A stretch of 63,224 bases of DNA, the filler included, from Lenisia limosa (taxonomy: Eukaryota > Protista > Breviatea): assembly GCA_001655205.1 (NCBI GenBank). It is 12 parts of 12 records of this genome, joined end to end, with 100 filler letters (N's around TTAATTAATTAA, not from the genome) between each part and the next. Parts side by side here need not be neighbours in the genome. Positions count along the whole stretch, not along the records: positions 58,177 to 59,484 come from LPNZ01003225.1; 11 more parts are not named here. One strand, written 5' to 3'. This document shows, piece by piece, positions 1-63,224 of this stretch. Within the stretch, counting starts at the first letter, position 1. Every line of letters starts with the position of its first letter. Position numbers and translations under genes: made by a program. Below the pieces are notes generated by a model that worked only from the letters and a program-made list of their open reading frames with translations, did not search any database and was not told the DNA's origin.

Positions 1-129
1 ATTAATGACACCATTTAGGACCGTGAGCATATGTATACATATCGATATACTATATTTTATCATATGTATTATTGACTTGTATTTGTGAGTACCAATCATG
101 AACCTTGGCAGTCGAGGGAAATGCGGTTT

Positions 130-891
130 TCATGACTTTCTGAATAAAAGTGTAGAGTTTGTTGTCAGTGCAATGCTGCAAAATGTTGTCCTTGTCAAAC
201 TTTGAGTTAGAAGGTGCTTTGGGAGGGACAGAGTGATCTTGATCGGTAGGAGTAACATTCTTGATAAGCCTGACGAGGTTCCCTTTTTGCCTCTTGATGT
301 CAGCAATATCCAATACAGAAGCGTCGGTCGGAGATGATACATTTGGCATTGTCCTAGCCTTTGCCATGGCCTGGTGAATCTTCTTCCTGATTTCAACGGT
401 TGTAAAGCCCGACATTCGGAAGATTTCCGCAATGATGCTGCTGTTTGCCGCAGAAATCTTCCTAATTGCCAGAACCACTCGCCCTGAACCGCCCGGATGA
501 GTTCAGAGTTGTTAGTGAGGCACATGTTTTGAAACAATCCGGAGCCCAGTTGAGGCCGCGGCTGAGGATCAGGTGGAGCTGAAGGCTTGACAGGTACAAG
601 TGCGGGAGCAAGGCACTGAAGAGGAGCACGTGGACGTGGGACAGGGGGTGGTGGACGAACTACTGGTCCGGCAACGCGTGGGTCGCCAACACCGAGAGGG
701 ACTGGCTCATCGTCTTCTTCAATGTCGTCTTCACTCTCGCTACTTGCAGGATCGGGGATGTTGAGAGGGATTGGGGCGTCTGGATCAGGGCAGGCGGAGA
801 GGACACGAGGGAAGGACAAGGTTCGCGCGAACCTCACAGATATGAAACCAAAAACAAGAACAACTACAACAAGTATAATATCTAATTGCAA
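130..891 (-). other. Intronless Pro/acidic-rich ORF with overlapping shifted ORF (50..478); unassigned, possibly TE-derived
   Basis: 253-aa ORF with DIEEDDE and PPPPVPRPRAP tracts. The protein-like sequence appears to continue in another frame near 478. No recognisable domain. Confidence 0.25.
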
Positions 892-984
892 ACTTTATCA
901 CACACACACACACCTGTTATTTCTGTGGTTTTCATTTCGGTTACTTCAAAATAATTTTGGCAAGTGAATACAAAAAAACCAACC

Positions 985-1700
985 ATGAGGTTCAAAGATA
1001 TGGACGAGAATCGTTGCTCCCACACACAGGTTTGTAGTTATTATTTTTCGACTTTTTTTGACCAACTTATAAAAACAAACGTTCAGATACACATAATATT
1101 TCAGAAAACAGTAACACAACATTTTACTTTTTAGGTTGAGATGGCTGTGAAGTTGACTCAGCATCAATGCTGCTCACCGGCTCTATGCTGAGTTGGTCAA
1201 TGCTGTGAATAAAGTTCAATCAAATGATGCTTCAAAAAAACAAAAGGCAGCTTACACTGCTTATGGCATGACGCAATGTAAAAATCTGATGGTCTTCTTT
1301 GCTCTGCTCGCTTCTTCTTGGATGGTAGTTTTGATAAAGGTTTGTATCAACACTTTTCTAATTATTTTAGCGTATGAATTCGCCCATTATGAGCTGACAG
1401 AATACGAAAAGCACTATCTTGATTTGGTGAGGTCTTCCCTTGGCCCATCATTCTGTGAAGTTGAAAAAACCCTTATCAATGTAAGCATCATGGCCATTCT
1501 CTTGTCTTGTAGTCAGTGTTTATTCGAGTTGGACTGAATGATTTCACTATTGCTAATATATTAGATTGTCGATGGGAAATTAAAGACAACTCAGTCCATT
1601 TCTCTGGTAAATGACGGTAATGACGAATTGTTTTCCTTCTTCATGGAGTCCACACCTTCAGATACAAATCTAATCAATACAGAGAGACCTGTTGAAAAAT
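985..1700 (+). pseudogene. Degenerate spliced ORF, possibly hAT-like transposase remnant
   Basis: Short GT-AG introns. Frame reads R-LRWL*S*LSINAAHRLYAELVNAV, loosely like the hAT TRWxS helix, with two in-frame TGA. Weak motif-level resemblance only. Confidence 0.25.
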
Positions 1701-1770
1701 GAAACATCTGTCAAAACCTATGATTGTTGCTCTCAACAAAGAACTTCAGCACACTATAAACTTCAAAATT

Positions 1771-1905
1771 CCATTATTATTAATGCATTATAACGGATAC
1801 CATTAATAATGCTTGCTTAGTAATGCATTTTTAAACGGGCCTTTATAATGCATTAATAATGAATCAATGAATCCATATATTAATGTATTAATAATGCCAT
1901 TATAA
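1771..1905. repeat. Degenerate CATTAATAA(T/C)G minisatellite array 1
   Basis: Repeated cattaataat, cattataac and taatgcatt units seen directly. Confidence 0.7.
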
Positions 1906-2414
1906 CCAAATGATAAAAGACTAGTTTTATTGGGGAATTTTATGATGCGTTTTTCCACTCTCCGTTAATAAAAATACCACAGAGGGACGAACAAGCACAG
2001 GCAAAAATAGGGTAGAATTGGTAGAACAAAGTCAAAACAGACCTTACTAATCCTCAAAAGTAAAACACAGGTGGGAGAAATCACCAAATCCAACATAAGC
2101 TCATGAGAAATGAGATCAAAACGCAACCAACTCTTATAAATTAAGCATTCTGGCAAGCAATCCGAGGAGGAACTAATCCAATGAATTCATTTATTCCAAT
2201 TCAATGAATCAACATTGAATTCTTACTCAACCTAAAGTCAAAAGATGAGAGAACAAGAACGTAACCTACCTTTCATCTACAAAATCAATCATTCTTGCAA
2301 GAAAACCAAGCATCAACATGAGACATAGATAAATCCTGAGTCGTTAACGCAATAAAAGACAAACCATAAAAAGAGTTGAGAACGATAAAAAAACTGGTTT
2401 TAAAATTGACATTG

Positions 2415-2545
2415 ACCATTAGTAAGTGCATTAATAATGGTCCACCCATTAGTAATGGTACATTAATAACGGTTCACCATGAGTAATGGCATCAATCCAC
2501 CATTAATAACGGACCAACATTAATTCACCATTAATAACGGTTCGC
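2415..2545. repeat. Degenerate CATTAATAACGG minisatellite array 2
   Basis: Units cattaataacgg, cattagtaatgg and cattaataatgg recur about 7 times; same motif family as 1771-1905. Confidence 0.75.
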
Positions 2546-4482
2546 CCCCGATTGAGGGTCCACTCCAAATTCTTTTCCCCAAATAGTAGAGAACACATTT
2601 TACAGAGTAAACAAAACTTATACGACGCCAATGAGTTTGCTTGAATCTAAAAAGGTTAACATCAGTCATAAAAAGTGAAAACAACGCAAACCAACGCACC
2701 AAGGTAATTATTTCTAGAAAAGACCTAAAACAATTTGATGAAGTAAAAGCTACAAGTCACTGACATGAATGTTGGGGTGATTGTATTAATAGTTCATGGC
2801 AAGAGTGTTCGTGGTCAAAACATTAAGGTGTTCCGTGAGGAGGTCCTCAACGATTTGAACGAAACCATGTGCATAATTATAATACAAAACAACTAAAAGG
2901 AGACAGCATTAGAATAAACCTCCATAAAAATCAGTCAGAAATAAAGCCTAAAAAGCATACGAGAGGGACAAGTGCCTTGGCATTGCAGTCGACGGTATCT
3001 ATGATGGGGCGAGTCTCAGACGTGTTTTCGCGCTGGCCAATGTGATACCTCAAAACCTTGCAGTTGAACACACCAAGGGTCAGCGAGTCTTAAAAATACC
3101 ATCCCCACGCCTAATGATGTGATTTATTTATAAAACAATAAGCAGGGGCTCCAACTCCACATCTCTCATTCTCTTCCACACCTAGTAAATTATAGATAAG
3201 ATACAAGAGCTAATACTATACCTTCTTCAGGGCCTCCAAGATTGCATCTCGACATGACTCATGTTGCCGTTGCCCATAAACTCGATCTTCCTTCGGATTG
3301 AGAATGAAGTGGGTTCCTCTGCAAAACATCTTCCAAGAATTGGCAAGGTACGTTTGGAAGAGGGAAACAAATAAAAGGACAGTTTGATGTGCTATTTTGG
3401 TTTATATGATACAAATATCCCCCATGGGGAGATAAAAGAGTGTGAGAAGGTATACATGGTTGAAAAGGAACACTCTAAACTTTCTGAACTCCAAGTTTGC
3501 TTTTAAGTTTGCTACTACTGGTACCAGAGGAAGGTTTGATCAACTAAATCGCCTACATACCAGTGAAAAGCATCCGCCAACTGCATCTTGTTTTGATGCA
3601 TAAATGCACTAAAAACCCGTCGTGTACGACTGCTTTCATGGTGTTCTTACAAGACTTGCCCTGAACTTTTGATACCTTCAAATACTGCTTCACATAATTC
3701 AGTGGAAATACCACTAAGGGTTTTCCCCTTCCATTTAACTTCTTGTGTACAGAGACAGAAAAGGAATCAAAAATAAGACAAAAAATGTTACAAGGTACAT
3801 TGTCACGAGTTTTGGGCTGTTCCAATTTTTGGCCCTTTTTTTAGAGAGCTTTCTTGGAGCTTCCACGATGCCAATCAGAGTTCAGACGAATATAAAGTGT
3901 TAGAACTACTCAACAGTAACAGTACTCCCCCTCCTCAAACAGCCATTTGTGGCCATTATACCCTAGGTAAGGCTGCAGTCCATCCTTCAAATAGGGATTT
4001 TGAAAAATGTTGCACTAGGTTTACTTAATCAATGACATGGTTGAGACAATTTTCGAGGTATTATTTTCAAAACTGCATATACTGTGACCTTTTTGCCAAA
4101 ACTCTCCAGGTAACTGAACCACATTAAGTGAAACATTTATTGAGGACATGAAGATCAGTATCTAATAAAGAAACCTAATGGAAAGTTCAAGTAGTTGGCT
4201 TTATTTTTATAATGTTGATGCAATTGAATGAGGAAGTTGCATTCTCAATTTTCCTCCATGTCCATCCCCATTGAACGACTTGGGGGCAATTTGTCGTCCA
4301 GAAAGGGTCGCTGTGTCTTCTATATTGGGGACACAATGCGTACAGAAAGCCACGTGTACAACAGAAGTTGGTTTTGGTTCATTTTTTTTTCTAGAATAGT
4401 TTTTTATCATATTTTTTTTTTCCAATCGTAACAGTACAATGGGTTGTGAGAGGACAATGCTCACAGCTTCAAAAGCGAAAAC

Positions 4483-4987
4483 CGACAATCACCAGAGCAC
4501 TCGGTCTACAATGATAAATGAAACAAAGCCTCCCTCATACCTTCAGCTCAGACAAGACTAAAAGCGAGATGTGCACCCCATTTGGAGATAATACTACTAG
4601 CCTCTCTACTCCCTGTAATAAAATATTCAATTGAATTAAACTTGCACGAAGACCCTTTGTTCAAAGAATGCCAGGATTGGATGAATCGGAATATTTTTTT
4701 CCTTTGATGAGACAAATTCTTGATTTCTCAATGTTCAATGCATCTTTTTCTCTTTTCAAATGATTGTATCTTTCAATAAAAATCATTTCAGAAAGCAAAG
4801 GATAGATAGATATCAAGAAATTGTTTGAGAACACCTAAAAAAGAAAAATGAGAGATCACTTCTTTTTTTTCTTTTTTTGAAAAAAATAAAACATGTGCAA
4901 GACTCGAACCCAAAAAGTTCGATGGACATCTCGCTTTAACACCCAGACCCAGTTCTGAACGACAATCACTAGAGCACTCGGTCTACA
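4483..4987. repeat. 28-bp direct repeats 477 bp apart
   Basis: CGACAATCAC(C/T)AGAGCACTCGGTCTACA at 4483-4510 and 4960-4987, one mismatch. Confidence 0.8.
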
Positions 4988-5148
4988 GTAATCAACCATT
5001 GAACCGCCATATGATATATTTCATTTTGTTTCATTTAAAATTACTCTTTTAGACTTTGCGTCCTCACCAAAACGACAAAGAAAGATGCGTTGTCCCACTG
5101 TGATCGTCGATCCAAGCTTTCCCGATCTTCCCCAAATCGACCCTGTTA

Positions 5149-5217
5149 TGCCACAAATTGGCCACAAATCGACTCTACCATGCCACAAGTCGACACTACT
5201 ATGCCACAAATCGACCT
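5149..5217. repeat. ~21-bp tandem repeat (ATGCCACAAATCGAC...)
   Basis: Three to four imperfect units read directly. Confidence 0.75.
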
Positions 5218-6149
5218 TGATATACCTCAAAATTAATAACCAAGCCCTGAACCTTCAAAGCCCGATTTTGTCGGTATTCAAGACTATACTTACCCCTTTT
5301 TCCCAGAAGCGGCTGCACCTCATATGAAACCTCTTATCAGAAGCCTAGTTGATAATATCAAAGGGACTTTTCAACCTCAATCTGAAATGTCACATGCTGG
5401 TTATTTTCAGAAGACTCAACTAAAGCATTGGAGGAAAGCCTTTGAAGCTTAGTAGTATGAAAACTTTTTTCAAAAAGGTTGTTGAATTTGAATCTTTGTA
5501 TTGATCGTGTTCATACTTACTCCATTGTTGCCCTTCCATGCTCTGCTTGGAGACAAGAGTAAGACTGCCTTTGTGAGTCTATTGGTCGAGGCTGTGAGCT
5601 GGGTTTCCTTACTTTAAATAAATTGGAATTTTATTTGGTCCCTTCTGAGGCCAGCCATTAACATACTAGACCACAGTTCAACGCACACACCAAGCGAAGA
5701 CAGTTCCCAATAGAATCTTTTCAAAAGGTTCTGGATGATGGGTATGTTGATTGAATGCAAGGTTGAGTTTATTATTAATATAACCTTGATTAAGCGATTT
5801 GATCAGGAGAACTCGTCAGCAATGGATTGATTTAGGTTCACATCTACCAGAAAATATCGTTATTTATCGAGAATTTGACGAGTTCAGTCTCTTTTTTTGA
5901 ACAAAGAAATCTGAACGGACCTAGAAGTGACACGTCATCACGTCGTGATTTTTACCCAGAACTTGGGTCAAAATCGAATCTACTTTCATTATTTACGGTG
6001 AAATTGCGTAAAAGTTTACATACTCCAAGACTGATAAGCAATTCAATATGATAAAATATTCAGAGTACACCTGAAAACACAGTCAAACAGTTTCCACTGC
6101 CTTCACCAAACTGTCAAAACCGCGCTTATAGTAGTGAGGTGGCGGTATT

Positions 6150-7100
6150 CGTCGAGGGGAATGGTGATAATTTGAGAAGAAGGGCTGGGTACCAACAAGC
6201 TCGTTCAAGCTGCACCAGCTTCATCAGCCGCCATTTGGGAACTTAACGGCAATGGCTGACAAGCCTCCGAAGTAGTTGATAGCTTTCTCCAAAAGCAAGC
6301 CTTCTCGAAGAAGTCTTAACTGGGCTCGAGTGAGCTGCCCAGTCAGAAGTCTCGTTTCTTCGAGTTGCATCAAGGCTGCATGGAGATGACAGCAACAGCC
6401 AACCAAGTCAGGACCATCCCCATTGCCTTCTTTATCGGGATTCATGACGGAAGATACTAGGACCTGGTTTGTCTGACCAGTATGAACCTTGAATTGAGGA
6501 TATGAGAGAGGGATAGTACCGTCGTAACCTTGAATTGAGGATATGAGACAGGAGTAGTACCATCGTCCTAGAACATTATTGGCAGAAAAAAGTCCTAACA
6601 AATAAATAGAATTTTAGAAGTAAACCTCATCATACTCATCAGTAAGGTTTTATGGAACCACATTATCCTCGTCGGCTAGGTCCATAAGTCCCATAGTGGC
6701 GTAGCGAGGCTGGTGCTTTGAGCCTGTTGTCCACCCGTATACCTTAAAGCTGTAAGAATTCTTGAGAAATATTTCTTCAAAACTCACTGTTTTTGCAGCT
6801 CTTCAAGGACATTTGCCTTATTCATGCGGCGGGTGTGACCTCGGCGGGAGCCGGAAGTCAAGCCGCGATGAACAAGGTTCGAATCCAGAGCCACAATGTT
6901 CGTCAGCCGAAGTCGAAGGGTCTCGTAGACTGATGTTTTTATCAACTTTGGGGAAGAGAGGCGAATCCTATGATCGGTTGGGGTTTTGCTTGTGGATATC
7001 CATTAGACTATTTACTGCAGCCTTAACATCAACACCATCCTTTTCAACTCCCAGTTTAAGGTGGTCCCGTGGTCAGAATGTATTAAGGGCTAGGCTTGCA
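6150..7100 (-). pseudogene. Degenerate spliced ORF fragments, possibly DDE/hAT-like transposase remnant
   Basis: Fragments VYETLRLRLTNIVALDSNLVHRG...NVLEELQK, DLVGCCCHLHAALMQ (CxxH-like) and LLREGLLLEKAINYF. In-frame TAG at 6968-6970, stops near 6224, and a 42-bp tandem duplication at 6485-6568. Confidence 0.25.
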
Positions 7101-8017
7101 CTGTTTTTGAAATTGGTCTTTATTTCACTCGGTTTAAACTTATAGTGTATTCAACATGAAATTCCAGCAGTTACGTTGAACAATTTTATTTAGGCGAAAA
7201 AATCCGAGCAATATTCCACTGATTTGGCTGGGTTTTAGGACTTTGGAGAAGGCATTCACTTTTGGTGCTGCGGACCTCGTTCAATGCATAAAGGAGCAAT
7301 GAAGAGAAACTAGAGAAACACGTTTTGTTCCCTTTTCCGGTATATTGAGTGTTAAATAGTTTAAAAGACTATTGAGATTCTGGGGGCTTGCGTGTCATGC
7401 AAGAAAACTTGTTGCCAATGCCTTCCTGAAATTGGAGAAGCTTCCCAATTCTGAGTAAGAGCTCAGCATTTTTACTTAGCATTTCAGCTTAGAATAGCAT
7501 AACTATTGGGATTAAAGTATCTTATGATACTGTATATTTGTTTTATCTTTCCCCCTTGTCTCCATTTAAGGCATTCTCTCCTCATACAGTTAGTCTTAAT
7601 GTTATACTGTCGTCTTACGTTTAACAGACGGCCTCTATCGACGATTCTCGCCTCCCAACCGCTTCCTCTATTCTAATTGGGCAAGTTGAAGCCAAGCTGG
7701 ATCCAGGCCTACCTCTTCCAAGGCTACTTACCCAGCCAAGACTCTCTTTGACGGTATGGCATAATTGTTATTGTGTTCTTGGTTCTCAAGGTTTCACTCT
7801 TGTACCCCTTTTCGAGAGTTGTTGTTTTTTACTGGGTTTAGGACAGCACTACTGACGATACTATTTTCCTCCATTTAACAGTCTGCGGTTGTTGCGGTTT
7901 TCGTATTTATTGCACCTAAGTGCCTCTATATAAAATGAATAACTATTTGTAGAATGGCGTCCAGGTATAATGAACTTTTTTTTGTAACAATTTACTCGAA
8001 CACGAAAATGACAATCG

Positions 8018-8974
8018 TTAATTACCTATTTCAGANNNNNNNNNNTTTGACGAACTTCTCAATGTAGTTACGGATGGAGTCGCGGAGAACAACAACACAG
8101 CGTTGGCCCTAGAAAGGTCAGCAACAGCACAAAACAAGTGACTGTGTCCCATGTAACAAACCTCCTTGAGGTCCTTAGCAGCGATAAGGGCAGCCCAGAC
8201 AACGGAGCCGGAAGAGCCACCGCAAAGGAGACCCTCCTCGCGGAGGCGACGGGCCATGATGAAGGACTCCTTGTCCTCTGACTTGATCCAGCGGTCAATT
8301 AGNNNNNNNNNNNNNNNNNNNNNNNNNNNNNNNNNNNNNNNNNNNNNNNNNNNNNNNNNNNNNNNNNNNNNNNNNNNNNNNNNNNNNNNNNNNNNNNNNN
8401 NNNNNNNNNNNNNNNNNNNNNNNNNNNNNNNNNNNNNNNNNNNNNNNNNNNNNNNNNNNNNNNNNNNNNNNNNNNNNNNNNNNNNNNNNNNNNNNNNNNN
8501 NNNNNNNNNNNNNNNNNNNNNNNNNNNNNNNNNNNNNNNNNNNNNNNNNNNNNNNNNNNNNNNNNNATAACGCACATGTCAACCTGAACTGTCACATGGG
8601 TAACACTAGGGCCACAAGCATTAACCATCAGACAATCGCAATGAACCACATTACCACTCACCTTGCCGTCGCATTGATCGAGGATTTCCTGTCCAGTACC
8701 GTAGTAATGGGCATCAGGGTTGTTGCAGTTCAAGTACTATACCATCAGTATCTTGGTGGGAACATTGACATCTAGGTCAAGAAACCAAACCTAGTCAAGG
8801 ATGTGGGCATCTTCCATCTCTTCCTTGAGCCTGTTGGCAACACCAATGTGAGAATCCTAGAATATCAGGCACAACTGCATGAACTCAAAAATAAGTATTG
8901 TTCTAGTAAAAATAACCTACAGGAGAGTCGAAAGAAGCCTCAGTGGGAGTCTGGACCACCTTAGCGCCAAGAGC
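8018..8974 (-). CDS. CBS: Cystathionine beta-synthase (partial, multi-exon; in-frame TAG)
   Basis: Exons translate to ALGAKVVQTPTEASFDSP | DSHIGVANRLKEEMEDAHILD* | YLNCNNPDAHYYGTGQEILDQCDGK | VDMCV ... EEGLLCGGSSGSVVWAA | GQRCVVVLRDSIRNYIEKFV, matching CBS motifs. The 5' part is off-scaffold. Confidence 0.92.
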
Positions 8975-9023
8975 CTGTGAAGATGAAAATTGGAAAGAAA
9001 AAAGAAAAAGGCGGAGGGGTGGG

Positions 9024-9123
9024 NNNNNNNNNNNNNNNNNNNNNNNNNNNNNNNNNNNNNNNNNNNNTTAATTAATTAANNNNNNNNNNNNNNNNNNNNN
9101 NNNNNNNNNNNNNNNNNNNNNNN
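9024..9123. other. Artificial scaffold linker (44N-TTAATTAATTAA-44N); first of 11
   Basis: The same 12-mer, with stops in all frames, lies inside N runs at 9068, 14119, 15614, 21009, 24678, 45650, 49840, 52307, 58121, 59529 and 61713. It marks concatenated scaffolds and is not biological. Confidence 0.97.
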
Positions 9124-9208
9124 TAACCCTCCACACATGCATATGTACATAACCCTCCACACATGCATATGTACATAACCCTCGACACATGCATATGTAC
9201 ATAACCCT
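9124..9208. repeat. 26-bp tandem repeat x3
   Basis: TAACCCTCCACACATGCATATGTACA repeated three times at the scaffold start. Confidence 0.9.
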
Positions 9209-9304
9209 CCATCTCTTGGGCCTTAATGTTTCCTACTCTCTAATGATGTTTGTCCAATCAACCTTCCCACCATTCGCGATAATAATGGTATTTTACTACA
9301 ACAG

Positions 9305-10608
9305 CTCTATTGATAATCCCCTGGTCGCCAATGTCGGTTTGATAGCAAACTGCAATAAGAGTGCTTCTGTTGGTCTATGTGTGACGAAAATAGCCTAATT
9401 TATTTTCCAGGTGCTTTGTAAAGGACCAAAAGATGTGTGCAATCTCTCAGTACAACCACCTTGTCTATTACGAATTCTTAACAAGTAAGCAACTGCTGTT
9501 AAAGAAATATAGAACTGCTACTCTCTTTAAACCTGGTATTTTCATCTCTTCTCTCATCAAGACCCCCTATTTGTATGTGTTTGCGAATTATTTGAAGAAG
9601 GCAACATTTTTACACTCGTAAACCTTTGTGTTTTCTTCGGTTACAATTTCAACTCGAAAATTACAACACCATGGGTCAACATACCTCTATCACATCACCA
9701 GAGGAAGTCATGCAATGGGTTGCAAGACAAACGGACGAGTTCTTCCACAATGAAGTTATTCCGGCGCTTAAGGATCGCTATAATGACTATGTGGTAGATG
9801 GGGAGGCTGGGTACAACTTTCCATGGTATATGCCACTAATCTAAAGCAATCACTTTACATATTCTGCCAACAAGATGGAATAATTTTATTTTCAAAAAAG
9901 GATTTTGTGGGTTATTTTATAAAAAAAATCCGTTACTCAACCCTCGACAAGCCAGCCGTGAATAAAACACTTACACTTCAGCTGGATCTTGTCTTCTTGT
10001 ACAATGACGAAAATGGTGAATCCTCCAACAATCTCTCTTTCCTCACCCCCAAGCTAATGAATACGGGCTGGCAGGTGAGGGGTGTTTTTGAGGATATCAA
10101 GGGTTATTATTGGGTAGACTCAAAGACTACAATGATAATATGATATATCATACACATGCATACTGTCGTGTGCTTGAGTGAAGGGTTGCTGTGCTGCTGA
10201 AGCGACTGGCCTGGGCTTTTTTTTGTTGCTGTTTTCAACCCTTGTATGTCAAATGTTAGGCAACAGAGTTGATTTTGAAGTTTTATTTTTAGCCCCCCCC
10301 CCCCCNNNNNNNNNNNNNNNNNNNNNNNNNNNNNNNNNNNNNNNNNNNNNNNNNNNNNNNNNNNNNNNNNNNNNNNNNNNNNNNNNNNNNNNNNTTATTT
10401 CGATCCCCAACAGATAGTAATAGATAGCCAATCAACACGAGCACCCTTATTATCGCTCATCACCATATAGATAGCTGTCATTGAAATCAATCCCTACGAG
10501 TCCACCACAGATGGGGCCCTGTTTTCATGGGAGCGTGAGAAGATTCTCATGGCACAGCCACCCTCTGATGACGACCTCAATCCTGATGGTGAGCTTGATG
10601 ATAATTGA
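9305..10608 (+). CDS. CDC123/D123-family ATP-grasp protein (partial)
   Basis: Exons RCFVKDQKMCAISQYNHLVYY | DEFFHNEVIPALKDRYNDYV | LDLVFLY... | IAVIEINPYESTTDGALFSWE match the family RCFV..ISQ, DYVxD and INP...LFSW motifs. Confidence 0.75.
10178..10305 (+). mobile_element. Family B intron element (CDC123 intron)
   Basis: GTGAAGGG..GTGCTGCTGAAGCGACTGGCCTGGGCTTT..CAACAGAGTTGATTTT..poly-C. Confidence 0.8.
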
Positions 10609-11913
10609 GACATTAATCAAGTTTTTATCTGACCAAAGCTGTTAACAGTAGCTTCTAAGAAATGCTGATTATTGTACAGTGTTGATTATTTTCGCAATCA
10701 TCTTCCTTATAATTCCTATCAATCATACTTAACGACTGGATAAGTGCAAATCACCAATACAGTGGTAAAGATAATGAGCTGATGAATTTTCTAGAAGAAA
10801 GACAAAAGAAGAAATATAATAATACCAGATGATATGTTTGACAATCTAGCTAAGGACAGGCTGTATCAAGACGTGAACCCCACAGTTGACTCGCAAATAT
10901 ACAGGGTGGGGGAGGGATGATATCATGGCTTATCTAAAAATGGGGCAGAATTATTGGAAAACGTGTTTGAATATTCATAGAGATACTGCATTTGTCCCTT
11001 TTATATTTTAACTACAGAGGCAATACCAACCCATCTTTAGATGGGTCCAATAATCTGTGTACATGGGAGCTACGCAAAAATCCTCAAATCAATTCCAAGA
11101 ATCCCAATACATCATTTAAGATGCCTGTTTTGAATCAGATCTCCATCTCAGATACATTACTCATCTTAAACAAACCCAACCCAATTTTTTTTTTTTGACA
11201 CTCATTTCATCTGGTTTACCTGCCTGGTTTATAATTCTCCTCCAGATTTGAGTTTCTCACAACCCAGGGTGAAGACTGCAATATGTTTATCAGGTCAAGG
11301 AACAAGTCTCCCCAGGGATGCAAGAGCCTCCTTAGTATGCTCTTCCCAGATACTGTACATCACTAATATTATAAAACTGAAACATACGCTGTAAACATGT
11401 ATTAAAACCCTAAGCCGCCTTGTTGGACATATGATATGAGAAATACGAGGTTGTATCTGACCGTCGAGACGTATCCATCATAGTAATAACATGTATCGAT
11501 GGAGCGTCTCCGAAATTCCGTCTTTCTCATTGACCTCCTAGACCCAAAGTTTGTGAAGCTGCTCTCCCAATAGCCGAGGAGTATTTATGATTATGTACTA
11601 TGTTGACTTAATATTTATTTTGTTTTGTTTTCTGTGACTCTGTCACACATCCATTCTAACGGTTCGACCTTCATTTCCGACGCTGTCAAAAGACAAGACA
11701 ACGTTATGGAGTCTAGTTCACACCACGCCAATTGTAAGAGAAAAAATATATTGAGAATTACCTTGAAAAACGTACCATATGACATATTTTACCTATTAAA
11801 ACTCAAACCGCTCAGTCGAAAGTGACACCTTTCCCTGGGAAATTACAAAGATGTTACTCCAAAATGATCTTGGCTCCACCAGATTTACAACCAGACCCTC
11901 CCCCTCTCAATTC

Positions 11914-14074
11914 CTAAAAGTTATCCCCTTCGTGGCGTACCCAGCCAACCTGGTGACTTTTGATGTCCTTCTTGAGGCCTTTGATCATTGCTTTTGGGCC
12001 ACATGCAACAACAGCAACCTTGACGGTCAAGGATGAAAAAGCAAGTTCAACACAAGTGTGATGGGAAAAAGCCTGGGCGACATATTGTAATGAGAATACC
12101 ATTTCACAGTCAGACTGCCAGATATTTTTTTAAAAAATAGGAACATTGTTCCAACATATGGTGGAAGTAACCCAAAAAGGGGGCGATAGAATTAACTAAA
12201 CTTGAACAGCCAAAATTGTATTCTCTCTAATTTGGACATATTCAATTAATCTTTGTTCCCAGAGAAAGAGTTTTCCTATCCGCAACCACCGACTTCAGAA
12301 TGAGGGCACTGCTCAGCAAGCTGCTTGAGATAGAACTTCCAATCTGGCCTGTCGTTCATGGGGTCTACTGGGGTAAATTGGAGAGTGAACGTAATATTGA
12401 AACCAAATACCGAAAAAAATATAGACACAAATTCGTCCGTACTAATATCTGCAAATATCATTGTTTTAATAGAAAAAGATACGTCACGTAACCACACCAT
12501 GATGTTTGGTATACACTGCTTATGGTATCCTACTGTATTGAATCGCTAGACATTAGTGATATCATTCTCATGATCTCAAGAGCCCTCATACCTCCTGCAA
12601 GAGTGTTGGGGTTTGTGTTGTGGAGGTAAATCGAAGTGGTTCCTGCCTGAAAGTGCAGATTATACAAATCATCTATAAGGCAAAGATTGTCATGTACATA
12701 TCAACTGTTTTATTATCTCATCCCGTTCAAAAACTCCCTTAAATATCTCCAGGTTTTATCTCCCCTATCTGAGTACAACTTAACATTCCCTTCGTTAAAT
12801 ACACCAGAACCAAGCCAGAACCTACTTCCGCGGTCTGGGTGGTGCGAACTAGTTCCATAAGGTTTTCAGAATTTCCAACTCCTTGCTCCACAGATTCTGA
12901 ACAATTGTGAAATCCAAAGCTCTAAACAGAGAATATGCGATATTTATGGCTAAAAAGCATTTCTAGCACAAAAAGATGGATGGTCGGAAAATCTTGGATG
13001 CTCCATATCACATCACTGAATCGCTTTTGGCAAACCTTCACTTGGAAGAAGCTGTGATTTAAAGATTTCTTGAGATCGAGAGGACCAAATTAAATAAACC
13101 TAAGACATTAAAAGTAAAGCTAAAACGTGAAGGAATCAATATAAAAAATAAAGGCAAATTCACTACATTACTTAGAAAGAACATCACAAGTCTGAGCAGG
13201 TCAACTCAACCCATTTCCAGCCTACAATGGGATTGTGATGTGCAAATGTCTGGTGGGGATGGCGAAGTGCTTTGAAAATCGAAATCACGGGGGTGACCCC
13301 TTGACGGGTCAAGGTTTGTCTTTGGTATTTTGAAGTATAATTAATATTATATCGATATACTCTAAGATGATAATTGTGTGGTAGTATATTGTATTACAGA
13401 AAGAGCAGACACCACCTTACCGACGCCACCAGCTGCGAGTAAAATCAGCTTCTTGTTTTGGATGTTGTCACCGAGGGTACCATAAGGGCCAGAAATAGTC
13501 ACCTAGGAAGTAAATGCCAAATTCTACTACATAATAATTGAAGATGACTCTTTTATTCAACCTGCTACCTCAGCTTCGCGCTGCCTGACCGCCAGGGCTC
13601 GGAGTGCTGTGGACCATGGGCCTAGCGTGGCCACATGGAAAGTGGTCTTCTCAAGCGGGTTGGATGAGAAGCTGGAGGTGGGGGGTACAATTGGAAAATT
13701 TATGAAACATTAACTCATAATCAACTCTGTTGGCTAAGAACTTTGAAAACACACAAGGGATAAAAACAACAAAACTAGCAAAGGGGTGGGGGGAGGGNNN
13801 NNNNNNNNNNNNNNNNNNNNNNNNNNNNNNNNNNNNNNNNNNNNNNNNNNNNNNNNNNNNNNNNNNNNNNNNNNNNNNNNNNNNNNNNNNNNNNNAGCAT
13901 TCTAGCGCTTGAGTAAAAAGGTTGATGACACAACATTTCAACAACTGTCCATTCTCCCCATGTGTCCTCAGAATTATATTTTGAAACCCTTGATTTTATC
14001 CCTGTATTTCTACTACACAACCCCGGGTACCTAAGAGGGTGCCAGCGCGATGTTCCCAGACCCTCCACCCGGAT
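11914..14074 (-). CDS. NADPH oxidase / ferric reductase family, C-terminal FAD/NADPH-binding part
   Basis: Spliced WHPLSFSSNP, FHVATLGPWSTAL, ISGPYG, LILLAAGGVGVTPVISIF, RPDWKFYLKQLAEQ, VAVVACGPKAMIK, and terminal HEGDNF* (TAG at 11914-11916). The N-terminal TM domain is off-scaffold. Confidence 0.88.
13672..13797 (-). mobile_element. Family B intron element (NOX intron, ends at acceptor)
   Basis: Minus strand ..AGCCAACAGAGTTGATTATG..TTTCATAAATTTTCCAATTGTACCCCCCACCTCCAG. Confidence 0.85.
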
Positions 14075-15105
14075 NNNNNNNNNNNNNNNNNNNNNNNNNN
14101 NNNNNNNNNNNNNNNNNNTTAATTAATTAANNNNNNNNNNNNNNNNNNNNNNNNNNNNNNNNNNNNNNNNNNNNAATGATTAAAGGGAGGGGGCCGTGAT
14201 AGTGATTAAATTTTTGAATATTTTGAGTTGAAGTTTTGCTAAATGTGAATGTTGACTTGGAGTTGTGTTTGTTTCACCATTTCAGGTGTGGCAGTGTGAG
14301 GAAGCACCAGAAGATAGCAAGGTCAGAATGGGGTCACCTGGGCTGCTTCTCTGTTGTCTGAATGGCCACATTTCATAATACTATACATATCATGTCATAT
14401 CTATCACGCATTCTTTTTTTCTCTTATAAGCGTGTAGCCTCATTGCTTGGATCAGAAATTACATAAATGTGGCTGCCCCCCTCCCCCCATCGTATTTGCT
14501 TTCCAGGCACTATAATTAGAATTGCACCTTTTTTGAAAGCATAAAAAAATATAGTACTATACATAAAATACATCGAGGGGAAAATAAATATGTCGGGATA
14601 CCATCAAAAAATCACCAGACTTCCGCTCCGCCACGCAGCAGAATGGATTCAGATTTTATCACTTTTCAGGTTTTCAAGATTAACGACGGCATGATTGAGC
14701 ACAAGGCTACTGGATACGTGTTTACTGTAAATGTAGGGTGCGTATCACTTCATACTGTTCACCTTTTAGGTTTGTCTTTTTTGAACCCATTCTTTCAAAT
14801 TCTTACAATAGATATTGTGAACTATCTTTTATGCTCCATGCGAAACGGATTCGGTCTTTGAAGAGCAAGAAAACACTTAAAATCTGAGTAAAGAATACAT
14901 AGGGATACCATCAACATGAATACCCCCCCCCCCCNNNNNNNNNNNNNNNNNNNNNNNNNNNNNNNNNNNNNNNNNNNNNNNNNNNNNNNNNNNNNNNNNN
15001 NNNNNNNNNNNNNNNNNNNNNNNNNNNNNNNNNNNNNGCCTCTCATGTCAGCAGATTTTTGACAGCGACAAATACGCTGTTGGCATTGAGCCAAAGAAGT
15101 CAGCC

Positions 15106-15363
15106 ATGGGCGACCTGCAGAAGTTCAGCTACAGCGACAGAACTATTGTTTGTGGGGCTGCTGTGGTCCTTTTGTCTGTACATAATACATACATATGCAT
15201 ATATATTATAATATATGCCTAACCTTGGAAGACTTGTGCCGACGGGTCGGTTCGCATGCAAAACTTCTACCACGGTGACAGAAAGGAGCCCGGGAGCCCC
15301 CTGATCATCGGCCACCGCGGGACCACTTTCGAGGCGCCTGAGAACACCATGCCGGCTTTTGAG
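15106..15363 (+). CDS. Glycerophosphodiester phosphodiesterase (5' exons only)
   Basis: PGSPLIIGHRGTTFEAPENTMPAFE is the canonical GDPD HRG...PENT motif; ATG at 15106 with a short hydrophobic N-terminus. Confidence 0.85.
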
Positions 15364-15669
15364 GTGGGGGGGTAAGGTGTTGTGTGTGGTTTTTGAATGT
15401 ATTATGGATATTTGAGAAAGCAATGTACTATAATATACTATATAGCTATGTCGTTTTACTTGAATAGAAAATGCCTTGTTCGCGATAATGTGTTATTTGA
15501 TTGCTCAAATTTTATGGTTCTTATCAAGTTGCGGATTTTCTTTTCTTTATAATCACATTTGGAGTTTTANNNNNNNNNNNNNNNNNNNNNNNNNNNNNNN
15601 NNNNNNNNNNNNNTTAATTAATTAANNNNNNNNNNNNNNNNNNNNNNNNNNNNNNNNNNNNNNNNNNNN

Positions 15670-15730
15670 CTCTCGGCTGACAACACACGAAAACAAAGCC
15701 CAGGCAAGTTGCTTCGGCAGCACCTCACTC
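15670..15730 (-). mobile_element. Family B intron element 5' part (probably NDUFV1 intron, cut by scaffold end)
   Basis: Minus strand GTGAGGTGCTGCCGAAGCAACTTGCCTGGGCTTTG..GTGTGTTGTCAGCC. Confidence 0.75.
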
Positions 15731-16150
15731 CACCACTAGTAAAATTGAAAGGTGAAGATGGAATTTTGAAACAAAACCAAAACAATAATGCCCGGAGTCT
15801 GAAGAGGTTTCAAATACGGTAACGGCAAATCATCCCCCCTCCATTAATACTATATTCAAGTTCACTCTCATCACAGAAAAACTTTGATAAAAATATTCCT
15901 ATAAGAAAACCCCGAGTTTTTTTCCCTGGGAGTGGTTTTCTGTTAGCAAACTCGTGTTTTCCTTTCAGAAAACTCCTTGTAACAAAAGGAAGACAACCAC
16001 AAGCAAAAAAAACGAGGGAGAATTCGATTGGAAAACACTTGAGTCGGGATTTTCCCACTTTATACAGTTAATTTTCTGGAAAAAGTTTTCTCCAGTTTAC
16101 CCACAGAAAAACAACTTTAACATTAATATTCCAGTTTACTCCCTCCCCAC

Positions 16151-19036
16151 AGAGCAACCTCTGCCGCCTCCTTCATGAGCATGGGGGTGGAGGATCCGCC
16201 AGGGATGACGCATTGCAGGTTGTCCCAGCCGCCTGTGGGGAGTTAGAGAAGTGAGAAGGGGAAGAGGGAGTGAAATTTGAAAATATATGAAACAAAACAA
16301 AACAAAAAAAGCCCAAATCAACTCTGACATGAAAGTAAGATTCAAGATGCACCTACCAATAACACCTAATCACCCCCCCCCCCCNNNNNNNNNNNNNNNN
16401 NNNNNNNNNNNNNNNNNNNNNNNNNNNNNNNNNNNNNNNNNNNNNNNNNNNNNNNNNNTACAATAATATTATTCACCCAAACATTTGTCTTACAACTCTG
16501 TAGCATACCAATTACGCCACCAGCATGCTTCTCAATCAGGTCCTTAAGAGGAATGGACATTTCCTCCTCCACTGTGCAAGGGGTGTTGACGCTTCCGCTG
16601 ATACAGAAGAGCTAATGACGTAAGAGGCCTNNNNNNNNNNNNNNNNNNNNNNNNNNNNNNNNNNNNNNNNNNNNNNNNNNNNNNNNNNNNNNNNNNNNNN
16701 NNNNNNNNNNNNNNNNNNNNNNNNNNNNNNNNNNNNNNNNNNNNNNNNNCTGAGATGGGGAATCACAAACGTTAATGAATTCCCACTCCGTTCATTGGCA
16801 TTCGATTTTCCCACCTTAGTTCCATGGTTGTTTTCGCGTCCCAAAGATTTGTACCACTCTCCTCCACTATAATGTTAGAGTGAAACCTAAAATTTAAGAA
16901 AAACAAAAAAACGTAAAAATAATTAACATTTTGAGATTAGGGTTTCACTTCGGTTCCAAAAGGCTAAATTTCTTGATTAATCCTCGAAATATCGATATTT
17001 ATCTAGTCTTTTTTGAACCGAAGTGAAGTCCTAGGGGCAAAACCGTATACAATGCATATCCCCCCGGACCGTCTCATGATGGTGGGCATGGAGGCGACGG
17101 TTTCGACGTTAGATACCGAAGTGGGGCAGCCGTAGAGGCCGGCCTGGGCTGCGGGGGTTAAAATTGAAAAATTCATGAAACAAAAGAAAAAAATCAACTC
17201 TGTTGGCTGGTCACTGTACATATAGGTAGGTTGTCTAAGAATTTTCAAAATTTCATCTATTTATTTCACAAAACACAATTAAAGCTTTGTTTGTCTTTAT
17301 TTTTTAAAAAAGGACCCCCCCCCCCTTTTTTTTTCTTTTCTGAGTATTCATACCTGGGAAGGGAGGCTTGATACGGGGCTTTCCGGGGAGTCCTTCTACA
17401 CAGGGATAAAATACGATACAGAGCGGAGAAAATCAGACGTGTCGTGACAATCCGCTAAACAGTACTTGAACACATTAAGAAAACAACGGAAACTACAGTG
17501 ACCGGGATAAGTCTTGACCTATTTTCTTTGGGAAATCACATAGCAAATCGGTCAAGACTTGAATATATTATGATCACCCCCCAACCAATGGAGTTAATCA
17601 AGGCGGTCTCTTCGCCGCAGACGTAGGCGCCAGCGCCACGGTGCACGTATACGTCGAAGGGCTTCTCCTCGCCCAGCGCGTTGGCACCAAGGAATCCGGC
17701 TGCAGGGTGAAAAATATGGATCAAGATGATCGAAAGGGATTTTTCTGTTTAATAGCCCAACTTCATAACCCCAATCACCCTCTCACACCATCGTAAGCCT
17801 CATCACCCCCTCATACCATCGTAAGCCTCATCAATAGCACGCTGGAGGCAGGAGTGTTCCTCGGAAAACTCTCCACGGACGTAGATGTATGCGGCCCGGG
17901 CGTTGATGGCTGTACCGGCAATGACGGCACCCTCGACAAGCTTATGGGGGTCGCCACGGATGATCTCGCGATCTTTGCAGGTTCCAGGCTCGCCCTCGTC
18001 AGCGTTGATTACGAGGAAGCTGGGGCTGCAGGGCGGTTAAAATTGTTAATTTTGGAGCAATTCTAATAATTAAACAAAAAAGATAATTGGCTAGACGAGG
18101 GTATAACTATCAAAAACAAAGCCCAGACTAGTCGCTTCTGTAGCACCGAATCCGATCGGGAAGGAGGGGATAAATATGGATTGATCCAAATAGAACAAAG
18201 AATACCATAATCAATAACGTATAGCAATGTAACATGGGGTAATTGGTGAATTACAGAATAATTAATATCTTTTGCAACAGCCACCAGGCTTTCTCGTTTC
18301 TTTCAACAGACCAACATACACTGAGTGAGTCCTTATCTTAAGTCCTTCACCCCCCCCCCCACTCATATCCATCATGTCGTGATAAAGAAAAACAAGCCTG
18401 GTTATGCCACAACACTATTTTTTGGAAATAATATCTGTATAACTGCCATCGGAGTATATTCACAAAAGAGAGCCGTCAACCAACCGTCCGTCTGGGTTGC
18501 TTTTGGGCATGAAAGAGTACTTCATTCCAGCGGAGAAGCCGGCTCCTCCACGTCCGCGAAGCCCCTAAAGAGTAACATAAAATTGATGAATTGAAGCGTA
18601 ATAGCCAGCAGGAAGGGTCTGGAAGACGCTTTGAAGACGCAGGATTCAATAAAAACTCACAGAAATCTTCAATTGGTCGATAAGCCAGTCAGAACCCTTA
18701 GCAATGATGTCATTGGTGCGATACCAGTCTCCCTAGTGCGTTAGGAGAGGGCAAAACTTTTTAGGGGAAAGTGATCCTTAATGTCGCGACCAAAAATCCC
18801 GAAGCCTACTCTCTCCATAGCCCCATTGATGCCAGTATCATGTTCCTGGTAGAGGTTTGTGAAGATGCGATCACTATCCTTCAGACCACCATGTCCAAGC
18901 ACTGAAGAGGCTGAAAAAAGCCTAGAAATGGCTCTTCCTAGATATAATAAGCTCAAAGTTGAAAAAGTCGAAACATACCAGAAAAAACAGGAAGACTTTT
19001 GGCATACAGCTGCCCAATACGACAACTACCTAACAT
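16151..19036 (-). CDS. NDUFV1: NADH dehydrogenase 51-kDa flavoprotein subunit (NuoF) with N-terminal presequence; 3' end off-scaffold
   Basis: Exons [104 protein letters not shown] and [15 protein letters not shown]. Start reads [28 protein letters not shown]. Confidence 0.96.
16233..16330 (-). mobile_element. Family B intron element (NDUFV1 intron)
   Basis: Minus strand CAGAGTTGATTTGGGCTTTT..TTTCATATATTTTCAAATTTCACTCCC..CCCCCACAG. Confidence 0.8.
16938..17033. mobile_element. Family A MITE-like element (NDUFV1 intron)
   Basis: Terminal inverted repeats TAGGGTTTCACTTCGGTTC / GAACCGAAGTGAAGTCCTA. Confidence 0.85.
17149..17212 (-). mobile_element. Family B intron element (NDUFV1 intron, ends at acceptor)
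   Basis: Minus strand CAGCCAACAGAGTTGATTTTT..TTTCATGAATTTTTCAATTTTAACCCCCGCAG. Confidence 0.85.
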
Positions 19037-19221
19037 ACTAGATGACTAGAGCGTTAAAATGTGAGTTTTTTCGAATTTCAATTCCCCTAAATACTTAGAT
19101 CACTTAGATCGTATTTGAATTTTTTTTTTTCCAAAAATCTTCCAAAACCTGTCATTAATAAAAAAGGACTAATATAAAGCAGTTTTAGAGTTTTGGAGGC
19201 CACCCGGCCAGACCACTCAAA
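19037..19221. promoter_or_regulatory. Candidate bidirectional promoter (NDUFV1 / SCAR-WAVE)
   Basis: 185-nt AT-rich spacer between divergent start codons at 19036 (-) and 19222 (+). Confidence 0.5.
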
Positions 19222-20900
19222 ATGCCTATCTATCGAAGAGTTATTGAACCGGCGTCGACGTACAATGAGTTGACTGCCGAAGAAATCGAAAAAGGGAAAC
19301 CAGGATTCATTGCCAGCGCTGCTACCCATGCATGTAGGTTTTTTGTTCACCAAATTCAAAGTTCCGTGATAGAGCTGATATTTTAGCCATGGTTGGTGTT
19401 ATTCTTCAACTGAGAGACCTTTCGAAGTTCGCCAGCGAAGTTTTTGACGATCTTTTCAAAGAGTCCTCTACTTCTCTCCATGACTTGCAAGATCTCTGCA
19501 CTAGATTGAAGGACGTGGAGAAAGAGGTGAGGCTTGGCATTACTTCCGGACTTTCTTCTCATTATCCTTACCCTGCAGCTCCCTGCCCTGGAGAACAAGT
19601 TCAAAAACGCCAAGCCTTGGGGATTCTTCTCAAACAAACGTGAGCTGACTGCTTTCGCCTCTCCTCGATCTTTCCCTGTTTCTTTGTTTGCCCCTCAACT
19701 CAAGCCCCCAATATCAGTGCAGTTGGCTTCTTTTACACCTTTTCTTACACCAAAGTGGTTAATATTTTTCGGTTCCAACATTTCCTATCCCCTGCGGCGT
19801 GTCTTACCTAGTGTCTCAAATTTCAGAGATCTCTTCAACAAGATAGCTTCCACAGTCTAACGCTTTTTCCAGACGAAGAGTACCACACCAGACACCAGGA
19901 AGATCAGCAGCTTCTCCTTCCTGAATCAAGACCGTGTTCCATGGCCGCTGTCTTTGACACTTGTACTCCTCCTCCCGCACTCTCTCGACTGGTTGGCTTC
20001 ATGTCAATTCGATAAAATGGCCTCACTGTGTTCCTTAGAAAGATTGATTTTCTTGATAATTTTTCGATAAATATCGATGTTTTACCGGTCTTTTCCATCA
20101 TTGCCGCTGATGTGATCGAATGTGGGTTATTTTTTGTTGTTTTAATCTCAATATTTCGCCAGCAGAGTTCACNNNNNNNNNNNNNNNNNNNNNNNNNNNN
20201 NNNNNNNNNNNNNNNNNNNNNNNNNNNNNNNNNNNNNNNNNNNNNNNNNNNNNNNNNNNNNNNNNNNNNNNNNNNNNNNNNNNNNNNGACTGCCTCAATT
20301 CATTCACAAACCCCAAGTTCTTCTTCGAGGTTTGTTGTGTTGTTATGACTGACAACATTTAAAAGCCATATTCAAACTTTTTTTTTCAAGAAACCATAAT
20401 TTAGCCACTTTTGGAATGTGAAACTCCACATTTGTGATACTTTTGTGCAAAAAGAAGCCATGTTTATTGTTTATTCTTTTTATGCAGAAGTAATATCATT
20501 GTGGTTTGATTTGTATACAGAGATGAGCAGTAAAACAAGAGAAGAAGCATATTTTCACCGACTTAGGAATGGGTGAAAATGCAATCCGAACTCAGACGCA
20601 AGGCTCAGGAAGATGCCAAGTCCAGAAGAAATAAGCGCAGAAAGAAGAAGCAGCGTGACAAGGACAAGAAGGTCNNNNNNNNNNNNNNNNNNNNNNNNNN
20701 NNNNNNNNNNNNNNNNNNNNNNNNNNNNNNNNNNNNNNNNNNNNNNNNNNNNNNNNNNNNNNNNNNNNNNNNNNNNNNNNNNNNNNNNNNNNNNNNNNNN
20801 NNNNNNNNNNNNNNNNNNNCATGTCTTATTGCCTTATTAGGTTGCGGAAGTGTCTGTCAAGAAGTACTCCGAGCACGGAAAGGAGCTTGATGGAGCTGGT
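19222..20900 (+). CDS. SCAR/WAVE family actin nucleation-promoting factor (N-terminal WHD; partial)
   Basis: MPIYRRVIEP; ILQLRDLSKFASEVFDDL; QEDQQLLLPESRP...DTCTPPPALSRL; FTNPKFFFE; EWVKMQ followed by the basic RRNKRRKKK segment. All are WAVE-homology-domain motifs. Confidence 0.85.
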
Positions 20901-21064
20901 GTGGTATGCAGGGGTAGTCACTGTATAGGCTTCGGATAGCACCTTTTTTTTTAAGTATCTTCTTNNNNNNNNNNNNNNNNNNNNNNNNNNNNNNNNNNNN
21001 NNNNNNNNTTAATTAATTAANNNNNNNNNNNNNNNNNNNNNNNNNNNNNNNNNNNNNNNNNNNN

Positions 21065-21163
21065 GCCTGGGCTTTGTTTGCTTGTTTCTTCAACCCTCGT
21101 GTGTAGTCAGTTTCGGATTATTTTTTTTTTCATTGGTTTTCTCATTTTTCTCTCCCACCCCAG
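21065..21163 (+). mobile_element. Family B intron element (DCAF1-like gene)
   Basis: GCCTGGGCTTTGTTTGCTTG..CAACCCTCGTGTGTAGTCAG..CCCACCCCAG. Confidence 0.75.
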
Positions 21164-21203
21164 TCGTAAATACACATCATCATCGTATAATCCCCCAGAT
21201 TGT

Positions 21204-24200
21204 GAGGTCCGATCCGTGCAGGAGTGGACCAGGGATGAGGCAATGAGCAACGGGCTGATAACCCGTGACGGGACTGCTTTTGCCGCCTGTGAATCTGGTA
21301 GGTTATCCTCTAATCTGATCTATGATCGTTACCCCATACCAATCCTGTAGGAACATTGTATGACCCCCCCCCCCCCNNNNNNNNNNNNNNNNNNNNNNNN
21401 NNNNNNNNNNNNNNNNNNNNNNNNNNNNNNNNNNNNNNNNNNNNNNNNNNNNNNNNNNNNNNNNNNNNNNNNNNNNNNNNNNNNNNNNNNNNTTTGTGAA
21501 TTGGATCCAGTTTATGGAGGTAGGTATGTTAGTAATTGGCAATTGTTTTTTAAACCCTCGTGTGTTTCGCATAAACCGGAAGCTGCTGCTTTTGCCGCCT
21601 CACTACGGCACATCGACTTGGGATTCTTGTGAAAACGTTGAAATTCCCATATTTTACGAAATCCGAAATTTTATGGGAATTCGAAGAAATTTATGGGATT
21701 CCCAAATAATAACAGGGAATCCCAAGTCGATGCGCCGTAGCGCTGTGCATCAGGTATACAACCCCTATGTTCTTTTGTCAGCTGATTTTGGGCTTCTTTT
21801 CGTTTCATAAATTTTCCAATTTCACTCTCCCCCGAATATCACCCCTAATATACCACCCCAGGAGCGGTGCTATACGATATCCCGTCGGGCTCCGAGCTTC
21901 AGCATTTCCCCCTCATTGGCGAGCCAGTTTGCGGAGGCGGAGTTGGAAATCGTTTTTTTGTTTTTTGTTGTTGTTTTTATAGGTAGGGATCCCTACGATC
22001 CGAAGACGGTAAGATATAAACATTTATCGAGGATTTATCGAGAAATTCAGTTTTTTGGGAAGAGTCAGGGATGTGGTTTTCAGCCGAGTTCATTTTGAGT
22101 GACATCTATTTACATTTGATACATTTTATTGTTCAAACAACATGATGGTCTTTTTTTGCCGCCCTCCCCTCCCTTCATATCCTGACTGTCTCAGGTTGAA
22201 GAGGTGTATACGGCCATCAACGATGCGTCTTCTTTAGTTTATTGCCATGGTTTGTGGATACAATACCCAGATACAACCTTGTTTTACTGCTCATCATATC
22301 CTATTTTTACAATAACCTCATTGTGATAATGTGGAATCACTCAAAAATAATGGTGCAAGCCGCACCTGGTTTTACCAACTAATTTAACAGGAACGTTGTA
22401 TGACGTTCGAGGCAGCAAGGTTCACGTTTTTGATAAGGTATTGAAGGACCGTTTATGATGGAATATCCCCCCCCCCCACGNNNNNNNNNNNNNNNNNNNN
22501 NNNNNNNNNNNNNNNNNNNNNNNNNNNNNNNNNNNNNNNNNNNNNNNNNNNNNNNNNNNNNNNNNNNNNNNNNNNNNNNNNNNNNNNNNNNNNNNNNNNN
22601 NNNNNNNNNNNNNNNNNNNNNNNNNNNNNNNNNNNNNNNNNNNNNNNNNNNNNNNNNNNNNNNNNNNNNNNNNNNNNNNNNNNNNNNNNNNNNNNNNNNN
22701 NNNNNNNNNNNNNNNNNNNNNNNNNNNNNNNNNNNNNNNNNNNNNNNNNNNNNNNNNNNNNNNNNNNNNTGATTATATACATACATGAAATATACATAAT
22801 ACACGCACATACAATATATTGTATAGTATGATAAGATATGTGATATAAGAGGGTGGGGGGAGGTTTTTTTACTATACTCTTATCAGTTTTGCCTTTGTAT
22901 TTGTTTGTTTTGTTGTTATCAAACCTCGTGTGTTATAGAGTTGATTTGGGTTTTTTTTATTTCATAAATTTTCCAATTTCACCCCCCCCCCCAGGTCTGG
23001 GATTTACGAAACCTTCGTTTGAGGAAAATTGTCAATGATTTAACCCGAAGAAATACTCTCTGCCACCCCTCTGGCACCATGCTTCTTTCTTGTGGGGAGG
23101 GAGGAGGGAGGTATATGAATAGTTTTTTTTATATTTTGTTTCGAATATACACTGACCGCGAAAAGTCCTGACGCGGTTATTGAGCTTTATTGTTGGCCAA
23201 TCATGTCAGGACTTATCGTGGCCACTACAAACTCATTTCTAACACCATTTTGAACCAGTTTCAATAGCATTACTGCAAACAAAGCAATCATTTCTAACTT
23301 TACAAACAATCCTCCTACATAACTACGCATAAACTTGTAGAGGTTTATTCCTGACCAGTTTGCTACTAACAATCTGTTTGACGTAGTTCAGCTCATTTCT
23401 AACATACAGACAACCCCCAAAGTGAACACACCAATTTGTTCCTGCAATCCGCCCTGGACTATAGTGGTTTGTGGAGGTTACCTTCGTTTTACGCTGGAGT
23501 GATGGGATGTGGTGCTGCAAGTTGATTTGGGTTTTTATATTTTTTGTTTCATAAATTTTCCACCCCCCCCCCCCAGTTNNNNNNNNNNNNNNNNNNNNNN
23601 NNNNNNNNNNNNNNNNNNNNNNNNNNNNNNNNNNNNNNNNNNNNNNNNNNNNNNNNNNNNNNNNNNNNNNNNNNNNNNTAGATCCATCCGGTTCCTATAT
23701 AACTTACCTCGAAGTGAGGGAGACGGTTTTTTGTGACTATGTAACTTAACTTGAGGGGGGGTGAGTTACTTTTTACTTACCATCAACATCATTCACATTA
23801 CTTGCATTAACACATCATTTACATTATCTACATTAACACAACAGTCTGTTGAGCGTGGAGCGTCACCAATCAACGTCATCAAAACCCTGGAATTCGGAAA
23901 CCCCTTCTTTGACGTGAGTGTAACCCCAGAAGTTATTGTATCATATATTACTATCATACTCAGAAAGCTGTTCCACAGAGTTGTAAGGCAAATGATTGGG
24001 TGAATATCTCTTATATATAAGCGTGATGGTGCAGACGGTTTCGGCCAGGTACAAACTAAACTCATTTTTTAGTACCCGTCTCTAATGTCATACTCTGATA
24101 ACTAGGGCTTCACTTCGGTTCGAAAAAGACCGATACAATATCGCGAGGATTTATAGAGAAATTCAGTCTTTTTTTGAACTCAAGTGAAGCCTCACATAAC

Positions 24201-24330
24201 CTCCTCCCCCAACCCGAGAAAGTTATTTAATATCACTTATTGGGCTTGTTTTACCATCCCCCCGTATAATCCCCCAGCGTATATTTGCCAGGTCATCGCT
24301 ATTTTTTCCCAGTACAAGATGTGCATTATT
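21204..24330 (+). CDS. WD40 protein, DCAF1/VprBP-like C-terminal region (partial)
   Basis: Exons GAVLYDIPSGSELQHF, GTLYDVRGSK, VWDLRNLRL and PINVIKTLEFGNPFFD follow the order of recalled DCAF1 motifs (YDIQTG, LWDVRS, IWDLRT, IATIDV.RNIFD). Confidence 0.55.
21776..21861 (+). mobile_element. Family B intron element (DCAF1-like gene, ends at acceptor)
   Basis: TTGTCAGCTGATTTTGGGCTT..TTTCATAAATTTTCCAATTTCACTCTCCCCC..CCCCAG. Confidence 0.8.
22895..22994 (+). mobile_element. Family B intron element (DCAF1-like gene, ends at acceptor)
   Basis: TTTGTTTGTTTTGTTGTTATCAAACCTCGTGTGTT..AGAGTTGATTTGGG..TTTCATAAATTTTCCAATTTCAC(C)nAG. Confidence 0.85.
23148..23228. mobile_element. Family C Tc1/mariner-like MITE
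   Basis: TA-CACTGACCGCGAAAAGTCCTGAC...GTCAGGACTTATCGTGGCCACT inverted repeats. Related copies at 17494-17560 and 32944-33022. Confidence 0.65.
23499..23576 (+). mobile_element. Family B element, internally deleted, possibly an entire 78-nt intron
   Basis: GTGATGGGATGTGGTGCTGC-AAGTTGATTTGGG..TTTCATAAATTTTCCA(C)nAG. Confidence 0.8.
24105..24192. mobile_element. Family A MITE-like element
   Basis: GGGCTTCACTTCGGTTCGAAAAAGAC...GTCTTTTTTTGAACTCAAGTGAAGCCT. Confidence 0.85.
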
Positions 24331-24733
24331 TGTGTTTTTCTTCCTTAATTCGTTGACACACTTACGCTTTTTCAAAACATCCAAAAAATCTGAATTAAAT
24401 TCGCTTTAGCTCACATATATATCTCCCCTCACCCATATAACCCCCCTAGCGGTTGTATTTGGATGAGTCTGACCATGAAGAGGATGAACCGCAAAATCCG
24501 TGAGGAGTGTGGGGTGTATTACGCTGGGGAGATTTAAACAGAAAATAAATAATAATAAAATTCTAATGTGGGGATACGGGAGAGAAGAAGGGGAGGGGGT
24601 GACTGACATAATAATTTTTTTTTTTTTTGCCCCNNNNNNNNNNNNNNNNNNNNNNNNNNNNNNNNNNNNNNNNNNNNTTAATTAATTAANNNNNNNNNNN
24701 NNNNNNNNNNNNNNNNNNNNNNNNNNNNNNNNN

Positions 24734-27321
24734 TGACGGTATCCTGGAGTGTTAAGGCCTGGCCATTTTATGCTGAAGACCGCGCAAATACCAGAGTACA
24801 CTCGGGATGATGTGGTAAAAGTTTGGCTTATAGATATTATGTCTTCAGTGTAAGCCTATTTGCTGGTGCAATCCATATTCCATCTACCCGAACACAATTG
24901 GAATGGATATATGTATATCATATCATATATTATGATATATAATATATACTATATTATATCTTTATTAGCAAATTAAAAACCGTTCCAACAATGAAAAGTC
25001 TGCGAATGACCACGAAAAGAATCTTGCCATTAATTTAACAAGCATAGTTGACAACAACAGGTACGGACGGACCTTTGTAGCGAACGAGGCGGTCAGAATA
25101 TCGGCGGCCGCGGGCAGGAGGGGAATGCATGCCACAACAATAGGGATCACCTTTTGGGGGGAACGCACAGTACCTGGATATCATAAGGATCACAACACAT
25201 TGTCTTCCCATGTTTCATTTCTGGAGGGGTGCTCTGTTATGACAAGGTGGCTATCGAACTGTCGTTGATCATCTTATAGACACCACATTGATCATCTTAT
25301 AGACACCACCAACCCTTTTTCATGAGAGCCAAACACTCATCAACCTACAACAGTAAGACGGATTCAGTGTTATTGAAACAACAACGAGAACAAAATGATG
25401 AAGGTAAAACACCCACAAAAAAAAAGGGGGGGTAAATTCCCAACAAACAAGGGAAGGTATTTTTCTCTCTTGCATATCAAAGCAGCATACACTCTTCCCC
25501 CTTCCAAGCATCTAATGTCCCAATTCTACCCCCCCCCCCNNNNNNNNNNNNNNNNNNNNNNNNNNNNNNNNNNNNNNNNNNNNNNNNNNNNNNNNNNNNN
25601 NNNNNNNNNNNNNNNNNNNNNNNNNNNNNNNNNNNNNNNNNNNNNNNNNNNNNNNNNNNNNNNNNNNNNNNNNNNNNNNNNNNNNNNNNNNNNNNNNNNN
25701 NNNNNNNNNNNNNNNNNNNNNNNNNNNNNNNNNNNNNNNNNNNNNNNNNNNNNNNNNNNNNNNNNNNNNNNNNNGAAAGACTATGATATTCCTGAATATT
25801 ATAAAACCCCTAGCCCACCATTAAAAGGGTCTCATCGACCTTGCCAGAGTAAATGCAGGCTTCAGCAACACAGAGAACAACAGAAGGGGCTGACTTGGCA
25901 TCAAGTTGTCTGATGGGTCAGCTAACTGCTTTCCTATGCACCAGAAAAAGCAATACTGAAAATATCACAATAAGTAATTACTTGGAACACTGAACCCTGT
26001 CTACGGATAAAGTCCCAAAAGTCTGATTTTTTTTTTTCAATTATTCCTCAAATAACAGCACCGCCCCCTCCCACTTCTTGACAAACTCAGTTCCCAACGC
26101 GTGGACACTTTGACGGAAAACCTACGATGTGTCAGGGAATATTTCGAATGTGAAACCACCCAAAATTGCACACACACAAATGTGAATGATAACGTGCGGA
26201 AGTAAAACAAAAGAGCATTGTAACATCAAAACCCAGTAGACTATAACCAGAAAAATCACCCTAATCATCAGATCAGTTAGCAAATCGTGGCTTAAACCCA
26301 TTCATTCGATTTTTGGTACAAACAGCATTTTTAGCATTTACACGCATTATTCGTTTCCAAACATGATACAAATATGAAACCCCAAACCTTGATAGCACGA
26401 CGGTAGAGAGTTGTGCGAGAAAGTGAATCAAGAAGAACACAGAGCATCTTGAAGATCCTGAATGGGGGTGAAATATGCATATTTAGGATGCAAAAATCAA
26501 TCCCTCCACCCGTTCTTCGGGAAAAAAAAAAAAAAAAAAAAAANNNNNNNNNNNNNNNNNNNNNNNNNNNNNNNNNNNNNNNNNNNNNNNNNNNNNNNNN
26601 NATTCCCCAGGGTATCTGCTGAGATTCTGACAGATCATCATAAGTCCAAGATTGAAGTTGGCTGGGTTGACTATGTTGTGAGTAATGTGCAGCAAAACTC
26701 ACTATCCTTAACAACAACCACCCATATGATAAGATAAACAGAGGTTGCAAAAGCATTAGTCATTTATCAAGCGGGTACCATATCACTATTTGGGTCATTT
26801 TCAGACGTGTGAACTCTCATTTTTAACGCAGTGATGTGATACCTAATATCCACACGTGTAAGTCTCATTGATGTAATCTTCGTTCATTATTTCGACTTGA
26901 AAATCGGTCATATTTATGATATCACGTGTGAATATCAGTTAACATAATACTGCGAGGATATAACTTGACATGTCCAGGAAACCTTATCGGTATTATTAAA
27001 GTACAACAAAAAGAATGAAAGCAAGAGAGCTGCTGCCCTCAAATAGAAGGAAATATCATCAAGAGATATCACACCACACATTCCATCTCGCCATTTCAAA
27101 TTATCATGACCACAGCAGCCCCTCTTACCAATGGTGCCACGAGCAACATCATGTCCAAGGTGAAGAATGGTCTTTGAGAAGTCATCTCCAGCATGATCTG
27201 GAGGGTGAGTTGCGTTTGGCCCTTTTGCCGTCACTTTACCGAAGAAAGAAAGACAGTAGTTCGCAAAAAAGACTGTTTCGGCCTCAGAGGCATGGCGGAG
27301 AGCGAAAAGTGCTGCATCCAT
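24734..27321 (-). CDS. Multi-exon protein of unknown function (helical-looking)
   Basis: Open GT-AG exons: MDAALFALRHASEAETVFF..., IFKMLCVLLDSLSRTTLYRRAIK, VFRQSVHALGTEFVK, SVVLCVAEACIYSGKVDETLLM, KVIPIVVACIPLLPAAADILTASFATK. No family recognised. Confidence 0.5.
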
Positions 27322-27478
27322 GGTGATATCCTTTTGCTGTTAAAGTCAACAAAAACTTTGCACTCAATAAAGTGCACTCAAAACAAAACTGTTAAGAAAA
27401 GGGAACGAAAAAGAAAAAAATAATCAAAGAAAAGAAGAAAAGATCGGTTGATCAATTACTTGGGGAAGAAAAAAATGT

Positions 27479-27550
27479 CGAACACAACGGGGATCGAACC
27501 CGCGATCTCCAGCTTCGAAGGCTGGCGCCATTCCACTTGGCCATGCGTCC
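27479..27550 (-). tRNA. tRNA-Arg (anticodon TCG)
   Basis: GGACGCA/TGTGTTC acceptor stem, D-arm GCC..GGC, anticodon arm CCAGC-CT-TCG-AA-GCTGG, T-arm GCGGG-TTCGATC-CCCGT, and a T7 Pol III terminator at 27469-27475. Confidence 0.95.
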
Positions 27551-27815
27551 TTGACAACGAAGCTTACAAGTATCAAAGTGATATTTATGGTTTGACTTTT
27601 CCGGAATTATATAAACCCCGCAGGTTTTTGAGCTCCAACAGTCTCTAAACCAGTACCAGAATACCTTTTACATCCGTATAACAAGTAGATTATTATAAAT
27701 TATATCTATACAAATTGATTATTAAACGATTTGCATGAAATTTGTTGTAGTATTTGGTACTTCCGGAAAGGCAATGCTAATCTCTGGATAGTTTGACCAT
27801 AATTGAGTTTTGTGA

Positions 27816-30800
27816 ATGTCTAAACCTCAACTTGATCCAGTAAGGAGCATTAACTTCTCTCCCTTCTCATCCCTTAGGCAAGAACTCTATCAAGAAGAGA
27901 TGTAGATCTCCTTGTCGCCTCCCCCGTTGAGGCACACTCACCAGTCACTTTCCACGCCCACACCCACCTTAATGATGGACGAGATGGCCACAAACGAGCC
28001 GCTTCCCAAGGACATGTAGGCATATTTCAACTCGTGATTTCTAATTGTCCGCTTTTTTTTTTTGCATTGAAAAGAGGCATCAAATTACTCACATTTCCTT
28101 TTCCTTTTCGCTCATTTTTTATGTCAAATGTGCTAATTCAGAAATATAATTATTAATAATTACGTTAAATTTTTCTGTTTTCTCAATTCACACAATATCC
28201 CGACGGATACCCTCCCCATCTTGACAGAATTATTTTTCAAAACATGATGCACAGCTGAGATATCAAAACGAAACAATCAAAACACGCCATATTGCATTTT
28301 CTTTCACCTTTCATCCATCACTTTTCACGCCGGTTTAGAACAGATAATTTTCAATAATACTTTAGAACAGATAATTTTCTATAATACAACATATTTCACG
28401 CTACAGGCCCGAACACATTCCAGTCACAGACGCACTCCCTCGGGTAAGCGGTGTTTGTCTTTGGTGTTTATTGAAAAAATATCATCATATTTTATGAGGA
28501 TGCAGTGATAACTGATAATAAGGAACAATTCAAAAGGGGGCTATTCGATTGGCATACAGAGGATCAAGTGACAAGGATTATCATTGTTGCGTGTTATTTA
28601 TTCCAGTTCCCACTAACTCACTGTCAGGCTCCCGTCTTAGCCATGTCAAAGCCGAGGGCCTTGGCCAAGCCCATGCCGGATCAGTCAAGAGCCCTCTGGC
28701 CACACGGCACTCATCTCCGGCCAACATAGCAGTGGAAAGGTGGGTAGGAGAACGCTCGGTACAACTAAATAATGGACTGTAATACAGTCACAGTGGAATA
28801 GCACAGTAGTCCATCTTGAAGGCTCTACTGACTAATTTTACAAGTCACACTATTTCAATACCATATTCAAAACTATGTAGAATCAAATATCTGTGACACC
28901 CCAGACCCACCTTTGTACCGCACCTGACGAAGAAAGACGAGCCATCCAACCTCCCCGCAGTCACCTCAGAAGCTGCCAGTGCGTGGGGGTATTCACTGCC
29001 TGCAGAAATTCGTCAATCCTTGAAAATCGTTGATAACTGCCGGAAAAATTAAACACCGCGGTTCAGTGAGTTCGTAAATGTCTTTGTTACCCAGAATTAA
29101 ACTTTACTACTATATATGATTTCACCTTTCAGTTTCATCCATTTTCAAGCCGCCCACCCCCGCCCCAGGCGCCAATCTCAAAGTGCAAGGCGCTATAACT
29201 GCAAGTAGAAACCCAGATAACTGTTATTTCCTCAGTTATTTGCGAATTATAAGATGTGGTTCTATCTGCAGTTATCTCCTGCACCCCCATTTAAACAATG
29301 AACTCGAGAATTCCTCATGACACCATCAGGCACCTCCAGTTCCCCGAATAGTTCTCACTCCGAGCCACCACGATGCCCGCACGGCGCCAGCACTGTCTCC
29401 CGAGATACTGCGAGCCCCCACCCCTGTTGAAGCCTCTAAAGTCCTTTTCAAGCAAAACGAAAAGTGAGACTTTCTTTTTTACTCTCAGGCTTCATTCCTT
29501 CTGAAAATCTGCCTGCATACTCTGTCTTTTTCACATGCAGATCGATTTATATACAACAATCTTCTCGTATTAACAAATCCCGCTACTGATAATAGTGGAA
29601 GTTCAAATATCTATCGTGATGAACCTATTACCTGTTCCTTTTAAAAGCTGCAGGATGAACGCTACGCTGCAGCCCCCCGTAACACCTGCCAAAGTGAGTT
29701 ACTGAGTTTGTTCAAATTATATGCCTATTCCTTGAGTCCAATTTTTACCAACATAACTTTGCAGATTATCAAGCAATAGGCTTCCAATGGAAATTAATAG
29801 TTTTCCCCAATGATAAATGACGTTTCCCACCATCATCATATCCACAATTCCTACTTTTTCCCCTTAACCAGTCTCCCATTATTCGGAATGAAGGAGTTAT
29901 ATCCTCTTTGTCGCCTATCTCCTTCTAACTGCTCTCAGGACCGCACAATGATCGAGGCGCTTTTCAGTCCCGAACCCGCGAGTGAGGCGGATCTGGACCC
30001 ATTCTCTGACGACCATGAGGAGCAAGATCCATACTATGAGGTGGGCGAAAAACTATAATAGTTATACTACTATATGATATCATGTACTATATATTATTCT
30101 ATGTATATATAATAATAATTATTTGTAATATTACTACATATCACACCGTCCATATATCTGTGAATTTCCTCTATCTGTGAATTTATTTGAAATAAGCGAA
30201 AAAATTGCTCCAGTTAGAACTAAGAAAATAGATGTAACACTCTTGTTGCTAACACAAATGAAAGTAACTTTTATTTGTTGATTTGTCAAGCGTATGGTAA
30301 AATATATCAGCTACTTTTTCATAAAAATAGGTTAAACTTTTGTTTTCTGTCGTACATGTTTTTTTTGTTTTTAATTGAAGTAAATTCTGAAGATGATCCC
30401 CGGGGGTGAAATGAATTAACATTATATGATAAAAACTGTGATACTCAACTTTTTTTATCAAGGAAAAGGTTCATTTGGCTTGTTTTCACAGAGAGAAAAG
30501 TCACAGATATAACTTAATCTCTGACAATTTCTCATTTTAATCATGATGACTTCATATAATACTGCCACCCACTTGAAAGCAATCTTTTCAAGTTATTTAT
30601 TTTGTTTCTACGCTTTTATTCATCGATTTCATGAAGGGTTTGTTGCTAACGTTTCATTTCCTACTTTGTCATTTTACTATCATTCCCGATTATTGCTTTC
30701 CCTTACACACCAGGATTCACAGAGCGATATGGACACAATTATGAGATCGCGACACTCGCAGCTTCATGAAATCCCCAGGCAATCCGTAGGGGGGGGGGGT

Positions 30801-33800
30801 CAGCCTTTCTGAGACTACAGTTTCTGTACATCAGAGTCATAGAAATAAGGAAAGTTGAAATGATTCAATTTCATGTCCCATCTGCTTCATAAGATGATTT
30901 GGTTTTTATTTCTCCCCTCCCACACTCTATAAGTTTTACTCGTCTGCTTGAATAAAATATTGATTAGTTCCATATTTTGTGGTTGAAGTGAACCCAACAA
31001 ATGTCCACTCCCCTCACCCAGCAGCAGGGACCCGCACCGACGCCGACGCCTCGCCAACTTGCGCGCAGGGCTTCGGCGCTGGAAGCAGGGGACCCAGGGT
31101 GGCGGCACGTGCTCTCTGACAAACGGTGTGTGGGGGGGATAATTCAGCCCTTCAAAGAACATTTTCGAGACATTATTTCCAGCTTCAATATGTTGATCTA
31201 TGTACATAACACAGAGTAAATCAGAAGAAGGTAGAAAGCATTCTTATCTTCCACTAGGTTGGAACAAGAAGCTTCTACTCTCATGGACAAGAACCGTGTT
31301 TATGAAATGAAAGTTGGGGGGGAGGGGGTCAAGGGGTCATACACCCTGATTAATTCATTTTGGTTTCACGTGCCCAATCTTTTTTGACATCTTGAACTGG
31401 CTTAATGATCATTCTATAAGACATTGGTGATTATTTGCATTTGATTCATTCGTTTGCCCTCCAACTGCTTTCACCCCTGTTTCGGGAATTGATTTGGACA
31501 GTTGTTTGACAGTACTGTAGGTCTGTTCCGCATCGCAAATGGTATTCTATCTGATTCTTGGCCTTTTGGACTGGCTCATTGCCGTCCTGCATAACGCTCT
31601 TCTGGGTGNNNNNNNNNNNNNNNNNNNNNNNNNNNNNNNNNNNNNNNNNNNNNNNNNNNNNNNNNNNNNNNNNNNNNNNNNNNNNNNNNNNNNNNNNNNN
31701 NNNNNNNNNNNNNNNNNNNNNNNNNNNNNNNNNNTTTTTTTCATAATACAAGGAGAGTTTGTTTTTCTTTCTTCATCTCATAGATAATGACCATGTCATG
31801 ACGTTTGCTCTGCACTTTCTCTTCCTCATCCTGCTGTTCTCGAACTACCTTTCAGCGAAGTCGCACATGACCCCCCATGCTCTCATTGTCATTACGGCCG
31901 GAACATGGACTGTTCGTGGCGCCTTGGTGGTTGCGTCTTTTGGGTGGGGGGTGAGTCATTCACTTTATATGTACTCTTTTCCATGGGGATCAAGAATGAG
32001 CAACTTAATTCATTGTTACCTGACAACATAATATGTTCTTTGCCCATCTTCCGCTGACATATTTTACCTACATTAGTATTTTGATACCACATAACACTCA
32101 TCTTAACAGGGTGACTGAGAGCGGCTATTGGTCGGAGATCAGTACGGGCACACTGGTGTCACTCTTGCTGCTTGCTTTCGGCTACAGTGGTCATACTCTT
32201 GTGTCGGCGTCTTTGTTTGTCACTTTCACCATCGGGCTTTATTGGGCGGTATGGGGGGGGGGTGTAGCTGTTGTTTATTGTAAAATGTATTGGAGATTCT
32301 GAGAAACGTCCTTTATTCTTTTTAGATAGGCTTCCTCTTTCATAGCGCTTCTTCAGTTGAGTGGAGCGATCTGGTCGTTATTTTGGCAATTCACGGTATG
32401 CGAAGGATCCTAATCTCTTGTTAGTCAGCATTACCAAGGGTTTTTTTAAAAAAATATGTATCTTAGTATATCATATGAAAATCACTTCATCTGTTTTGTT
32501 CTTATTTTTCCAGTCTTGACTACCTGCCTTGGCTTCATTTATCATTCATCAAAACAACGGCAGTTTGTCAAAATCTTTTGGCAGCAGAAGAGAGTGACAA
32601 AGGTTTGGCTTCACTCTTGTGATGGAGCTTTTTAATATGATATTAACATTCCATTTCAGATTTAACCTTTTTTTTTTTTTGATTGGAATCGCTTCAGTTA
32701 AAGTCTTGTGATTCATTGGTCTGTTTACTATTGTAGAGCCAAAAGAGCCTGGATAACTTGATTTTCTCCATCATCCCCCCTCACGTGGTTCATCATCTCC
32801 GCCAAGGGCTCAGTGTGTGGGAGTACTACACACAGGTATTATGGCTAGATCGCAGGCTTGTGAAGTATTATGTGGTATANNNNNNNNNNNNNNNNNNNNN
32901 NNNNNNNNNNNNNATATATATAGCTATATAAAAATATATATAATACACTGGCCGCGATAAGACCTAACATGATACATAGATAATGCTGAATATCCCTGCC
33001 AGGACTTATCGATCAATGTGCATATAATATGATATCATATATAGTATACGATATAATATATTGGCCCTTTCTTTTTTGTCATACTTCAGGTGACAATGGT
33101 CGTTTGCAAAGTGCACATTACAAACATACACACCCAAGTAGGGTTATATGCTGATTTTGTTCATCCGATTCTGAAGTATTCATGTTTTTTTACTTTCCAG
33201 CTCCAAACACTGAGTAAACTTTTCACACGATTTGACAGCCTTGCGAAGGATCATGCAGGGTTTCCAGGTGAGTGGCCAAGTAAAAGGCAGTATGTTGTGT
33301 ATGCTTTTCACTATATTGTTATGAGAAATATACACTCCTATGATTGGTACTCCGGGTGTTCCACCACAGCTCTCTTTGACCTTGCTAACATACTCCATAT
33401 TATACATAGTATTGAAACGCCATATTCCCTGATATTTTTTTTTATCGACCCAGTCAATATCCGAGCCGACACCTACTCTGTTGTTGTCGGGTGCCCCCAA
33501 CGTCTTCCCAACCATGCCGTTTTAGGTGGCCAGTGGCCTTGGTTTTGGTTGTTTTGAAAGGAAAAGAACCGCTTGAATACTTGTGTTCTGATTGTTATTT
33601 TTTTCTTCTTTCATTTTCTCTTTTGATCTTTCCGCCTGCACTAAGTATCCAGCGACTGCCTTGGCGTTGGAAATGAAACGAATTATCCGTCGTTTCTGCC
33701 CTGACTGGGTGTGTCACATTGCGCNNNNNNNNNNNNNNNNNNNNNNNNNNNNNNNNNNNNNNNNNNNNNNNNNNNNNNNNNNNNNNNNNNNNNNNNNNNN

Positions 33801-36800
33801 NNNNNNNNNNNNNNNNNNNNNNTAAGGTGGGCTCCCAAGTTTCCGTTTTCCTTTTTTGTTCCCTTTTTTTTTCTCCCGCTGTATTGGAAGTGCAAACTAT
33901 CCAATAAATGAAGTGCAACCATTAATTGAGAAACAGGGGACCGGTCAATAAGATCCGGGAGAGTATCATGAAGAGGGTCGCTGCCAGGAAGATCATGAAG
34001 AGAGTCAGAAGAGGCTCGGAATACGATAAATGAGAATCGGAATTAGAATCAGAAAATAGTTCGTTCACATCTAAAGGAAGTAAAACAAAAGCGCGCGACT
34101 TTGTCACCGCGACTGCGATGGCTCCTTGGAAAGCTCCCAGGCTGTCCTTTGTCGCATCTCTCATTTCACGATCATGTTAACGAAATGAAAATACTAAAAG
34201 CAGCGTTTGCCTTTTTCAGGAACCTCACCGAATGTGGGAAGATGGACGCCGTCAGTTCAGACTGTTCTGAAAAACAAACAACGGCCACATTTACAATTCT
34301 TTTTTCTGTGTCATAGTTATACAGTGATGGATATCTGAGAGAATTTGATAAAATGAACGCATACGGGAAAAGGACACTGTTCTTGAGACGGCCCCGCTCA
34401 GCCCCGCCCAGCTCCCATCAATGCCTTGGACCTTGGCGGCTTCTTCGCAAAAATCAAATCACCCNNNNNNNNNNNNNNNNNNNNNNNNNNNNNNNNNNNN
34501 NNNNNNNNNNNNNNNNNNNNNNNNNNNNNNNNNNNNNNNNNNNNNNNNNNNNNNNNNNNNNNNNNNNNAATTTTACACCAAGCCCGTCTTGGTAATTAAA
34601 TAATTGCATCTGGCTCCAATGTATTCACGTGTTTACCTCTTAGGCCCGGTAATGGCAGGTGTTATTGGACAAACAAGCTTGCACTTTTCGGTCTTCGGAC
34701 GCACCCCCTTGCATGCCGTACAAATGGCTGCAGAATGGTGGGAATGGAGTGAGGTCTTTCTGACTACCGTTTTGATGTTGTGAAGTTTGTCTTTTTTTTT
34801 TTACTGGCACCTTTACTCCACTCACACTGTAGCACATCCGATAATATAGTCATTTCGCGAGAGACCCACTCGAGTATCATGGCGGTCAATAGTGGCTTTG
34901 GTTTCAGATTCTCCCCAGGCCCGGTGGGCATACTCATTTTTGCTGGGAATTTAACCAAAACACAAAGAAGATTGTCTACCATGAATCTCTATTTGGTCTT
35001 TTTCCTAGCTTTTTGCTACCCCTTACCCTTGCAGGAAGGCGACCAGTTTGAAGTTTTGGAGTCAACCGTTGTCAGTGTAGCTGCGTTGAGAGGTTTGTGG
35101 CGGGATGTAGGAGGTTTTTAATTCCATGCACCATTGCCTCCTTATTTTACAAAAAAGTTGTGAATTCAATTATTAACTGGATAAAAAGCCTCATGAGCCG
35201 TATAAAAAACCAAATTAACCGTAAAAAAATTAACCCGCTGTAGCGTCGCCGGTGGTGCTCTCTGCTGCCAAGCTCGAGGAGAGGGCGTCTGCAAGTCTCG
35301 CAGACTCTGTCGCAATCTACTCCTACTCCTTGATGTACAGTGATATTGCGTGGGAGGGGGTGTCAAATGAAGAGTATTTGGAGTGAAGAATATTATTATG
35401 GTACTTATCAAGAACCGATTGCCGGGCGGCTTTGAAACTATCAATCCTTTCACGCAATTTATCAATGATGATTCATTCTCAAATTTGAATTTAGAAAAGC
35501 GAAGTAGAGTAATAGATGATTCACAACCTATTTTTTATTATTAACTATCCAGTCTGGAGAAAAGGTTCTTGAAGCAATTCGCCCTCAGAGGCCGAAGAAA
35601 CCTGAAGTTCATCCTGCCCCTTGCCATCTTCGCCTTATTGTGGGCATGGTATTGCTACCGGACTCACGTCTATATTTGTGCTTCACTTTGCTTCACATGT
35701 CTGGAAAATTCAATATTTATCGAGGAGTTGATGCAAGAACAAAATTTAAAGTTGTAACTCCAGGCTCCATACTGTCCATGTGATTGACGTTACCTCGCCC
35801 GGCCTGGGCAAAACTCTGGCAACCTTCGCCGCCGTAATCCAGACCTTGGATCTTGTGATCTGGCTTGTTCTTCTTCAGCTATCATCCCTCATCAAGTACC
35901 ATCAAATCTACTCTCTGGTAAGCCTCTCTTGAAATTTGACTGTCTGAACAAGTGTCTTTTCTCAACTTGACTCTTTCTGAAAGGTAACCATTTCTAACCT
36001 ACATTCCCCCTCAGGCTATCCACCATTTCTCATTCCCCCTCAGGCTATTGTTTCCATCCACTTGGCAATGTACAACCTGGAAGTTTTCGCGCTACTTCTC
36101 GGCCCTAAAGCCAACTTCGACACTTTGATTGTTATCGTGGGGGTCTTTTGCTATTGTATTGGGTATTTTGTTTCAATGACTTGTTTTGCATGACAATTAT
36201 AAATCAAGCAAATAACGAGATTGTGGTTGTCCCAATCGCTTGTTCGTTTATGAACCTTTGGTGCCATTTCTCCCACACCTTACCTTATTGATGGTATTTC
36301 AGATGGTTCTCTTCCAGCCGTTAGTCTTCAACAGCGCCCGAATTCGATTCTCCCACGTCGCACCGTTGTTCATCATCAGCTTCCTCGCCCAGGTATTGTG
36401 GATGTAGTATCATTTCACTTCGTATATTGTGTTCAACCCTCTATAGTACCGATTTAAGCTTATTGCTAGGGCTCCGCGCAGTTTTTTTTTGAAGATATTA
36501 TTGACAAAATTTGAAATTAAAGTGTCTGAAATGAAGTTTCCATGTCGATGCAATATGTATATTCAATCAATTTTTCAATTAATTGCACGGAGCCCCACTT
36601 ATTGCTTATTACAGTGAAGTTTCTGATACCCCCACACACGCGCGCGCAAGCCTCTTTTGTTCTGTTATGACCCCCCCCTCCCTTATTTCACGCCACAGTT
36701 GACCGCCGTGCTAGTTTCCGGCATCACGGCCCTCGACGCTGTCTCGAGATCCACTGTGCTCTTAGGTAGGCCGCTCTGTGCTTGGGTTCTTTGTTTCCTT

Positions 36801-39800
36801 TTGTGAATGTTTCTGGTCTTTTCTTCTCCATTTCAAAGACTGCCTTTTATGACATGTTTCCTCGCCATGCCACATGAAATCCCTTTTTTTTTATGAGTTA
36901 CGTCTAAACATTAAACTCAGGGCTAGAAACAAGATATATTCTCAGGGCTTTACCAAACAAAATGTCGACATGGAATACACTCTTCCTAATGGATTATCAC
37001 ATAATAAAACCTCATGGCTCACTCCACACCATTGCAGGCAGTAGTGGACTGTTTTTGAGGGTGGTGAATAGTGTCATAAAAAATATGGCGTTATAACAAA
37101 CCGATAGGCTTGCAGGTTGAGCTTGGCCTCAGCGTCGCCACTGCTGCCACCAGACGTCTTATAGTAACAAGGGGTGACTCCCTCGTCAGGGCTCAGGACG
37201 CCCATCCAGCAAGGACCTATTTAGGAATAACAGATGACAAGCTCTTGATCCTTTCAGGGGAAGCCGTTCTATTCTGTTAACCAATCACCACAATACTAAT
37301 GATCTTTTGAAAAACAACATGATCGCTGGCAAACAGTTGAAAGCCTTCCATTGACTGAACGACTTCTAAACAATTTAAATAACAATATTGACGAAAAGTA
37401 AAGAAGAACTTAATCAAGAGCATCAACCTTTTTCAGAACATACGTAAACATAATGTTTTGCAAAAATCAGTCCAAAATAGACAACAAAATACCATAAGTG
37501 ATGATGGATTCAAAAAAAAACCAACGTAACAAAAAGGGCAGATGGGACATCAAGAATTCTAACCCATCAGGGTGGGACATCAAGAATTTTAACTAAGAAG
37601 CATGCATTATTTACCTTTAACTGGCTCATCTGTCGATTTCTGGGAATGGAAGTAGAGCGTTTATAATGAGATACCCAACAGGGAACTACCACCTTAAGAA
37701 CCCCAGGTCACAACTGATCAGCACGCTACATACACTATCATATTCCGAATTTATGCATCTCTTATCTCCTCTTTCACGCCCTATTCATTTTATTGTGTCA
37801 TACTCACCCCACCCCAGGTTCTTTCTTAGTTGGAGCAACAGTGGGCTATTCACTGGAGTTGCGCTGGCGCAAAGCGTTCCTTTTGCGCGTGAGGCGGCGC
37901 CACACGTTTACTCACACATATTCAATTCAGTTCATGAACTTTTCTTAATCCTTTATTTTCAAAACTTTAGCAGGCATTTTAAATAATGCATCAGCATGCT
38001 GCATGTATTCTTTCTTTGGTATCACCCCCCCTCTCTCATAGGCAAGTCTGCAGAATGACGTGTCCCAAAGTAAAGAAATTTTGCTGTCAATTCTCCCAGT
38101 GCACGTGGTTACAGGCATCCTCAAAAGGTTGGACTATTCTCGAATTTGTCATTTCAACAGCCCTTCTAAACCTTTGGATAGTCGTTGTGGTGAAAAATAT
38201 TCTTGCATAATTTCTGCATATACTGAAATAACAATAATTAGCATAGTTTGTCCTAACCTAACTAGCCCAAACCAAGCCACTCTCCCCGTAGAGCAGTTCG
38301 ACTCTCTTTCGCTCCTTGGTAGGTGAGGGAATTGTCCCACATAGCCCATGGTTGTCTACCATCCTCCTGGTTTCTGTCGATTTCACCATCCAGGTTGTGA
38401 AGTGATGCGGTTTAGCTCCTTGGTAGAGGTATGCGCCGCACAAACCAGGGGCTGTGTTTATTAGTTGAACATTAGTTACAACCTTTCCTTCTTCTCTTCC
38501 TGGTAGCTCATTATTGATGGTTTATTGTAGATTGTGACTACTTTCAAAACACACTAGCATCTAACCCTGCCAGACTCTTGCCCCTGCGAGGTTAACACTC
38601 ATTTTGAATGATTTGTTCTCGGCTATCGATTTGACCATGTTGACGTTTCCAACACTTTATAAGGTCTGTGGCTGTGTTCAATGATGACCATGTCTTCTGT
38701 TTCTAGTGCTCATCATCTTCTATTTTTCAGCTCACATATCGATATTATCTTTTCACTCAGTCATTTGAGGAAACTTCCTATTAAATATGAATATATCCCC
38801 ACAGCAGTATTTGATTATTTGATAGTTTATCTGCTTGCCAATTTCATGCCAATTTCATGCCAATCCCATATCTCAGGTCCCTGCGGTGCACGGAGTCTAC
38901 AGCGTTGTTGGCGGACTACCTGGCTGTGACGGCGACCACTCTGCACAAGGTGCCGGGGGGGGGGGGGNNNNNNNNNNNNNNNNNNNNNNNNNNNNNNNNN
39001 NNNNNNNNNNNNNNNNNNGTTCACATCGTGGGAATATCAAATATCTATAATCTTTGGTAACTCGGCATGTAGTGTGCGCGTTTGCTCTCGAGACAATGGC
39101 GGAATTGGCCTCTATCAACTCCCGATTCAAGGTTTGGCGATGTTTTTTACTAGATTATTCCCCAGTAGTTCTATAAGTATACTGGGTTACCACTAATTTG
39201 AAATCACGATTATTGAAGAAATTTTGTATTTTATTAAATGGAATGATTCCATCAGGAGTTTAATTGCCGTTTTAGGAACGTGGAGACTCTACCGTGGATC
39301 TCAAGATCGGAATTGCCACTGCAGCTGCTTCTGCCGGCGTTATCGGACTCCCGGCCCGACCGTCTTATTTTGTACGTTAATCATGGGGGAAGATACATAA
39401 TATGTATGGAACTGAGGTTGGATGTTGATTTGAAACCTAGCCTGAAATTCATGTTTAAAGAGGAGAGTGGAGTAGGTGGATTGGGAGGCACGGAAAACAG
39501 TGTCTTAGGGGTAGGTATCACTTTGTTCATTATCTCGTAATCAAGGAAATGATTGCCGAACCTATTATTCTGATGCACTAATATATGAACTATTATATAA
39601 AATACAACAAATTCTTTTTTTTTTTTTTGTTTTTTTGTAGATTATGATGGGGAGGTGCCAACTTGGCAGCAAACGCGTTTAATGGTATAGATCTGGGGGC
39701 CTGCGCGACAGTTCTATCATGAGGCTCTGAAGGAAGCAAAAGGGGGGGAAATCATCACCCACTTCTCGAGTTACTACGTGAGGGGGTGGGATCGCTATCT

Positions 39801-40297
39801 GGAATGTTCTGATAACCAATTAAATGTAAACATATTAAGATCACTGTAACTGGAAACATTGTGTTCCCAGCTTTAATGCAGTAACGCTTCAGTCCGGACG
39901 ATGTCGCTACTACTTCCGATTCGAAACTCCCGAAGGAGATGAGATACGCCCTGCCTTTCCTAAAAAGGAAACCAAGCAAGTGACAGAAATGAAGTCCGCA
40001 ACCTCATCATCCGACATGCCTAATAAGGGTCACTCGACCAACCAGTCATCAGAAGCGTTGCTCCAGAGTGCCGGTAGCCAAATGAGTCCGCCGCCCCAAC
40101 ACGATTCGCATCAAACTATTCACGTCACACATTCTCCGAGCCAGGAGGCCCTGGGCGGCCAACGCTTCTTCAAACTTGTCACCTGGGGTGGCCATGAGGT
40201 AGAGGGGACCCCCATTTCTTCAACGTGCTACCATATCAATTTTCTTGGGACATGTTGTCCTCTCAAAACAGGAGGATTATCTTTGAGTTTTGAGTAA
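27816..40297 (+). CDS. Transmembrane class III adenylate-cyclase-like protein (long disordered N-terminus, TM1-C1-TM2-C2), catalytically degenerate
   Basis: TM exons 31.5-32.6 kb; SLDNLIFSIIPPHV; LSKLFTRFD; IRADTYSVVVGCP; ALALEM; GPVMAGVIG..FSVFG; INPFT; TM exons ending YSLELRWRKAFLL; EILLSILPVHV; LSLLGCEVMRFS; LNDLFSAID; FALETM; LKIGIATAAASAGVIG; YF-IWG. Joining 27816-31315 to the cyclase part is inferred. Confidence 0.8.
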
Positions 40298-40298
40298 G

Positions 40299-41259
40299 AT
40301 GTTAGTATGTTGCTATTCTCTCTCTCACCCAACCAGGCTGAGGTTGAGTTTGCCTCAAGAACATACATAGCCCCATCTAGCTCCATCCTTAACCTGCAAC
40401 ACATACAGGCTAAGTACAGGTGAGATGATATGAGGATANNNNNNNNNNCTTTTCTTCTCATCCATCCATCAAACTAAGCAAAAAAACACTCCTCTCTCGT
40501 AAGTGCTAGCAACAACACCATAGGCCAGTAAATGCAGACTTTCATTTTTCCTTTTCCTCCTTGAGCATTTTCAAGGTTACTAAACAGTTTTCAGAGAGGA
40601 CAGAATTGTTTTTTTTTATTTTATTTTTTTATTATATCTTCATTTTTTACAATTGGAAAACCAGGCCTGGGAATTCAAAAATACAGTATCTGGGTTAATT
40701 GTCTTCAATTATATATTCCATTTGGCTGAATGGGATAAGCAACTATTTAAACTATTGTTAACACCTCTTGATACTCTTTTTTTCTTTACCCACTTTTGTT
40801 TATTTTTTGAGCGGTCCGGTCTGGTCCTAACCGGTCCGGACCGTTCATAGTTTTCAAAAAGACCGGACCGTTCGATTGACCGGTCCAGTCCGAACCGGAC
40901 CGTAGTGAACCACCAATTGTTCCCCAAAGCACCTCATAGAGCTCGGAGTTGTTCTGAAAGGTGGGAATGGTTTCGGCATTATTTTATATTGGTACAATCT
41001 TAAACATCATCTCCTGGTCTTTATCTGACAATATAGTCGCTGGTCGAGGAGGTGGAGCAGGTTGCTGCTGCTGCCGGGAAGAAGCGGACTTGGCAACCTT
41101 CTCGGCGCGTTCAAAATCATGTTAGTATGTTGCTATTCTCTCTCTCACCCAACCAAGGCTGAGGCTGAGTTTGCCTCAAGAACATACATAGCCCTATCCA
41201 GCTCCATCCTTAACCTGCAACACATACAGGCTAAGTACAGGTGAGATGATATGAGGATA
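40299..41259 (+). repeat. 140-bp duplicated intron-exon-intron segment (40299-40438 and 41119-41259)
   Basis: Near-identical copies (3 substitutions, 1 indel), each with an 84-nt exon AE(V/A)EFASRTYIA(P/L)SSSILNLQHIQAKY. The first copy abuts an N gap. Confidence 0.85.
40812..40913. mobile_element. Family D palindromic (CGGTC/GACCG)n element
   Basis: CGGTCCGGT..ACCGGTCCGGACCG..GACCGGACCG..GACCGGTCC..ACCGGACCG forms nested inverted repeats. Single copy in the window. Confidence 0.6.
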
Positions 41260-43536
41260 CGGCGGTATTGAAGATATAATTGAGAATAAGGTGGGGAAGG
41301 TAAACAGCACCCGATCCTGTGTATGGCGATCTTTAATATGATAGGTAGATTGAAGGCCCACACAGAACCCTTATCGAAACATCATGATCATTTCCCTTAC
41401 TCCACTGTTCTTCTCATGTCACACATTCACCAGGGCTGCCGCTATCCTCTCCGACCCCCATATTGCTCCTCCATCGCAAGATGGAAGAGACAGAAGAGCT
41501 GAAATTGCACATTCGAGAAGAGACGCGGTGAGCCTCGTGTTACATCTCTAATTACAAGCACTGAATTTTCAGTAGTCCTTATGGATATTTCTCCCCTATT
41601 ACCCTCACCAGCCCCGCACATAGTCACCTCAGTATTCACCCCTTTTTCGTCCATTGACCACCAGTATTCACCCCTTTTTCGTCCATTGACCACCAGTATT
41701 CATCCCCCCCCCATTTGACAACGCAGATCTTAGCCCGTCACGGCCTAACTGACGCCGTGTCGGCAAGTGGCGTCACGTTGGAGACCATTCTGAAGTCTGG
41801 AGGCGCGTCAACGCGCAGAGCCACGTTATCCAGCCTCTTCGACTCCCATGAGGTACGCCGCCGGAGCCTGTTTTATCTCTTTCTTTTCTTTTGTTGTCAA
41901 ACATATGTACGTGTACAGATGAATATGTAGAAACAGATATTCTGCTTTTCTTTTTTTTATTCCCCCCACCCCACAGCCTGCCGATCAGAAGTACTCTTCG
42001 CCCCACAAGGGATCATGTAGGCCTGCCCTGAACCATTACGGGTTAAATAGAGGTTGAAGGATTGTTCTTACTGTTTTACCTCGCAATTTCCCAAGAAAAC
42101 CGTCACTTCCCTCCCCTTTCAAACATGTGTATCGCCAATAAGGGATTTTTCTTGAGGGCTAATTTCTGCACCACACCCCCCGTCTTACCCCCAGCTCCCC
42201 TCTCCACGGACGGTATCGCCATTTCACTGGTGGAGAGCAACTCGGATGAAGATGATCAAGACGATGTGCCGCCTATGACTCCAATGTGGGCCATATAGGG
42301 GGATTAATATACCACTATCTTGCGGCTATCTCATTAATTCCCGCCACTCCCACCCTTAGCCAACCAAGTTCTTCTTTTTTTTTTTTTTTTTTTTTGGGGG
42401 GGGNNNNNNNNNNNNNNNNNNNNNNNNNNNNNNNNNNNNNNNNNNNNNNNNNNNNNNNNNNNNNNNNNNNNNNNNNNNNNNNNNNNNNNNNNNNNNNNNN
42501 NNNNNNNNNNNNNNNNNNNNNNNNNNNNNNNGGCCAAGAGCAATGAGTGACCTCAGCATCCTCTTCAAAACCAACCTGCTGCACCAGACAAGCCAGCAGG
42601 GTCAAAGCGATGTAGAGGTGAGGGGGCTTACTGTTACTCGTCTGTAAAATGCATGGGAACAGCCTCTCGAGTTCCCTCCCATATCTTCAGTTCCCTCCCA
42701 TATCTTCAATTTTTTTTCCCATCTTCAATCACCCTTAAGACTGCGGCACCGGATGAGGACTACAATATCCGCGCCGAGTCCCTCTCAAACCTTCCAATAT
42801 GTTGGCTACCTTAAGATTCAATTTGTATCATCATTCGGTGTTTTGCTTACAAAGTGTTTTGAGAGAACGAATTTGTTTGTTTTCTTCACTGCACTTCTCA
42901 TCAACTCCGCATCTACTAAGCTTCTCATTTCGCAGCTCAAGACCCACCTCCACCCTGTCACGACACCCCGTCCTTCCATCCGCCCCAAGTTGATGCCAGT
43001 GGTGGGGGGGGGGGCTATAAACAATAGGGCTCTACATCCACAACACCTCTCGATATGGTCTGTTATCTCAAAGGTTGTAACTGAGCGAAATTTGAAACAG
43101 CACATGTCTACTATATCATTATATTTTGTCGATCGACAGTGGACAAAGAGAGTTTCCGCCAAATGATGGTGATGCCTTGTTGTTTCGATTGTCTTCAAAC
43201 TTTGTGTTCTCTCATCAATTCAATGCATTTACATAACCTCACTACATAGCCCCCGAACACGTCACGTCCACTGAAGACATGCCCAAGTCTTTGGCTACTC
43301 TTTTCGGGGTGGGGAGGAGGGGTTGAGGGCTGGATATCATTAGTTTCGGTCAATCACTATGATGAACCATCTATGATATGGATAATTTAGTGTTTTTTTT
43401 TCCATCTGCTTAACCGCACAGCGACCGCGAAGCTACACCGGTCCCCCTCAAATGGAGCATTCCCCACTCTGATACTGGTTTGGCCTAATACCTTCACCAC
43501 CCCCTCACTCTGTAGATCCCTGAGATCAAAATGGTA
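41036..43536 (+). CDS. Multi-exon low-complexity protein of unknown function
   Basis: Series of open GT-AG exons, e.g. SLVEEVEQVAAAAGKKRTW, ILARHGLTDAVSASGVTLETILK, ESNSDEDDQDDVPP, AMSDLSILFKTNLLH. No domain recognised. Confidence 0.5.
41625..41702. repeat. ~33-bp intronic tandem duplication
   Basis: CAGTATTCACCCC(C)TTTTTCGTCCATTGACCAC occurs twice plus a partial third unit. Confidence 0.85.
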
Positions 43537-43730
43537 CTGTTTCGTCAATCTAAATCTATTTCTGTGAATATAGTGTACAGTGTAACTATGTTCTTTCGTT
43601 TATTCGGACCAAAAATACCCAGGAAAAATAAAACCAGACCTCAAATTAAACCATCTGAGCGCCCCAATGTGTAGGAAAAACATGTGCATAAGCGCCCCAA
43701 GCACGGAAACAAGAAACAGATAACAGAGAG

Positions 43731-45487
<1,757 letters not shown>

Positions 45488-45705
45488 ATTGCTATTTTAA
45501 TCTGATAGAGAAATGCTGTGTGACTAGTGTGACGAAATTTGAAAAACAGTAAGGGTTGAAAAGTTACGGCTGCTCAACTTGGGCCATTTTTTCTGTGTGT
45601 AATATNNNNNNNNNNNNNNNNNNNNNNNNNNNNNNNNNNNNNNNNNNNNTTAATTAATTAANNNNNNNNNNNNNNNNNNNNNNNNNNNNNNNNNNNNNNN
45701 NNNNN

Positions 45706-48700
45706 AGTAACAGTTTTCTTGGGAGTACCAGTTTTCTTGGGAGTACCAGTTTTCTTAGGAGTAACAGTTTTCTTGGGGGTAGTAGCCTTCTTGGGTGTAG
45801 CCTAGAAAGTTAATAGAAGTTCAAACCGATATAATAGACTGCATGTCAGCATTTACCTTAAGGGTGACAGCCTTATTTGGGGTTGCCTATATGGGTTAAA
45901 CAAAAGGGGGGTGATGAGCAATAAACGTCTTGCTTTCAAGAACAACTCCTACAAACCTTCGGGGTGTGCGGCTTATTTGGAGTCTGCGTTGCCTTGGGTG
46001 ATGCCTAAGCATGTTAGAAAAGACCAAAAGTCTAGATCCTACAGAGTAAAAGAATGGTGTTCTGCACATTATCACCCACCTTGGGAGTAACCACCTTCTT
46101 TGGAGTAGTAGCCTTGGGGGTGAGAAAAGGAAGTGATTTGACAGAATAATCACAACCACACTGATATTTGTGTTATAACTACTATAAGAGTAGAAATAGT
46201 CAGCCAATAGAATGTATGAGGAAAGAACCGGTCAAGATCTCGTCAAAAAGTTGCAAAACAAACCTTGGGGGTTGTTGGCTTGGGAGTTTTCTAAGTGATG
46301 AAAACAGAAGTTAAAATCAAAGTGAGGTGGAGTGAGTTTTCAAAAGTGTGACCAATACCCACATACCGAGGGAGCTGCAGCCATAGGAGTAGTGGCCTTG
46401 GGGGTCACTGGCTTAAAGGGTGAGGATTACTATAATACATGATACAAGAAGAAGCAATGTGAAATAGCGAGTACTAATTTGTAGCTCATATGTGGTATCC
46501 CAGTTTAATCTGTCAACTCTTCAGCCTTGGTTCCACAGGATACCTTCTTGGGGCTAGGCATTTTCTTTGGAGTAACAGGCTTTTTAGTGTCCTTGTGGTC
46601 CAGAATGGCCGGGGTTTTGCGGGGTGTTGGCGTAGGCGCGATACGAGCCACGCGAAGGGGGGTGCCGAGACGGGGAGTTCTGTGTGGGTGAGAAGTAGTT
46701 AGAAACATACTACGAAACACACTCATAGAGAGTAAATAGCACATTGAAAAAAAAAAAAAAGATGAATCCGTGCCATTTGTGTGGAGAGTNNNNNNNNNNN
46801 NNNNNNNNNNNNNNNNNNNNNNNNNNNNNNNNCTGTGTGTACTGACACTTGGATTCAAAAAGAGCCCTCCAGTTGACAAGTTTACTCGAAAGTAGTGAAA
46901 AATCATAAAAGACAACGATTCTTTTTAACCCATGAAGACAATTTCTACGAATAATTAAAATTGAGAAGGGGGGTGCTGTATTAGTTAATGCTAACCTTCT
47001 GGGAGTGGCAGGAGCAACACCAGCCTTCTTAGGAGTCTCAAAAAGAGCCTTCGGAACCGTTCGGGATGCGGGTTTGTTAAGAAGCCCCGGAGTGGGTCTG
47101 TGGTGTGATGAATTAACAAACATCATATCATCATATCCTCAAACTGATATAAACACAAACGTAGAGTCAGAATAGAAGGGTGTCACCTCTTCCCCTCTCT
47201 GATCTTCTTTGTCTCCCATGAAATGACAACTGGAAACCAACATACCTAGGGGTACGGGGAGGGAGGGAAGCGGTCGGAGTCTTGGCCTTGGGCTACATCA
47301 TCAAAATAATATCTTGTATATGATATATGTGATCTTCTCTCGACCCAAAACACTTTAATGTGTTAATTAAACTCCTTGATGAAACTTTGCCCAAAATCGA
47401 TCACTCTCTCAGTTTTCAATAATCACTTATCGGCCAAAATCGATGATTTTTCTTTCAAAACAAAACGCTCGGAGAAACACACAAAACAAAAAAATAACTT
47501 CAGGTAGGACCTAAAAGTGAACTGTTATCATGTTTAAAGCTGTTTGGAGGGGTCCACCTGGGAAATTTAATTTCGGACATGATTTCTGCGCCCCAGCATA
47601 TATATTAGTGCTATATTATGATACATAAAACCCCCTCGCCTATCACCTAATTCATTTCAGACAATGGCATTCATTTTATCGAGACTTTTCAAGAAAATTT
47701 GAGAAGTACCCTACCTTCTCCATAACATATTAAGATATCAGCGGTATTGACCTCTATCTAACCTCAGGTTTGGGTGTCTTTGGGGCAGGGGTAGGAGGGA
47801 GAGGTTTTTTTTTGGGGGTTGGTTTGGCCTTGACAGGAGATTTGGCAGCAGGGGTACTTGGGGACTTTTTAGGGGTGGCAGGCTGCGAAGTAAAACGAGA
47901 ATATTGGAGGTGGGAAAAGGGTTTACCCCCAATATACCAGCAGGGAAGTAATATACTCGACATACCTTCTCAGGAGTAACAGTTTTCTTTGGAGTAGCAG
48001 TTTTCTTGGGAGTAACAGGCTTCTTGGGTGTTGCGGCCGTCTTCATGGGGGTGCCAACTGATTTGGGGGAAGTCTTCATTGGAGTGGATAGGGACTTCTT
48101 GTGGGTAGACTGAAAAGTAAGTAATGGAGAGGAGAGGGGGGGGGGGGNNNNNNNNNNNNNNNNNNNNNNNNNNNNNNNNNNNNNNNNNNNNNNNNNNNNN
48201 NNNNNNNNNNNNNNNNNNNNNNNNNNNNNNNNNNNNNNNNNNNNNNNNNNNNNNNNNNNNNNNNNNNNNNNNNNNNNNNNNNNNNNNNNNNNNNNNNNNN
48301 NNNNNNNNNNNNNNNNNNNNNNNNNTGGCCAGATGGGCGAGCTTCTTCTCGGCACCCTCCTTAGCCAAAGCCTGGAGCTGGGCTCGGCGCGCGAGAGATA
48401 ACGGGGTCGAGGAGGTGCGGTTGACTGAGGCAAGGCGAGAGGGGGTGTTGACCTTCTTCAGCTGTAGAGGTCACAGGGTGTTGATACACTTTTAGAGGTC
48501 TCCAAATGGTCCAATAAAAATATCGGATTTCTCAAATGTGATATGTTTATGAAAGATATTGTTTTTTACATTTAAAAAAAACAGTTAAATTTTGTCTTGG
48601 GACACAGGAAAGCTCTACTTGTTACAATACGGGGGAGCATACCGCACGGAGGGCTGAAGGGGAGTCCATGATGCTCTTTTGCTGGGCGAAGTTCTTTGAA

Positions 48701-49553
48701 TGGGCAGCGGCACTGCGGGCGCTTGGAGCTGAGAGAATTAGGTGATTTGTTTTCTGATAAAACCGAGGAACCCCAACATCAAATTCAAAGGAAAAAAAAC
48801 CAGCAGGACAAGAGCCATATAACTAGGGCTTCACTTCGGTTCGAAAAAAACAAGTAAAATATCGATAATTTTCGAAGATATATTAAAAAAAAAATTAGTC
48901 TTTCGAACACCGAAATGAAGCCCAACATATAACCCTATCAGACTTGATGGAGTGGCGACACCTGGGGAGCGTAGACGGGGGATGAGCGATGGTGTGGATG
49001 GAAAAGATGGCGACACTACAGAGGGGGACCTGGGGGACCGAGGCGGCATGGGCAGACGCGATGGAGTAATCTAGTGTGGCACCGTTATATCAATTTTTCT
49101 CTTGGATATTTGTTATTGAGAAAATCAATTATTTCAAATGCAATAGAAGAATGAAAGTTAATTTCGGGAATCCACACCAAACTAGTAACTACTACTGGTT
49201 TCAGGAAAAAGATTATTACTAAATACAGTGTGAAGGGAAACATGTCCAAACTAAATAAATCCAAAGGGTTAGGGTTACAGTAGCAAACCGCAGGGGAGGG
49301 AGGAAACAAATCTGTGTTGGCTGAAGGCTTTGAAAAATCAGGCTTGGGAGCGATTTTGGTTTCTCCCTTCACTTCAAGGAGTTCTTCAACGATGGTGGTT
49401 GACTAGGAAAGGTGAGAGATCCCTCGAGTTTAACGGTTAACATGAATGGGTGTAGAGACGCACCTTTGATCTAGCATTGACTCCATATTCCTTTGCCAGA
49501 GCCTGAAGCTCCCTTCTGGAGAGGTTATCGAGCTCAGAAAGGTCGAAAACCAT
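45706..49553 (-). CDS. SAP/HeH-like N-terminal motif followed by long basic (S/T)PKK-repeat region; 3' end off-scaffold
   Basis: MVFDLSELDNLSRRELQALAKEYGVNARSK|STTIVEELL, then Ser/Pro-rich exons and many TPKK/SPKK units, including near-perfect 18-nt coding repeats at 45706-45790. Confidence 0.7.
48826..48923. mobile_element. Family A MITE-like element
   Basis: GGGCTTCACTTCGGTTCGAAAA...TTTCGAACACCGAAATGAAGCCC. Confidence 0.85.
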
Positions 49554-49960
49554 GTTGCCGTTCACTATTAAAAGGCGCCAAAGAAACAATTAACTAAAAA
49601 ATGTTATATGTCTTATTGGTAGTATTAATTATTGCAATAGAGAGATGGAAAAAAGGTTCCATCAGAAGAAAAATCTCAAAAAAAAGGTACGCGCAACGTT
49701 GGCTGCGCGTGAGTTATGTGGCTCTTCTGTCCCTTCTTGCACTTTTTGGACATCACAACAGAGAAAATGGTTACAAAAGATGCTGCAAGGATACTNNNNN
49801 NNNNNNNNNNNNNNNNNNNNNNNNNNNNNNNNNNNNNNNTTAATTAATTAANNNNNNNNNNNNNNNNNNNNNNNNNNNNNNNNNNNNNNNNNNNNATCCT
49901 CTTTTGGGTAAGCTGTGTTTACAAAGTTATATAATATTATTATGTCATATCTCTTATTCG

Positions 49961-51597
49961 CGCGATGGTGTGGACAGGCTAGGCTTGATACTACGTATTT
50001 TTAAACATGTGATATCATATCATATAGTAAATGTACATTTAATTTTTAATTACACGGTCCTCACATATTCCCCTTTAGCTACACGGTGCATCAATCCCCC
50101 GATGTAATGGAGTACCTTGCCAACCACCGAGTCCCTGTGGAGCTCAACGTCGGTGACAAACTCATGTCTAGCCTCACCTCCGACATTTCTGGCTTCCAGG
50201 TTGGGGGGGGGGGTAGAAGTAAGGCTTCACTTCGGTTCGAAAAAAGACTGAATTTCACAAACTCCTAGAATTTTATATTTTACTTGTATTTTTCGAACCG
50301 AAGTGAAACCCTAGATAGAAGGGGGTGATTCAACCTTGTTTAATTTCCCATCACAACATATTCATTATGTCGTCCCTCCACCTATATAGCCTCTTCATTC
50401 TACCCGCTCTCTTCATCCCAGTACCTCTGACCACTTTAGGATTTCATTCGTCTGTTGACTGACCAAAACGTCCCCGTGGTTGTTTCCTCGTAGGTCCTGG
50501 GCTTAGTATTGTATCATTACACATAAAGGTAGTGTGTTTCTTCGTGGGTCTGGCTCTTTATTCAAATGGTTGTTTATTTGATGTTGTTTCTTCAAATGAC
50601 CGGGTTTGCATCTCATATAAAGGTGGCTTGCTGTTGCATTGGTTTCCGTGGTTTTAGGGTATTTAGTTTTAAAACTATTATTGTTGTTTCTTCGTGGGTC
50701 TGGGTTTAGTATTTATTACCCATGGTCCTAAAATCTGAATTTCTTCATAAATCTTTGAGAAATATCGATATTGAACCAGTCTTTTTGGGACCGGAGTGAA
50801 TCCTTCAGTATTACACATAAAAAGGTGTTGTGTCTTTGGAGGGTTCAGTATCACACTCTTCAAATGGTTATCTGACTCACATATTACTCTTTTTTTCTTG
50901 GTAATATGTGGGGAAATGATGACTACAAGGCAATCATAGGCAATCCGAGACACATTAGATAAATCAACAAAACTGATAAATTAAAGGCCTCTTTCTGCCT
51001 CTAACCTTTTTCAGATTCCGTAAATCGCTGTACTCCCAGAGCCGCTGCCGCCTGCTCTCTGACGTGGCCTCTGCCGCCAACCTCAACCCGGCGGAGCTGC
51101 TGATGCTCATTGGCAACGGCTTCAGATCCTCTCTCTCCGGTGCGGGTTTAGGGGTGGATTTGGGGTCTTTTGGAGGTCACTTTTTTGTGTTAGGGGAATC
51201 TCTGTGTGTTTTTTTACGACTTTGTGCAATTCCTTTTTTGAGGAAATTAATGGGAAAATTTAGAAATTATAGTGTCTGGAATGGCGTCTGGTTACACTAT
51301 TTCCCACTTCAAATTTTGCAATTATTTTTTCTAGTTATTGGGGTGTTATGAGGGAAGGGGCATCTTTTTTAGGTTTAAGCGTTATATTTGAATGTGTAAT
51401 GGACGGAGTTGTTTGAATGTGTGCCAATATTCTTCACATAAATTACCTTCGTTTACCTTCCAATTTTACCCCCCCCCCCCNNNNNNNNNNNNNNNNNNNN
51501 NTCTGAAACCCTCTGGGAAGCCTATGGGTTCAGCCACCTGAAGAAGAAGCCATACATGCCTTGCGGCAGACCCGAGGATATGGTTGCCGAGATGTAG
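49961..51597 (+). CDS. Adenosine/AMP deaminase-fold protein, C-terminal part; catalytic Asp pair absent
   Basis: Spliced VMEYLANHRVPVEL...|DFIRLLTDQNVPVVVS|SFRKSLY...NLNPAELLMLIGNGFRSS aligns with the ADA L..RIPLEVCP / HP...GVPV.INTDDP / GLS.EEL..L.RN...S pattern. Confidence 0.6.
50222..50311. mobile_element. Family A MITE-like element
   Basis: AGGCTTCACTTCGGTTCGAAAAAAGACTGAATTTC...TTTTCGAACCGAAGTGAAACCC. Confidence 0.85.
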
Positions 51598-52362
51598 AGC
51601 GTTAATTTAATATCATATACTGTTTCTTGACTTTTTTTTTTTTTTTTNNNNNNNNNNAACAGGGTCCTTTCGTTGTATATGCAACAGTGAATAAGATTAT
51701 AATCATGGATTACCAAATTAATTTGGAAATCCAAATGGGGAAGCCGAGATGTGCTACCTTTGTTTCTTGTGTCTTGTGTCGCAAGATATTCGTTTAATCT
51801 TTTTGAAGAAAAAAAATCCCAAAGAACACGGCTATAAGATATGATGACGTTGTTCAGCAAGAATTTCAGGCGTAGAAATGAGAGGGTCAAAATGCCCAGA
51901 AAATGAATACACAATAATACATAATTATAATGTCAAGAAATTGATACGACTATTGAAACTTGAACATCGTGACATTGAAGAAAGAATTGTCCTGGGCAGT
52001 AGGAGTGTTATAGGCCGAACAACATGCTCCTGTAACAAACAGAACCGCAACCTACAAAATTAGTGTATAATAACAATATATTATTCCAAAAAGAGATGAG
52101 CAAAAAAGTTGTATTTGGCCTACATCATCAAGCTGATAGATATTGTATTCTATAATTTATATATACTATATATATAATTATAATCATATATTACTACCTT
52201 ACAACTCTGTGCAGAGTATTCTATAATCAATGTGTCTAACCACACTATTTTACAAATTAAATNNNNNNNNNNNNNNNNNNNNNNNNNNNNNNNNNNNNNN
52301 NNNNNNTTAATTAATTAANNNNNNNNNNNNNNNNNNNNNNNNNNNNNNNNNNNNNNNNNNNN

Positions 52363-53300
52363 CCTGCACATAGAGTCAACCCGTTCCTCACTGCGTGCGC
52401 GCTCCTCCATCAAAACCATCTCCTGTGCCCGCTTTTGCATCTGAAAGAATGATGAAACTGCCTTTCGAAACAAGATCCACATGAAATATTACAGCGCCCA
52501 TTCACATTGACTTGGTCTCTTTCCATTCTCACAGCCTGAGACTCAGTCTCAACTTCTTCACCCTCTGCAGGGGGGGTTGGTTCTTCTAAACCGGTCAAAC
52601 GCAGGTATTTCATAGAGATTGATAAATATCAGACTATTTTACATAGAAAACTCCATGTCTCCGTCATACCCTCTTCAAACTCAGCATCAACCGAGTCAAT
52701 TGCCAGGTCCATGCCGCTGCAACATCAGAAATAGTACAACCAGTGTGTCTTATATAGGAGACGAAGAGGCAAGGAAAATAACTTCAGAATAAAAGAGGCC
52801 TGACATGTTACAATACCCTTTAAACTCACGTTTCCAGCTCATTCTCATCATAGTACACCGTGTAGTCCCTCTTGGCCCTTTCGTCATCCCTTTGAACTCG
52901 GACCGCATCACGAAGCCTATGACAAGTGAGAGTGGGGGAAAGGGTCTACAATGCCATTCTTTGTTATTGTATAGATATAAACAGCCAAATAAACGAGTAG
53001 AAGGAAGGAATAGCCGGCAAACATTCTCATCTGCCCTCGAAAGAACCCTGTCTCGGGGCTGGATTTCTCCAAGGGCTGTCCAATCAACGAAACAAGCTCT
53101 TCTTCAATGCCTTTTTGCTGTATAATGCCGTTAGAAAAGAATTCCAATTGCAACGAGTCCTTATTGCCGCTATAAACCTCCCAACCTTCGGTGTAGCAGC
53201 AAATTTAGAAACAAAGAGAGACGTTTGGCGACGACCTGTTGAAGATGTTCTGTTAGGAACATCCTTTGGAGGGTCCGCCACATCAAATGAGACGCCCATT
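52363..53300 (-). CDS. Multi-exon charged/coiled-coil protein of unknown function
   Basis: Open exons GIIQQKGIEEELVSLIG, LRDAVRVQRDDERAKRDYTVYYDENELE, MDLAIDSVDAEFEE and MQKRAQEMVLMEERARSEER, with GT-AG borders. Confidence 0.5.
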
Positions 53301-53936
53301 ATGTTTTTATCTCGGAATAGATTCCGATTGAGTCCTGATTGGGGCTCACTGCCCCTTGACTAAACGAAGTAGGAAACCTAGCAGGTTTGTGCTCTGATTA
53401 TACGGTCTCAGTAATGAAGTTTTGCCGTTAATGAAGGCCTTATTCTTGAAATAAAGCTTGTTTCATTTTTATATATTTATATATATATATATTCTTCGCG
53501 TCTGCGCAACACATTGCGTAACAATCTGAGCTTTTGAAATTGGAGAATGTCTAGTAAAAACGTAATAAAAATGTACATCCCTGACGTATACCCCTAGATC
53601 TCTTACACTTCAGCCCAATTTCAGCCCCGCTATGGCTGCATGACAAATATAACCCACTTCTTCCAAAACACATATCCCTCATGCTCCATAAAAAGCTCAT
53701 ATCTTGATGTCGATGAAACTTACCATGGTAACATGCCTATTTCCTAAAAAGTTTCCACCATCAGTTGCTTCCAAAATATAAACACCTTGATATCAGAATA
53801 TGTAACATTCTCCTCAAGCAACCCAGACAATGTTATGAAAACTGTAGATTGGACCCCGATACTGCAAAGATGGATTCTTCAAACCAATATCAGTACTTCC
53901 TCAATCTGAACCTGTCCTGAATTGGATAATGTACAT

Positions 53937-54687
53937 TTATTTTCTCTGAGAAGCAATCATAGTGCGGACAAGGTCCCTTGAGGGTTGGTAAAGATGCATG
54001 AAGTTGCAGTAACCCGCACGGGCACACTCGCCCATCTCGAATTGACGACACCTGGCTTCACGGAAATCGGTCACCGGTGAGAGCTCACCAACAACGGGTC
54101 TTCCTTCGTAGAAGCGGCCCATCACACCCTTCAAACACTTCTCAGCCTCATCTTCGTGAGAGTATTTGATATAGACGTTGCCACACTATGAGGTTAATGT
54201 AGTCAAGGCAAAACGAGGGAAATCGTAAATACATCAAAATACTTGATAATAAGTGTCAAATAAACCATTTCACCCCTACAAGATGGTCAGCAACGTTGGC
54301 GCAGAGATGCATTTCTTCAACAGTTCCATACTTGGCGAGTTCCTCAAACAAATCTTCAACATAATCTTCAAGATGCTGCTGATCAGCCTTGAAATCCTCA
54401 GCAGGGATGTTATGGCCGTTAAGCTGCGCTAATTGCTGTCGAGTCTGAAAAAAATGTCACAACCGACACTAAAATGGTCGAATTTACCTGGAACATGTTT
54501 GCAAGAACAAGGGTCTGTGAAAAAAGGGGCTTGTTATGCTTTCTAGAGCAACGATCACCATGTCTGCAAGCTCCAATCTTGAAATAGAAAGGACAGTTAA
54601 CCCTGATATGTAAATAAATGTTCTAATTCAAGGGCAAACTCACTTATCCTGTTCGGTACCATAAATACGGGCAAGTTGTTCCGCCAT
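53937..54687 (-). CDS. U2AF1: U2 snRNP auxiliary factor small subunit (complete; no RS tail)
   Basis: [15 protein letters not shown]|[25 protein letters not shown]...DHL|CGNVYIKY...[30 protein letters not shown]: both CCCH fingers and the UHM are present. TAA at 53937. Confidence 0.96.
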
Positions 54688-54997
54688 TTTTTGTGAATTA
54701 AATAAACTCTGCTTTAAATAAACTGGGTTAACACTACCTACACAACAAGCTTCACTAAATGTCGAAAAAAAAAAAAAAATGAAAATGTATTTTTAAGGGG
54801 CGAAATATTGGGGATGAGATTGACCAATTATTACTATTAAAATTCACCAAAATTATCAGTAACTAGCCGCATACATTGTCACAGTCATTATAATTATTAC
54901 ATACAGTTTACGTTTTACAATCTAAATATTTAGAAAGACAATAATTTGATTTAGTGAATGGTGATGTACCCACTGTTAGTGGTGTAAGTACGTTGTA

Positions 54998-57982
54998 ATG
55001 GTAGTAGAAGAAAGGGAAGACCAAGAGAGCAATGTTGCTTTCGAAGAGGTGTTGAATACAGTTGAAAGTCTTCAGACTGTGCTTTCTGAGTTCACTTCTG
55101 AGCTCCACAGGTTTGTATTTGAATAGTGCCTTATAACATGAACAAGAAATTGCGTTTCTCTCTCCCACAAGCTGATCTCTCCATCAGACTAACCCGCTCT
55201 TTTTAGTTATGAGTTCAAAGCACAAGAGTTCCTCTCGAAGACAGACGGTTTCGTTAAGCAACGCAAAAAGCTGGAGGCTGAATTTGTGAGTTTGCCTCGC
55301 TTATCACCAACCCATTCATTGAAATGCTTGTTTTCTTTCACCTTCTCGTATTGGAACAACTTTGAGTACGTGGAGAGTACTGTCAGGAGATGCTGTTTTG
55401 ATTTGGTGTTTTGTTTTGAAGAGACAGGTTTCAGAGGTGATATTTGTGGTCCACCTTGTCAAATAAATAGCGGCAGTGTCAATACGGGAAACTGCCTTGA
55501 CCTCTTTGATAGCCTCAATTTGAATCAGAACTCCATAAATCACATGTATCACGTTCTTGTAGAAGTCACTTGCCGAAACTGTCAAGGGCCTTGCAACTCG
55601 AGATGAGAGGAAGTCCATGAACCAAAGTATCAAAGTATGCTCTTCAAACTGCTACATAACATTATCCTACCCAAGTTGTTTATGCATCATTTTTGGCTGT
55701 TACCCTATAGTTCCTTCGCCATAGTCTCAAAAAGCATGTTGAAGGAATCCTGCCTTCTACCAACAGGTTTGCTGCTGCCAATTCCGCCTAAAGGCAATAA
55801 CATTTTAGACATGTCACTTTTTTTTTATCTTTTCCCGAATGCCAACTCTCATGGTATCATTTTCTGTTTTGCCTATTCACTGTCTTCGCGGACAGATGGA
55901 ACCTTCTCTGATTTCTCAATTCTGTACTTTGCATCTCTCTTATTTGAGCCTCACGACTTTAGAGGAATTGGGTGGATCCTCCTTGGTAACATGGACCTGG
56001 TCATGCCTCGGGTCCCAAACAGAGTGGGGGGGGGGGTCATGAGCCTGCGAGTACGCAAATGATGCACAAGTAGTGGGACTTTTCATATTTTTAGTTTTCT
56101 ATTCTTTTTTATAGATGATCCCCACCTCTTGATACAATTTACATCATTCACACTTGCTCATTATTGTCACTATTGTAGATCAACTTTAAGCAAGAATACG
56201 AGAACTTCAAATGGCTAATCAATTGTCTTTTAGTGGGGGGGGGGTCAGCTTTGTCACCTTTATTGCTTTTGTGTATATTCTCTTCTGCGATACTGATTGT
56301 GAAAATCAAAATAGCCATCTTTCTGAGCAGAATGGTGTGACTGACCCCCCAGATGGCCTTCTGTGGGCTTTGTCTCCTTCTGTCCTTCCTACGCCATCCA
56401 CTAACGTCATTTGTCGAGACCACCACGTGCCTTTTGGGCAGTGTGGCCTACATGATCATGATTGTCCGTGAAGCCATCTTAAAGGTACCTGGGAAACTCC
56501 ACATCAGGTGACCAAGAGCTGATTGAATAACAATATATAGTAGTTGCGTACATTTTAACTCACTCATTCGAGTAACACTTTCCAGGCGAATGGGAGTAAC
56601 ATCCACACTTGGTGGGTGTGGCACCACTATATCACCATGACCCTCACGGCCATCCTTGCCACCTGGCCCTATGACGCTATTTACGCCTCTTTCCGCCTCA
56701 TCCTCTTCCTGTGGATCTTCTATGCAGGTACGAGCTCATCCATTGCATAAATAAGGGGATGGTACTACTTATGAATTGCTTTGGGTTTACTGTGCACGAA
56801 GTTAACAAATAGTGCGTTTTATTTGAACCAAAATGATTCCCTGTAATAGATACCCGATTACCCTCGTAGGAATGGTGGCTTTCCTCCAATACCGCTACCA
56901 ATCATCACGCCTCTACCATCTCCGTGCCTTAGATAAGGTAGGGGTTACTGCGTTCTCCCCCCCCCCCNNNNNNNNNNNNNNNNNNNNNNNNNNNNNNNNN
57001 NNNNNNNNNNNNNNNNNNNNNNNNNNNNNNNNNNNNNNNNNNNNNNNNNNNNNNNNNNNNNNNNNNNNNNNNNNNNNNNNNNNNNNNNNNNNNNNNNNNN
57101 NNNNNNNNNNNNNNNNNNNNNNNNNTATCCAATATTTTGACTCCTAATTGTGTTAACCTTGTAGCCCCCACTATTGGTGCCCTCCAATGTTCCTTCTTCT
57201 CCCCTTCATCTTTATTGCCCAGGTTGGTTAAGCAACCTCACAACCTGTCTTCCAGGGTGCTTTATCTTTGAGAATCAGGCAATGCATGCATTTGAATATT
57301 CCTCACAATCACATACTCTATTGTTTTCACTTTGCTCTTCTCATACCAACCGTTCAGCTTTGGCAGCTTTATAATGGTTATTTCCTCTTCTACGCTTCGC
57401 TGTCGAGTGATGACAGTTCCTTTCATGTTTGCTGGCACTGTGCAAAGGGCTGGAAATTATGATGCTCACTTCGAAATATGCATATCGATATTATTAAATA
57501 ATTAAGAATTGGACAAATAATGAATTGTATTTTTTAATGATCATAATTATTATTATTATTTTTTTTATTTTTTTTTATTTTTTATTTTTATTTTTTTTTC
57601 CTTGATTATACTCTTTTGGGCTTCAATCAACAACCTGATGGGAAAATGGAAAATATTTGCCAATAGGTGTTCTTGAAGAGGTTTTCTGCAACCTTGGCTA
57701 TTGCCCAACTCACGTTCACAGTCCTGGTGTGTTGCAATCATCTTCGTTATCCTCGGTTCTGGTAACTTTGTGTAGGAGGGGAGGTGGGCCTATTTAATAG
57801 AGAAAGTATTTCAAACCCTCCTTGAAACAATTTGTGATAAATTTCAAACTTGAAAACGTTGATACCTTAGGACAACTGTCCATCGAATGTTCCTCAAAGA
57901 CCTTGGCCGCAATTCCTCCCTGGCCGGACTTCAGGAAAAAAGCAGGACCGAGCAAACCCCTGTTCCTACAAAACCTACCCAT
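54998..57982 (+). CDS. TMEM120: TMEM120/TMPIT family membrane protein
   Basis: ILLGNMDL, FKQEYENFK, IVREAILK|ANGSNIHTWWVWHHY...TWP, FLQYRYQSSRLYHLRAL, WQLYNG and GNFVTT all match TMEM120 motifs in order. Confidence 0.9.
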
Positions 57983-58432
57983 GTATGTATTGCCCCCCTT
58001 TGCTTGTTCAACATTTTGGATTTAATCAGTCTTCCCACCCTCCATCCCCCATAACAGCAGAGCTGTTTGGGTTTTTNNNNNNNNNNNNNNNNNNNNNNNN
58101 NNNNNNNNNNNNNNNNNNNNTTAATTAATTAANNNNNNNNNNNNNNNNNNNNNNNNNNNNNNNNNNNNNNNNNNNNGGGGGGGGGTAAAAGCGTAGAAAT
58201 ACACGATGTAAGGGAGAAAATGCTAAATGTGGAGTTTTTATTATTTTGAAGACCTTTGAGTAGGGGGGGTTGCAGTAGAGAGAGCCAAGATTTGGGCCTT
58301 CTCATGATTGAGCCCTTACAAACAAAAACTAACCCAGATTAATTGGATAATCTTACCTCCCCAACTTATTCATTAGACGGATCACCCACAGACCAAAGTC
58401 GTGGAGTACAAGTAAGAGGGGTTCCTAAATCA

Positions 58433-58518
58433 AGGCTTCATTTCGTTTTGGGAAAATATTGATAGTTTTCGAGGATTTATCCAGAAATTCAGTCTTGTTT
58501 CGAACCGAAGTGAAGCCC
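58433..58518. mobile_element. Family A MITE-like element
   Basis: AGGCTTCATTTCGTTTT...GAAATTCAGTCTTGTTTCGAACCGAAGTGAAGCCC. Confidence 0.8.
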
Positions 58519-58775
58519 AAAATAGGGAGAAGTGAAGTGGTGTTTATGAAGAGGCATGCAGAAAGTTGTGTTCACAGAGTTGGAAGTATAACTTCCCATT
58601 GGTCTTAAAAATACCGTCGAAATATCAATATTTATCGAGAATTTATCGAGAGATTCAGTCTTGGGCCGTAGGAGAGCCCTAGTTGTAAGTCAAATGAATG
58701 GGAGAATTGATATTTTAAAAGAACATAATATCTCTAGTAATTCCCTGTCACGCTCTTGTGGTTCCCTTAGAACTT

Positions 58776-58883
58776 GGGCTTCACTTTGGTTGAAAAGGAC
58801 TGAATTTCTAGGACTAAATTTTTCGATAAATCATCGAAAACTATTGATATTTCACTGGTCTTTTTCGAACCAAAGTAAAGCCC
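58776..58883. mobile_element. Family A MITE-like element
   Basis: GGGCTTCACTTTGGTTGAAAAGGACTGAATTTC...GTCTTTTTCGAACCAAAGTAAAGCCC. Core-only relics also lie at ~5850, ~20030, ~22020, 50724-50792, ~58610 and ~60300. Confidence 0.85.
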
Positions 58884-58980
58884 GACTTAGAACAATTACA
58901 CACATGAAAAACACGCCAAGCAAAGTATCTTATACCCCCGTCCCTCCCCTTCTTCATCAAAATTTCATTTGTATGCTTGA

Positions 58981-59117
58981 GTGATGGGATGCCGAAGCGA
59001 CTGGCCTAAGCTTTGTTTGTTTTGTTACTATCAACCCTCATTTGTTGTCAGCCAACAGAGTTGATTATGGGCTTTATTTGTTTCATACACTTTCCAATTT
59101 TACTCCCCCCCTCCCAG
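58981..59117 (+). mobile_element. Family B element, best-preserved copy (137 nt, GTGA...CAG)
   Basis: GTGATGGGATGCCGAAGCGACTGGCCTAAGCTTTGTTTG..CAACCCTC..TTGTCAGCCAACAGAGTTGATT..TTCCAATTTTACTCCCCCCCTCCCAG. Confidence 0.9.
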
Positions 59118-59226
59118 TTCGGTTCCAGCACCAACATCATCCCAATTGGCAACAGCGAATCAATTGAAACAACCCCTGGCCCGGCCCAGCTCAACGCCCT
59201 CCCCCCGCTGGTTTCCGCTCCCCTTG
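59118..59226 (+). CDS. Isolated exon of an unidentified gene
   Basis: CAG|...|GTGAGG borders, directly downstream of a family B element. Reading frame not resolved. Confidence 0.35.
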
Positions 59227-59626
59227 GTGAGGGGGCGATATAGGCCTTGCATATCGTGTTTCACTTTGTTTCGGTTCGGTTAGGTCAAACCAATATTTGG
59301 TGAAAATCGGTTTCAAAGTCGATTCGGTATTATTCTCTGTTTGTTTTAACCTAAACCCATGTGTGGTGCCAAAGGATTGATTTTGGGGTTTTATTGATCT
59401 GTGTGAGGGAGTGTAGTACTTCCGTCAATTAGTAATGGGTGGATTAATTTTATAATATACTTTTTATTATGCCCCCATCCCCCCNNNNNNNNNNNNNNNN
59501 NNNNNNNNNNNNNNNNNNNNNNNNNNNNTTAATTAATTAANNNNNNNNNNNNNNNNNNNNNNNNNNNNNNNNNNNNNNNNNNNNTTGGGGGAGGAGGGCT
59601 ACGAATAAGACAGTACCATGTTGGGG

Positions 59627-59722
59627 GAGAGTTGATTTTGGGCTTACATAACTTTTCCAATTTTACTCCCCCCACCTCCAGAATTTATTTACCGTTAACC
59701 CGTTAACCCCCCTCCCCCCCAG
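59627..59722 (+). mobile_element. Family B intron element (CFAP57 intron)
   Basis: AGAGTTGATTTTGGGCTT..TTTTCCAATTTTACTCCCCCCACCTCCAG, followed by a second C-rich acceptor. Confidence 0.8.
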
Positions 59723-61537
59723 TACTACCGCGGGAGTGGATGGCGCAATTTACGAGTGGCGAGTGAGCGACGTTAAAAGAGTCGGCGAGCACGTGTTGAA
59801 GTCATGCCAGTATACGTCTTGCGTGTCTACCCCAGATGGTGAGGATATTGGCGGTTTAGAAGCCGGGTTAGGGAAACTGTTTTGTTGGCTTCTTCCCTTT
59901 TCTGGAAGTTTCCACTTACCATCTTAGGAAAAGCCGTCTATGCCGCCGGAAGCGATGGGAAATTGAAGGAAATTTCCGATTCTCAGGTAGATGGATGGAG
60001 TTATTGAAAAAAACCCAATTTTGCAGAAAAGCCTTGAATACAACGATAAAGGTCTCTGAAATTTGTCATGATTTTTAAGTACCATTTCACAATAGTCCCT
60101 TTTTCATGTCACTTTTGTCACTTTTTCGTGTCAATTTTATCACCATTTTAGGTTTCACGCGAATTCGAAAGCTCCGTTGTTCTCACGCAGGTGGCTCTGG
60201 CTGCCTCCGGACGGCTCTTCTTTGCCGCTACCGTTGAGGGCAGTGTCAGAGCGTATAGATATCCCCTGACTGGAGAGGTGGGGGAAGGGGTCAGACTTAC
60301 CTTCGGTTAGAACACCAAATTTCTCGTTAAAACTTCTAAAATAGCGAAATATTCCTGGTCTTTTTTGGTGTTAGCATAAACATAGATTACTACTCTGGGG
60401 GTATAATTTTACATAGAGGTAGAAAGATCCAAAATCGAAGTCATTTCTTACTAACTAACAAACCATAGTAGCGAGGTGCACGGTCCACCAACTTCCCCAG
60501 TAACTCACCCTTTAGTTCACGGAAGTAGCGGCGCACTTGGGTCCAGTCAGCCGCCTTCGAGTCAGCGCAGATGACGCTTTTGTGTTCTCAACCGGCGACG
60601 ATGGTACCCTTGTTTGTATCGACGTGAAGGACAAGGAGGTGGGTTACTTAATAATATTCAATTAAATCCTAGGTCTGTCGTATCACAATTATTATTTGAC
60701 CTTTTAATTAAATCCCAGGGCCGCGCCCTGAGAGCAAGGGAGGTCGCGTTTTCCGAGGAGATTCTTGTCACCCGCGCTGACCTCGAGGAAAAGACCGGTA
60801 GGGGGGGGGGTAGAGTTTATATATAGTATATATATATATNNNNNNNNNNNNNNNNNNNNNNNNNNNNNNNNNNNNNNNNNNNNNNNNNNNNNNNNNNNNN
60901 NNTAAAACAAGAGAAATATATTATACATTAGAAACCTAGGGAAACAATACAAACAAATTACTCAGCTGCCATGGGGTCTATGTACATACTACATGTCATG
61001 TATAAAAAGAAACTATTAACAGAGTTGATTTTGGGCTTCTTTTTGTTTCAAAATGTTCCCATCCCCCCCGCAACTAATGTTCTCTTCTGATGCTGCTCGA
61101 CCCTTGAATTTTCCAATTTACCGCCAGAGCTTTGTTTGTTTTGTTGTGATCAACCCCCGTGTGTTGTCAGCCAACAGAGTTGATTTAGGGTTTTTTTTGT
61201 CATATATTTTCGCANNNNNNNNNNNNNNNNNNNNNNNNNNNNNNNNNNNNNNNNNNNNNNNNNNNNNNNNNNNNNNNNNNNNNNNNNNNNNNNNNNNNNN
61301 NNNNNNNNNNNNNNNNNNNNNNNNNNNNNNNNNNNNNNNNNNNNNNNNNNNNNNNNNNNNNNNNNNNNNNNNNNNNNNNNNNNNNNNNNNNNNNNNNNNN
61401 NNNNNNNNNNNNNNNNNNNNNNNNNNNNNNNNNNNNNNNNNNNNNNNNNNNNNNNNNNNNNNNNNNNNNNNNNNNNNNNNNNNNNNNNNNNNNCAACGGA
61501 GCGATTCAACCAGGATCTTGAGGCTGGACGAACGAAG
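59723..61537 (+). CDS. CFAP57: Cilia- and flagella-associated protein 57 (WDR65), internal part
   Basis: GVDGAIYEW...VLKSCQYT, GSDGKLKEI, GRLFFAATVEGSVRAYRYPL, AHLGPVSRL...DDAFVFSTGDDG, EVAFSEEILVTRADLEEK, TERFNQDLE. Confidence 0.88.
61018..61214 (+). mobile_element. Two family B copies in one CFAP57 intron
   Basis: AACAGAGTTGATTTTGGGCTT at 61019 and CAACCCCCGTGTGTTGTCAGCCAACAGAGTTGATTTAGGG at ~61151-61190. Confidence 0.8.
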
Positions 61538-61907
61538 GTGGGAGGAATCAGTAGTTTTTGTTGTTGTTGTTGTTGTGTGGTTTGTTCATCACCCAAAGTT
61601 TCCCAGAAACTCACCCGTCATTCCCTATCTATTTGCGATTTGTACCGTTGCGGCGATATTCATCATCGNNNNNNNNNNNNNNNNNNNNNNNNNNNNNNNN
61701 NNNNNNNNNNNNTTAATTAATTAANNNNNNNNNNNNNNNNNNNNNNNNNNNNNNNNNNNNNNNNNNNNAATCACGAGCAACCGGTTATACATGTACTTGT
61801 TTTGGGCAATTGAATACAGGGGGGGTATAAATATTCTGGATGGGGGGGTATAAATATTGGCTATAAGATTACTATCCGATGTAACGTTCTTTGACCCCCT
61901 TAACCAG

Positions 61908-63155
61908 GCTGTGCGCTGGGTTGACCGGGAAGCGCTTGCTGCCTTAGGCCTTACCCCTGAACTGATGCCTACTTTTGCTGCCCTCTGTGGTAATGAATTC
62001 TGCGATGTGAGGGGTGGGGTGAAAGAAGTTTCAATAAAGATTATCGGTAAAGGTACTAATTATGAACCGAATCATCTGAAACTCCAAAAACCAAGCAACA
62101 ACAATTCAATGCTCTCTATACCTGGGCTTTGTTTGTTTTGTATTTTCATTCCTCGTGTCCTTCTTTCTACCCCCTCATTGATTTTGGGCTTTTTTATTAG
62201 TATTTCATAATTTTCCATTTCCACGTCTAATTCCATAGGCCTGCCCGGCTCTGAAGGGTCACCATTCCGAGAACGCTCTCANNNNNNNNNNNNNNNNNNN
62301 NNNNNNNNNNNNNNNNNNNNNNNNNNNNNNNNNNNNNNNNNNNNNNNNNNNNNNNNNNNNNNNNNNNNNNNNNNNNNNNNNNNNNNNNNNNNNNNNNNNN
62401 NNNNNNNNNNNNNNNNNNNNNNNNNNNNNNNNNNNNNNNNNNNNNNNNNNNNNNNNNNNNNNNNNNNNNNNNNNNNNNNNNNACTTGCTGTGTTAATATG
62501 CAAATGGAAGATTAATTACCAATGCAATTTGAATGGCTATACCTTCACAGTTTGTATTGCGGTCAAGCATGGTCTTACATTCACTTAATATACAGCATTC
62601 AAGGCATTCGGATTGGACGTCGACTCTCAGGCTTGTGCTGAGGCTCAAAGAGCTGAAATGATGTTCAAAGTTGGGGGGGGGGGGGNNNNNNNNNNNNNNN
62701 NNNNNNNNNNNNNNNNNNNNNNNNNNNNNNNNNNNNNNNNNNNNNNNNNNNNNNNNNNNNNNNNNTTGAGTTATTTTTAAGACACATAACCTAAACATAA
62801 GGATTATTATCAACCCCCCAGTTTATGCTCGTCACTTTCCCCGGCGGCCGCGTAGCCCCCCTCAACACCCTCGCCGCCGACCAGATGACGCGTCTCTTTG
62901 GCCCGTCCCTCTCATCTAAGGCGTACGGCCTCTTAAGCCACGCCGGGTTGCCGATTTACGTGGGGGGATCGAGTTTATAAAGGGGATCTTTCTGTTTATG
63001 GGGGTGTGAATCCTCGCTTTCTTGTGAATTTTCATAATAGCAATATTCAAAAGCAAAGTGTGTATTTTCCAATCTCATGGATCTAGCCCCTCCAAGCCCT
63101 GACCCATGGACGTCTTGTGGACTTCGCTCCTTTCGTCGACTCCGATTTATACCGG
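61908..63155 (+). CDS. XPG/PIN-like protein, MKT1-like (partial)
   Basis: H3TH-like LGLTPELMPTFAALCGNEF; LFGPSLSSKAYGLLSHAGL and LQALTHGRLVDFAPFVDSDLYR resemble MKT1 N-domain motifs. ASTE1/FAM120 cannot be excluded. Confidence 0.6.
62120..62238 (+). mobile_element. Family B intron element (MKT1-like intron, ends at acceptor)
   Basis: CCTGGGCTTTGTTTGTTTTG..CCTCGTGT..TTGATTTTGGGCTTT..TTTCATAATTTTCCATTT..TAG. Confidence 0.75.
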
Positions 63156-63224
63156 GTATGTTGGGGGATTTCTGACAGGACGTGTAAAGGAGGTGTTATA
63201 GGTGATTATAAACCAATTTTGCTT

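Follow-up and report, generated by a model that had tools for sequence, protein, structure and literature searches.

The gain and reshaping of introns is an old open question. Among the systems closest to the one described here, the class 4 and 5 introner-like elements known from Symbiodinium and Polarella glacialis have one end that is a 3' splice site, give rise to introns in one orientation only and are present in thousands of copies (10.1101/2020.10.14.339549; PMC9860276). The Micromonas introner elements IE-A to IE-D show high within-family conservation and are found in transcribed regions only, in the sense orientation, which was read as tying their mobility to transcription or splicing (PMC3879977). 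Introners derived from non-LTR retrotransposons make up about 5% of the classified introner families, in a survey that defines introners by similarity at both intron boundaries and filters out elements lying solely within pre-existing introns (PMC12130899). The known relatives of the family analysed below are whole introns, and survey pipelines discard families that match just one intron end.

The window is a stretch of 63,224 nucleotides, fillers included, of Lenisia limosa DNA, and the sequence analysed in it was 58177-59484 (LPNZ01003225.1). The analysis supports the view that the repeat located there, family B, is a strand-locked mobile module supplying 3' splice sites. A sequence-only reading had proposed an introner-like module; its strand locking and its donation of a 3' splice site stand (20/20 copies in sense orientation, acceptor seen in RNA), but its whole-intron 'introner' is not supported by the window copy, for which the donor in use lies 569 nt upstream. 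The 137-nt copy at 58981-59117 is real, with consensus blocks matched at 28/30, 37/40 and 23/25 positions on the + strand only, and nhmmer places it at 58968-59112 (HMM positions 11-154, E=2e-41). With a 10-nt leader (GTATGCTTGA) common to other copies, as seen in the alignments, the copy extends over 58971..59117 (+). X1 is a DNA run (kept as contigs) and X2 a polyA RNA library, both public and from one study. The copy begins with GTGA as had been described; GTGA is not, however, the terminus of the family, since copies align at least 10 nt further 5' (GTATGCTGGAG, window 58971).

The splicing of this intron could be read directly from RNA. A 282-nt X2 contig covers 58377-58411 and 59118-59161 without a mismatch, and its joint (58411->59118, depth 6.9, shorter side 35 nt) skips 706 nt bounded by GT..AG, while RNA contigs start exactly at 59118 and leave the genome at 59227, where the next bases are GTGAGG. 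Hence, the spliceosomal intron is 58412..59117 (+, 706 nt, GTAAGA...CCCAG) and the exon 3' of B is 59118..59227 (+, 110 nt). The exon upstream, 58377..58411 (+, 35 nt), is preceded by an AG at 58375-58376, and the next intron starts with the donor GTGAGGGGG at the RNA loose end and continues to the end of the sequence piece (59228..59484, +). The terminal AG of the window copy is therefore an acceptor in use. Its 3' splice module (59094..59117, +) comprises the branch-site-like CCAATTTTACT, a C7-T-C3 tract and the AG at 59116-59117, and is kept in nearly all copies. B constitutes the last 137-147 nt of the intron. The donor, GTAAGA at 58412, is host sequence located 569 nt 5' of B, and the GTGA of the window copy is not a donor in the sole spliced RNA contig seen. 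A second copy of B, degenerate, reduced to the core and in the same orientation, lies in the next intron (59335..59388, +; BLAST E=8e-4; nhmmer E=0.005 and 0.016). Another RNA contig, from a different locus, matches 58950-58972 and 59043-59066 with 17 other letters replacing the intervening 70 nt; it is a paralogous or deleted B-containing intron present in polyA RNA.

The remainder of the window intron is occupied by family A MITEs in both orientations and by other moderately repeated DNA. The MITE named family A measures ~100 nt and carries terminal inverted repeats of ~20 nt (GGGCTTCACTTCGGTTCGAAA); it occurs in both orientations, at X1 depths of up to 291,000. BLAST with a complete A copy locates it at 58447..58517 (-), 58592-58659 (-), 58813-58882 (+) and 59275-59322 (-), in agreement with inverted repeats I1-I4; copies were also noted at 58424-58520, 58579-58662 and 58771-58893 of the window and at L002:355-456, the latter flanked by an 8-9 nt target duplication (ATATAAGT). 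Other repeats populate the related DNA described below. A second MITE family is a near-perfect palindrome (L001:595-670, L002:2643-2719, L005 ~3940-3990), and its sub-threshold Rfam matches to miRNA precursor models (mir-2363 and mir-1422) most probably arise from the hairpin shape alone. Pogo-like DNA transposons with inverted ends and interrupted or intron-containing transposase genes are present at L001:1420-3760, L002:890-2640 and L003:1-1400; the transposase has almost no relatives among 5.8 billion proteins. The L001 transposon sits inside a B copy, splitting it into a left part (~1355-1417) and a right part (3756-3836). Two further short interspersed repeats, families D and E, were recognised at L002:3030-3075 and L005 ~730-790, and at L001:5148-5185 and 7630-7680, L003 ~2800-2840 and L005 ~6960-7005. 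Family D (…GGAGTTTCxGATTATTCGGTTCGTGATTAG…) lies just 5' of a C-run and B copy in L005, and family E (TATAAGCGTGATGGTGTGGACGGC…) occurs in both orientations. The sequence AAGCGTGATGGTGGACG in L001, considered as a B derivative, was rejected as such and is part of family E.

The abundance of B was estimated from the X1 run. Summed word depth over 58969-59100 was 110,344 / 253,769 / 125,346, against 15.5-21.7 in the single-copy flanks; it was back to 21.7 past 59145 and only 65 over 58925-58968. The abundant unit thus begins near 58970-58985, and the depth implies a copy number in the range of thousands to ten thousand for B, at an identity of at least 90%. Nineteen further copies were obtained from four contigs (L001, L002, L003 and L005) that belong to the same or a related eukaryote contaminating a 'Colwellia' MAG. 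The 22-nt core of B is present in the GTDB 'Colwellia' MAG built from SRR2018010, and L001 (8 kb) and L002 (3 kb) are eukaryotic, carrying GT-AG introns and pogo-like transposons. The presence of these two contigs (CBDLPA010000039.1 and CBDLPA010000069.1) in the public MAG labelled uncultured Colwellia sp. (SRR2018010_maxbin2_1) is bin contamination. L003 (4.2 kb) and L005 (7.2 kb) were reached via protein matches in the ENA assembly ERZ3820729. L003 was found through a transposase and was therefore not selected for B; the protein-space search with the antisense ORF of B gave one match, which led to L005, and that with its sense-frame translation gave no candidate. Neither the B core nor the family A terminus had an exact match in the JGI metagenome contigs scanned, the IMG/VR scan was likewise empty, and exact look-ups of two ORFs from L001 and L002 returned no record. 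The sequence strings are absent from the supplements of introner surveys, and no mention of SRR2018010 was found in the literature.

The sample thus defined is small, 23.8 kb on five contigs including the window piece (W), and partly selected, since B itself led to three of the contigs. Eight copies were used to build an HMM, which gave 20 matches in these 23.8 kb (nhmmer, E<0.05), and the 19 extra copies repeat the pattern first noticed in the window, being sense-only on + and - genes and mostly ending at the acceptor AG. The 20 copies are distributed over five different host genes: a GALK2-like gene, a GPAT3/4-like gene, those of the L005 repeat protein and the L001 low-complexity protein, and the window gene. 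Ten copies are on the + strand (W, L001, L002) and ten on the - strand (L003, L005), all 20 in the inferred sense of their hosts, three of which are + and two -. Among weaker nhmmer matches, 9 were sense and 2 antisense. Family A, searched for in the same introns with its complete copy as a BLAST query, gave 4 plus and 4 minus, and hence the strand lock is specific to B. The statement of the sequence-only reading that all B copies follow the host sense on either strand is thus upheld in an independent set of copies.

The strand of the hosts was established in different ways. That of the W gene was set by RNA. For L003 it follows from a Pfam Acyltransferase match on two collinear minus exons, from tblastn collinearity with the GPAT3/4-like protein P0004 and from a spliced product that aligns gapless with three GPAT3/4 orthologues. 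For L002 it was assigned by a weak, unique PDB match of a + exon to N-acetylgalactosamine kinase at the GGMDQ motif, and for L001 and L005 by open frames and GT-AG alone; Pfam searches on single exons of L001, L002 and L005 returned nothing. In W, L001, L003 and L005 the inferred strand was also the one preferred by a simple dynamic programme for spliced ORFs, but this programme over-predicts and was not relied on.

Most copies, about 13 of 20, terminate precisely at an acceptor that is either verified or predicted, with 0-3 nt from the C tract to the AG (window; L001 3916, 5489 and 5909; L002 218 and 619; L003 4099 and 2603; L005 5975, 4139, 1120, 194 and ~8). The window acceptor is fixed by RNA, L003:2603 by orthologue alignment (...FLPAQ|ERQPEES..., no gap), and ~11 are predicted from reading frames. 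The remaining copies are three upstream members of head-to-tail pairs, three located ~36-80 nt 5' of a predicted acceptor, and one that is cut by the end of the window piece. A C-run of 7-15 nt directly precedes the AG at most B acceptors, with shorter, interrupted C tracts at the others, whereas none of the ~18 B-free acceptors that were read has a long C-run beside its AG. This indicates that the (C)nAG arrives with B and is not the general signal of the host. A significant B copy is carried by 17 of the 35 introns in the gene models, and by 2/6 in the unselected contig L003. In the readable DNA, B was found inside introns only, in host sense only and in the 3' part of the intron; the introns that carry it are between 78 nt and ~3.5 kb long and differ in their 5' parts, which are unrelated; the 3' boundary alone is common to them.

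Some features of the surrounding splice sites deserve mention. Many introns start with GT(R)AG plus a G-run (window 58412-58421 and 59228-59236; L001:432-446 and 6777-6795; several L005 donors), and these starts could pair with the C-run ends of B, bringing the splice sites together. At L002:283-345, where a B-bearing intron starts, an exon end and its donor (GTGTGTCAGTCTCAATGTGGG) form a tandem array of three units. The predicted exon right after B at L001:5490-5503 begins CCGCTGGAGGATGG, nearly identical to the B 5' leader CGCTGGAGTGATGG, and that at L005:5972 similarly begins GCTGG.

The alignments define B as a non-coding unit of ~150 nt whose most conserved part is a core around TGTTGTCAGCCAACAGAGTTGAT, followed by a T-run, GTTTCATAAATTTTCCAATTTTAC, a C-run of 5-15 nt and AG. 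What the copies retain is the 3' tail, namely the branch-site-like CCAATTTTAC, 5-15 C and AG. The matches end at HMM positions 149-155 in 18/20 copies, and start at 6-14 in 6 copies and at 30-105 in 14. Three 5'-truncated copies begin right after a C-run (L003 2687, L005 4261, L005 4313), and internal deletions that keep the tail were found at L005 6098-5976 and L005 4261-4138. Head-to-tail pairs, consisting of a 3' fragment and then a fuller copy, occur at L001 27-82/103-235, L001 3756-3836/3838-3912 and L005 4313-4261/4261-4138. The absence of terminal inverted repeats and of a poly-A tail, noticed from the letters alone at 58981-59117, is borne out there by the sequence and by the inverted-repeat check, and the alignment likewise reveals no terminal inverted repeats between the ends of B. 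No convincing target-site duplication surrounds the B copies of the 23.8 kb; one possible 16-nt flanking pair is that of L001 103-235 (TTTCAACCACTTTCAC vs TTTCTACCACTTTCCA). The GCTGGAG preceding GTGATGGG was rejected as a target duplication, as it recurs 5' of copies with unrelated downstream exons.

The features of the spread of B look retroposition-like. We give an even chance to the reading that B is a non-coding mobile repeat of ~150 nt whose tail is used as acceptor and which spread through an RNA copy of host pre-mRNA or excised introns. B would be copied via RNA made from these templates, and insertions would be placed at an existing 3' splice site or immediately beside it, and occasionally in an exon. 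The (C)nAG of B itself would then take over as acceptor, and B would mostly renew or extend intron ends rather than build complete introns. Such a route accounts for sense-only copies, for 3' anchoring, for 5' truncation, internal deletion and head-to-tail joins, and for the lack of inverted repeats or clear target duplications; the strict sense orientation in particular would be due to the template being host pre-mRNA or an excised intron. Counting against the RNA copy, the analysis saw neither a reverse transcriptase partner nor an internal promoter or RNA intermediate for B, nor any convincing target-site duplication, and we know of no retroposon with a poly-C tail. The exact landing at the AG|exon boundary, the internally deleted copies with both ends and a predicted 78-nt intron that is mostly B also count against it, and the latter two fit an intron-forming element equally. 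Measured against the established classes, B is a family in unrelated genes and supplies at least one functional splice site, as introners do, but does not share both boundaries; it has a variable C tail, 5' truncation and one possible 16-nt target duplication, but no tRNA, 7SL or 5S head as in a SINE (no Rfam match), and its ends show neither the inverted repeats nor a convincing fixed-length duplication of a cut-and-paste MITE. In function, B is an introner-like element of the 3'-site-carrying type, providing only the intron end.

The alternative that survives best, although we consider it unlikely, is that B is a classical introner (GTATGC/GTGA ... (C)nAG) that enters exons as a whole intron, the introns being lengthened later by MITE or transposon insertions and by 5' decay. 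The sense-only orientation and the exact AG|exon junction are expected from such an element, and one-orientation, 3'-site-carrying introners are on record (10.1101/2020.10.14.339549; PMC9860276). Both GTATGC and GAG|GTGA near the 5' end of B resemble donors, so that the extended end is donor-like (GTATGC, then GAG|GTGATGGG). About half of the 35 predicted introns carry B; one of them, of ~78 nt (L005 83-6), is mostly the 3' half of B, and the L001 intron 5090-5489 may begin GTGATG followed by a B core fragment. The genes are, moreover, extremely intron-rich, with exons of 40-160 nt. In the GPAT3/4-like gene (L003:2442-4097, -, exons 40-161 nt), ~210 codons are interrupted by 5 internal introns, and a further, B-bearing intron lies at the contig edge; the same region has ~3 introns in Elliptochloris and 0 in Capsaspora. 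Its two B-bearing positions are absent in both organisms, as are most B-free positions there. The nearest proteins to one of its exons come from a metatranscriptome (71%) and from amoebozoans and holozoans. The organism seems unusually intron-rich. However, the sole RNA-verified donor lies 569 nt 5' of B, and the interval does not consist entirely of later insertions. Intron i6 of L003 opens with sequence unlike B, and its 5'-truncated B copy comes only after 260 nt of non-B sequence. The 5' end is missing in 14/20 copies, and the 23.8 kb contain no B-only intron with exons on both sides.

Next in standing, and doubtful, is a SINE-like poly-C retroposon that enters pre-existing C-rich polypyrimidine tracts, in which case the AG and the splice function would be those of the host and the orientation would follow the strand of the tract. 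The 5' truncation, the variable homopolymer tail (5-15 C), the head-to-tail chimeras, the C-runs at both junctions of several copies and the possible 16-nt flanking duplication of L001 103-235 agree with this proposal. Nevertheless, B-free acceptors have no C-run beside the AG, so there is no pool of targets; none of the 17 sense-strand G-runs of at least 6 nt, each a C-run on the opposite strand, has an antisense B; and the tRNA-, 7SL- or 5S-like head is wanting.

More speculative, and slightly less credible to us than the two preceding proposals, is a process coupled to splicing at the RNA level that left B as its footprint. The RNA of excised introns with a (C)nAG end would be copied back into the genome, through reverse splicing or acceptor priming, with its insertion point precisely at other 3' splice junctions. 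The resulting introns would be chimeric, resident in their 5' part and B in their 3' part, and one family of intron tails would have rewritten at least a third of the 3' splice sites in a very intron-rich eukaryote. Finally, a non-mobile origin, either as a conserved functional intronic RNA (snoRNA- or miRNA-like) whose distance to the acceptor is kept constant or through duplication of genes or segments, is highly improbable: intronic snoRNAs, too, typically lie in sense and at a set place close to the 3' end, but no B copy matches Rfam (E<=1) or shows a tRNA-, 7SL- or 5S-like head, neither a conserved structure nor a known RNA family is apparent, folding is no better than that of shuffles (z -0.39 to +1.35) with 0 compensatory pairs, the X1 depth implies thousands of copies, and the identifiable hosts, GALK2-like and GPAT3/4-like, are unrelated, with the similarity ending at the exon.

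Known introners create complete introns, whereas B gives a working acceptor and usually not a donor. If this holds genome-wide, mobile DNA would have a second way to shape introns, the takeover of their 3' ends, and the exact AG|exon junction without target duplication makes a splicing-coupled route of transposition testable. Mammalian Alu exonisation offers a parallel, as the repeat gives a polypyrimidine tract and an AG; Alu does so in antisense and produces alternative cassette exons, whereas B acts in sense as the regular acceptor of existing exons. A retroposition-type origin is a candidate likeness with the introners derived from non-LTR retrotransposons, although most B copies would fail the filter of that survey (PMC12130899). 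The Micromonas elements, likened to B by their features and not by sequence, are whole introns at unique positions, in contrast to the 3'-terminal, often 5'-truncated and tandem copies of B. The elements of Symbiodinium and Polarella resemble B in the 3'-site end, the single orientation and the thousands of copies; they, however, form the whole intron, are bounded by terminal inverted repeats and take their donor from a 4-nt target duplication, whereas B shows none of these traits and forms only the 3' part of larger introns.
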